Below, piece after piece: positions 1 through 64,000 of a DNA stretch of 64,000 bases. The translations under genes and the position numbers were made by a program. The number at the start of each line of letters is the position of its first letter. The first letter of the stretch is position 1. Location of the stretch: contig BDGG01000002.1 of assembly GCA_001949185.1 (NCBI GenBank), forward strand, positions 2,539,826 through 2,603,825, written 5' to 3'. Origin of the DNA: Ramazzottius varieornatus (Eukaryota; Animalia; Tardigrada). A model generated the notes under the pieces. The model made no database searches. It was given only the letters and a program-made list of their open reading frames with translations, and had not been told where the DNA came from.

Positions 1-1529
1 TTATACGATCAGCTGTCCTTACCGAGAAATATATATTGCGCTGGGCGCCGCTGGTGCTACCAGTTTGACTTAACGCCCACCAGACCACTTGAACAGTAGT
101 AATGCCCGATTGGGGGCTCAGACACGCTGCACTGTCACCAGCTGATTAAGATGGTCAGAGGTGATTCATGCCGTGGTTAAATGAGTAGCAATACAGTAAA
201 TTCCTATTCCTCGCTGTCCGACAAAGGCGCCATCTGCGGGAGCACCTGAGTCTCCACCGGACAAATCGCTGAGAGCTTCCACCTGAAACCTTTCTGTGCA
301 AAACGGGATGGAACGGGCTGGCAGCTCGTTAAGTCATAAGGTACGAAATACTATTCGAAACCATTTTGGGTGCGAGGAAGGAGGATTACATCCGTAGTTT
401 CGAATTCAAAAGCATTCAGATGGATATGGTACCGGTGCATCGATCGCTACATGGTTCGCGAGAAAACTGTGGAACGCAAGCTTCCTATTCATCCCATGGC
501 CGAACAAATAGGATCCGACGATAAAGTTCGGAGCGTAAACTGACTACAATATCATCCAGTGATGGGACAGTGGTGCAGCTTGAAGGCTTAACGGGTAGGC
601 AAATTTTGTCGAGTCGGGTGGCAGGATTTCTGTCGGGTAAACTTTAGGGGGCTCTATAAATGGGCGCACCTTCTCGCATGCGCTATCAAATCGGATCAGT
701 GCCAGCCAATGGTAGACAGCTTATAGGAATAAGCCTTCAAAGGCATGCCAGCTGTGTTGGAACTTGAAGCAACAATATCTGCAAAGCTTTCCTGACAACT
801 AACAGTTTTTCAAGGCTGCAGACGGTTTCATTGGCGAATAATGAAGTGACAGCAAGCTTCAGGGTAGAATATGAGTAAGTGTTGGTATACGGTGTATCGA
901 GACAAATTGTCCTTATCATATCTTGGCCCACGAAAAGTCCGGTGGGCTATGCATCTTTCAGGGCCTTCACTGGCGCTTTGACCATATTGCCAGATAACCG
1001 TCATACCATACCAACATTCCTTCTAACGCGGCCTATTTTACCAACAACCAAGTCTAAAGACTTTTTTTCCATCACTTTACCCGTCAGTGAAACCAGCTGT
1101 GGAACAAAAACGCTGCCGAGTGTCGCTTAAGCTTTCTGGTAACTGATACACGAACGTACGAGTCTACAGGAGATCAGATTAAAAGCATTTTACCCTATTG
1201 AAAAAAAGGTCAGAAAGTTCGCAGCATACTAGAATCGTATGCATAACAGGTCTGATTATGAAACAGTGTTTCGGTCGGAATATAGTCGGATAGTAGGTGG
1301 AAACTAGATGGAAGCAGACTAAAATCAGCACACCTTGGGGGCTATGGCGTCTGCTCTAAAGGCCATCTATATAGCTGACCTGCAGTACTCGGGACCCAGA
1401 GTCGTGGAGTGATTGCTTATGCATGTGTTCCATCCTTTTTCTGCAAGATATATATGCATATGCTGCGTTTATCAAACTTTGCGCTAACTCCTCTAACGAA
1501 TCTTTGAACGAACGATCACCGATAAATGA

Positions 1530-2830
1530 CCAGTCCGGCTATACTGCGAACAGAAAATTTGAAAGTTGGACAACAGCACCGAATCGAACTGGTCGAACCC
1601 GAACTTCCTGGTGAGCCGTTCAAACGCCCATTTGTACAATTTGCGAGCAAGATTACATCCGTCACTTAGCATGCTCGACTGGTTGGATTCAAGAAACTCG
1701 CTAATAACCTACAAGTTCTCAAACAACAGCCTGACGGATGTTGTATTGTCAATTACAACAGACGTTGAGTTTGCAAAGATTCAGGTCACGTAAGCGGTAA
1801 TCATCAACATAGCGTAGGCCGCCGTCAAATGGAAGTTCTACGGTGGAAACATGCTGTCGTTACCGAAAAATGATAATAATGTAGCAGACGTTTGAGAACA
1901 CTTCCCACGATGTCTGGTGTGTAAGTGGTGTTGAATTTTTCCCGGGATGCGTTACACCATCTTATAGTCCATCTTTCTCGTAGGATGTATTTGACTCTAC
2001 CCGAAAGTGAGAAATTTTCAGATGTATCTTACTCCATAAGTATAAGAGAGCAGTTAGCTTCTTTCTCAGCTTAGAACAAACTACCCCCCCCCCCCCAACT
2101 TTTTCGGTTTGTGTCATTTGGCAATGGGGGATGCACTAAAACACAAACGGTACTTCCTCAGATGAATCGCCGTACCTCCAGTTGTAGCTGCCCCTGACCG
2201 GATGTCGAAGCACAATATTGACCACATGGACCTGCACTTACAAATAAGTCTTGTACGCTGATTCGATAGCCTGACATGATATCTATATTAATGGCGTTCC
2301 CCTTACGTGTTCCTCTTGCGTCATGTTGGCGGTTCTTGCGGCGAGCTGAAAAACAAAGCCGGAGAATGATCAAAGAAATAAAATGGGCTGTGAGATCGTG
2401 CTACCTTACCAAGAGTTTTCGGACAGTTTTCGGAGAGTTTTCATCGAACACGTAATAAAGAATAGCTGAAAGAAAGCCGCCTGTCCACGACGTAATTATT
2501 CACACAAGCCACAAAACTTCTTGGAAGGGAATGTAAGGTTTTACCTCTTGTCTGCCGATTCAGCTCTTCTATCACAAACGTAAAGTTCGTCTCAGATGAA
2601 AATCCGTCAACCCGAATAATGGTTATGTTGGAACTCGAACCTTTATGCATAGTTTCGCATGCCATGAGAACAACTTGATTACGCTTGGCCTCACATACCA
2701 CTGCGATTGTCGTCCACTTGCAATACCGAAAGAACCCAGCGAACAGCTTTGTCGTCCAAGCGATGGTCGACTTTCCCAACGCCCCAGTTTCTAACCGGGT
2801 AGGCATTTATTCTTGTTGTCAATGTCAAAG
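1530..2830 (-). pseudogene. NPR/receptor-guanylyl-cyclase-like ectodomain gene, paralog C (degraded)
   Basis: Exons are homologous to paralogs A/B: PTRLETG...RQTR, NFHLTAAYAMLMITA, VISEFLESNQSSMLSDGCNLARKLY. A 1-nt deletion near 2804 breaks K-W-P-T (AAA TG CCT). The 5' exons and TM exon were not recognised. Confidence 0.7.
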
Positions 2831-5695
2831 ACAGAGGAAGTGCTAAAAGGAAGCTTGGTGTCTTGCTCAAACCGAACGGCAATACAAGGGCAGTAAAAAA
2901 CACTGCCAGGTGAACATAGCAAATTTGTCAGGGCGAAATCGCATGGCGAAGTAGTCAGCTTGTAGGACGCGCGGTGGCGACACGTTATTGCTTTACCTAC
3001 GATAGCCTAATGAAAAGCGACACGCACGCCCCTGGCAGATCGCTCAAAAATTTTCACACAGGTTTTTTAACATTGGAAAAACGTTTCTTCCTGTAAGAGA
3101 CTTTCTGTATTGTCCTCTGCTTCTGCAACAGTGCGATTAGATTCCACGAGGTTTCCCCTATTTAAGGAACCGAGACGCACTCAAAACGGCCTGGTACTTC
3201 GTGAAATCTGACGCTGAGTTCGCTGTTTTCGTTTCGTACATTACCTCATGAAGAGCTTGCGGAGAGCGGTAGCCAAATGAGCTCTGGCATACCATCGCAG
3301 TCTGCACAAGAAGGTAATCAATGTACGTAGTGCTGGCAAGAGGTGGATAATCGGAGTTTCAAGTGTATTCCTGCGCTAGTGACAAACCAAGTACCCAAGC
3401 TTAATGTGGGATACCCACTAGCAGAGATGGTTTTCGGGTAAGGGGAATCAGAGTTTGCAGAGGCAATCGGATTACAGCCAACCGTACGACCTTATGCACT
3501 CACCAGTTGGGAAGTGAAATGTCAAATTTGTAACAATCAGCTGCGTTTTTTTCTCGCAATTTATGCACCCCAACTTGTCAGCTTAGTCAATTTACAGGCG
3601 ACACACTCCCGGCAATGAATGCAGCATATGGTGGGGTAGGATGATTTTCTGTGGTGATTTTTAACTGGTTACGAGGGCACGAATTAGTAACAAAGAGGCG
3701 ATGCCGGTACGCGAAAAGTCAAGTGCCCCATTGATTTAAACAGGCAATTCAAAAGTTCGCGCTGAAAGCTTGGCGCGAGATCAATTTAGGTATTACTCAA
3801 GGCATCTTCTGGAATTCTCAATTTCCGAAAGAGGTAGAATACATCGGTCACAAAAATCCAGTAACAAAGTGGATGCCGATCGTACGATCGATGCTACAGT
3901 ATGTAAGTATACAGCATTACAGCTCTCATATTCCAATGAAAACCTCGCGCAGTGGAAAAACTTTTGACAAGCCATACAATAAAAACAGCGGCAAAAACGT
4001 CATCAGGTACACTTTCCGTCTTTGCGGAATGCTTGAGAGCTGCGGACTTGCGCATAAGTAGCTTCGGTCTCCGGGTTTCTCGAATTCAGCAAGGAAAGTC
4101 TTCTTTCTGCAAAACCCACGTGACTTTCAGCAATCACCCACCACCTTTCGCCATCCAAGATCTTCCTAAAAAAGAGCACCGCTTGGTTCAGATTTATTCG
4201 TTCCCAGGTTTATCGCCCGGATCTAAAAAAGCCTGTTTCTTAACATCAGATGGGCTAACAATTCGGAGGATAGAAACACAGAAAACGCTGTTTTCATTCT
4301 TTCAGGAAGAGCTTTGTCTTTGTCCGAACAAAGGCAGTTTTGGAACACGGATTAGTGTCTATTCTGTATCAGGAAAGCTCTGAATTGGCTGTTCATTCGA
4401 GCTAAAAGATACGCGTAATTTAGACACAGATTTTGCTTTTTTTCCTAGCTGAAGTAGAGACGAAAACATGATTTCTGGTGGCATTTTTATCTCGACCAAA
4501 TAAGTCCAAAAGTGTGGAAAAACTCCGTAAAAAACCAAACCACGACAAGCTGAAAACTGTATGGAAACGCAGCGGAGGATAAAACGCAAAGATCAGAATG
4601 TGCCATGCACATAAGATAATCCTAAACTTTCTACAGTGATCTGCTACACTCATATCGAGCTCGAAAAGGCCGTCAGTGGGCATGCGGTGTTAGAAGAACG
4701 AACAAGGGAACAGTATATGGATTAGAAAAAAAGAAGTGTTCCTTTCCGGTTGCGAGTCAGATGTGCCTGTGAACAACCAAAAATTAGCCGTCAAGCAGCT
4801 GAATGTGCCGCAGCAAATATTTGAAAGAAAAACCAGAATCCGACTGACGTACCGTATCAATCTGCTTACTTGTGGAACCGCGAGCTCGCTCTGTTGTGCT
4901 CGACACTGTTTGCTGGTGTTTATTGGAATCCTTGTCCGTTCCGAGAAACGAATGGCATCAGCTGTCGTACTGCAGGAAGAAAAAATACCGTCAGAATAAA
5001 AGCAATCAATCAACGGTCAGCATAGTCAACGTCAGAAAGCCTCCGCACGACCAGAAACGGCACAGTACGCGAATCCTTAGGCTCATGTTAGCATATTCTG
5101 AGGTTTAGGCTTGAAGAAAGCAGGATTCTTACCCTGAGACCGACGAGTTCGAGTTCGGGCGAAAAGACGTGAAACGACGGGAGCGAACGATATCGCCCCA
5201 GTGGTAGGTAAACGCCATCCCTCCGATCCACTCGTCTTGTGCGTCCGTAAAATATCATTTTTGACTCCACAGCAGTAGTGACACGTTGTGATACAAAAAG
5301 CTCAGCTTACAAAAGCTGATCAAGAAACGGATCAAATTCTCCAGGAAAATGGAGAGTTCCAGAGAATCAAATTCAAGATGGCCACTTGCTCAAAACAAAA
5401 GTGCTGAATCAAGCCAGGCTCGGTTGATTCAAGTAGGGAAAGTCTACAGCTGTATTAATAAGGCTCCGCCGTCCATCCGTTTTCTGTTTAGCCTGAGCTT
5501 TCTCAGAGCGTACGACCGCATTGGCTTAAAATTCACCCAAAAAACGAAGTACTCCACCCGATTAGCTATTTAGTCGCTGTGCTTTCATACAGCAGTGCGC
5601 GACTGAATCGTGCAGTTTCACACGGGATCCTAACAGTAGTTTTGAGCTTGCAACCCTCACGCTAAAGCAAAATCTCAAGATGCTGAAACAATTAC

Positions 5696-8600
5696 TTCTG
5701 AAAATGGATCAAGACGACAGCCACGCATGCTCCGAAGACTACGATTCCAACTCCAGCACCTGCGGCTATGCCAGTACGATCGTGGTTCCCTGCGGGAAGG
5801 ACAGTAACGTTAAAACAGCGTCGCGAACGGCAACGAATGATCCTCCGCGACGTACTTATAGCTATACAAGCCAGGTCCTTTCCATCGTAGCCACATGCTG
5901 GACGGTTTGGTACAGGCCACACCGCCCCTGGCCATCGGACGCAGTTTACTTCTCGGAGGTCGAATGGCTCCACTTGAAGTTTCGCTAGTAGCTGCGCAAA
6001 ACAGACTTAGAATAAACTCGCGAGATTGAATGTGGTAATTATCATTCTGTAGTGACTGAAGCACCAATGATTTTCCCCCAGAACTTTGGTCGAGCTGCTG
6101 CAGGACGTAGTTCAAACCCATTGACGACCCGAACTGGTTAAAACTGAATTTTCCAGTGCGAAGGTCGAAACTGCGGCCATACATCTTTCGGGCAAGATTG
6201 GCGCCGTCTGACATCAAGCTTGATTGGTTGGTTTGCAAGAACTCGGTGGCCACCTGTTGTTTTCGGACAGTGTGCTAAAACAGATTGAGTAGGTCTGTGA
6301 AGCGCCTAAAAAGCTTCTGATCTTACTTGCGCGGTTATCATGAGCATGGCATATGCTGCGGTCAAGTGGAAATTCTGTACATCAAATTCTCGTGTCAGAG
6401 TTTTCCGGTAGGTAAACGATCTCCGACTGTCAGACTAAACAGACATTACCGATGTATCTGACGTATAGGTTGTATTAAACTTTACAGCGGAAGCGTTCCG
6501 CCACCCTTCTCTCAGCTGATAACTGTCTGTTCCTGGCGGCGGAAAATCATCGCTCATGTCCTTTTCCGTGTACAGAAGAACGGAATAAGCTTCTTTGGCT
6601 ACCTATCACGAAACCAAATTAATAGGCACGGTCAAGCAAACAATACTCGTGCTAGTGTGCACGTCTTGTTTTCTGGACTGGATCTGCCTACCTCGTCCGA
6701 CGGGTCGCCGTACCTCCAGTGATAGTTACCAAAAGCAGGATTCCTTTGTGGAACGTTGCAAATGTGAACCTATGTTGGACAAGAACTGAGTGATGCACCA
6801 TGTTTCTGGACTCCCTACACCAAGGGTCTCGAGACTGGTCTTACGTGGTCCCCCTGCGTCATATTGGCATGTTTGGCGGCTAACTGTAACTCAAAGATGC
6901 TACATGATAGAAATGTGGTTGTGTAGGACGAAGAGGTACACCGTACCATAAGTTTCCGCAGGGTCACACCGAAAAGGTAATACAGTATAACTACAGTAAG
7001 AGAGATGAAAAACGATAATGAGATCGGAAAACCCATTCTGAGACGACCAAAATACTGACCTCTGGTTTGCCGATTTAACTCCTGCATCACAAAGGTGTAA
7101 TTCGTTTCCGATGGGGATTCGTCAACATTCATGACTGTAACGTTTACGTGCATTGCATTGCCCAGTTCGCTTCGAACCGTCTGGCACTTTGCGAAGAATC
7201 CCGGATTACGTCTGGCCTCGCACACCATGGCAATGGTTGTCCAGTTGTGGTAACGGAACAGACCACTGAGCATCTTAACAGTCCACCCAGTGGTCGACCT
7301 CCCTCCTCCACCAGTTTCCACGAGCGTCGGCCATTTGCTTTTATTGTCGATGTCAACCACAAAGTGCGTGCTGGAGCGGAGTAAGATGAAAGTATTGAGT
7401 TCGTGTAAACGCGGAACAGTTCAGCGAACCGTAATCAGCTTCAGATTTTCATTCTTAAATTAGATCAACAGGTACGAGGAGGAAAACCTAACTTTTCTAA
7501 CGGGAATACTTTGCTAAGTCAAATTCTACAGGTGGCGCTGCCCAGTGCGGCGCCAGACTAAATTCAGCTGGCGACTGACCAAAGTCACCAAAGTTTTAGG
7601 CAGTCAGCGCTTGCGATTTACTTTAGGCCTTGATTGAATGATTGACGAGCTCGGGACAAAGTTTCTGCATGTCTTGAGAACAGTCATGGTTATCGCCATA
7701 TCTCACCGTAGCGTGGATAGATTCCGTTTCTTCCAGTTTCAGAATGTAGCCAGAAGCTCATTCCTAGTTCTGTTAATGCAGGATGGGATACTGTCATTAA
7801 AGCCAGCACAAGGCTGCTCTTCCACATTTCCCGGGCAAGGTTCTGCACGTGGCAGTAAGTTCTACTTTCATGCTACAGTTTAACACCTGGACAACCTTAC
7901 CATTGTCAGCCAAGATATGAGCGACTAGTTTCCACTAACGAGTTACCGTGTCCCGCAGTCGACCGCTCGACGCTGGATGAGCAACAACATAAAGATAACT
8001 TTTAGAAGTTGCGGAGAAAACTCGCTGGACATGCTGCAGGACATCTCGCAAATCCACGATCAAATAAAGTGGGTTTTTGGTAGACTGGATGGCAGCAAAA
8101 AGACGGTCGTCCCAGCGAGAGACTCAGGTACAATAATTTTGTCAAAGCTGCAAGCAATGAGTTTTCGCTCGGAAGTTAGCAAAGTTTTAGCTGTTCCGTT
8201 TTTCAATAGAAGTCAGGTGAAAACTGCGATGGCACTCCGGGTCACGCCATCCCAACCGTGTCATTTCTACTTGGTCTAGCGCATATGTGTTTTAGTGGCA
8301 TAGCTCGCTCTCCCCTCTGCAGAAAACGTGCTTCCTAATATCGGACTGCATTTTCAAATGATCTCCCGCCGATTTCCGGTTCTGTCTGGCTTAGAATACA
8401 GCAAAGTGTTGGGGGATGCTTAGGAAATAATTTGGACCTTAGCTTCTCACGGCAGCTGAGGTAGTTGTCCGCTAGCCAAGTATACGCCAGTTTAGGGAGT
8501 TAGAAAAGTTGGGTTTTCCTCCTCGTACATAGATACTCGCAGTGTTCGCGCAGTACATCATCTTACAGGTGAAGTATAGCACCGTTCAGTGTTACTGCTT

Positions 8601-11600
8601 GCACAACCCCCTACGGTATGGCCACTTTTAATAATTCAAAACGCCGCCGTGCCCGCCACGATTGCATGTACGGGGTCAGTATCAAACGAGTGTTGTACGA
8701 CGGCGTACGTTTCTGTCCAGCAAGCACAGTGCACAGACAACGTTGCCAACAACTTAGGCAAGTGGCACAAAGAGATGATCCCGGAAGAGCTTGCCAGAGT
8801 GCTGTGTGAGCCAGCACATTGCGGCAGTATGGAAAGCTCTTCCGGGCACCAGTCCAAACACTGCGAGCATGTATCAGTCAGAGCGATCAAACGATCACAT
8901 ACGAGGCCTTGTACATCACCCTACACAGGCGTCAGGCGTGCTGATACGTCACGTTCTGAACAGCCAGTCAAAAAGTCAGCCTAATAAAACCGGCTATACC
9001 CTACGGGGCTGCATCAAAATTGGCCCGCCCTAGTTGCGAAGTTTACCTTGCACTAGTACCGATCGACTTTATACAGTGTAAAAAATGCATCCCCGCCCGT
9101 GATCGCGTGGTCTTATAGTATCAAGCAAGGCTAACCCATTTCACCTGACCACGCGTAGGGATGTATTCTGTACACTATACTATTAGTCCATTCCCTATGA
9201 CATGTTGGTCTCTACCGCAGTAATTTTGAAGTTTTTGTCATTTCACTGATGGAATTTCTGGTTCTCGATAGAGTTCTAAACGACCAACGGACTCGTTTTG
9301 ATTTTTGAAGGCATAAGCAAAAGTCTTACGATGGTGCTAAGCAGAGAAACCCGGGACAGATGAAGCCGGAAGAAGTATTTACCCCCACGTTTTCCGAACT
9401 TTAATTTGAAGAGTGCTCCGCACACCACTGCTCATCCCCGTAGTATCGTGACACCAACTTTACTCCACCTATTGTCTCGAGGCATCGACTTTTGTTCACC
9501 GCAACTTATCAATTGTAATTTGATTTACTCTGTGCACCACCTGTATTTTCAGGGACGAACAACAGCGCTTTTAGGCGGTAAAACAAAGATTGGCTCTCCA
9601 GACATTCACCACGTGCACGGTGAACCTTTGAAATGCTCCTAAACTTGAACTATCCCGTCAAGATATGTGTGTAACGGGAAATGACGCGGCGCAAGCTGGA
9701 GTTTGTATTGACACATCAGCAATGATGCAGACATATAACCAGACACCCGAGGTACTCGCACCTGACCCAAATGTGCGCAGGTGCAAAACTGGACAATTTA
9801 ATTAGTTTTAGTTGACCCATGCCGCGTTCACCTGGTGGCTATCAGTTTTGTCCACGCCCACAGTCAGGCCAGCCACGTATATTGTTTCCGAAGCAACGTA
9901 CTGTGATGTTTTTTGAACTTCGCGAACTGACGTAACAGTAAGCGTATGCGGTACGCGCACCCGACGACGTCCGTTCGAAAGGTTCAAGATAAGGATGGGC
10001 ATTCCGCTTCGTTCCCAATTCCTTCTGGAAAATAGGATTTCCGCTTCGTTCCGGCCGATCCCGATTTAAAATGCTGCAGTTCTGAATCGGAATTGTTCAC
10101 ATGCATGCGCCACATGGAATTTCATTATGGAAACGGGTTGTTGATTTATCTGCCGGGGCTAAGCCGAGCATCCGCCTGGTGTTTTGTCTTCCGAACTGCA
10201 GTATTGAAATTCCGAGTTTTGGTTCAGCCGTTCTAGAAAACGGAAAATAGGAAAATAAGAAAAGTAGGAGTTCCTCTCCGAATCCCATTCCAGAAAGAAG
10301 GTCCTGCGGAATGCCCATCCTTAGTTCAAGAAGCATTAAAACATGGGCCTTCGCCCTTGTCAACGGCTCCAAACCGGAAACGGCGTATTTCTTCGGTGCA
10401 CAGCCGCACCGTCGGAGAAGGGAAAGAACCGAGGTAGTATCAGAAAGCAAAGTCAGCATGACCAGAGACTTGGCCGATGTCTGGTAGATGCGGTAGACAG
10501 ACAAGAATCACGATTCATTATTCTGCCATCCATAAACACTGCTTGTCACCTGTTATGACGGTTTTGCAGCCATGTAGCTTCTCGCTTTTGTAGAATGGTA
10601 ACAAAATACAGTCTGGCAAAAGTGGTGCTCGAAGTCCTAGGGTTGCTTCTTAATCGAGAAGCGGTGCAGGTAGAAAGCGATGGGAGAGATTTGGAATTGA
10701 AAGATCGTGTCAGGAGACTAAGGTCTTCAACGGTAGTGGCCGGTGCCTATGGTGGTGAAAGGTGGCGTGCGCAGCCTTCGCCTTTTATATTCCTGGAGTT
10801 CATCAACTGACGAGAGAATTGAGCTCATGCTTTGGAAGCCGAGGTCATCTGTTGTGAGATCACCTCCAAAAACTTTTTGGACTTAGCTCGCTCAATTTTG
10901 AAAGACAAAGTTTGATATTCCCACTCGAACAAACCACATGGTCGCTGCGCCAGTTCAGCGAATTGGAAAAGCCCAGTTCTCTTCTTCATTCCAACTGTCC
11001 GTAAACCGTCGATAATGGCGTCGGTAGGCAGCCCAAACTTTAAGGTATTGTTACCCGAAGCCGAACTTAGATCGGTGTCTCCTTGATTTCAGAAGAGCCC
11101 GTATTCCGCTTGAAGGTCTGTACCGATCTTCTACCTGACTATCGTACCACCCAATTTTTTCTGCGGAACTTGTGACATCTCGTTTGAGAGCCCGCGGTCA
11201 GAGCTTGCGTTAGCGGTACTTTGTGGGTTTTTGATTGCAAAAAGTTGGACATGAGAAATGAGTTTTAAGTAGAGATGAAATTTTCAAAACAATTGGCGTA
11301 AACGACATTGTTTTTCCAGAATCACAGTGACGACGGATCTGATCACTGTAAACTTATGTGAAAGAAGCGTGTTTGGGCTACATTAGGAAGGAAACAACTG
11401 AGGGAAAATCTTTTTCCACTTTGGGGAAAAAAGTACTGTAGTGCTACCAAATTATCGCGCACTCAACCACGTGAACAGTAAATGATACCCGGTGACAGCC
11501 AGCGAGGCTAAACTGATAACATCTGATCACACCGGACAGCGATAACTCATCACGTGGTTCAGTGCGCGATAATTTAGTAGCACTACAGTATATGAACTTC

Positions 11601-12087
11601 ACCGGGAAAAAATCCGACAAGACATAAGAAATGATCTGATACCTCATGATGAGCTTCCGAAGCGCAGTGGCCAAGTAGGCACTTGCATGGTCATCGCAGT
11701 CTAACAGGAAAAACAGAAACAGAGGTAACATCTGTATCTGTAGAAAATTCTACTTCACAAAACCTGCTAGGTACCTGCTTCGTTAGTAATGAAAACGGTG
11801 AGGTTGGCATTTTGCCATCTGGACTCGTGGGAGTAATAATACTTTGCGAGCAAGTCGTCACTAGCAGGCATCAGGTCTTGGCACTGTATCCATGCCGGAT
11901 CGGTAACGATGTTCTGCGAGATGATAAGCTGGGGATAAAGGTTTTTTATGTCTTCCAGCGCAGATTGATATGGTGGCTCCAACAGGAAGAAACTTCCCAT
12001 TTCTCCAGCATGGTACAAGATCAAAGTGATCACTTCGATGCGATAAGCTGGGGCAGAAATATTAGCAGCGGTTCCCGAGCTGAGCAT
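5696..12087 (-). CDS. NPR/rGC-type (type-1 periplasmic-binding fold) ectodomain plus single TM receptor, paralog B
   Basis: GT-AG exons are colinear with paralog A: ...VFITNEA|DCDDHASAYLATALRKLIM|...KWPTL...RQTR|VILYYLFG...|LAAKHANMTQGDH|VHICN...YGDPSDE|VAKEAYS...|NFHLTAAY...|VATEFL...|...WPGAVWPVPNRPACGYDGKDLAC|TM GIAAGAGVGIVVFGACVAVVLI. No internal lesion was found. Intron 2 is about 4.3 kb and contains MITEs. The signal peptide and last exon are unresolved. Confidence 0.7.
8617..8998 (+). mobile_element. hAT-type MITE, family H1 copy 1 (382 bp)
   Basis: 8-bp direct repeat CCCTACGG on both sides; ends TATGGCC...GGCTATA; near-identical to 38917-39298. Confidence 0.85.
9990..10323. mobile_element. 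hAT-type MITE (334 bp)
   Basis: Perfect 18-bp TIR TAAGGATGGGCATTCCGC and 8-bp TSD GTTCAAGA (9982-9989 and 10324-10331). Confidence 0.9.
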
Positions 12088-12612
12088 TATTAGTTGAGAT
12101 GGATGAGAATAAAGCTCTCGCGAAGGAGAAAACGACAGGCGAAGTCTTCTTACTGAAGATCATTTCACTTCCACGATAGATTTCTGCCGTAAAATCATGC
12201 TTCTCGTTTCCAGACGGAGGGGTTCTCCGCCGCATGAGCGTAATAATCGTGGTGAGGTAATCAGATTTCGCTTCCGTTCTATGCAATATTAAAAATGTCA
12301 GCTACAAACAGCTCAAACACAATTACAGTCCAGTCGTTTGAAATGTACTTCTTATTTTTCAGTTGCAGTCTGAAGTCTGCCATACATTCACCATGCTGCA
12401 TGCCAAGCTTTCAGCCGGATCACAAAACACTTACACTATGCTGGTTTGCTCAAATAATCAAGTACCAGCTGACCAGATGTCAATACCAGCTGACATGGCG
12501 AGGGGTCTTGTTGAATTTAGTAATTTCACTCTTTGGAAATCGAAAAACATGAACTAGATTTCGAACGACCAGGCATAAGAATTAATTTTTTCCGTGTGAT
12601 CGAAGGCATAGT

Positions 12613-12810
12613 CAGTACTGTTCCGATTATTGTGATACAAACAAAATGACCATATTTGACAGTTTTGGAATTTCGATAGAACAATTCAAATAATTAATTT
12701 CAGCATGGCCGTTTCGATGTTAATCGGAATTGAATCGGAATTCTAGAACGAGATGATATCCCAATGGACAATCGAAATTCAGGATGTCTGTAATTCGAAT
12801 ATTCACCGTC
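12613..12810 (+). mobile_element. Left-end fragment related to the hAT element at 20348
   Basis: Starts CAGTACTGTTCCGATTATTGTGATAC versus CAGTATTGTTCCGATTATTGTAATAC at 20348, with similar subterminal sequence. The right end was not found. Confidence 0.6.
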
Positions 12811-15800
12811 ACCAAGATGCGCATGAAACGCTCGTGGGTATACCGCTTCCCGCCCTTGTATTGCACAGTTTAGGCTTGATTGAACGACCGGGTGTGCGCT
12901 GGTGCATGTCGCACGGCCGTGCAGTGTCATAGTGTGCTCGTGATGCTCTGCGAAGGAGCTGCAGGGCGTCATCCTGCGAGCGACCACCACCCAGCGGGCC
13001 GTTCTGGAATTCTGTTCCTGAACTGGTGTTCAGCCTTACTACGTGCAACGTACCGCGGCTCATTCATACAGTAGAACACTCCGCACTGACAACATCCACC
13101 GGTACTGGATATCACGGAATCAATATATTCGGAGCGGGACGCCAGAGGGTCATTCTAAACGTTTACCAATACCCGGATCGGTGGTGAATAACAATACCAA
13201 TTTCACTGAAATTAAAAATTACGGAAACTGCCGCAATAATTCCAATAATTTCAAGTAACCAAAATCCGCCGTTTGAATTGAACGTGATCGATAGTACGGT
13301 CGGCGCGAGGCATCAGCAGTTTAATTTAACGTTCTGGACTTCACGTTTATCCGGCTCTAAATGAATCTATCTCAGAGTGCGGTCAAGAGTGTGTATATTA
13401 TCCACAAGAAAACTGAAATTATTGGCACACAAGCGAGATTTTTGTTGGGAATGCAACAAAAAGAGATGAATTTGAGACAGAGGTTCAAGTAACTCCTCTG
13501 TTCAAAACTCTGATTCACGGATAGGCTAGCAAGCCAGTCCAGGGTGGGAAACCATATAGCCTATATCAAAGTTTCCGCTGCACTTGATTGACCGATTGCT
13601 TTTACACTTGAGGCGGATAATTTAATGACACAAAAACTGTTAATTTTTCGAGTCACTTGTTTACTTTGTTAGTCCATTCGGGATCTGGGAGTTAACGCAA
13701 CTTCTTTCCGTCAACTGAGCCAGCAATGCCTTAATGTCGGGCAGTTTCAACGAAGTGAAACAAAACGCCTCCAAAACACCATGAGACCAACGTAACGTAT
13801 CACATTACAATATACAATCTACCGTCTTTAAAACGGCAGAGTATTTGATCACTCTGCAGAAGAATGAGGAAGATTTTTGAGAACTGCAAAATCTCGTTAA
13901 AATGACACAGCAAATAGCCTTCCCTTTCTCTCTGTCAGCCCTTATCTGTACTGAGTGGTACTTCCACCTTCAAGCACAGCCACAGCTTTGTTCCGTTCTA
14001 AAACAAACGCAGGAAGTCCATACCTCAATTACTTTTCTCTTCCTCCAGACAGCGCTATTTTTTTGTGTAGTTACCGCGGATGAAACATTCTCCCATTGGG
14101 TTCAGGAGATATCGCGAAGTAGATTGGGTGAATACGAACGCGGAACCAGGAAGTGCATTTTGTAAAGCCAGACGATTCTAGGACATTGTATTGGAGTGCA
14201 GTAGTTTTTGCGCCATAACTCGATATATATCTCAAGCGCGACCGTAGAAAGATTGTAACTCTCCTTATGGAATCAAACCTTTCAAGATTAGCTGTTTGTC
14301 ACTGTAGAATTTTGTTGGGTCACTCAAATGCAGTCGCAATCTCTTCTAGACGAACAAATCAAAAACTTCGATGGGCCGCCGCACTGGCGGGTATCAAAGC
14401 GGATTTCTGGAATACCCTTAAAAAAAGGAATCGAATAATGGATGCTTGACACGGTAAGCCAGTCCCGAGTCATCACTGGTTGTATAGCGAACTGTTTGAC
14501 CAGGCAGTACGATCCGCAGTTCAGATGCGTCTTTACAGCTGCACGACGCACTGCTCTACAGCAAAAAGCACAGGCAACACTACCAGCCTCAGGACCAGAA
14601 AAGTGCTTTACACCATTTCCCATCGCATCCAACGCGTTCGATCGTGTCAATACATCGCACTACATCTAACATTTCCCGCATTTGCGCCTGGTGGTTTCTT
14701 AGACCAACCAAACCTGAAAATTGACCACGAACCGCCAGCCAAAAGGATGTAAGACAGTACGATGGTTTAAGGCTAATGTCGATCTTATGGACAGAGTGAC
14801 TCGACGTCGCACCAGTACGGAAGCGGAGCTTCTGATGCGATCAGTAAATGGAAGCCTCGGTCGGTGTCGTGTCACGAAGCGGTGATACCTAGAGCTACTT
14901 GGTTACGACGGTGCGTATTGTTCTGCAATGAAACTCGTCTGATAACTGTTGCTGAACAGGAATATGACTAAGGAAATACTACGACTGTCCTTGCGTAATC
15001 GGACCAGTGAGGATTTAAAAGGGATTCAGCATTTTTGAATCGCCGTTGGTTAAAGTACTGTGTTCAAAATTCAGCCCTACCGGCTGACTATTTTGAATAG
15101 TTTATCGATTAGTAACACACAGAGGCATACTGTGGCCTTATCGATACAACCGCTAATCAAACTTTTGAACCGGTATGCATTGTGTACATTGCAGCACCGC
15201 CCTAGGTGATCCCAGTAACTGCAACCGTCGGACTGATGTCTTCTATTAGTTTCGATGCACTGATGTCATAGATTGCTCCGCGTGGTATGCCGGGATTGTA
15301 CTGGCTGACGGTACGTGACCGAGATTGGAAGAAATACTACTCTATAGGTTACAAATGAGGTATTTAACTGGGAACCCTTGAAACAGACACCAGCAAATTT
15401 TAAAACTCGTGATTTCCGGGTTTGATGTCACGGAATACCGGTAATCCCACCCTGTCACTTGCTCCCAGCTTTTCCATCTTGCCGTTTCCACCCTGTACTT
15501 CCGGGATGGGAATTTCCACTTCTCGTATATCAGAGCCATTTAGGGTGGTCATTTTTCCACCATTTCCGGCCCTACCCGACCCGTGCTCCGATTACCACCG
15601 TGCCCATTGTGAGCACACCATCACACTTTTCCTTCCCCCACAATTTCCATTGTGTTCGAACTGCATCTCTCTTTGCCTTGTCTGGGGTCTTAGTACCAAA
15701 ACGCAGTTGGTGACCATGGGCAAGTAGGACTCCAGTACGGTGGAAAAAATCCCTACGATTTTGGATGGGTTTTCTGGGCGGAGCTTCACTTCCCAAATAA

Positions 15801-15990
15801 TGCATAGGCGAAACTGATCTCTCTTCTGTACCTGAATCTCTTTTCTAGTCAGAGAGACTGCTCGCCATGCTTCGGCACAGCTGCGAATTGATTACTTGAT
15901 AAAGCAAGTTATAGCGCGGCGTAACTTCGACCTATGATTTGGTGTGCTCTGTCATGAACGTATGGCTACCTGAAAGCGAAATCATTAAAT

Positions 15991-16263
15991 TATAGAAGGC
16001 TCGGCGAAGCTAAAATAAGCCGTTTTAGCCATTCTTAGTCGTGGCTCAAAATATTTTAGCCGCGGCTAAAGCAGCTAAAATACTTTTAGCCACGGCTGAA
16101 ATGTATTGTGCGTTCGAATGATTTATTGATACCAAAACTATTTTAGTCGATTCAACATCAATAAATCAATCGTACGCACAATACATTCTAGCCGCGGCTA
16201 AAAGCATTTTAGCTGCTAAGAACGGCTAAAACGGCTTATTTTAGCTTCTTCGAGCCTTCTATA
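15991..16263. mobile_element. Fold-back (almost fully palindromic) MITE
   Basis: TATAGAAGGCTCG...CGAGCCTTCTATA termini, with inverted symmetry continuing through most of the element (TAGCCGCGGCTAAA motifs). Confidence 0.85.
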
Positions 16264-19200
16264 CATCAAATCCGGTCCCATGTCTCGCACGTTGCGACTG
16301 CGGTGCGATGCGAAGCGAATAAAATCCGCTTATGCCAAGGAGCATGGTAAAAGCGCGTCTCGCTGCAGTACAGCTTATGTATGCGTTATCCCGGCACTTT
16401 CTGCGCCTTCTTCCCACCTTTACTTCGAAATCCACTAGCACCTTACATAGATCTGGCATAGAGCTGGGTGTTAGAACAAGAGCAGAGCTGTTCTTACCGC
16501 TGAGGTATGCACGTTTTCAGATCACCTGATCACCCAGCTCGTGAAGAATATGGTGTAGAGTCAAGTGGACGGTCTGTCGACTGGTGCACGGTACGATGTG
16601 AACTGCACAGTGAGCGCGCGAGTATATATGGGTTTGAGGTGAATGATCGAGCTTGGCTTGACAGGGCGAGAAACGCCAACTTTACATGGTCTGTTGCTTC
16701 TCAGAAATCATTTGAGAGTCCTTAACTACAGCGGTCAGACGGATTGCTGATTTTTGAATTGCGAGGTTTGTCAGATAGTTCTTGGACATCAAAAGTTACG
16801 AACAAACACGAAACTGAGCTGAATGCGGGGCTATGCTGGAGCTATACCGTGGTGCAGCACAGAACGCTATCATCGCGAGGAAAGAGCGATGATCGCGCCG
16901 AAGGCATGTGGCCCCACTTGGCACACTTCGCAATAGTGAATAACAGACGCTGGAGATGCGCGAGTTGACACGGGAAGCGCGCATTACTTTTGCACAAGTG
17001 GCTTGCCATCGGAGTCGAATTTCTCTGTGATGGCGCGCTCATCTACCATGAAGCGATGGTTGCGACGGACGTATTTCGCCCCGGCAGAATAGGCGCTTTG
17101 TCGCCTTGTTGTCATAAGGCTTTGATCGCGCCGGCTACATTCGGACAGATAAATTTTTCTGTTACTCGACTCAAAGTGCACCAGGTTTCGAGGTTTGAAT
17201 GCAAGTGTTGTCTCTGGGTCTTTAAATCTTTGATATCAGTCTGGAAACAGTCTGGAGTTTGTACAGTGCACGATAAAACAGACCTTGGAGAATGGGCGGA
17301 GCGTCTTGAATTCAGTCATCATCCGAACCAGTCAAACTCCCAAATTCGATTGGCTTAAACCATGGATGCCGGCAGTCAAAAAGTTCGTGCCATGATCCGA
17401 CAGTAGGAAGTGCACCGTTGACAAGTGGCGGTGAAACTTAGGGGTCCACCACTGATTTTCTGCTTGGGGGTCCGAAATTTGTTTTGGCGATCAGCTGTCT
17501 TTGGGGTGGAGGTGCAGCGATTTTTCTTCTGAACTACTGGCGGAAAGCCGAAACGCACCGCCCGGCCTCTGGGACAAGAAACCACGGGTCTGGTCCACCC
17601 CCATGATTGGCTCAGGGTTCTTATAGCGTATTACGACAGCTAAAAGTCGGTGCGAGAACCTTAGATCTGTCCTGTGTAGAGTTGAATGTCAGTAAAAGGA
17701 CTAACGGCGCATACAAACTCCATTTCTTTCTTGATGGAAGTCACTTAGCGGTAAGATCTCGCAATCTAGAAGGTACTAGTCATGGGAATTACCCCGCTTC
17801 AGTGGTCTGTAGGCCGTAAATACCATATGCACAGTACTATCCGGTGGTTTATCTACCCCTAATCCCTTCAGCCCGTATCGTCGAAAGCCTGCCGACTGCA
17901 AAACGATAGCTTTCGCTCCGCTCGAGCAGCCTAAAGGCCTGGTATCCGCAACGTGACGTCATGACCTGCTGCGCCCTGTTGCGGGCTGCGGAACGGATAA
18001 ACCAGCTGAATTTCGACAAATTTCACCCCTCTCGACTGGATTTCGGTTTCCATCTTCTGAAGAAGTTTTTTCACTCTTGCTTGGCATTAGAGGATAGAGA
18101 AACAAATTCCACACATTTTGATACCAAGATGAGCCATGTGGGAGTTGTAGGAAGCCATCGACAGGCATCCAAAGTGCATGACGGTCTTTTGCTTAAATAC
18201 GCTCTTACGATGCCTCGACGGTAACGACAAAAGCACTTTCCACCCATCTTTTATGGCGCGGAGGAGCCATCGTCATCATATGGTTACCGTCGAGCGCGTC
18301 AGAACCAGACACTTCTATCTCATATTTTACCGTTGACCACCCAACATTACTGCACGTTGCGCTGCGGTGCACAAAGTATGAAAAATCACGCTTCCAGATT
18401 TCGGTATCTACAACGTGCTTAAGCAGTCCTGAGCCGTTTCTGGACTTCCGCTACACTTTATTGAAAAAGGGCTGATGTCGTTCGATTCCCACGATGGATT
18501 AATGTGGTCGACGGGAAGATTTCAGCTCAATCGGAGTCTTCTCTGAATTTTGAGAGCCGATATTCAAAAGTACGGCATTCATGTAACGGAGCTTAAGCCC
18601 TTTTTCAATTTCGTTTCTTAGTCATAGAATATGTCAGGACATGGTGGAAGAACTTTCTCTTCATGATGGGACAGAAGCAGAGACCCATGGCAGCGCAGCA
18701 ACGTACCACCAGAACCGAAGCAAAGCCCTAAATCTAGATCTTAACAGTGATATGGGCGTTCGTGAAGACGCTGCGACACTGGGAGCGGCTGAGGCAGAAG
18801 AGGAAGACTGGCAAGATGTCTGAGGTTTGGGGTGCGGATATCGCCACAGGATGAGCAGCAAGCATTGTTGATGGCAGTCGCATAGTTGGATGGAATCCGA
18901 TGGATGGTCGACAACAATGACGAACTACGATGTAGAGGACATTATTTGGACACAGCAAATTTCGCGTCACAATGTGGACACAGTTATTCAGCGCAGTTAC
19001 TGGATAGATTGACCTGATGTTTGGTTTTCAAGATAGATGATCCCTTTATCTATCGCACTTTGTAGTCTCAAGAACATCGGATGGTCAGATCTTGTTAAAG
19101 GAGATCCCAAAAAGGGAAGGGTCTTCCTAATGTTAAAAAGCCTACAAAATCGAGGTGAGTGAGGCCACCAGAGGCGCTTGAGTCATCGTGATTAACAATT

Positions 19201-20347
19201 TGCTATACGTCACAAACTTGGTTTTAACATGGGTCTGGGTTTTACAACTGATAGGCAGCTTGAAGCCTACTTGATGACGTAATTTCGCATGATCGACATG
19301 GTCTGATGCAATACCACATTGCCAATTTTCCAATTACTTTCTCCTTCCCTTTATGTGATATTTCCATCTCCCAACCATGCCTTCCCTATCTAAGCTGAAG
19401 ACAGCATCTCAGGTATTCAAGGAGCTGTCGATGGATGCAGCTCTCCACGATGTGAATCAGGGCAAAAAGTAACTTCAGGGGAAGCCCAGCTGGCATGTAA
19501 AGCTCAAACCGCGATATTAGAAGATGCTGCAGAGCGAAATTGCAGTTCGGTATCAGCTTCAGTGTGAGTAAGATGGAACGCACTGTGGTGCCACCCTATA
19601 CCGCAACTGTGTCCGAATTCTGACGCGAAATTTTCTGTGTCCGAATAATGTCTTCTACCTCGTACTCTTTTGAAGTCCAACGGAAAAGTTAAGTACGCCG
19701 TCTTCAGGTCTTGATATTTTGAAAAACACAATACTGGAGGGCTACGGAAGAACCGATGATCAGTATGTACAACGTTCGAACCGAGAGCGTGATGGGCGGA
19801 AGGGAGCGTAATGAGGCTGGAAGAAAAGTTTCAAAGCACGTCGGCTTCCGGTACATACATAGTATATTCTTTTTGCTTAGGTGAAGCGGTCATCACGTGA
19901 TGGAGCTGATCAACGAAAGCAAGCCATTGATTCGCATTTCACAAATCAATTTTCCGTGCCATATTATTTCCTACAGTGACGCTGACAGTTTGTCCGATGT
20001 GCCAACGTCATTGCGGGCAAAAAGGGCGAACCAGTACAGTTGCTAAGGTCCATTTAGCGTTATAGTCTTCCAACTGTACAGCGCGGTAAAATCGGAACAG
20101 TGGAAACGGGGCCTCAAATCTGATTGGATTAACGGCAGGAGAAGAGCGACCCGCCTAATGATGACGTCACAGTAGAACTACAGGGCGCGTGATTATAAAG
20201 GCTGATGGCCACATCAGACCGTATCAATCAAATCAAAACTCTAGAGTTTTGATCATTGATCAGCAGTGTTTATATTTCCCATAAAGCTGGTGCAGCTCCA
20301 GAGTCTAGCCGTTTATGAATTTAATGCTATATAACTATTACTACGGG

Positions 20348-21289
20348 CAGTATTGTTCCGATTATTGTAATACATAATTGGAAATGGCTGATTTTGGCCT
20401 TTTCGGAATTCTGATACAACAATTCAAATTGAGGACGTTTTGCCAACGTGTATGGATATTAATCGGAATTCAAATTCAAATAGGAAATGATCAGAGTATT
20501 TTGATTCGTAATTCGAATTACACAATGGCTTAGTTGAAATCAGCACAATTGGAATAAGACACTACGGTCGATTTGAATTAGCGCATTATTACCGCGAAAT
20601 CACAAGTTTAAGTTCGCCAATCAAATCTACAGCTCTCAGCATCAAGCCCGCAGTGCAATCCGCCAATTCAGAGGCCAGCACATCGAGGCTTATTTTCGCA
20701 GTCTGACTCTCACGAGTGCGTATCATTGATCATGGATTTGATGAGGAGATAAATTCGTTAAGCATCGTCGGAAGTGAAGCCATAGAATTTTCTAGTGACT
20801 TTGTGAAACGTTCAGGATCCATCGCTGATCTATTATTTTCAGACTGACATCTCAATCATCTCCGCAAGAATCAGAACAACGGAAAGCGGAAGTTCGATGG
20901 CAGAAGACGGGTAAGAAGCCTTTCACGAGCACATCTTCCAAAGAATCCGTCGAGGACTTGAATCCTCTGACAATTCCGTGCTTCCACCGTCACCATCTGC
21001 AATCAGTGAGCTGAGCATTTCTGTTGGGACTCCAAACGTTGGAGTCTCAAATGTAAAGATGTCTGCAGGGGGAAGGAAGAAGGTCATACTATATTGGATA
21101 TTGAAATTACCAAACGACGTCGTAATAGTTCAAATAATTCGAATTGCTGTGGGGAGCTGAATTTCGATTAATCCAAATCTTCAGTTCAGTCACGACGAAC
21201 TATCAGCAATTCGAATTACGGATACGCAAAGAATTTCGATTAATCGTAATTGTAATTCAAACTGCAAAAGTCTTATCGGAACAACACTG
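20348..21289. mobile_element. Non-autonomous hAT-type element (942 bp)
   Basis: TIR CAGTATTGTTCCGAT / ATCGGAACAACACTG; 8-bp TSD ACTACGGG on both sides; AATTCGAATT-type subterminal repeats. Confidence 0.88.
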
Positions 21290-22141
21290 ACTACGGGCAC
21301 TGATTTGGTCTGGAGAAGTGGAGAACGTGACGTCATACAGAAGAACCGATACGTCATGGACAAAATGCTGTGATTGAATAACTGTTAACCACAGTACTAT
21401 CAGGCACAGCTTGGGCAAGCCAGAAAAGCGTTTTACCAGGCCGCCAACTTAGGACCCCGTTAGCTTACGTGCCGGAAGCTACGTATAGCTAGGCATAATC
21501 ATGCCTTTGGCTTCTTTGAAGCTGGAAGATAGTTCCATCTCAGATCACAGTCATCGCAGCGAGATAACTATTCGAAATCCAGTGAAAGGTCTGTGCCACA
21601 GCCAAGTTCGACGATCAGCTGATTACGATGATCATACGATTATAAATGTACAGCAGAGCAACGTCATCACTGTGCGTTTCAGTGAGATCATTTTTATGAC
21701 GTCAAGACCAAATTAGTGCCCGTAACAATTACGCAAAAATTTAATTATTTCTGCTGTTGCTAACGAAAGCGTGAGCCGGCGTGTTGAATGCTCCATTTCC
21801 TGTCAAACTTGACACTCAAGACGAAGATTGCGCCCTAACAATGACTTTGGAAGCGCTTTGTCGTCGACCTGCGTCACAAAATCGCACAGACTGTATGCAG
21901 AATACTGTCGCAACCCGGGCATTCTCCAGCTGCTGAGAACGATTGTCCGCTACAAATAAGAAGAACAGCGTTCGCACAGTGGTGCTGTTTTTGACCTGAG
22001 GTCGTGACACTCAGATATTATTTGGAACTCAAAATGTACTGTAAGCAAATCAAAACCTTCAGAGTGTTAACGCACAAAAGGTGAAATTGTTTGTAACTAG
22101 ACGTGTACGGCAACTGGACTGTGTTCCATCACAAGAGTTTA

Positions 22142-22742
22142 AGCTCTGCTTCATCTGCCGGTGCGTAGTACTTTTGGTACCCTGACCGCGCCATCGTTCA
22201 TCTTTCCCACAATCTGAAACGGCCATAATTTTTGTATAGCTCGTGGGGACCGAATGGCCGTTACAGAAAGTTGAGATCAGCTCTTGGTCATCCCGCTACC
22301 NNNNNNNNNNNNNNNNNNNNNNNNNNNNNNNNNNNNNNNNNNNNNNNNNNNNNNNNNNNNNNNNNNNNNNNNNNNNNNNNNNNNNNNNNNNNNNNNNNNN
22401 NNNNNNNNNNNNNNNNNNNNNNNNNNNNNNNNNNNNNNNNNNNNNNNNNNNNNNNNNNNNNNNNNNNNNNNNNNNNNNNNNNNNNNNNNNNNNNNNNNNN
22501 NNNNCCCGGGACTGATTCCGCGTACGACTCCGTACAGGGCCGTACATTATGGGTATCAGAGATCCTATCAGCTGATCTTCCCCGGTAGCGGGATGACCAA
22601 GAGTTGGTCTCAACTTTCTGTAACGGCCATTCGGTCCCCACGAGCTATACAAAAATTATGGCCGTTTCAGATTGTGGGAAAGATGAACGATGGCGCGGCC
22701 AGGGTACCAAAAGTACTACGCACCGGCAGATGAAACAGAGCT
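22142..22742. mobile_element. Long-TIR MITE with TA TSD (spans an assembly gap)
   Basis: About 160-bp inverted repeats (22142-22300 versus about 22584-22742) flanked by TA; N-run inside. Confidence 0.8.
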
Positions 22743-25700
22743 TAGTCATCAAGAGGTTCGAATCTTGCCAGTATCGAGAGACTTCGGTCCTTCCTCCGTT
22801 TGTTTGGTATGAGGCGGATCAATTGGTACCATAACAGTGAGCCCACTCCAAAGAAAAACGTTACGGCCCACCTTTCCAGAGTTAGAGGAGTTGTAGAGAA
22901 CGCCATCCCACCCACTTCCACCACAACCACGTGTGTGATGATCATGATCACCCACAGCACGGGAAAGTACAAATTCTTGAAGATGCCCTTGAAAACGTTA
23001 ACTTCGTTGTGGATACAGCGGGCGTTGATGAGATTGAAGGATGTCATGATAACCAGTGCACTGAAGACCAATGTGTAAATCTGACTCGGTCTTTAACCCC
23101 CAACATGACCGACTTGACGATCTTCATATACGTCAAAGTACTTTGGACCTACACGGAATTCCAACAGCAGCATCAATCCGAAACTGAGCCGACCTTGTAC
23201 AGTAATTACCGCAATAAAGTATGCACAAAAGGACGATCGACTGATAGATGCCCTGTCCGAAGATATTCTTGGCAATTGTCGAGGAGATCAGCCGTTTCTT
23301 CCGCCTATACGGCTATCTTTCGAGCAAGGCTTGAATAGGTGCCCCGTTGGCTAAAGCTAACGAACCTAGCGTGTCTTGTATCATGTTGATCCAGAGCGTA
23401 GGAACTGCTTTTAATGGAGTACCCTTCAAGAAGAAGAACGTTAATTAGTAACAACAAGCAAAGCTCAGATCGTTTTCCAGATCGATCGGCTAGATCGTTT
23501 TCCCAGGTGGCGCGTATATTCAGTATTGTTGACTGGACGCATGCGCCACTTTGAATGACGATCTGGTAGACTTCGTTGCCGAGTTCCCAGTTCAGATGTG
23601 TGGAAAAACTTTCGCTCACCTCAACAGTGCAAGCAGCGACGATTGCAATACTCAGCGCTGTCACATTAACCGTCAGCTGAAACTGTTCCTGCCCCACATG
23701 ATGGCAGTCACGATGCTGCTGAAATTGTCATCGGTGATGATGATGTCCGAAGCTCTTTGGCCACATCTGTACTAGCGATACCCATGGCAAAATCCACTGC
23801 AAAACATCACGTCCGTTCGGATCTTTGGTAAGTTCGGGGAGCGTACACCGTACGTACCGTTGGCTTTCTTCAAAGCAGGAGCGTCGTTTGTGCCGTCACC
23901 AGTTACGGCCACTACTTCGCGAAATTTGGAGACTTTGCTGTTGATGATACCGTCGACCAGCGTGTACTTGTCTTTAGGTGTCGAACGTGCTAGAACCCGT
24001 AATCTTGGCCAGACCAAGTCCAGCTTCTCCCGACTAATCTGAAAACAGGCCATACCAAACAAATGCGATGCTTCGAACTTTGCACAGTGCATTATACTAA
24101 CCTTTCCGGAAGCGTCCGAAATTTGCCTATTGAACTCCTGTCCTTCCATCACCAGAGCGTTGCCTTTGTTATCATCCGTTGCTTGGCTCGGTATGGTGCC
24201 ACATTTCCGGGCAATGGCTCGAGCTGTGTTCACGTTGTCCCCAGTGACCATCCGCACAGTCACACCAGCCTGTTAGCATCGTTGAATGGCTTTGGGCACT
24301 TCCGGACGCACAGGGTCTTCGATGCCAAAGATACCCAAACAGGTCAACCTGGATACCACCTATCAACGCGAGAGATCCGTCTCAGTCAACAAAACACGAT
24401 GTGAACAAAACACGATATGAATTTAGCCACCTCGGATTTGTTTCCAAAGCCTAGCGGTACTTCACCCAGTGTGTCTTTGTAAGCCACACAGATGGTTCGA
24501 AGACCGTTGGAAGCCATGGCGGTAATGACTTTCTCGGTGATAATATCCGCTTCCCGGTTGGTTAAAACCAGTACCGTTCCGTCAGCCTTGCCAAGATGGG
24601 TGCATTTTGCCAAGACGATTTCTGCAGCGCCCTTGCAAAAGACTCTCCAGCCATTTTGAATTTTTATGACAGTGGCCATGGACTTGCGCGTCGAGTTGAA
24701 CGTGTACACTTTCACAAAGGACTCTTCCGGATGACAGGTCAGAATGGCACGTAGTCAGTACCGATGGAGTGGACAAACTGCAACAAGGCGCAGTCCGTCC
24801 TGTTACCGCGTTACTCCGGCATCCTACCGCTAGTGGATGGAACCACCTCCGAACCGTATCCGCTGTTGATAGCTATGGCTTTGCACAGTAGGTTCGGACC
24901 AACCGACACCTCGAACGGAGCACATCTAATTGAACGTACATATATAAAATGGATTCCTCCATGAAGTTTGCCCGCCTTTCTGTTATTTGTTAGTTTCAAG
25001 TTACCTCCAAACCAACATTCGGTGATGGCCATGTGATTCGTGATTAGAGTTCCCGTTTTATCTGAGCAGATCGTTGTGGCTCAACCCATCGTCTCACACG
25101 CAAACAAGTGGCGCACCAGGTTTTTGTCTTCCATCATTTTCCAGGCGGAACAAATGTCACACTGTCGTGTCTTTGAAAGTGAGGTAAACACACGATAAGA
25201 AATTTTGAGCCAGTATAAATAAAGGGGCCCGGGGGAAGAGACGGCAAGATGGAAGTTCAAACGTAGAAAAGAGTTGAAAAGTGTATCACTGTGAATGGAT
25301 CGCTTACACATGTGCTTCCGTACCGCCGTAGCGAAAAGGCCTGCTCTGTAATTTTTACTGGCCAGTAATTTCTCGTGTTGCGTGAAATCCTTTACCTTGG
25401 CGGAAAAAGCCAGTGTTAAGGTAACGGCCAACGGTAGTCCTTCAGGGATGGCGCTGACCAGAATGGTGATGCCTGTCACGATGGCGTCTGTAATAGTCGT
25501 TATGTCGCTAGTACACCATGGGTTCTTCAGGGTACCGTTGTTATAGACACAGAAACGTATTATGATGATCACTAAAGTTGCTGATGCGCAAGCGAACCCT
25601 AAAACAAGACACATCGCACTTAATGTTCAGTTTTTTAAGTTTTCTGAAGTTGCGGTATTAGGGAAGTATTGTTATCTTGCGTACTGAGTGATCTTTTTGT

Positions 25701-27337
25701 ACGCCATGATGCTCAGTTTATTCTGGAAGACGGAGTGATTTTCTTCTTTTCGTTCAGCATCATCCGAAGGTACTGAATGTAGTGCCACGTTGTCGGACTT
25801 GAACGAGCTGGTAGTTCTCCCTTCCATGCCGTTCTCGATAGCTGCATTGCTTCCCGAAATTACGGCTACTGCAGCAGTTTTCTTGATATCCTTGTCCTTC
25901 TTCTCTTTGGGATTGTGTTTAACGACCACGACCAAAATTTTGTAAATTTTTCCGGTTTGCGAGCTGAGTCCCACAGCCAGAACCAACATTTCCCCCGAGC
26001 CTTCGATGACGTGCGTGCCTAAACGATGCGAAGACAAGCCGAACAGACACATGTGTTGACGTCATTCTGGAAGACTTGGCGCGGGATTGAGTAGCAAGAC
26101 AAGAGAATAAACGTGGTTTCGAAAGCTTTATCCACTAGCTACCGTATACAGACTGATTTCTCCATTTCACGTCCAACAAGAATGCAGAGATCGATATGTT
26201 TTGTTTCATTATTACCTGAAAGTACTTTACAGTCATCGTTCGCATCTTTGCGCACAGAATTAGATTCTCCCGTCAGGCAACTTTCGTCCAACATCAGCTC
26301 CTCACTTTGCAGAACGATACCGTTGGCGGGAACTATGTCTCTTGTGAAAACTTAGACCTGTGAATACGGTCAACAAATATCAACTAATTAAGCCGGTCCT
26401 TACCGTACTTAAGCTGGCAGACATCCCAACAACGAGCTGTTGGACAGGAATTGACGCGGCTGCGCCATTCCGGATAACCGACATGCGGTGTTCTTAACTG
26501 ACTTCATTCTGTAAAATTTGGAACTGTCGTTTTTTCCCGTAGTCGTTGGCCGCACTGACCAGTATTATGATCAGCGCCCCAACAATGATAGCCAAGCTTT
26601 CAATCCAGTTGTGACTACTGTTTTCCGCTGAAAACAGATACGGTGGAATTCAAAAGACTTCGCTTGATAATTTGATTTGTATGACAACATGGACATGCGA
26701 CGAACGAACTGACCAGAACGCAGTTTGCTGTGGCGCACCTTCTCATTGTTGTTGGCTAGAAGTGTGCGCCATCTGGGAAACGATCTGTTTCAAATGTCTT
26801 GCACACTTCCTACTCACTTAGCCTACCTCCGGCGTCAAACGTGCTCCAAATGGCCAAACACAATGTCACGACGGCGGCCACCTCTAGAATTATCAACGTT
26901 GGTTCTTTCAACGCCTCGAACAACAGCTTGGCGAAAGTCTTTGATTCCTGACAGTGATGACGTTTGGTCCGTAGAAACTGACTCGACGTGAGACTTCACC
27001 TACGTCAGCTGATATTCCTGCGTGGTGAATTTCCATGAGGTACACACCAACAACAATGAATGACTTCATGATGAGCGGAAAACAAATTTGTATGATTACA
27101 AGTGCAGAGTGCGCGCATTTCTGTACCGTCAGTTGGGGATGTTTCTAGCAAAGCGCAAAGGTCGAGAATCGAACCGTACTCTACTTGCACTTTGGCTCGA
27201 ACTTCTTGTCTGGAAACTTTCATCAACTTGGACAGGGCTTCGGATGGGACCCGTAAATCTCTAGGCGGTTCTTCTATTAAGACTTCCCCTCCATCTTTCG
27301 CCAGACGGGACAGTCGCCGGATAAGGAAGTTCTCCAT
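22742..27337 (-). pseudogene. Plasma-membrane Ca2+-ATPase (P2B, PMCA) unprocessed pseudogene
   Basis: PMCA motifs: [91 protein letters not shown]. Lesions: in-frame TGA at 25081-25083, frameshift near 23753 (AKE/ASDII), loss of the VYDSISKFL-equivalent segment near 23688, frameshift near 26945, and a further TAG near 23310. Confidence 0.9.
25190..25385 (+). mobile_element. TA-type MITE family T1, degenerate copy inside a PMCA intron
   Basis: Shares the core CGTAGAAAAG..GAAAAGTGTAT.ACTGTGAAT...CCGTACCGCCGTAGCGAAAAGGCCTG with 28421-28628 and 63766-63971. Confidence 0.7.
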
Positions 27338-27710
27338 TATTCCTCGCGTAAATGGGCACATTCTGCACCTTCTTGCCATCAGACCAGTGTGTAATAATCT
27401 GGACAATTATACAGCGGTGACAACTTACGATTCTGAAGGCAGTCTGCGTCACATAGCAAAGGAGTGAAGAACTGACCCGATCAGAAGAAAACATGCACGA
27501 AGCGAACCAACGACAGCGCAGTCTAACTTGCTGTTGCCGACTCGCTGCTAAGAACTGATGCAGTACCCCAGAGCCTGGAGGCATGACTAGTGGGGGATCC
27601 ACTCACTTTGAACACACACCTCGGTGGTGGGAGATGGAGTCTGGTCAATCGCTGTTGCACATTAACGCACACCACTCAGCGATCTTCGCTGGTTTTTTCG
27701 TGATTGAAGA

Positions 27711-28344
27711 CAGAGTATAAAACCGCGTAGCATTGCAGAACCATACGGCAGCAGTGCGGCACGGCCGTACGCAACCGCAAGGAAAATTTGGAGAAAAAAT
27801 GCCGTACAGTCCGCGCCGTAAAACTCTGAGACAGTGTCCCTCCGCGCCGCATCGATCAGTGGCGCAGGCGCCGTAGCTTGCAGCATGAAGTTTGTGACTG
27901 ATTGCCTGTTTTGTCGGATGTTTCTCTCTCGGAATCAACCGAATAACCGGTCGGTCATGTAACGTGTGTTTTCGTGTGCTGTAAACCAGAGACGGAATTC
28001 CCTTTTGATTATTAGCATCCTAGGCTTCAAGCATTCTTTCAGAAACGCTGTTTTAATGATTGTGGTGAAATTCTCACCGATATTTTTTGGCGATGTACCA
28101 TCTTTCTCGGTCGAAAAAGATTGATGGTTTGCTGTTTCCTAAGATATCTCAATTCAGAGAAAAAATTGCCGTTATAACAAAATTTTCGTTGCGGTATGCC
28201 GTCGGTGCAGCATACGGAACAGCGTTCACAGCATGGTACCGCAAGAAAAAATCACGGAAATAACCGCGTGCCGTACGAGCATCAAGTTTCTGCGAGCCCG
28301 CAGTATGGTTCCGCAAGCAAAATCCCACGCGGTTTTATACTCTG
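27711..28344. mobile_element. hAT-type MITE (634 bp)
   Basis: TIR CAGAGTATAAAACCGCG / CGCGGTTTTATACTCTG; 8-bp TSD ATTGAAGA on both sides. Confidence 0.9.
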
Positions 28345-28420
28345 ATTGAAGAACGCAGTCACATGGCATGCCGTAAATATTACCTGGCACGATGACGTAC
28401 TGCGCAGAACACTGAGGGAA

Positions 28421-28628
28421 TACAGCACACGCACGGCGGGTAATTACGGGACAGTAAAAAATATGGGACAGGCGGAAAGGACGGTAAAATGGAATTTCGA
28501 CCGTAGAAAAGTGTCGAGAAGTGTATTACTGTGAATCGGTCGTGTACGTACGTGCCTCCGTACCGCCGTAGCGAAAAGGCCTGTCCTATAATATTAGTGT
28601 CCCGTGATTACCCGCCATGCGTGTACTT
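28421..28628 (+). mobile_element. TA-type MITE family T1
   Basis: About 50-bp imperfect TIRs (CAGCACACGC...GGGACAGGC / GCCTGTCC...GCGTGTACT) and the shared family core. Confidence 0.75.
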
Positions 28629-29689
28629 GAGGAAATCAGCTCACAGTATGGTCCCGCGAAGGGGAGTGGGTTAGTGGTAAATTTCGCCTGTCAAGCTTCA
28701 CCGTTCTTCCGACTGCTGGCGCAAAACAGGCGAAATTTAACGATGACAGATTCATTCGCGTCAGATCAACGGAAGTGCTGCTTTGAGTTCCGATGGAAAC
28801 GTGCCTTACTTTCCAGTCATAACTTGTACTCAAGCCAAATCACTTGCGTTCGCGTGACGTAAGAACAGCAGCCTATACCGGTCGTCACGTGATAAATTTC
28901 CAATTGTCCTGCCTCTATGATGGACCGTACAGCTGATCGACTACGTTTTTGACTAGCTGTACGAAATCTTGTTTTGGCTTGAAGCAAAGCACGACTGGAC
29001 GCCGCAGCGCCAGGCTCGATTTCACCGGCAGATACTGTCTGTCCAATAGACTGCATCTCATGCATTAAGAGAAGGCAATTGAACCACGTACAGGGAGATT
29101 TGCCACCCAAGACCTCCCACAGTCCCACTTCAAGTCGTGTTAGCTGTGCTGGAAGAAGACCATGAACCATGTCCTAATTCGACCTCTGACAGGCAGCCAG
29201 AAACTCAGAGCGACGAAAATTCCTTTGTGTCGGCCAAATTGGGAGGCTGCTCTGTCACATGTCAGTCGCTTCGACAAAAACTCAATCTCTATACGCGAAA
29301 GTCATCAGTAATTACCGTGCAATAATTCAGTCGAGAGCGCGAGTCATCCTACGTCATCTGCGCGCCTCAAAGCATCCCTGCTTTCGTCCCCTTTACTTCC
29401 ACCGTGAGACACCAGAGTTTTCCCTTCAGCACGTAACCTCGCACACCGAAAAATTCGAGTAAATAATGCTTAGTGACTAGAATTTCCTTACTACATTGCT
29501 CATCAGGGACCAACTTTTTTCCGACAAGGAAGAAAAAAGAGCGCTTGATGGAAAGCATGCCTCTCTCTATTGCATTGCGTTACGCGATGAGTGCTGTGTA
29601 TCTTCTGAAACACAGCTCTCATCGCAATACGAATAGCATGTCAAAACTTCGATAAGATACGATTTGTATTATGCTGCCTCGAATTTTAG

Positions 29690-32531
29690 TCACATCGAAC
29701 TTCCTTGTGATGCTGATACAGCTCGCTGGGCCCGGTTCAGGCTCCTCACCGCTGACTTCCGCATTTCAACATAGCTCTTTTCCACCAGCCTCGTCGAAAA
29801 TTCAGCCAGTTTGGGTTTGAGGTCCTCTGCAACGATAACCCACCAGAACTGTCCATCCAAGTTCCGCCTGTAAATGGAGCCTCACTCAACGACTGCTACC
29901 AAAGAAAAGAAGCAATTCATTTGTACCTTTGTACAGAGACCAAGGAGCTCACCACCATTATCCCGAGGACCACGATGGCAACTCCAGTTCCAGCCGCAAC
30001 AGTAGTCTGGTTCGTGTTACCTGTCAACAGAACTTCTGTATAGAAACGTCCTCCGAGAACGAGAAAAGCTCGCGTACTTGAGGGCTAGCAAACAGGATCT
30101 TGTCCGTCATAACCGCATCGTGGTCGATTCGGCACAGGCCATATCGGTCCCGGCCAGCGAACTGAATTGACTTCAGATATCATCATTGAATCGACCTCAA
30201 TGTTCTGGAGCAACTGCACGAAAAAATAAGTTTGTCATAACTAGGAGGAAGCTTTTAACTGTATAAGGAAAAACCTCGACCTACGGAGAGCCTTAATTCA
30301 TACTGATCGTATTGCTGGATCACATAGTTCGAGCCCATTGGCGAACCGAACTGATCGAAGCCAAACTTTCCGGTTCTCAAGTGGAAAGTACGATTGTACA
30401 GCCTCCTGGCAATGTTGGCGCCATCCGCCAGTAGGTCCGACTGGTTTGCTTGCAGGAACTCGCTCACCACCTACACAACTTAAAATTCCTGGTCGTCCAG
30501 AATAGAGATTGTTCTAAATTGTTTCAGGTCGTACTTGTGCAGTTATCATCAGCATAGGCCGCCGTTAGATGGAAGTTCTGCAAGATTAGTGGGTCATATC
30601 TGATTGATTATTTATCCAGGCGCCGGGACAAATGTGGACTTGTAATACCCTACCACAACGTCTGGACCGTATGTCGTGTTAAATTTGTCTCGTGATACGT
30701 TGCGCCATCCTTCTCTTAATATATACCGGTCAGTGCCCGGAAGTGGAAAATCATCCCCCGCATCTCTCTCAGCGATGATGACTGTTGAGTACGCGATCCG
30801 AGCCAGCTGTAAGACAGGCGAAACGCATGGCTTGGCGGAGAACGGTTGTACGCCAATATGGTCACCCCAATCTGGGCGTTGGTATGGGTGGGGTTAACCA
30901 ATCGAACGCTGAGGCAGCCACAGCCTGCTGATTTCTTGATTCCAATCAGCAGTTTGTTTACGTCATGCAGGGAATTAACGCCCAAGAACTCCGCCCAGTT
31001 TTGGCTGGCCATATTGGCGTACACTGTAACATGACACTTCAACTATACCTCATCTTGAGTATCTCCGTACTTCCAAAAATAATTTCCAAATACCGGATGC
31101 CGTAGCATGATGTTAAGCAGATGAACCTTTGTGTAGTTCAACAAAAAATACATCAATATATTATCAAATGAGTCTTCAGGACACACAGACCAATGTCAGC
31201 GTCGTGACTGCATGGCTCGCACAAACGGGCTATTGATTTATGGTAGAAATCTTACGTGGTTGCCTTCGGTCATGTTTGCATCTTTTGCGGCAAGCTGGAA
31301 GCACAAAATGTTGGTATTGGTTCTGCACTTTCTAGATTCCCCATATCACCAACAACTGCAACTGAACCCACCATGCATTTTCTGAACGTTCCACCAAACA
31401 CCCAATAAAGAATCACTGCAACGTCGGAGTAGAATTTACAATAGCTTCCTTGCAAATCATGGCTCGCTTATCCCAACCTCTTGTCTGCCTGTTGAGTTCT
31501 TCCATGACGAAAGTGAAGTTGCTATCGGATGAGAACCCATCGACTTCCATCATCGTGATGTTGGTATGTAACGAAGAGCCCAAACCACCTCGTATAGCTT
31601 GACATATTGTACGTATGACCGGGTTACGCTTAACGTCGCACACTAGGCCAACGGTTGTCCACTTGAAGTGGCGCAGGAAGCCGGTGAACATCTTGACAAA
31701 TCGAGCGATGCTGGACTTCCCTCCAGTACCGCTTTCCAGACGGGTTGGCCATTTGATCTTGTTCTCAATGTCTGGAGCAAGCGATGAGCTATCAGAGATA
31801 CTGCAGTAAGTACAGTATAATCCATGGACTAGCAGTCTTTGACGAAAATAGAATTTGCCGTCGTTGAAGGATAACAAAGTACGGCTCACCTGATGATGAG
31901 TTTTCGAAGCCCAGTGGCCAAGTGAGAACTCGCGTGCCCATCGCAGTCTACGCACAGATTCAACTCGGAGAGGATGAAGAAAACAGCGGTGGCCGAAACT
32001 AAATTTTCTTTTAGCAGTCAAATATTCAAAATATGACCTCGGCTTGGCAAGCCGAGCCGAATAGTTACGGTAATTTACTGTGCTACTCAGGTCGATCTGG
32101 CCACTCGGAACCGTCAGACATTGAAATTTCTGACTGCTAAAAAGAATTAAAATTGTTTGGGCCACCGCTGGAAGGGACAATGGTGTACCAAATGAAGTTC
32201 GTTCTCACGTACCCGCTTCGTTTGTAATGAAGACTGTAAGGCTGGCTTTTCTCCATTTCCACTCATTAGCGTAATAAAAACTTGCCAGGGTGTCGTCGCT
32301 AATTGACATAAGGTCTCCACACTGGACCCAGGCCGGATCGGTGATGACGTTCTGCGTGAAGCGCAGCTGAGGATAGAGCTTGCTGATATCCTCCAAGGCT
32401 GATTGGTAGGGCGGCTCAACCAAGAAGTAACTTCCCATTTCACCGGCGTTGTATAAGATCATCGTTACGACTTCCACATAGAAAACGGGAGCACTTCGGG
32501 TGGAATTTCTGGCTGAATTTACGATATACAT
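29690..32531 (-). pseudogene. NPR/rGC-like ectodomain, TM and short-tail receptor, paralog A (frameshifted)
   Basis: Complete exon series to the TM (VAAGTGVAIVVLGIMVVSSLV) and a terminal exon RRNLDGQFWWVIVAEDLKPKLAEFSTRLVEKSYVEMRK...SSM*. A 5-nt deletion near 30553 in the NFHLTAAYAMLMITAQ exon (relative to B and C) shifts the frame. An in-frame TAG lies just upstream of the first Met. Confidence 0.75.
30849..31021. mobile_element. Small intronic MITE
   Basis: TACGCCAATATGG...CCATATTGGCGTA terminal inverted repeat; a similar-looking element lies near 39370-39516. Confidence 0.7.
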
Positions 32532-33112
32532 TGCAGTAATGAGCCGCTACTTGCACCAAGACTTGATTGCAAAGGAGCCTCTCGAGAACACACTAATTCA
32601 CTCCGCGATGACCATTCGTACGATATACGCAGCTCCGCAATGAGAGAGTGAGCTCGGAAGCGTGAACATTCGAACATGGGAGGACGGTTCTACAGTGGAG
32701 GTGGCTGGTGAGATCATAAATGGTTTGTCTCAATTCAATACCGGTCACCTCGACTCAAAATCATTTAGCTTTACTTTTTTGGGCACCCTTTAAATCCCTA
32801 AAACTTGTATGGGTACATGTGGGCTTGGGACGACTCTAAAAAACGAGCTTCGTGGCGCGCTCCTCGCAGCAGGAAGTAACTTTGGCTTCACCACTGCAGT
32901 CACACTGAACACTTTCCGCAATGTCATACGCGTGAAGGTCGGTGTGGCGATGCATCGTTAATTAGATTCACCGACTATTCAACGTACTCTGTGCTGGATG
33001 AAGACCAAAGAAGTGGGCAAATAAATTTTCGTTGTTCTACACCATACATGCAGCTCATAGCACGTCAGTTTTCATCAAACCAGATATCTCCTTGTGCGCA
33101 GCTAACGACCAG

Positions 33113-33600
33113 CTAAGTTTTGAACGTTGGGATCCGTGTTTCCCTGTAGCTCTTCTCGACCATCTGCAGAGAAAAGTTGCTTGTCCCGAGTCTGATTTCT
33201 CTCCCGACACCAAACCACCAGACCTGCCCATTGAACTTCCGCCTGTAAGTCAAGTCACCATATAGGAAGTGTGGACAATAGCTGATGAAAAATGCGGTGC
33301 GATGGTGCCTTTTCATGCCCGAAGACTATTAAACAAACCACGAACACTCCCAAAAACACGATGGCAACACCAGTTCCTGCCCCAACTACATTTTGCTGTG
33401 AGTTACCTGCACATGCGCCTACATGTAGAGATAATGTTTGTCTGTGCAGATAACATGCTTGAACCTACTTGTGCTAGCTGAAGCCCAGCAGGCACGATCG
33501 CATACATACCAAACCGTAGAGCAGGCGATTTGGTACATGCTACACCGGGCCCTGCCATTGTACGCGAGCCGGATGACAGAAATTTGGAACGGAACGACAA
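33113..33600 (-). pseudogene. 3' remnant of a fourth NPR-like paralog (D)
   Basis: RVQWQGPV*HVPNR (juxtamembrane exon with stop), TM VVGAGTGVAIVFLGVFVVCLIVF, and tail exon RRKFNGQVWWFGVGREIRLGTSNFSLQMVEKSYRETRIPTFKT*, homologous to the paralog A tail. Confidence 0.75.
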
Positions 33601-36176
33601 GAATACTCTGTGGCAGCTGGAAGAAACGCTGATGGAACGGAAGGAAATCTCCCGCACTGCTAACCGATCGGAAAGCCAGAGCGGCTTACAGAGCGCCGTC
33701 CATCTTGATTGAATTGCTGAGATATATAGTCTGAGCCCACTACCGATCAGAACTGGTCAAAAGCAGACCTCCCGAACATTGGCATATTTGAATTGCCGAT
33801 ACATGACGCTTTTCGCCACCGACTGATCGAATGTCTTGATGAGCAGAGCTTAACCTTTTTTGACGCCACGTTGTAAGTCTAAATGGGATACATTCAATTC
33901 TCAGCGCGACAACCACGGAAAACGCTAAACGAGAGGACGAAAGCTCCACCGCCAACTTACCCCTGAACCAGGAGTGAACTCCGTTCGGTTCAGGGCTTGT
34001 TGAAATTATTATGTGGCAATGTCCTTTGCATGGCGAGCCAACCAGCGTAGGTTTTCCGGACAACACAAAGGTACGCCAAAACGCAATCTGCACAGGCTTA
34101 CGTGCCATATTAGAGGATACTCAAGAAGCTGTCTGGACGGGACTGTTTCTGATCTGCGACACCGAATCTTCTTCTAGATCCGTCCGCGTAACGAATTCTG
34201 ACTGTTCGGTCTTTGTCTCATTCGGCTGTCATCTTTTTAGCTTACAGAGAGACCAGACGAAAGCGCACGTGAGCGTAACACGCTTGGAAACCTGTTCGGA
34301 CACAAAATCGATGTGATCATTGATTCACCATCGCAAAAGCAGTCGTATCTTCACGACCGCTGCTCTAGCGAACCTACAACCTGCAGTTTCATGTAACTTT
34401 TGAATGCTCTAGACATTAGCATCAGCCGTTGGAGCATTCTTTACCTGTACACTTCGGAGATATGGATGTCGGATCATCCTACAGTTACAGTATTCAGGTA
34501 TTCGTTACATTGTTGACGACGATTGATCTAGATTATGTCGTCATTCATCTAGAAACACCGCCTGTTGCAGGAGTGTTGATGTTGCTTCCGCTTAAAATGC
34601 GGAAATCCTCGTTAGCTTCTGGTGATGACGTTCCCGCCAAAGCCAATCGTAAACCTAAGACCGATCTGCTTCGAGTGTAAAGCATCGAGCTGCGTTCCTT
34701 TGCATAATGCATACTGTTATACTTCATGAAGACATGAACTTCGCGAAGCACGTCATGATACGCTCGCAGCTGCAAGTATACACATTGACCTGGTTCACAT
34801 GGAGCTTTGATTGTCATCAGGTGGCAGCACTAGGAGCATCCAGCAGCGGTACTTCGCCCGGGTACTTCACTGCTTTCACCGCCAGTAAAGGTCTGAGTGC
34901 TAAAAGGCTTAACGGTTTGGTCTGCAACAGGTAGTTTTCGTGCTTCGATAAGAACACTGGCCAAACGGATTGAGAGTCATAAGGTTTTGTTAGAGCAGAA
35001 TTCTGCTAAAAGGTCAAATGCCTGAAGGGCATGTTGATCTAGGGCCGTTTTGTCAACAAAGGAGACCGAGCTTCCGCACACGAGCCTGGTCTAAATNNNN
35101 NNNNNNNNNNNNNNNNNNNNNNNNNNNNNNNNNNNNNNNNNNNNNNCACATTTAGGCCAGGCGCGTGTACCCAAAGGCACTTTGACCGTGCACCATGATG
35201 GGTCACATCGTCGACTGCGATGGAGATGCTGCTACTGCTGAGCTGCTCATCTTGGCATTAATCATTTTTGCGGATGACTTCTGACAGACGGTCGTCGGAT
35301 GTCAAAACAACAGTATTCTTGCTTCGAACTTTGTCCCTAATCATGTATTCAACTCGCCTTGGCTCACAAACTTCTCTTTTCTGTACCTGGTACGGTAATT
35401 TCCCAGCTTGCTCGCAATTTTTTTTCTTATTCCGGCGCCATCAGGTCCGTTGGTAGTATTTCGTATTCAACGTTCATCCGTGCGTATTCAACATGGCTCG
35501 TGCCCTGATCATGATCCTGATCGTTCTCCTTGGAATAACCGGCATCGTCAGTGGCGCTGGTTACAGCAGCACTGGTAGCAGCGGTAGCGGTGGCAGTTGC
35601 TCAACAAGAAAATATCGCGCGGAAGGCATTGTTGTGGGTACCGCCGCTTTACTTGACCAACCGAGCTCACTTTCGAACTGCCATTTTTATAAGGGATCGG
35701 TTGTTGAGTTTGCCGCCTCATAATTCAGTTGCTGGGTAAGTTACCCATTTCCGCCTGTTTGTCTGACTGATTCAAAATGCTCTCGCATGACCCGCTGGAC
35801 AAACAACTGGCTGCCGACGGTACCATTTACATTCGAAATGACCAGAAGATCCGAAAATGCTTAAAACAAAAAGCGTCCGGATCCCATGTTAAATATTTGA
35901 ACCCTAAACCAACTGACCGATCAAGCGATACAAGCCATACTGGTGGCTAACTCAACAACACTTCCTTGTACTTTTGCCTTTCTCATCTAGGATGATCCGT
36001 ACCTGACTGAGGCCGACGCTAATGGGAGGGTTCAGTGGGTTCATCATCGACGTACTGGAAGCCATGAAGAGCGCGTCGGGAGGGTGGTTTGACTACAGAC
36101 TGACGCAGCATCCGGAAAACTCTTACGGTAATTCCGTCAATGGAACCAATTCCGGACTTATCGCGGACCTCGTTAA

Positions 36177-36706
36177 CACCTTGAACACGGGGCGGGAAAC
36201 TCACTTTCCCGGCGCACACTCATTTGTGCGCAGCGAGTTTCCAGTTTATCTTTTGCTCCCCGGTTTTTTCCTTTTGCCCGAACAACTAACCCTTCTTGAA
36301 ACTAAAACTAGCGGCTACTGGACACTTGCTCTGCAAACCTGGGAGGAGTTTTTTTCCTTTCTTAACGGGATTTCGGCGTAGCCAGCAAATTACTTTCCAG
36401 CCAGGCTCTCAGTTAGTCCAGTGTCACCAAAATAGTTGTTGCGCGAGCGCAAACATTTTAGTATCGTGCGGCAGTTTCAGATTATTGGAAAGATCTGCCC
36501 AGTGGTCATTGAAAAAACCTTGAAGCCTGGCCTTTTGAGTTGGCAGGTGGCGCACTCTGCATCATATTCCAAAATTTTGGCCAATCGATGAGGTAGTGAT
36601 TGGTCTAATTTGGTACCGCCCTCAAGTTTTAACCAGTTAATACAAGGCGAAAGTTACTTTCCCGCATCGTATTCTGAAAGTACGAAATCGCGCAGTGCTC
36701 AAGGTG
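36177..36706. mobile_element. piggyBac-like non-autonomous element (530 bp)
   Basis: TTAA on both sides (36173-36176 and 36707-36710); TIR CACCTTGAACAC / GTGCTCAAGGTG; removal restores the host exon end and donor. Confidence 0.85.
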
Positions 36707-36719
36707 TTAACAACGTGAG

Positions 36720-36875
36720 CTGAGTACACGCATGATGGGAAATTATAGGACAGGCGGAAACGACAGCATAATGGAGATTTGACCATGGAAAAAGAGTCGA
36801 AAAGCGCATTACTGTGAATCAGTCGCGTCCGTACGTGCTTCCGTACCGTGTACCGGAAAGGTCTGTCCCAGAATT
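36720..36875 (+). mobile_element. TA-type MITE family T1, partial copy
   Basis: GGACAGGCGGAAA...ATTACTGTGAATC...CTTCCGTACCG core shared with the other T1 copies. Confidence 0.65.
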
Positions 36876-38451
36876 TGCCATCGTGAGTTGAGTAGTGTAT
36901 TGTTTCCTCAGATTCGCCTCCCTTTCCAAAAGTGACCCAGTTGGAGAAAAAAAGCAGGGTGGCTACATAACTACGAGGACATAAATCGGGCATAGCGATT
37001 TTCGCACCATAATTCGAGCAACGCTAAAAGTTTAAGCTTTATTCTTAGCTCTTCATCGAATTCTTATCGTACGCCTGTCGATACAACTTCAGGCTTTTTA
37101 CATTGGGCAGACCCGTCTCTCCCTCACGACTGCTCTGACTTCTAACGATTCTTCTGACCTACAGCATTTCATCGTTCCCAAACCTGTTTGGACCTTGAGG
37201 AGAGAGATTGACTTACCTCTGGAAACAGTAAGCACGTGATCAGCTATACAGCAGGAGCTCAGAAAAATTATGCTTGAATTATGATGCGAAAATCGCTGTG
37301 CCCGATCTACGTTCTCTACCTCGTGAGGCTTTTTCTATTTCACCATGATAGAGTAGACTCCTGGCCAGGCGCGTCCCACAGGCAAATTTTCACGACGAAA
37401 CTTTGCCAAATGAAAAGTATTCCAACTTTGGACTTGACGACTCGAGTCGTGAGGTCGGGCTAGAAGTTCGAATACTTTTTCATTGGGCAACTTTTTGCCG
37501 TAAGAATACAGTACATTCCCTAAGTCACCCGGGCGGGTTCTGCTGTACCGCCGAAAGTTTGGTTTACTCATTGGATGTTCTTCTTCCTGTTTTAGAAGAC
37601 TGACATCACTGCAGCAGAGTTGACTGTCAAAAAGTCTCGCCAAGCGGTCATCGACTTTCTGCAGCCGTTTCTGCGTAGCGGTATTCGGATTGCCGTCAAT
37701 AATGCCAACGGGGTTCTCGGAACTTACCCTACGTTCGATGTCACCAACTTTCCCAGCATTACCGGCTTCCTCTCGGTATCATCATCTTTCCCGCTTACGG
37801 TAACCGTCTCACCAGGGCTCACTCATTTGATGTGCACTTTCAGAGCAGCAAGGATCCTGTGTATAAAGCTGCTTTCGAGAGCGCGAAATCGGCAAACCGT
37901 CTGGTGACCGATGAAGCCGGGATAGCCGCCCTTCTTGCAAGCAGTTCACCGGCAGCACTTATACGCCCACTTTGGCCCGACTGGTTGACCAGAACCCTGG
38001 TAGAATCAGCCTGACAAGTACCATTTATACAGCTGCCTTTTTCGCCTTTGGAATCCAGCAAAGCAAGTCTGTACTTTTGAATATTTAGGTCAGAAGTGCG
38101 ACAAAATGGCTGACAGGTTTTTTCTCCCCGTAGATCAAAACGACATCCGGCTGTGTTTGAACTCATTGCTCCTGACCACCCAAGAAAGCGGCGAACTACA
38201 AGAGCTGTTGAACAAATACAGTTTGAACTCATAGTTTCTGAAATCTCGTGTCTTGTATCATCATGACTTAGTAGGGTAGACCGCCCGTAAAAGCGCAAAT
38301 CGACGTCCGAAGTCAGAGTTCCCGTGGTGGCGCCACCTGCCCGTTGTGAGTTCGAATGACAAGGCGCCAGACAGAAAGCGGCTTCTGTTGAGCCAAAACC
38401 TTCGTGGAATTGCCGTATGCCACTTTCGACGTACAGAAGTTCAGCTTACAG

Positions 38452-38841
38452 TATAGGCGACCTTAGTACAGCAATACAAAAGCTCTAGAACCCCGGTTGC
38501 ATCGATTGTAGCCGTATCAGTCTGTCAAACTAGTGTTGTACGACGGCGTACGTTTCTGTGCTGACAAGCACAGCACGCAGATAGCGTTGCCAACATTTAG
38601 GCAAGTTGCACTGAGAGAAGATGTCGGAAGAGCTTGCCAGAGTGCTGTGTGAGTCAGCACATTGCGGCAGTATGGAAAGCTCTTCCGGGCACCAGTCCAA
38701 ACACTGCGAGCATGTATCAGTCAGAGCGATCAAACGATCACATACGAAGCCTTGTACGTCACCCAACACAGGCAGCAAGGGTGCTGGAACCTTACGTTGT
38801 ACATGGCGAATTAAGCACGCAGCCTAAAAGATCGGCCTATA
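38452..38841 (+). mobile_element. hAT-type MITE, family H1 diverged copy (390 bp)
   Basis: TATAGGC...GCCTATA ends; 8-bp TSD GCTTACAG; internal sequence similar to 8617-8998. Confidence 0.85.
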
Positions 38842-38916
38842 GCTTACAGTGCTTAACTTGACGGGCCTACCGTACAGCCGACCCGTGTACAGCATCGCTT
38901 GGGCTTTTGCCTTCCG

Positions 38917-39298
38917 TATAGCCGGTTTCATTAGGCTGACTTTCTGACTGGCTGTTCAGAACGTGACGTATCAGCACGCCTGACGCCTGTGTAGGGTGAT
39001 GTACAAGGCCTCGTATGTGATCGTTTGATCGCTCTGACTGGTACATGCTCGCAGTGTTTGGACTGGTGCCCGGAAGAGCTTTCCATACTGCCGCAATGTG
39101 CTGACTCACACAGCACTCTGGCAAGCTCTTCCGGGATCATCTCTTCGTGCCACTTGCCTAAGTTGTTGGCAACGTTGTCTGTGCACTGTGCTTGCTGGAC
39201 AGAAACGTACGCCGTCGTACAACACTCGTTTGATACTGACCCCGTACATGCAATCGCGGCGGGCACGGCGGCGTTTTGAATTATTAAAAGTGGCTATA
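38917..39298 (-). mobile_element. hAT-type MITE, family H1 copy 3 (382 bp)
   Basis: TATAGCC...GGCTATA ends; TSD GCCTTCCG/GCCTTCTG; reverse complement of 8617-8998 with few differences. Confidence 0.85.
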
Positions 39299-40403
39299 GC
39301 CTTCTGGGGCTCGATTACGTGTTTTCTGGCCGTATGAAGCCAGTGCTATACGATGGCGTAGGTTATGTGCACGCCAAAAATAACTTCAGAAAATGGGCGT
39401 TGGATTATACCAGGTGAATTTGGCCAATCCAGTTTGGAAGTCTGACTGATGGAAATCATGATTGGTTGCTTGTGTATAAGACGCCCCGTCGATTTTCGGA
39501 AGTTAAATTTGTCGTACACATCACTGGCGAACTAAAAACGCACAGCTTTCTCGCTACTGGGGGAATACCTGCAGGAGCTCGCCATGTAGCCGTGAAACTC
39601 TGAGACTCAACGCTTTAGCGGAGCTTGGCGAAGCCTTCCACGGGCCACTGTAGCTGTGGCGAAAGATGATTCTTGCCGCGGCGAAGAACGGTAAAAATTC
39701 TTATTTCCGCTTCGCCGAGCCCTCTCTAGGTAGACGCCTGCGAAAACCGTACGTTCAAAACCACAAGTCGAAGAGCCCATGCCCAAAAGCTTGCCTTTAG
39801 TAACTGGGCACACCCCGTTGTACATCCTGTATCCGAGTCACGCCATAAGTATTAAGTTTGTCATGGTGAATCCTTGTTGACCAGATGAATGTACCGCAAT
39901 CAGTTTTCTCAAGTACCTGACAGAAAACCAACGGTCTGGAACCTTAACTGTAAGCGAGAAAAGCAGAAGACTTTGTTTATTCAATACGGTGAAAGCAAGT
40001 GAAAGTGTTTGCAAAGTGCCGTAACCGCCGAGTACACAAAGCATCATTGTGGATCGTAAACGCAAAGCGGCCACTATGCAAATCAGGACATGATTCATTC
40101 CAAATCCGGTTAGCTTAAAGACGTGAAAAAAGTGTAGGTAATAAAATGTGTGCGATAGCGATGCTTGTTGCTCGTTCAACAGCCAAACGTTCTTCGACTT
40201 AGGACAAGCTCCAGGCCTTATTTGATACCCATCGCACCGTCTGCACTTGATTCCAACAGCTGCTTGGCCGGAAATCGTTCTCGTGGTTTTGTCTTGAAGT
40301 TTTTCCAAATTTACGTTTGTAATTAAAAATCGGCTGTTCCGAACATCATCCGACTACGGAAACCGATACTTATACATCCCCCCTTACTGGACCGACTTTC
40401 AAA

Positions 40404-40963
40404 ATGAGCACCGTCGTACGAGATGCTGACAACGGTAATTCTTTCGGGAAGTCTCAGTACAAAACTCCAATGTTCTTTTTATTTTTTCATATTGATGCTT
40501 TCGGTTTTTGCCATTGGATGCGGATGATTCCTGTGGAAACTTGCTCTTCGATGACAGTACCTGTAGTGTTTTTTGAAATTGAAGTTGTTTTCATCAATTC
40601 ATTTTAGGTGAGCAGCAACAGTCATCGTCTGAGCCTGACTTGTCAGATCCAACGACAGTGGTAACCGAAGATGGCGTCACTAGCAATGACAACCAACTGG
40701 CAGACCACCTCAGCAGTCAAGCACACCATTCTCAGGCAACCGGTAATTTTCGCGAGCTTGAGATAAACCGCTTAGTTCCAGTTTACTTATTGTACTGTAT
40801 GGTGGATCTATTGTGCTTCACTTACAATAAGATGTTTGCAGAACCATCCCAGGAAACTACGGAAATGGTTAACCATGACGAAGTGAAGACCTTCATGCCT
40901 CAGAAACAACTGAAGAGCGGACTGTACACTAAGAACTACCACAGCGACTATAACGATTACTAA
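40404..40963 (+). CDS. Small hydrophilic orphan protein (95 aa, 3 exons)
   Basis: Exons 40404-40434, 40608-40742 and 40842-40963 with two phase-1 GT-AG introns give an open 288-nt frame; CAAAATG start context. Confidence 0.65.
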
Positions 40964-41732
40964 CTGATCTGCAGTGTCTCCACTTGCTGTTTTCCTTGTT
41001 TTTTTTGGACGAATTCCATGTGTATACTATGGTCTAACGTTCTTCATCCCTTGACATATTACGCACCACTGTCACAAAACTAATTTTTATGTGTATGTAC
41101 TCCCAAGCGTCTGCAGAGCTGCATCTCAGTCAAGTGCTCTCTTCCGAAAGCCTGGTATGGTTCTAGCATGTCAAAGCCGTTTCAAGAGAAGCTTATTCCC
41201 GATAGACGTCTCCTTCTGACAGTTACAGTACTTGGCAATGTGTTCACGTCAAATACGTCAACTCTCGTTTTGAAGCAGTATGGAATCTTCCTGATGTTGA
41301 TACATTGGCACATCCGCCTCCCTATCAAAAGACATACGGACTCTTAATGGGTATTCTGACAGCTCGTTGGCTCCTCTTCATTCACTCGGTGCTCTTTTTA
41401 ATTGCTCTTTCCTGTTTCATACAATTAACAGCAGCACAGGAAATGCCGTCATGCTGACATTCCTTCCGACATTGAATCCCACAGCAATCAACTCATTCTT
41501 TACACACGTTGGAACCATCCAGCGGAAAGTGACCAAAATAAAACGAACAAGCAACGTTTTTCCGATACGAAATTTATAGAGACGTCTACGGATGAACTGA
41601 TCCAGATCACTCCCTCAGGTGGCCCAAAGCATTTGGCCACGCCTCGTCTGAATATAATAATTACAGTTGTGCTGACATGGATAAATGGCGGCAAGAAAAA
41701 AAGTCGTTTGGCTACGTAGAGTTATTTCATCA

Positions 41733-43635
41733 TCATTGGGACGACGCATCGGAAAGGTCGGACCGGTTATCGTGTTCGGAACCGGTCAGACTGCGACTGT
41801 GGCTGCTGCTTCTGCTGAGGTTGCTGGCTGATCGTTCTATCGAGTTGCTCCTTGAGTTGTTGCTGTTCGGCATTCCGTGGTGGTGGTGAAGACCGTCAAC
41901 GGTGGCGGCCCAAGGCCGAAGATTTTGAAGGGCGTGTAGTGAGGCATTATTCATACACAAGGCATCGGGAGTATCAGTATAGGGGCCAGCCGCTTTGGTC
42001 ACTTCGGCCAATTGCGACAATAACATGCGATTGGCCGCTTGTCGATCGGCTTCGCGCTCTTCAGCAGTTTGCCGCCTGAAGACAAGATGGCTCATAAAGA
42101 AATCAATTACATGGTATCGATCTTGGATCTAAAGTGTAGACCGCAATAATTGGTCCGCCTGATAGGAATTATACTTTTAAATTATTTGGAGGCTCGGTAG
42201 GCAAACTCGACAAGGTTGTTCTCCCAAGTGACGCACTGTTCCAGCAAATTTTGGCTGCTTGTGTGCGCGACTTAGAAAAAGAACCTTGCCGAGTTCGTTT
42301 GCCGGAGTTGCGTTTCAGTTTGGTTGCGTAGGTCAATCGATTATCGGTTTCGTATTGAAACGGAAGTCGTTAGCAGATAAAAATTAATTTGATGGATGAG
42401 ATGCAGTAATGGACTTTAGACCAACTTACCGGTGCTTGGTGCGACGATTTTGAAACCAAGTTTTGACCTGCAGGCGAACAAGACAGCTTTTGACTAAGTA
42501 GGTGGAATCAATTAAACGATGTGGCGCGCAAAAACACGCGGTGATCAGAATGATGAAGTTGTTATGTTGGCACAGCACGAACCTATCAACGGAACGCTCG
42601 ATTAAGTTTTAGTTACCTGTGCGTCAGTCATTTTCAAGGACTTCGCTAGTGAAGCTCGCTCGGCCGAGGCCAAATACTTTTGCCGGTGGAATCGCTTTTC
42701 TACACACGATAAAACACCATCGTCACACACAGGCAAATGGGGAGCATGAAAGAGTGACAGCTTGACAATCGCCTGGCCAAGGAGGCATAGCACAGCAAGC
42801 CTAACTGGCTCTTGGTCACAATAAAATTCCCAGCTGTGGGAAAGTTACTGTGTTCCTTACCGAGTTCGCAAATTTGGATCCTGGTGAAAGAAGTGCGAGG
42901 CTTCTTGCGCTTAGGTGGCGTGCGGTTCTGGTAAGGATGACCGATTCGACGGGTCACTGCAAGACAAACCGTAGTAAAATAGGGCTGTACGATGAATTTC
43001 TACTTTAAAATGAGACTTAAGCAAATGAATTCACCCAGGTCGTTTGTCCAAGTGGCGCACGCACTAAGCCTGCAATAATGTGAACGTACGCCACCTGGAT
43101 AACAATCTGGGTAAAGGCACAAACGTTTTCCATTCGTTGGGCTCCCATGTTTCTTGGAAGTTCTCAGAGCAATATTGATAATTGTACTCGATCGCACGCT
43201 TGGACATTCAGGCTAACACTTACACAATCGTCGGGCAGGATCGAGCCACGGGTACGGCGGTACACCGGCATGTCCAGCTACGCTGAACATTGCGGGATGA
43301 GGTGGGATAACTCCACATGAGTTCACAGGTCGCTGTGCCGGCATTTTCAGGACATTCCCTCCATTCAACTGATTATAATAGTACTCTGAGGGATAATAGG
43401 GGGAGGAAGAATACAATAAACCGGCGGCAGCATAGGCGTCCTGTAATGACCCCAACACATTCTCATTCACGCATTTGCTCTGTACGGACTTCTCCTCGGA
43501 CGGCCCATCCTTCCTAATTTCACAGCTTCCTAGGATACTGTCAATGCTGAACGGATTACTGGACTTCTTCGTCTTGATATCCGGGGACCTTTCGCACTTG
43601 ATGGGTGTCGGGCGCTTGACACTTTGGACTTCCAT
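41733..43635 (-). CDS. Tlx: T-cell leukemia homeobox (Tlx/Hox11/C15) transcription factor
   Basis: eh1 motif FSIDSIL, hexapeptide [34 protein letters not shown]|[28 protein letters not shown]|[13 protein letters not shown]|[17 protein letters not shown]; five exons. Confidence 0.95.
42192..42307. repeat. Short hairpin repeat (GTGGCGCAC/GTGCGCCAC family) in a Tlx intron
   Basis: Imperfect inverted repeat; related copies near 23470-23575, 26712-26790, 36480-36560, 45540-45810, 56855-56930 and 58255-58420. Confidence 0.7.
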
Positions 43636-45539
43636 TTTGAAAAGAGGCGTTTGAGGGAGCGTTGTCGGCCGGTCGGACTTGATGAAGAGCAGAGTATGAA
43701 ACTAAACGATCGTCTCAATGTTTGAACGGTTTATTTACACTGTCAAAAATGAAACGGATATGGCTATTCATCACGGTGGAATACGTTCACGTTTCTTGAG
43801 TGTGTACGCTTTCGACAATCATCAGGCCCATCATGGTCTCTATCAATCTGTATGTGGCCCGATAGCTCAAACAGCGATTATTAACCACTCTTCCGCCCAA
43901 AGGCACCTCGCTTTAGTGTCGTATTGGCTCTTCACGGAACGAGTGGGAGTTGGTTAGTCTTTCCGGCACAACCCCCTCTTCTCAACCGTAAAACACACTA
44001 CTTCAAACACGAGAACGAAGCTTTCTGAATCCCAAACTTACCATGTTCGCAGCAGAATATCTCTCTTCTACATCGCCCAAGGAAACTACTGGGGAAAAAA
44101 AGCCGATCACGCTTTCCCACGGTTAGATTACGGGAAACTGAGCAAACGAAACGGAGAAAAGGTGAAAAGGTGAAAAGGTGTAGAAAAGTTGCGCCGCTGA
44201 AAACCGAGCTTGAGGTTTCCACTTTTCAATTTGCATTCGTTCCGATCTCAAACTTTTCACCTAAAATTAATCGGCATGTCAATTAGGCCCTTTGTTGCTG
44301 GTCGACTTGTGATAGATCATTTCCAAGATTTTTTTGCGCCATAAGGCACGAATACCGGTAGACTTGGTGACGTCGGCAGTCGGAACGTTGAAGGCTTAAT
44401 GGGAAAAGCATTGAGTGGCGATCAAGGATGTTAAGAGGACGGTGCACTACTCTGTGGTATGCGATATTGACTTGTTTTGATGAGTTAACATTCTCATAAC
44501 TGCCCACTTTGTGTATCGCTGTATCATAACTTCCATTAGGCCGCCTGAGAATAGCCTCTTCGGCTTGTGAACACTCTAGGAACCGCCTGCATGCCCACGT
44601 AATGGAAGCATCTTCATCGGCACCAAATGGCATCATTCGGACGACGGCACTTTAGGCACTGATTTAATCGAGTGCCGAGGAATCTTTCTCCCACTCCCGT
44701 CAAAAACGACCGGCAAATGGACCCTTTTCAATTAAAATTCTTGCACTTTGCATCACGAGGCTATATCAGCACAAACGACATCACCGAACTGTCGACATCT
44801 CACTGTGTCTTGTCATGGGAAATTCGCTTCCAAGTTCGAAGCCAATGTGCTTTCTCTTGGGTTGTTTGCTACGGTTTTCCGTGTACTCCTAAAAATGGAA
44901 AACAGCGTGAAAATTTTGTGGAAAAAATCTAAGAAGCTCTGTTGGGTTCTTCTTGAGACTTAGCGTGCCAAGAAAATTTTACGCGGATGTGGTCGAGAAG
45001 CGCACTAACTTCCGCACAATAAGGTCCATTGTATCGGGTTGTCACACCGGCTGCGAAAGACACAATCCCTTTTCCGCCTCCTCATCACTTTAATTGCCGG
45101 ACAATTCAGCCTTAATCGGTTCCGCCCATTGTGACGGACCATGGCAGCTCCCTTGGTGCCTTGACTTAGATACGGACAGGCGGTCCCCGGTGGCCATCCG
45201 TCGAGCTTATCCAAGCGTGACAGTTATCGCTGATTCAAAGGAGCTTTGTATACTTTGTGCACCATGACAAGAGCAGACATTGACTTTTAATGTCAGGTCG
45301 CATCACCGGCTTAAACACCAGGGAAAGCGTGCAATGATCAAAGGGCAATTTGTCTAATGAATAACTGCACACATAACAACATGTCGACTATATTGCTAGA
45401 TATGTTTCATGTTCAGCCTTGTCAAACGTCAGTATTGTTTCGCGAAGCAATTCCGGTGTGTGAAGTGTCATTCTTGACTGGTATATCTTGTACTGTGCAG
45501 GTGTTTGGGTTCAAACTTATTTGGACGGGGCAAAGGAAT

Positions 45540-45810
45540 CCACCCAGACCGTTCTCCCAAGTGGATCATCCTCGCACAAACAATGCAACAAATGTGCGCC
45601 ACTCGGGAAGGCGGCAAATGGATTTATCGGGAGATTTTTATCAAGTGGCGCACGATCAGATCCACCAACATACAAATTTGTGTCACCCTTGGTCGGCGGC
45701 AACTGAAGTCACTCAATCGTTCCTCAAGTGGCGCACGATCGCGCCAAGAAGAATGTGCATATGCGCCACTTAAGAGATCGGTCGAGGCGAAATCATTTGC
45801 CGACGTTCCA
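45540..45810. repeat. Tandem pair of hairpin repeats, same family
   Basis: CAAGTGGCGCAC ... TGCGCCACTT arms repeated. Confidence 0.65.
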
Positions 45811-45906
45811 TTTTGCCCTTGCTCCAATTTTTTTTTGATTTTGGCATGATCGTACTGTACAATCGGGTGCTAATGTCGCGGGTTGTGTAGCGGATGCAGT
45901 GAAACT

Positions 45907-45945
45907 GGTTAGTTTTCATGGTTAGTTTTCATGGTTAGTTTTCAT
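45907..45945. repeat. 13-bp tandem repeat (TGGTTAGTTTTCA) x3
   Basis: Directly visible in the sequence. Confidence 0.85.
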
Positions 45946-48900
45946 TGTATTAGAGAATTGCCCACGCGAACGACCACCAAAGACTTTCTTGCTCGTAATC
46001 GAGCGGGAAGAACTTGTACTACGGGTTTCGTCTCTTGAAGCAGTCTTGATGTACTGCTTGTGGCCAGTTTAAACGCTTGGCCGCGCCGTGTCCGTGAGAA
46101 ATGCAAGTTAATAAAGCAGAAAAACATCTCATGATTGCAGGATGCATCGTTGCTTTGACGGCGACAAGCTGTCATTTAGACATGGTGGCTATCACAAAAA
46201 AGCCAAAGCTTCGCGCTACGCCCAGTATTGATTTGGGCGTGGCGCGAAGAAATTATCACGTTTGGCGCCAAAACCTTGCAAAAAGTTCCGCCGCCAACTT
46301 CAGAGTAAAAAACTCTCAAGAATGAAGAATATCCAAACTGCCACCCGATTTTTATATTTTGTGCGGTGATTTATCGTCATTAAAATAATGCTACCTACTA
46401 ATTATCGTCGAATTCACGCGCAGCTGTTTGATTAAGATTACCATTTATCAACGCGACGTACCGCCTAAAAGGAGGTCAATTGTGACATTATGATGCAAGT
46501 TTACGGACATGATAGCTTGATCTGCAGCGGATGTGACATGTTTATCTCCCGAAGGCAGGCCGAAGATTACACAAATTACACAGTGGCCAATGGTCAACTT
46601 CAGCTCGCTTTGACATAACAGCTTGATGATCTTGAATGATATGACACCAGACAGTTAATCAGCGCGCAAGTACCGGAAAGACCACCTTTGTACGAGGCAT
46701 TCTTCTGGCCGTAACCCTAGTAAATTAACTAGTGTCTTGCTTTCATGATCCAGAAACACGATCCCGTAACTATCTTAAATACCCATCTGATGACGAACTC
46801 ATCGGGTTACCGAGATTGTGCTTAGGCAGTACGACCAGCGTGACATGCTCTAACCCTTCTGGTTACTGACATAGTTTCTGACATAAACGTGGAAAAGCGC
46901 CGAAAACAGCTCAGCAGATAAGTATGGTTCTCTGCGATCTACTGCACTATACTACTGTACTCTGAAACGTCTGTCTCACTGCTCCTGAGCCAAGGTTGCT
47001 GGATAGTAAAAAATACTCTCTGGACGCTCAGTTGTTTTCCGGTTTTGAAAACTCAGGCTTTTTCCGAGAGATTTCTTCTCCGACCAAAGCTCTTGTTTAA
47101 AAAAACCGGGTTTTGCGAGTGATTGAATTAGCTCGGGGAGAGGAGTCAGAGGACGTCAGGTATATAGCTTATACTTTGCATATTTGGATGGAGGAACTTA
47201 ATCGCGGCCACATTACAGCTCCCTGCGGGCGTCCACAGGCAGACAAGCCTCAGTGCGACGCCATGTAAGCGATAAGCACTATCGATAGCAGCTTGTTTTA
47301 AATGTTTAATGATGTGGTTAATTGATACTAAACAGTGGCTATCACCACTCTATCCAATAACCCAGTCACCGTGCCATGGTCGCCTACGTGGTATTTGTAG
47401 TGATGGACACTGGGCATGTCCAGCGCAACTGCACTTTTGGACCGTGGTCCGCTTGTCCAACTTCCATTAGCTTATCCTCGATGCAAAGTATCGATATCGG
47501 AAGTGTTAGAGTCTAATTTGCAAACATGATACTATCATCGACGACGTCTGCAGGCAGGCAGGCAGGCAGACGGGCAGCCAGGCGACTTCGCAAGAACGCG
47601 GGTAGAAGATGCAAGATATAGCAGGATGATTGTCCTGTTGATTGCTCGAACGCGACGACGGCTACCACTGATTGACCTCGGAAAAGAGCTCTGAATTACC
47701 GGAAGAATAGCTTATGGCACATTGACTCAAACGGCTCCCTTGTATGTTCCTAGAGCTAAACGAACTTTTAACGATTTTTGAAATTTTGAAAGTGGATGAG
47801 GTGGTTAGACACCTTGCTTCGGTGTCGATTAAATCCAGGTGTGAAAGTGAAATAAAACCAGAATTCAGACCAGTGGCAAATTTCTTGCGTCTTGTGTAGG
47901 AAAATGGTTTACAGGTGTCAAAAGACTGCATGGCGCCAGTGTTTGTCATAAGATTAAATCCACCTTGTAATTATCTATCTTTTTGCTCTTCATTTCCCGT
48001 CAGTCTTTGACCTCTTTAGACGTTATACTGTACCGTGTATTGTCCGTACATCTGAAGAAGACGTGCGCGACATGAACGGAAGGCTATCATTAACACTCGT
48101 TACTTCTGATTTGAGTTACTTTTAAAGGTATCGGCACTTTGGTCGATGAACGGTGGCTCGTGATCGCACGTACCTATAAACTGGCCCCAAGTGAGAATCG
48201 TGTGAGACAGTTCACAACGGAAGCTGACTGATGGATGCACACCATGTTGGTCACCAGTCATGATTTTGACATTGACCCCACGGATCATTAACGAGCGTGA
48301 GAAGAAAGAGTGGTTTCCAGCGGAACCCCCTTCTCGTGGTTCCCCAACGCTTCAGTGTACCGATCAATCACTAGAGACGAACTATCCGTCAACTGTGCCA
48401 CCAATGTAGCATCAGAAACCCTTCTGTAAAATTTTTGAGTTGACTCTTAGCCTGGTCGCCGCGATCACGACCAAAAGCCAAAACTTTCGGTAGGAACATA
48501 AGGCATTTGTCCGCTCTTATGGAGACACCCGGCAAGGAGCCTTGATTTCTATTCGAAAGAGCGTTTCCAGACGGAGAAATGGTTTCTCCAGTGATGTCAC
48601 TTTCATTACTACCGGTGATAAGGATATGTTTGTTTTGCGCGAGCACGTGTAACGGGACAGTCCATAAACTATGCACTCCATCAAGCTAATTGATTAAAGA
48701 ATAATCGTATCTTTCATTACGGTCGATTGTTTTCGGATCGTTTAATGCAACTGACCTCACATGGCGTTCATTGGTGGCCAATTAACACGGGTAAGGGCGA
48801 AAGACCCGACGGCCTGCTGTGGTTGCTGCAGGCTGAACCACGCGCCATAAGGTCATCATTATGGTTATCCTCAGACATCTGCCTTAATCTGCGGGTCATT

Positions 48901-49136
48901 AAGGTGATGATGTATGATGTCCAGAGCTTCAATTGACAGCACCTAAATGGCTTACATGGCGTCCTGCATGCCTTTACAAGCCTCAATCTCAATTCGAGTC
49001 ACATTTACGACTTATTTTCGGTACGGCACCCTAATAGAAACACTATATTTAGGATACACCGGCATAATGATTTTCGCTTCTTGATTTATTCGTAATCAAA
49101 TCTCGACCAGTAAAACATCACTACGTAAAGTTAATT

Positions 49137-50711
49137 TCAGGAATTACTGGAAACGGTAGTAGTACGTCTCCAAGTCCATTGTTTCTTTGTGGTGGAATCG
49201 GAGGTGTCAGAGTGAGGACTTGAGGTGCTCGTAGTAGTGACTGAGGTATCGACGCTACCACCGCTACTTATGCGAGGGTTTACAGCAGATGCTAGATAGA
49301 AGAAGAAGAGTAGATATCAATAGCCTGAACGCTTGTCCATGGGACGAGTGAATCTTGTGGATAGGAATTGTTCTGAGATCATCTACCTCCGCCGAAACCA
49401 TTTTGGCCGCCGAAGCCTCCAAAGTTAGTACCACCTGTAAATGGAACCATTGCAATCATTTTATAACTGCCGTATTTTACTGTTAACAGCCGAAGATATA
49501 ATAAAACTTTTCACTTTGAAAAAAAATTATCCCGGTTAAGTTTTAGTTTGCTGCAGTGGATGTTCTGTCGTGATGGCATAGGAAAGTACTTACCGAACAG
49601 TGAGCCTCCGAAGGGGCTTGCGCTGCCGCCAGATGGCGCTGATGACTGTCCACCTTGTGTACCTCCGAACGGCGAAAAGCTTCCGCTACCTCCAAAGGGA
49701 TTAAATCCACCGCTGTTTCCCCCAAACCCGCCAGCCGCCGGTGCAGGACTACCGCCACCCGTGTTGCCTGAAGAGCCGAAGAGGTTGTTCCCGCCAAAGT
49801 TAAAAGTCCCGAACAATTGAGGGAAGGAAGAACTACCTGAGCCGCCTGACTGGTTCGGTTGTGCGCTTCCCCCGAAAGAAAAGATCATAGGTGTGGCTCG
49901 TATATTGGTTTGTTGATTGCCATTGCCATCTGTGGTAGTATCAGAATTTGTTCCTTGTTGCACACCGGCTCTGATTGAGCTCGACCCACCTGTCTGGGCC
50001 CCTCGACCAGAGTTCTGTCCGGCTACTCCTGTGCTGCCCTGCAGCGACCCGGGGTTCGACGCGGGAGCCATTCCGAACCCTGAAAAGGATGGGAAGCCGC
50101 CATTGCCACTGTTGCCTCCAAAATTACCACCGCCGAAGTTACCACCATTGAATCCGCCGCCATTGAATCCGCTACCACCGAACGGGTTGAAACCTCCGCT
50201 TCCACCGAAAGATCCAAAGCTTTTAGGCGCATTTCCGGTGCTAGGGCTTAAAGTAGGACTTGATGCGGGTGCAGACGGAGCCTGTGACGGCGAAGGTGAA
50301 GGGGAAGGCGAAGGTGCAGGTGACTCCGTTGGACTCGCAACGGCTGGAGAAGGCTGTTGATTGTTACCCATGTTACCAAAGTTACCGAATCCGCTCATGG
50401 GGCTGCCGAAATTTCCAAAACCACCGGATCCGCCAGAGGGATTTCCGAAGCCGGAGCCGAAAGAGGGAAAACTGATGCCCCCGAAAGGCGAACCACCTGA
50501 AAAAGTTTATGAATTTCATCTTAGATTCCAGCACTCGTATGCATTCTAGCCATACAATTCCAGCAACAAGTCTCTCTGCGGTTGCTGGAGTCGGGATTAC
50601 AGACGAATTCGAGATCATTTTACGATACAGCGCACGCGTCTTACCTGAGCTTTCGCACTGGCAAAGTCCGAGCGACAATAAAATCCATATCATCGAAACT
50701 CTTGCGTCCAT
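49137..50711 (-). CDS. Secreted Gly/Ser/Phe/Asn-rich low-complexity protein (about 390 aa, 4 exons)
   Basis: Exons 50711-50645 (signal peptide MDARVSMIWILLSLGLCQC), 50496-49594, 49434-49387 and 49291-49137, all phase 1 and 1173 nt in frame; many FGG/GGF/NPFGG motifs, an (SP)n tract and a Thr/Ser tail. Confidence 0.8.
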
Positions 50712-51424
50712 TGCAGTGATACGTCCTTCTTGGCTACGACCAGACAGTAGACAAGATACTTCAAACACTTACAATTCGAACCAAAGATAGTTTTCGGCAA
50801 CCCTGGAAAATGAGACTGCGTCGAGGCAATAAATCATCGGCCGTCATGAAAATATTTCCTCGTCACTTTCCGAATGTGTGAGGAAATGGTATCGAGTGTT
50901 CAAGGCGACAAATAGAATTTTCGATTGCGCATAACCCGGTTGTGGTACATTTCCGTCTTTCCAAGCTCATAAAAACAAGTTATGACGTCGTTGCGCGATT
51001 GTTTCCGTTCCTTACAGCTGGGTATTTTGTGAGACAAAAACAAAATTATACTATGACTAAGACGGCACAAGGAAACCAAAACTGGTCGAAGCGGTTTTCT
51101 ACCAAGAAGCACGGAAGCACCTGTCCGCAACGAAGTATGGCTCCCGGCTCCTTTCGAAGCTTTTATGACGCTTACCGTCACGGCCTTTGTTGATCGGGTG
51201 CAATCTGAAGGTGATAACTTTTGTATCTGCGGAGGATGTAAGTTTTGCTGAAGAGACCATTGTATCAGTCACCGGATACGAGTATTTATCATCCTTGGGT
51301 CCAGGCTTCCACGCTCTCACGTATACTTCTACAGCAGAAACCTTCGAGACTACTTTAATCTCCACGGTTCAGTGCCGATTAGCCTTCATTTCCGCGTGGA
51401 TCGAAATCCGCTACATTTTCCAGG

Positions 51425-52620
51425 ATGATGTGCGGAACACCTTTGGTCTTCCTCCTCGTAGGATTTTCCTGGGCGGGTTCTCCTTTCTTCGACAACAGCA
51501 ACTGTGAGTTTATCGAACTTAGTGTATGGTATGCCACGGTAACCAGCGCAAATTGTAAGGCACAAAACATGACAAATTGTTTTTACTTTCAGTTGGAAAT
51601 TTTCAACCTATGAATTTTCCTAAATTCCAATTCAGCGGGATGAATGCATTCTCCAATCTTCAGACACAAGGTCAGACTCAGGGACAGAGCGCCGCCACCG
51701 GAGAGGGTACCGCTGACAGTGGTCAGTTGACCAGCGTCCAAAACTCCGACATGAAGACCAATGACGCCGGTACCTTGTCCACCGGGGGCAGTCTCGGTCA
51801 GTGTCAAGGTACCAACTGCAACATAAATGGCGCTTCCCAAGTCGGTACGCAAGGCGCCTTCCAAAGTCAAGGCTCTTTGGGCAGCCAAAAGCTTTTCAAT
51901 GGACAAGGTGGTTTCAACAGCGGAGGGTTCCCGTCCTTCGGCATGTTTGGCGGTTCTGATAACACCGGCCTGCAAAGCCAGTTTCAAAGTCAATTCCAGA
52001 ATAGTGGCGCTGCGGTCGGGAGCGGTCAAGTCGCTGCGGGGACCGTCAACTCCGCCCAGAACACCAATGCGATTACCAACAAGGAAGGCACTCGAGTTCT
52101 CTCTACTAACATTGGTTCCGGACAAGGTACAAACTTGGGGTTGTCGGGGGCAGTTCAGGCTCAAGGACAGGGCCAAACTGCTGGTCAGATTTCCGGGATC
52201 AAGTCTACTAACACCAAGACTGGGGTGATGAACGGTCAAGGAGCCGATTTCGAGCAGAACAGCGCCAATCAAGGCATCAACCGTCAGAGTCAGTCACAGT
52301 CTCAAGGAACGGGCGCGGCTACTGGCCAAGCAAACGTCGTGGAAGGAAGTGCTCAGAACTTGCTGAGCTCGGATGTCAACACGAACAATGGGGGAACTTC
52401 CGTCAGCTCCAATGCGGCCAACACAGCCAGCGGAAAGGGATTAAGAGTGAGCGGAGCAGTCAGCGCCGGTGGGGGCTCCCAGTCGCAAGTTCAAACGAAT
52501 TCTCTGCAGGAAATGCTGGCTGGCCTGGGACGTCGACCACAAGTTCAAGCGAGAAACAACTATCCGGCTCCTGTTCCAGTAACTTCGGTCCTCCCTGCAC
52601 CAAAAGCACCTGGCTATTAA
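51425..52620 (+). CDS. Secreted Gln/Gly/Ser/Asn/Thr-rich protein with three 64-aa repeats (about 368 aa, 2 coding exons)
   Basis: Exon 51425-51503 (signal peptide MMCGTPLVFLLVGFSWA) spliced in phase 1 to 51593-52620; long open frame with internal repeats. Confidence 0.85.
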
Positions 52621-52779
52621 CGTCCCTGTCAAACTGAGCCTAACCGTGCGAGTCAATCAGTCCATGAACATTTTATAAAGAAAATTTTGTTTTTCGTTTC
52701 GTAACTCCGGTCAAGTAACTGACGCGTTTCAAGAAGAAGAAAACATGAGTAAAATGTCTGGAAATAGCAGATCACAAAA

Positions 52780-53852
52780 CTACTGGTCCACCTTCTTTAC
52801 TTCTGTATCATTTGCTTCTATACTGAACAAGATGTCAGAAAGAACGCTTGAGACTGATGTAGCAATGAGAACGGGATTTTCAGCCGCGCGCTCTGTGTTG
52901 CTTTCACACAGGGAAGTTTCCGCTTTGGGTTTCACTGTTACAACCATGGTAGGGTACTCGACTATAATATGGCCAGCCAGACAGTCTTTCAATTTTCTCT
53001 TCGAGCTGAGCGAAATTTCTCTCCGGGAAGGAAGTGAGTAGGCAGGATCCAGTCGAAGCTTCACTTCTAGCGAGTCAGCGTTCACGTTCCGAAAGCGGGA
53101 TGTGAGAAGTTCTTTCGTCTTCTCGTCCAATGGGGTCGTTGAAGGTAGGGACTTTATTAGGTCGAACAGACGAATGTGCTCCATACATCGATGCTTCAGA
53201 ATATCTGCAAAGAGAAGAAAAATGTATCGGTTAGAATGCTCATTATCGGTACGAAATCTAGTAAGAAATCCCACAACGGTTGAACGGCACCCCACATAAC
53301 CAGTATGCCCAGTACCGCTCGCCATGGGCGCCAGAAGTGGTTTGTACCCATTAGCTTGTAATCTCCGAACGCGTCAGTTGATTCACTTGATTGAACAATC
53401 CATCTAACAGTCCAGAACATTTTGTTTCCGCCGTAGTAAGTCCGATTCTCCTTCCGTTTTGGAAACCACTCCGCGAGTAAACGCAGGTCCACCCTTCTTC
53501 TGTTGGCTTCGTCCACGAGGACTTGCTTGTGCTTCATGGGATCGACAGACTTCATCAGCTTCTGGGCGTTCTCCGTGATGCGTGCTGCGTCGTCCAGCAG
53601 GCAAATGTCGGAATGGAGGGTAAATTCGTCGAAGGTGGAGCGGCTCACAAACTTTGCTCGGTCTCGCTTGCCCGAACATTTATCACGAATTTTGTGGGTT
53701 ACGGAACAGGGTAAGGAGCAGGTGGTAAGCGCGCAACGAGGACAGCGATATTTGCTAGAGGATTCTTGGCAGATTTGGCACGCAGACAATGCCAGCTTCG
53801 AGGTCGCTTGCTCGTCGTGCTCCTCCACATCGTACTGCGCTATCGCTTCCAT
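52780..53852 (-). CDS. ZNHIT6: Box C/D snoRNP assembly factor BCD1 (zf-HIT protein), about 309 aa
   Basis: zf-HIT CQIC..YRCPRC..TCSLPC..HK..CSGKRD followed by SDxxLL, KRKENRT, FWTVRW and IVEYPT motifs; exons 53852-53348 and 53204-52780. Confidence 0.9.
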
Positions 53853-53979
53853 GGCTCGAGGAAAAGTCAAAGGAGAGATCAGAAGAGCCAAGACTCAAGA
53901 GTTCGTACAACAGAAAACAGAACGGAAAAGAACTCCTAATGCAGGAGCTGGCGTTCGGAAAACGGTGAAAAGCTAAGGC

Positions 53980-53998
53980 TGAGAGAGAGAGAGAGAGA
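53980..53998. repeat. (GA)n microsatellite in the ZNHIT6/ACSL divergent promoter region
   Basis: Run of GA dinucleotides; any GAGA-type regulatory role is speculative. Confidence 0.8.
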
Positions 53999-54593
53999 AA
54001 CGAGTTTGCGATTCCCTGTGGCCCCAACGGAAGGGTATGTGCGCAGAGTATGCGCCGGGTGCATTGCGCGCGTACCAAAGTGGGCCAATCGGACCACGAC
54101 CAATTTATACGACAGCCTATCGTAGCACCTCCCCAAATATGGTTTTCCGGAGCAAGTTTAACTGTTTTGCTTTTTCCATGAAACCATTGAAACGTTATCC
54201 TTGGTCTTCCTCTCCCGACATCCTCCCGTATTATCCTACTTCTGTCTGGTTTAACATGTCCTGCGGATCATCTTCTTTTTTAGGTAAGCCGATATGGTCG
54301 AAGCTGAATGCGCGTTGGAGCTGTACAGATACCACGTGAACGGAACCTGCTCTATCCTTATCAGCGTTTAATCATTGTTGCCGAATGTCAGATGGAACCA
54401 CGTTCGTCTGGCTTCGTTACATCGTCCCTGGACGCCTCCAACCCAGTTCTTTCTTGTGGATGTTATCTCAATATCTACTTGTCGTTGAAGAATAATTTTT
54501 ATTGCAGGCTGAATTGCTTCGTTGAAAGGAAACTCTGCTCTGACGGGGCTGGTAATTCGTCCAGCTGCGACTGTCAGAAAGCCCGTTCGAAAG

Positions 54594-57500
54594 ATGGTAA
54601 GTCGCTTTCCATTTTCGGCCCGAATATTTTTCTAAATGTTTACAGCACCTTCTATTTCCTTTCAGGCTTTCATAGCGGTCGTTTTGAGTATACTATCAAC
54701 TTTGGTCGGAATTGTAATTTTCCCGTTGTCTGTCATCTTCCTGTACGACTACTTCACTGCACCGGAACCGCAGCGCGTCAAGAATTTTGACTACAATCAG
54801 CAGACTGAAGAGGTGGGATGTGGTCAAAGGCCATGTAGATGTCTGAGAGTGGTCTTAGTTTTTGTTGGAATTTTATAGGATGAGAATGGAATTAGGAAAC
54901 GCCGCTTTACGGGCAAGCCCGAAGAAGTGGGCTTTACCTTCCCCAAGACGCTCTATGAGAATTTCCAGCGAGGCATGCAAGTTTCCGGTGAGTTCAGCTT
55001 CTGCTTGTAGTCTGTCAACATTTTGACTGTCGTAAAGGCACAGAGGTTTTGTCGTATGCATCGCAGCTTTGTGGTTGCGTAAGGGATGACTGTTCAAACA
55101 GAAAACAAGGTTGACTAAGTTACTGTGTTGTGTGTCAAACTGTGTGTGTCAGCACAGCCTGCACTTTCTGGTTCCTCCAGTCAGTTACTTCGTCCTTCTC
55201 TTCCACGTGTTTCCTGCTTCTGGCAAGACACATCATCACATCACAGCAAACACAGAAATTAGCGAGCTTTAATCCAGCCATCTTTGAGCGCGATCGTAAA
55301 CAGAAACCCAGCACGAAACAACAGTAGACATACGATTGATTGGAGATGTTGATTGACAGACAAGTGAGACGAGTTGCTTGACCACAAATACTGTTTATTC
55401 GCTTGATTGGGCAAATCTTCGTGTTGTACCAGTTGACGGACGTCATTGATTGATCAGGTCGAGCGAAGCGAGGCAAGCGAGCGAGCGCGCGCGCCAGCCA
55501 GTTTCCTTGTGGACCCGCGGTCCATGAGATTCTCTGGCTCAGAATGTCGAAACAGGTCTCGGTCCACGAGATTCTAAAAATTTTATTAGGAGAGCCCTAA
55601 GCTGGTCCATGAGATTTGTTTTGAAGCTTCGCTAGCCACATAGTCTGGTCGACAAGATTTTCGAACCTTGACGCGCGTTTGAAGCGAGGCCCTTCCATGG
55701 GTGTGTGCTTACAAGGGAACTTTTGCAGGCGATGGCGACTTATACGGAGTTCGTGAGACTCCAACGGCTCCCTACACATGGATCAAGTACTCTGATGTCT
55801 TCAAGCGAGCCAAGAACTTCGGAGCTGGGCTGATTGCCAAAGGACTACCGCCGAAGAATGATACCTTCATCGGTATCCAGGCACAGAACTCTGTGGAGTG
55901 GGTTGTGGTCGAGCAAGCTGCGAATGCTTACTCGATGGTCATCGTTCCTTTGTACGATACGCTCGGAGTTGAAGCCTGCAACTACATCATCAACTTCAGT
56001 AAGGACATGTCGTGGATCTCCACAGTTTGTCCTTGAGTTCGAGGCTCGACTGTGCTTTTTCTTTGCAGTGAACATTACAACCGTCGTTGTGGACACTGTC
56101 GATCGACTGAAGAATATTGTCAACGTGAGTATCAGATCTTCTTTATGGTTTCTCTGCCCATTTGTTCGAGGTGTCTTACTTTCTGTGCCGTCTTTTAGAA
56201 CGTGGAGAAGGTGAAGGCTTTGCAGCGAATTATCTGCGTGGCCGATGTTCCAGCGGACCTACGTACGAAGGCTGAAGGTGCCAATGTGGAGCTCGTCTTG
56301 TTCAAAGACATCGAGGTATTCCATAGTATTCACCAGCTGGGTTTCATTGTAGCTTCTGCCTCTGTATTCTCTTTAAATTGCGCACCGATTAATGGGCTGA
56401 GTTGTTAGCTTGTTTTCAATCTCGATGGATTGCAGGCACTTGGTCAACAAAAGCCTCACGATGTGGTTCCACCCAAGCCATCCGATGTAGCCACCATCTG
56501 CTGCACCAGCGGCACCACCGGAGATCCCAAGGGAGTTCTTATCACCCACGAAAACTTCATGGCCGAAGATGAAGCTCTTGTCAACCATTTGCTGGTACGT
56601 TCAGAACAGTTTTCGCTCACTCGCAAGCCGTCCCTTGAAACCAAGGATTTAATTGCCGGAAAGAGCCGGGGAAGTAGCGATTTGGGTAAAGACTCATAGC
56701 TCATAGGCCTGAAATTTCTTGCTTTTCCAGCCACTGCGATTCGACACCAATGATGTCGTTATTTCTTACCTCCCGCTGGCTCATCTGTATGAACGCATGG
56801 GTAAGAAAACAACCTTCGCATCCATTACAATATGTGGAACGAGGGGAAACAAAGTCGGCAAGATTGTTCTCCCAGGTGGCGCACATTTTCAGTCTGCCAC
56901 ACTGAAAGTGTGCGCCATTTGGGAAACTTTTCTGTCAGGATTGTTAGCCAAGCTCCCGTTTCAGTCTCCAAACTGCTAATGTTCGATAGGAATTCATTGC
57001 CTCTTTGGCTGAAATCTTCGGAAATTAGGAAAGTTTCGTTGCGGACAGATTTTGGATATTGAAAGCTGAATGTCATTTTCAAGCTAGAATATTTTACTGG
57101 CTCTCATCTCCATTTTGCTGAATAGTGCATATCGTGATGCAAACACACGGAGCTAAACTGGGTTTCTTCACGGGTGACGTGCGTCGTCTGACTGACGATA
57201 TCAAGGAGCTGAGACCGACTTTGCTTCCGGCAGTGCCGCGAGTGTTGGGCCGCATCTACGCTGGTGTGTGGAAGAAGGCACGGGAGAACTATGTCACCCG
57301 CGCCATCCTTCACGTCGCCTTCCGCATGAAGCGCGTGGAAGTGTACCGTGGCATCATCCGACAAGACAGTATCTGGGACAAGCTGGTCTTCAAGAACGTG
57401 CGTAAACAAATGGGTGGTCGTCTGCGGTTCATCCTGACGGGCTCGGCTCCGATAGAGGGCGACGTGCTGACCTTCCTTCGCGTTGCTTTGGGCATTCCGG

Positions 57501-59052
57501 TAAAACACCCTTCACTGTCGCGCAGATTTCGCTGGTACTAACGGAAAGTCTTTTCTTTTAGGTTCTGGAAGGATATGGACAAACGGGTAAGAACAAGTGA
57601 TTGAAAATAGAATCTGCGCCTTACGCGCGGATGGTTCACCGGCCTGCGTACTTCCGGCCAAGCAATTCTACTGGCTTCGAAGGTATGCAGGTCGATGAAC
57701 GGGACAGCCCGACGTGCTATACCTGCATACAGGCGTTCATGTAGTGTTATAGTATGTCAGTATGCAGGTGCTTCGAACATCTGCTCCTCATCGGCATATT
57801 CGTGGTTGTTTCTGTTCTTCGCGCACGTGAAGAATTTTTTGGCAGCATTTGATCTTTTTCAAATGCCGAGCTGATTTTACCTGGTGTTTTCTGTCTTTCA
57901 GAGTCGACTGGCGGAGCGACCTTGACTGTGATTGGTGACAACACGGTAGAGCATGTGGGACCTCCGATGGTGGGTGTGGAGGTGAAGCTGGTGGATGTGC
58001 CTGACATGGAGTACAAGGCCAGCGAAGGCACTGGCGAGGTTTGCATGCGCGGCAAGATTGTCATGAGAGGCTACTACAAGCTGGATGACAAGACCAAGGA
58101 AGCCTTGGATGACGAAGGATGGCTGCATACTGGCGACATCGGTACTTGGGACGAAGTAAGTTCCAGCCCAATTTTCAAAAACGTTCATCCACCAATCAGA
58201 TTTTCCCGATAAGGGATGATGAAATTGGACCTGGAACGTTGACAGATGAATTCACCCAGATCGTTTTTCCAACGGGCGCACGCTCCCAGCCAATAACCAT
58301 GAGATAGTGCGCCACTTTGGCATGGTGAGATCACTCAGATAATTTTCTCCAAGTGGCGCACACTCGCAGTGAGTAACACCGAAGTGGTGCGCCACTTGAG
58401 ATGGCGATCTGGGTGAAACCATTTGCCGACGTCACAACTGTAGAAAATTTCGAAGGAAACTGAATCACGTTAGACTAAACGGAAATTTTTGCCGTGTACA
58501 GAAAGGCTGTCTGAAGATCGTCGATCGCAAGAAAAACCTCTTCAAGCTGAGCCAGGGAGAGTACATCGCGCCAGAGAAGCTGGAGCAGCACTTCGGCAAG
58601 TCCAAGATGTTCGTGCAGGTCTTCATCGATGGTAACAGCAAGTTCGCATTCCCAGTAGCCCTGGTGGCTCCTGAAAAGGACAACTTGGTCAAGTTCGCCA
58701 GAGAGGAAGGCTTGGACGCGTCTAACTATGGCAAGTTCTTGGACAGTAAGCAAGCCAAGGACTTCATCCTGAAAGAGTTTGCGCGCATTGCCAAGAAGGA
58801 CGAGATCAAGTCCTTCGAAGTACCGAAAGCTGTCCACCTGCTGAAGGAACCCTTCTCCGTCGCCAACAACATGCTGACACCAACTTTCAAAGTAACGGAA
58901 ACAGTCGGAAAACAAAAGGGGATTCTCTAGAAGTTCCTTTTCTCCATCTGATTGACATAATGTTGGTTTGTTTTCAGGCCAAGCGGGAAGTGGTGAGAAA
59001 GACCTACAAGAAGACTATCGACGATTTGTACAAAGAAGGGCAACAAGAGTGA
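54594..59052 (+). CDS. ACSL: Long-chain fatty-acid-CoA ligase (ACSL1/5/6-like)
   Basis: N-terminal TM anchor, [46 protein letters not shown]|[42 protein letters not shown]|AKR; multi-exon; stop at 59050-59052. Confidence 0.95.
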
Positions 59053-60288
59053 GGTCGAGGAAGGCAGTACAGCTCTTCCATTTCTTTTGGTATTCTTCGC
59101 TTTGATTGTACTAATTTTGGCTAGGCTTTTTAACGTGCGAAGTTTCTTGTCAAGGACTGCCCATACAAGGCAGGTTGTTCACACTCGTATCTTTCTGCTC
59201 ACTATAGTTCTGTTTTCCATTTTATTGCTTTATACATGAGTGTTCCGTGTAGTACAGTCCCATAGCGAGAGAGTTCGTTCTTTTATTTGTTAGTGCGCAT
59301 TCCTTACCATTCAGAGCGTGTGTCTGTTTTGGTCGATTTTGTCTGATTAACTTTACGCTTACCCAGTTCAGCTGGTTGTGGGTTTTTTGTGGAAAATTCG
59401 TGTATCTCAGTTGAATATATTGTCGTATGCCCATCTCCAATGGGATGATATCTGGAATTCTGGATGATAGGTCGTTTGTCCGTCAGGGAGATTGTGATTC
59501 GTACGCTTACCGTGTGGTATGGGCTCGTTTTATTTGAAACGATCATCATGGCGCTCTTTGCTCAAAGCGTTCACGAGCCAGTTTTGTCATCTTTTTCCTC
59601 AAGCGTAATTCTTTCAATTTGGAATACCTCCTTTCTTCAGAAGCACATAGTCGTTTCTCAAACATAATCCGTCACTGTAACACGACTTCTCGCACTGAAT
59701 TTCGATGGCAAAAAGGTCGATATCTCCAAATGAAGAGGAAAACACAGATCGTTGTTCTATCGTACCTGGTGTACGATAGAACACATGGTACACCATGTGT
59801 CCAAAGCCCATAGCTCCGTTGTTTTACGATTGGACACATGGTGTACCGGCGTCAAACATCCAGGTTGCGAGAGCCCATCAAGCTATCTTGAAACTTCCTC
59901 ATCGGACCGTTCTCTGCCAAGCGTTGCATAGTTCGCCGACGCGCACAATATGGCGCATAAGAAAACAGCTGTAGATAGTAGATAGATATGTAGATAGAAC
60001 GTAGATAGATAGAACGAGGAAATCTCCATGGTTTTGGGAATCGACATAGCTTGAGGAATGCTTTAGTGGATGGACAAAACACTTCCTGCATGTAGTTTGT
60101 GACAATAGTTTAATTGGGAACTGTTCAAAGAAAGGGAATCCGGTTTCTCAAGGATACGAGTTATCTGTAACAGGTATCACCAGACTGTTGCGTATCTTGA
60201 GACGAGTGCAAACTAAATGCACAGTGTATTAAAGTGGCGAACAGGATTTTCAAACAATACTCTCACATACGGCAGGGGATCTGGCATT

Positions 60289-60294
60289 TATAAA
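60289..60294 (+). promoter_or_regulatory. Candidate TATA box of the 60406 orphan gene
   Basis: TATAAA about 115 nt upstream of the ATG; position only. Confidence 0.4.
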
Positions 60295-60405
60295 GCCAGG
60301 ACTATGCGGAGTTTCCTCGCGTTACCGACTTACCGTTACTGTTCGTTCCTGTTAGTGATTTTTGTTTTCGTTTGCAACAGCTAGATCTTCTCGGTACAGC
60401 ACCGT

Positions 60406-60948
60406 ATGATGGAGTTTACCCCTACTAGCCGCGTCATAGATGCTTCCTGCGCCATCACCAACACAAAGTTCCCTCATCTGATTCGCGGAAGTCCGAAGGA
60501 GTTTCTCATTGACCACGGTCCCTTCACAGTACCGCTATGGATCCACAACGAAGACGTCCGAGAAGACCAGAAGGAGCAGTTGGGCAAGATGATGCACGAG
60601 TACCGCCAGCGTACAACCGAAGCCAAGGCCAGATTCCAATGTGAAAGCGACGTTATGGCTACTCATCCATTCGAGTGGAAGGTGCGGGAAGAAGGCGACC
60701 TCCTGCCAGTGCAGGTCATCATCGATCACAGCAAGTCCGCCCACAACTGCAACCCCGTCATCCGCGACTGTCCGGCCTACTTCAAGATTCGCAACAGCCT
60801 GTCCATGGAAGGCAACGAGTACATAATAGGTCCAGGGGAGGAAGCGTGGGTGCCGGCCCGAGCGATGTGGCTGAACAACAGGCAGTTGGTTCAGGAGTGG
60901 CTGAGACAGCACTGCATAGGTTCGCGCTATGCAGAGTATCACTGGTAA
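60406..60948 (+). CDS. Hypothetical protein, 180 aa, uninterrupted ORF, no recognised family
   Basis: ATG-to-TAA ORF with C/G-ending codon preference like the neighbouring ACSL exons, globular composition and an upstream TATAAA. Confidence 0.7.
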   Translation: MMEFTPTSRVIDASCAITNTKFPHLIRGSPKEFLIDHGPFTVPLWIHNEDVREDQKEQLGKMMHEYRQRTTEAKARFQCESDVMATHPFEWKVREEGDLLPVQVIIDHSKSAHNCNPVIRDCPAYFKIRNSLSMEGNEYIIGPGEEAWVPARAMWLNNRQLVQEWLRQHCIGSRYAEYHW

Positions 60949-61866
60949 CTGGATGGATGGTCGACGGACGTTACTTTACCCCGTTGCTTCACTAAAGCGA
61001 ATTATTTCTTTACCTAGTATGGTGTCATGAGTGTTGTTACTTTCAGTGAGGCCTAATGTCATTCATTTCTGAAGTGGTGATGATCGACTTTTTTTCAAAG
61101 GAATTTCCTTGCTTTACCCGCGCGGTTTGTTGTGTTACGGTGTCAGCTATTGACGGTTTGTTTTCCCAAGAAGTTGTACTGGATTTTTATACTCGTTTTA
61201 CTTTCCCAGCGCATTGTTGCGTTATTTTACAGTGGTTGACATGGGATTGCTTTGCGCAAGATTCTCGTTGGTTTACGTATCAGTAAAGGTATTGGTTTCA
61301 ACCTCGGCTATCTGCACCTCGAATTCTCAATGGTAGGACGTTAATCCGCCGTCTAGTTTTATCAGTGAATACAAAGGACAAAACTAATGAGAAAAGTGAA
61401 ATTACATAGATGCTCTGGGACCTGATCTTGGACGAGCGGTAAAAGCTTCTGGGAGCCACAGTAAACAGGCGAAGTACCCCTCCCACTAATCCGCCTGCAG
61501 GGCAGGCACATTGTTTTCTACCATGATGCTTTTAGCACTCTTCGATACCCAGTCGAGTCTCTCGAGACTCCTTGTTTTCGAAGAGAGTTTTCCGGTACCA
61601 AGCGCATGACCCTCGAGCACCGCTGTAACAGGATGCTGGTGATCGCACAGATACAGTAATCCTGTGTGGGTGTCTCGTGGATCCCTTCACACTTTAATAA
61701 TCAAACAGTAAGGATGGAGCTCGAGTGCACCACTAGTTGGAAAAAATTCTATCCGTTAACGCTTGCGCTTTCACTAAAGAAACTTCTACTGTATACCTCA
61801 TTCAGCGGCTGCCTTTTTAGAGCTTTAGGTCTTACTACGCTGTCTGCGAAACGCAGCAATTCGAAG

Positions 61867-63363
61867 ATGGAAATTGTCGAAAGTCAGTTCTTGAATGGAT
61901 GGTTTTTCCGTTATCTCAAAGTTTCGGGTATCTACTTCTACGGACAACCAAAGGTGTGGCAACAAAAGCTCCCGCTTGCCGGCCGCAAGCGCGATTTTGT
62001 TCCGGACATGCTTCAAGCTGTTTCTGCGGTATGCTGTAGTCTGCTGATCATCGCGATGCTGGCAGATTACGCTCTATTCTACCTGGAAGAGATCCAGACA
62101 TACGATTTTTTCGTCGTTGTGGCCTTCATCAACCGGATCCACTACTCAGGTCAAGTACCCCTGATATTTTTAGCATGCTTCGTTTGTCGACACAGAATTC
62201 GCAAACTCCTCCGCGATGTAAGCGTCATGGCAAGCGAAACCATGTCGTTGAAAGACTTACAGATTTGGCGCAACAGAAACTCCGCGATGATCGTGATGTG
62301 GTTGGCATTGTGTCATGGTTTCCATTTGCTTTTTATTTCTCTTAGAACAATTGGTTTCTTGGAGAACGCAAATGACACGGTTCCAATATTTGGGAACAAA
62401 GGCAGCATCCGAGCACCAACGTTAATTTTTTCTACCCTTTCTTCGGCGAGCGTGCTTTTGAGCCTAAACGTCGACCTAGCCGTGCAAGTCTTTTACTTCA
62501 GCGTTATATTGATCATGATCCGAATACTGCACAACGTTCACCAGGTTTTGGCCCAGCTGAGCGGGCATGATGCAAAAGTCACAGTTAGAACAGAATATAG
62601 CATGGTCGATTGGGCGGCGAACGTTGTAATTCGAATGCGACAATTGTACAAGCGATTGAATCGAGCCTTTGGGTATATCATTTTCCTCAATTGCATGCGA
62701 GACCTTACGGCCATGGTCGCGCTTATGTCAGTGCTTTTAGAAACCGATCTCTCTGTGAGGCCTGGAGAGACGCCCCAACAACACCAGAAGCGCGCGAGTG
62801 TCCACGATTTAAAACAAAACATTGTCATTTGTGAATTTTTCATTTCAATTTCTAACGCAATCCTCAGATGGACTATTTGCGCCTACAGTCACAAACAGGT
62901 ACCCTAGAGTTTTGTCTAATTGTCCCAAAACGTCGTCTTACAGCACCTGCTGAATGCTGCTTTCTGTTAGAGTGGAGAGCTAATCGACCGGTTGGAGATC
63001 ATTGCGATGGACACGCCACTGCCGCACGTCAAGAAAGCTTGCGAAGAGGCTATATCGAAGATAGATCCGTGCAGCTCGGGTATTTCCGCAGCTGGATTTT
63101 TTCATATCACTAAAGAGTATATCGCTGGAGTAAGGCTCACTAAACTTCCATCGTGTGTCTTCTACTGTAGCTGCCTTACTTACGATTCTAATTTGTTTGC
63201 TTGATTGCAGGTCTTCGGAGTATTCTTCACGTACGCCGTACTGATCTATCAAGCAAGAGACAGTAAAACGAGCGCCCAAAACTTTGCCAACCATTTAACC
63301 TCAGATCTGAAGAACTCAACCAAGGTGATCCTGGAAGCAGTTGCGCTTAACAGAGGACCGTGA
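61867..63363 (+). CDS. Gustatory-receptor (7TM ion channel, GR/GRL) family chemoreceptor
   Basis: Exons 61867-62898, 62971-63129 and 63211-63363; multiple TM segments; C-terminal ISAAGFFHITKEYIAG|VFGVFFTYAVLIYQ matches the GR TM7 TYhhhhhQ signature, with phase-0 3' introns typical of the family. Confidence 0.85.
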
Positions 63364-63765
63364 ATTGATATTGCGCACTAATCCACCTGTTTTGAACATT
63401 TGAGACCTTTCAATCCAGCCTTCTGGTCGAAGCGGAACTTTTGAATCTGACAATAGGTCAGTGGTTCTCACAAAAGTCTAGCTGATCTTGGAATTCTAAA
63501 CCCACCAAGAAACAGAATCAAACAAGCGAGAGCAACTTGAACTTACTGGTATCTTACACAGCATAATGAGCATATCATAGGGAAACCGACAGGCAGTTGC
63601 CCGGCCATTTCTGCCTGGCGCGGCACAACAAGGAATCAAGACAGCCACAGGACTTTGACTAGTCTTCGTGCTGTTTCCAGAGGGGAACCCCATGCAGTCA
63701 CTCGCAAGGCGATCCGTCAGCTCAGCGCGGTCCTACAAAACTGTCTGGGATGTGGGGCGCTTTTG

Positions 63766-63971
63766 TACAGTACACGCAGGACGAGAAATTACGGTAAAGT
63801 AAAAACTATGGTACAGGCCTTTTCGCTACAGCGGTACGGGAGCACGTACGTACGCGACCGATTCACAGTAATACATTTTTCGACACTTCGGTCGAATTTC
63901 CATCTTGCCGTCCTTTCCGCCTGTCCCATAATTTTCACTGTATCATGATATCTCGTCCCGCGTGTCCTGTA
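63766..63971 (-). mobile_element. TA-type MITE family T1
   Basis: TA-CAGTACACGC...GCGTGTCCTG-TA ends, about 50-bp imperfect TIRs and the shared family core. Confidence 0.8.
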
Positions 63972-64000
63972 TATCTCTCCTTGGGGCGATACAGTATATC

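What the first reader, a model, noticed from the sequence alone, without database searches (positions are those of the whole stretch)
35493..38234. A secreted, channel-less glutamate-receptor ligand-binding domain (natural S1S2 protein)
Seen: signal peptide, Ser/Gly linker, then iGluR S1 (DPYL..FSGFIIDVL..YG..G..GLIADLV..DI..AELTV..SRQAVIDFLQPFL.SGIRI). Within one exon S1 runs straight into S2 (SITGFLSSSKDPVYK..EAGIAAL..AALI..FAFGIQ..IR..LN..LL..QESGELQELLNKY*). There is no ATD, no M1-pore-M3 and no M4. Known: in iGluRs/IRs, S1 and S2 are split by the channel. The Thr and Arg equivalent to GluA2 T480/R485 (amino-acid backbone contacts) are kept here. Inference: the gene encoded a soluble amino-acid carrier, buffer or decoy, analogous to molluscan AChBP for Cys-loop receptors. 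Two Cys (SCST, RLCLN) might staple the termini. This copy is damaged (two frameshifts and a TE), so function would lie in intact paralogs.
Basis: partly seen in the sequence, partly recalled or inferred. Interest (0 to 1): 0.85.

Follow-up and report, generated by a model that had tools for sequence, protein, structure and literature searches.

The report
Dead copy of secreted channel-less glutamate-receptor domain
This tardigrade (Ramazzottius varieornatus) locus is a broken copy of a small, real and expressed gene family that encodes only the ligand-binding clamshell of a glutamate-receptor channel, with a signal peptide and no channel: a natural version of the engineered "S1S2" proteins, of unknown function.

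Summary
Window 35493-38234 (+) is a five-exon gene: signal peptide, Gly/Ser linker, then iGluR-type S1 running straight into S2, with no ATD and no membrane segments. This copy is a pseudogene. It has a 1-nt insertion in exon 2, a 1-nt deletion in exon 4, and a 530-bp TTAA-flanked MITE that sits inside exon 2, not in an intron.

The genome is Ramazzottius varieornatus and holds five copies. Two look intact: RvY_06352 (292 aa) and RvY_03759. Three are decayed. RvY_06352 is transcribed and spliced exactly as modelled in RNA assemblies from four studies, with no extra exons.

A family profile aligns end to end with engineered GluK1/GluK2 S1S2 crystal constructs (E 8e-41). Structural matches are led by iGluR LBDs. 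In a tree the family sits with animal iGluRs, away from bacterial binding proteins. It also shares a phase-0 intron with canonical tardigrade iGluR genes. So it arose from an animal iGluR by loss of the channel, not by transfer from bacteria.

Relatives exist in Paramacrobiotus metropolitanus and in metatranscriptomes. These keep the Thr/Arg/acid residues that hold an amino acid; the Ramazzottius copies have lost the acid. Ligand binding and any decoy or carrier role are inference. An earlier scan note (s1-795129) flagged a paralog on other DNA.

The parts
35493..35633 (+). Exon 1: start codon, hydrophobic signal-peptide-like segment, Gly/Ser-rich linker, conserved Cys, first beta-strand. Donor GTGGGT at 35634.
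   Evidence: Homologous to exon 1 of paralogs L012 and L011. The donor position matches L012, whose splice is confirmed by RNA contigs.
35991..36176 (+). Exon 2, main part: N-terminal half of S1. A 1-nt insertion in a G run at about 36028-36030 shifts the frame.
   Evidence: Pfam Lig_chan-Glu_bd positions 28-76. Length comparison with L012 exon 2 and with P0045.
36177..36706 (.). 530-bp MITE inserted inside exon 2. Terminal inverted repeats CACCTTGA(A/G)CAC, with TTAA target-site duplication at 36173-36176 and 36707-36710.
   Evidence: 582 first-look candidates in the genome; the about 40 scored copies are 74-93% identical; six other copies all flanked by TTAA.
36711..36714 (+). Last four bases of the original exon 2, followed by the original donor GTGAGC at 36715.
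   Evidence: Removing the MITE and one TTAA restores ...GTT AAC AAC|GTGAGC (DLVNN), matching DLANN|GTGGGC in L013 and DLVNK|GTAAGC in L011.
36975..37316 (.). Second short TE with 46-nt inverted termini, inside intron 2 (36715-37595).
   Evidence: inverted repeat I2. (79% copies on contigs C4 and C15).
37596..37775 (+). Exon 3: C-terminal half of S1, with Thr at 37623-25 and Arg at 37638-40, then the S1-to-S2 crossover with no membrane segment.
   Evidence: Pfam Lig_chan-Glu_bd positions 79-112 and SBP_bac_3. Alignment A1. Residue equivalence shown by the alignment of relative P0166 to GluK1.
37844..38062 (+). Exon 4: main part of S2. A 1-nt deletion at about 37962 shifts the frame. The donor at 38063 is GC (GCAAGT), where the paralogs have GT.
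   Evidence: Collinear with exon 4 of L012 (6113-6344), which is intact.
38134..38234 (+). Exon 5: the last two helices of S2 with the second conserved Cys (RLCLN), then stop TAG at 38232-34. There is no hydrophobic tail.
   Evidence: Same phase-1 junction as L012 exon 5, which is confirmed by RNA contigs.

Best explanation
The locus is a pseudogenised member of a tardigrade gene family. The family encodes secreted, stand-alone ligand-binding domains of ionotropic glutamate receptors: S1 fused directly to S2, a type-II periplasmic-binding-protein clamshell.

The family descends from an animal AMPA/kainate/delta-like iGluR gene that lost its amino-terminal domain and all channel-coding sequence. 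Shown: Ramazzottius varieornatus has five copies. One (RvY_06352) is intact and expressed, one more (RvY_03759) looks intact, and three, including this one, are decayed.

Inferred mechanism: after signal-peptide cleavage the roughly 230-residue clamshell is released outside the cell and closes on a small ligand. Paramacrobiotus and the metatranscriptome relatives keep the Thr/Arg/acid triad that holds an alpha-amino acid, so an amino acid is the likely ligand there. In Ramazzottius the acid is replaced by Thr or Asn, so the ligand is probably a different carboxylate, or binding is being lost along with the gene copies. The protein would then act as a soluble binder (carrier, buffer or decoy) and not as a channel.

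Confidence is high for identity and origin, and modest for function.
For: - Architecture. See the exon map. PF00060 is absent at all five loci while it is found in the canonical iGluR loci of the same genome. Hydropathy shows only an N-terminal hydrophobic segment in family proteins, against M1/M3/M4-grade peaks in a canonical iGluR.
- Intact paralog. L012 gives a 292-aa GT-AG model identical to database protein P0001, which is GAU94614.1 / RvY_06352. RNA-derived contigs from four studies carry exactly its four splice joints and nothing else; one contig begins with a template-switch oligo.
- Pseudogenes. L011 and L013 carry frameshifts, in-frame stops and deletions. The window copy carries two frameshifts and an exonic MITE.
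- iGluR origin.
  - The profile A2 matches GluK2 and GluK1 S1S2 constructs in one stretch (143 bits, E 8e-41), but matches full-length receptors in two stretches.
  - Bacterial proteins score 48-60 bits against a family HMM built from A3.
  - The structural search with the P0138 model (pLDDT 83) gives its top 13 hits as iGluR LBDs (Z 18.3-20.9), above bacterial binding proteins. Foldseek with the P0001 model likewise returns iGluR LBDs.
  - In the ML tree the family is monophyletic (95/92) and joined to bivalve and nemertean iGluRs by a 100/99 branch that excludes bacterial binding proteins.
  - A phase-0 intron just before the K-x-D-I motif is shared with three canonical R. varieornatus iGluR genes.
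- Relatives. A 251-aa Paramacrobiotus metropolitanus protein named 'glutamate receptor ionotropic, delta-1-like', and roughly 250-aa proteins on roughly 1-kb metatranscriptome contigs.
- Binding residues. The alignment of P0166 to GluK1 shows Thr, Arg and the Glu of 'LIMES/LLMES' conserved. A2 shows D/E at that column in all non-Ramazzottius members, and T or N in P0001 and P0003.
Against: - No binding, secretion or localisation data exist; function is inferred from fold and residues only.
- The Ramazzottius proteins lack the alpha-amino-binding acid, and three of five copies are dead. That is compatible with a family losing its function in this lineage.
- The tree has few named iGluR references, so the exact parent subfamily (kainate versus delta) is not resolved.
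- The P0001 model is only moderately confident (pLDDT 65).
- The taxonomic source of the metatranscriptome relatives is unknown.
Confidence: 0.8

Rival explanations
1. The gene family was acquired from bacteria as an ABC-transporter amino-acid-binding protein (SBP_bac_3) and later gained introns. The iGluR likeness is only the shared ancient fold.
For: Full-length P0001 scores slightly higher on SBP_bac_3 (44.4 bits) than on Lig_chan-Glu_bd (42.2 bits). JGI's automatic names call the relatives ABC-type amino-acid-binding proteins. The only short relatives that the word-indexed search found outside tardigrades are bacterial.
Against: - iGluR LBD constructs score 143 bits, against 48-60 bits for bacterial proteins.
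- In the less diverged relatives, Lig_chan-Glu_bd scores 85-97 bits against 51-69 for SBP_bac_3.
- The tree separates the family plus animal iGluRs from bacteria with 100/99 support.
- The intron position and phase are shared with canonical tardigrade iGluR genes.
- Sequence identity to delta and kainate LBDs in structural alignments is 27-32%, against 13-26% for bacterial proteins.
Confidence: 0.04
2. The locus is part of an ordinary iGluR gene whose channel exons lie elsewhere, were missed, or were lost to mis-assembly. There is then no stand-alone protein.
For: Gene models in this genome are imperfect. For example, the annotated RvY_03759 lacks the signal peptide and the last exon that the DNA shows.
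Against: - RNA contigs of 1.09-1.27 kb from four studies cover the paralog from 5' UTR to 3' UTR, with four joints and no other exons.
- An in-frame stop follows the last LBD helix in the four loci that keep the last exon (the window, L012, L013 and L014); L011 has lost that exon.
- There is no PF00060 hit near any of them.
- Independent 244-263-aa relatives on metatranscriptome contigs, and a 251-aa Paramacrobiotus protein, end at the same point.
Confidence: 0.03
3. The window copy is actually functional. The two frameshifts are assembly errors, and the MITE is removed from the transcript by use of an alternative donor.
For: One frameshift lies in a G run. The frameshifts were not checked against reads here.
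Against: - The MITE interrupts the coding sequence, and the reading frame runs into it to a stop at 36379-81.
- No protein from this locus appeared among database hits, whereas three paralog loci yielded annotated proteins.
- Two other copies show the same kind of decay, with unambiguous in-frame stops and deletions.
Confidence: 0.05
4. The family proteins are secreted but do not act as free ligand binders. They could pair with the LBD layer of membrane iGluRs or IRs as auxiliary or dominant-negative partners, or serve a structural extracellular role through the Gly/Tyr/Asn-rich N-terminal linker.
For: - iGluR LBDs dimerise back to back in receptors (established knowledge).
- The Ramazzottius proteins have lost the alpha-amino-binding acid.
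- They carry a low-complexity G/Y/N/S linker that the other relatives lack.
Against: The Thr/Arg pair is conserved in most copies, and the full triad in non-Ramazzottius members. That argues the pocket has been under selection for ligand binding. No interaction test was run.
Confidence: 0.15

Closest known systems
Engineered iGluR S1S2 ligand-binding cores (e.g. GluK1/GluK2/GluA2 S1S2 crystal constructs)
   Same: Same fold and the same collinear S1-linker-S2 layout. The family profile aligns over positions 25-254 of 258 with chain residues 3-250 in one stretch. Thr/Arg/Glu ligand contacts are conserved in Paramacrobiotus and the metatranscriptome members.
   Different: These are natural genes with a signal peptide. 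The S1-S2 junction is shorter than the engineered one, skipping the first S2 strand and helix that the GluK1 construct keeps. The conserved iGluR S2 disulfide is absent, and most members have no mature-chain Cys at all.
Canonical animal iGluRs of the AMPA/kainate/delta group
   Same: They are the closest relatives by sequence, structure and tree. A phase-0 intron inside S1 is shared with tardigrade iGluR genes.
   Different: No amino-terminal domain, no M1-pore-M3, no M4. The protein cannot form a channel.
Bacterial periplasmic amino-acid-binding proteins (SBP_bac_3; e.g. LAO-, Arg-, Gln-binding proteins) and GluR0 LBD
   Same: Soluble or secreted type-II clamshell of the same size. Structural Z is 16-18 and the Pfam SBP_bac_3 threshold is passed.
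   Different: Lower sequence scores (48-60 bits) and a separate clade. The tardigrade genes have spliceosomal introns and animal iGluR-type S1 motifs, and there is no ABC-transporter context.
Molluscan acetylcholine-binding protein (AChBP)
   Same: Analogy only: a secreted protein consisting of just the ligand-binding domain of a ligand-gated channel family (established knowledge; e.g. PMC3423370, seen).
   Different: Unrelated fold and receptor superfamily. AChBP's decoy function is shown experimentally; nothing is shown here.

Membership tests
Ionotropic glutamate receptor (iGluR/IR) channel subunits | Bipartite S1+S2 ligand-binding domain of iGluR type | tested here: met
   Pfam Lig_chan-Glu_bd on window exons 2 and 3 and above threshold on P0001. 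End-to-end match to S1S2 crystal constructs. iGluR LBDs top the structure search.
Ionotropic glutamate receptor (iGluR/IR) channel subunits | Pore module M1-P-M3 inserted between S1 and S2, and M4 after S2 (Pfam Lig_chan PF00060) | tested here: not met
   No PF00060 hit at any of the five loci. The mRNA of the intact paralog has no such exons. There are no TM-grade hydrophobic segments beyond the signal peptide. It is therefore not a channel subunit.
Type-II periplasmic-binding-protein fold (SBP_bac_3 superfamily) | Two alpha/beta lobes joined by two crossover strands, with the SBP_bac_3 profile matched across both lobes | tested here: met
   SBP_bac_3 at 44-69 bits spans nearly the whole mature chain in P0001 and its relatives. 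The AlphaFold model of P0138 (pLDDT 83) aligns over about 210-235 residues to iGluR LBDs and bacterial binding proteins at Z 16-21.
Bacterial ABC-transporter substrate-binding proteins | Prokaryotic gene linked to an ABC permease/ATPase, and phylogenetic placement among bacterial SBPs | tested here: not met
   The gene has five exons with GT-AG introns in a tardigrade chromosome-scale contig. The tree places the family with animal iGluRs.
Alpha-amino-acid-binding iGluR LBDs | Arg and Thr in S1 (GluA2 R485/T480) plus an acidic residue in S2 (GluA2 E705) that hold the ligand's carboxylate and amino groups | tested here: inconclusive
   Thr and Arg are present in the window copy and in P0001. L014/P0003 and L011 have Ala in place of Thr but keep Arg. 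The acid is present in P0166, P0138, P0065, P0126, P0069, P0045 and P0167, but is replaced by Thr or Asn in the Ramazzottius proteins, and there is no acid at that point in the window copy. Actual binding is not testable with these tools.
Secreted proteins | Cleavable N-terminal signal peptide, with no membrane anchor | tested here: inconclusive
   There is an N-terminal hydrophobic stretch of about 20 residues followed by small residues. The C-terminus has no hydrophobic tail. No dedicated signal-peptide predictor or experiment was available.

The most novel reading that the evidence does not exclude
Tardigrades carry a previously undescribed class of extracellular proteins: free iGluR ligand-binding domains, an evolutionary reversal of the ancient fusion of a binding protein with a channel. 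They would bind amino acids or related small molecules in body fluid or at sensory or neuromuscular sites. There they would act as a natural decoy, buffer or perireceptor carrier for glutamatergic or IR-based chemosensory signalling, the iGluR counterpart of AChBP.
Probability: 0.3. Interest if true: 0.8.

Novelty: new variant of a known kind. Interest (0 to 1): 0.6.

Why it matters
iGluR ligand-binding cores have been studied for about 25 years as artificial S1S2 constructs. A natural, expressed, secreted equivalent shows that the domain is viable and selectable on its own in an animal. It also documents the reverse of the binding-protein-plus-channel fusion that created iGluRs.

If these proteins bind transmitters or nutrients, they would be a new kind of extracellular modulator or carrier. 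They would also be ready-made soluble scaffolds for structural work and biosensors.

The Ramazzottius family, with one expressed, one intact-looking and three dead copies, also gives a snapshot of such a family in decay. The specific window locus is only a pseudogene.

Tried and rejected
- Bacterial origin was considered and rejected.
- A mis-modelled fragment of a canonical iGluR was rejected.
- Word-indexed homolog searches gave little. The profile A2 returned only the two Ramazzottius proteins and bacterial proteins. P0138 returned the Paramacrobiotus protein and one metatranscriptome protein. P0045 returned only itself. These blanks say little about distribution.
- The search for related loci failed on the alignment. 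With P0138 it found only 23%-identical bacterial loci.
- Literature searches for a described soluble iGluR LBD, for the locus tags, or for a tardigrade iGluR study of this family found nothing relevant. That covers the held open-access library only.
- The ESM Atlas look-up gave only generic iGluR and SBP clusters.
Exons were searched one by one by reference. Full-length work used database proteins (P0001 and others) returned by the searches. Repair of the window's frameshifts for a search was therefore left out.
- The Cys-staple idea (Cys in exon 1 with Cys in exon 5) was not tested, because the N-terminal part of the P0001 model is low-confidence.
Full report
**What is in the window.** The region 35493-38234 (+) reads as a five-exon eukaryotic gene.

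- Exon 1 (35493-35633) starts with a hydrophobic signal-like segment, then a Gly/Ser-rich linker, a Cys and a first beta-strand. Its donor (GTGGGT) lies where the intact paralog has GTGAGT.
- Exon 2 (35991-36176 plus 36711-36714) and exon 3 (37596-37775) carry S1. Pfam Lig_chan-Glu_bd matches them on adjacent parts of the profile: positions 28-76 (E 8.5e-5) and 79-112 (E 3.4e-6). SBP_bac_3 is a weaker second hit on exon 3.
- Exon 3 continues past the last S1 strand (…RIAVNN) without any hydrophobic stretch.
- After a 68-bp intron come exon 4 (37844-38062) and exon 5 (38134-38234), which carry S2 and end in a stop.

The one amendment is that the S1-S2 crossover is followed by a short intron and is not within a single exon.

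**Damage in this copy.** I compared it with the intact paralog.

- Exon 2 has one extra G at about 36028-36030.
- Exon 4 lacks one base at about 37962.
It has terminal inverted repeats and a TTAA target-site duplication.
  - The first-look search found 582 candidate copies in the genome, and the roughly 40 scored were 74-93% identical. Six that I inspected are all flanked by TTAA.
  - It lies inside exon 2. Removing it restores …GTT AAC AAC|GTGAGC, the expected exon end and donor. As it stands, the reading frame runs into the MITE and stops.
- A second MITE with 46-nt termini sits in intron 2 at 36975-37316.
- The donor of intron 4 is GC.

The locus is a pseudogene. I did not verify the two indels against raw reads.

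**Organism and paralogs.** The window is contig C2:2539826-2603825 of a 55.8-Mb, 200-contig assembly. Database proteins identical to my models are from Ramazzottius varieornatus. Exon-wise searches of the genome find five copies and no more.

| Copy | Position | State | Evidence |
|---|---|---|---|
| Window copy | C2 about 2.58 Mb | Pseudogene: two frameshifts and an exonic MITE | |
| L012 | C2 about 8.79 Mb | Intact, all GT-AG, 292 aa; identical to P0001 = GAU94614.1 / RvY_06352 | |
| L014 | C2 about 1.05 Mb | Looks intact but more diverged; RvY_03759, whose annotated model misses the signal peptide and last exon | |
| L011 | C2 about 0.96 Mb | Pseudogene: lost acceptor, two frameshifts, truncated exon 4, no exon 5 | |
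| L013 | C13 about 0.25 Mb | Pseudogene: two in-frame stops, a large deletion and a frameshift in exon 4 | |

An earlier first-stage note of this scan (s1-795129) had flagged the L011 locus with the same reading.

**No channel.** PF00060 (Lig_chan) finds the pore module in a number of canonical iGluR loci of this genome, but finds nothing at any of the five loci.

For the intact paralog, assembled RNA contigs of 1.09-1.27 kb from four different studies lie on the gene with four GT..AG joints. These match my exon borders exactly, and there is no other sequence between them. One contig starts with a template-switch oligo, so it is cDNA.

Hydropathy shows only the N-terminal hydrophobic segment in family proteins. 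A canonical iGluR in the same run shows M1, M3 and M4 peaks.

**What it is related to.** A profile of exon 3 was searched against 1.84 billion representative proteins. It returned the Ramazzottius proteins first. It also returned 244-263-aa proteins with the same layout from roughly 1-kb JGI metatranscriptome contigs. A further search found a 251-aa Paramacrobiotus metropolitanus protein named "glutamate receptor ionotropic, delta-1-like".

- **Pfam.** Full-length members pass the Pfam thresholds for both Lig_chan-Glu_bd and SBP_bac_3, and none has Lig_chan.
- **Solved structures, by sequence.** The family profile aligns in a single stretch (positions 25-254 of 258) with engineered GluK2 and GluK1 S1S2 constructs (143 bits, E 8e-41). 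It aligns with full-length receptors in two stretches separated by the channel. All 60 listed hits are animal iGluRs, led by kainate and delta.
- **Bacterial proteins.** They score 48-60 bits against a family HMM built from A3.
- **Structure.** The AlphaFold model of P0138 (pLDDT 83) has iGluR LBDs as its 13 best structural matches (Z 18.3-20.9, up to 32% identity), followed by bacterial binding proteins (Z up to 18.2). The weaker P0001 model (pLDDT 65) also returns iGluR LBDs first.
- **Tree.** An ML tree was built from nine family members, six TM-containing iGluR LBDs and nine bacterial or multi-domain binding domains. The family is monophyletic (95/92). A 100/99 branch joins it to bivalve and nemertean iGluRs and excludes all bacterial sequences. 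Sampling is thin and most iGluR tips are unnamed, so the parent subfamily is not fixed.
- **Shared intron.** The phase-0 intron between exons 2 and 3, immediately before the K-x-D-I…T…R motif, lies at the same position and phase in three canonical R. varieornatus iGluR genes.

Together these results point to origin from an animal iGluR gene by loss of the ATD and channel exons. They argue against bacterial transfer.

**Ligand pocket.** In the alignment of the Paramacrobiotus protein to GluK1, three ligand contacts are conserved: the S1 Thr, the S1 Arg, and the S2 Glu of the "LLMES/LIMES" motif. All non-Ramazzottius members have D or E at that column.

However, P0001 has Thr and P0003 has Asn in place of the acid, and the window copy has no acid at that point. 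The residues that would face the ligand side chain vary among members.

My inference is that the family ancestrally bound alpha-amino acids, with varying side-chain preference. The Ramazzottius branch has changed or is losing that chemistry, which fits three of its five copies being dead.

**How it most likely works.**
- Shown: a transcribed gene encoding a signal-like start followed by an LBD clamshell, with no anchor.
- Inferred: secretion, clamshell closure on a small ligand, and a role as a soluble binder (carrier, buffer or decoy).

Alternatives that I cannot exclude are pairing with receptor LBDs as an auxiliary or dominant-negative partner, and a structural role for the Ramazzottius-specific G/Y/N/S linker. 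The AChBP comparison is an analogy of logic only.

**Novelty.** Databases name these proteins "hypothetical", "solute-binding protein family 3 domain-containing" or "delta-1-like". I found no paper describing a natural channel-less iGluR LBD, and none mentioning the locus tags. The search was limited to the held open-access library.

I rate it a new variant of a known kind. The fold and its parent family are well known. The stand-alone secreted form in an animal appears undescribed.

**Limits.**
- The single read-laying run was used on the intact paralog, so expression of the window copy and the reality of its indels remain untested.
Full-length analyses used proteins returned by the databases.

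Noticed in passing
window 36177-36706, and many loci genome-wide (e.g. L015-L020): An abundant, roughly 520-530-bp MITE family with CACCTTGAGCAC termini and TTAA target-site duplications (piggyBac-like insertion signature). The first-look search found 582 candidates, and the scored copies are 74-93% identical.
   Followed up: partly
window 38525-39233: A foldback-type element just 3' of the gene. It has 245-nt arms (38597-38841 and 38917-39161, 85% complementary) nested within 35-nt outer inverted repeats, and mirrored ORFs on both strands.
   Followed up: no
window about 35070-35125: A run of N (an assembly gap) about 400 bp upstream of the gene's start codon, seen as X runs in the ORF list.
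   Followed up: no
G000:C5:2593066-2593326 and G000:C20:89626-89871: Lig_chan-Glu_bd hits (80.5 bits and 21.4 bits) with no PF00060 hit listed on the same contigs. They could be divergent IR-type genes or further channel-less LBDs.
   Followed up: no
L014 6080-6195 (G000:C2 about 1050080-1050195): The annotated RvY_03759 model keeps a 19-residue insertion by using a roughly 32-nt intron, and misses both the signal-peptide exon and the last exon that the DNA shows. The gene model needs RNA evidence.
   Followed up: partly
Proteins P0034, P0014, P0013, P0035 and others: Several top hits of the exon 3 profile are long proteins with 2-4 tandem contiguous SBP/LBD-like domains. The ESM Atlas also lists a giant-virus (Nucleocytoviricota) cluster of SBP_bac_3 / Lig_chan-Glu_bd proteins.
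   Followed up: no
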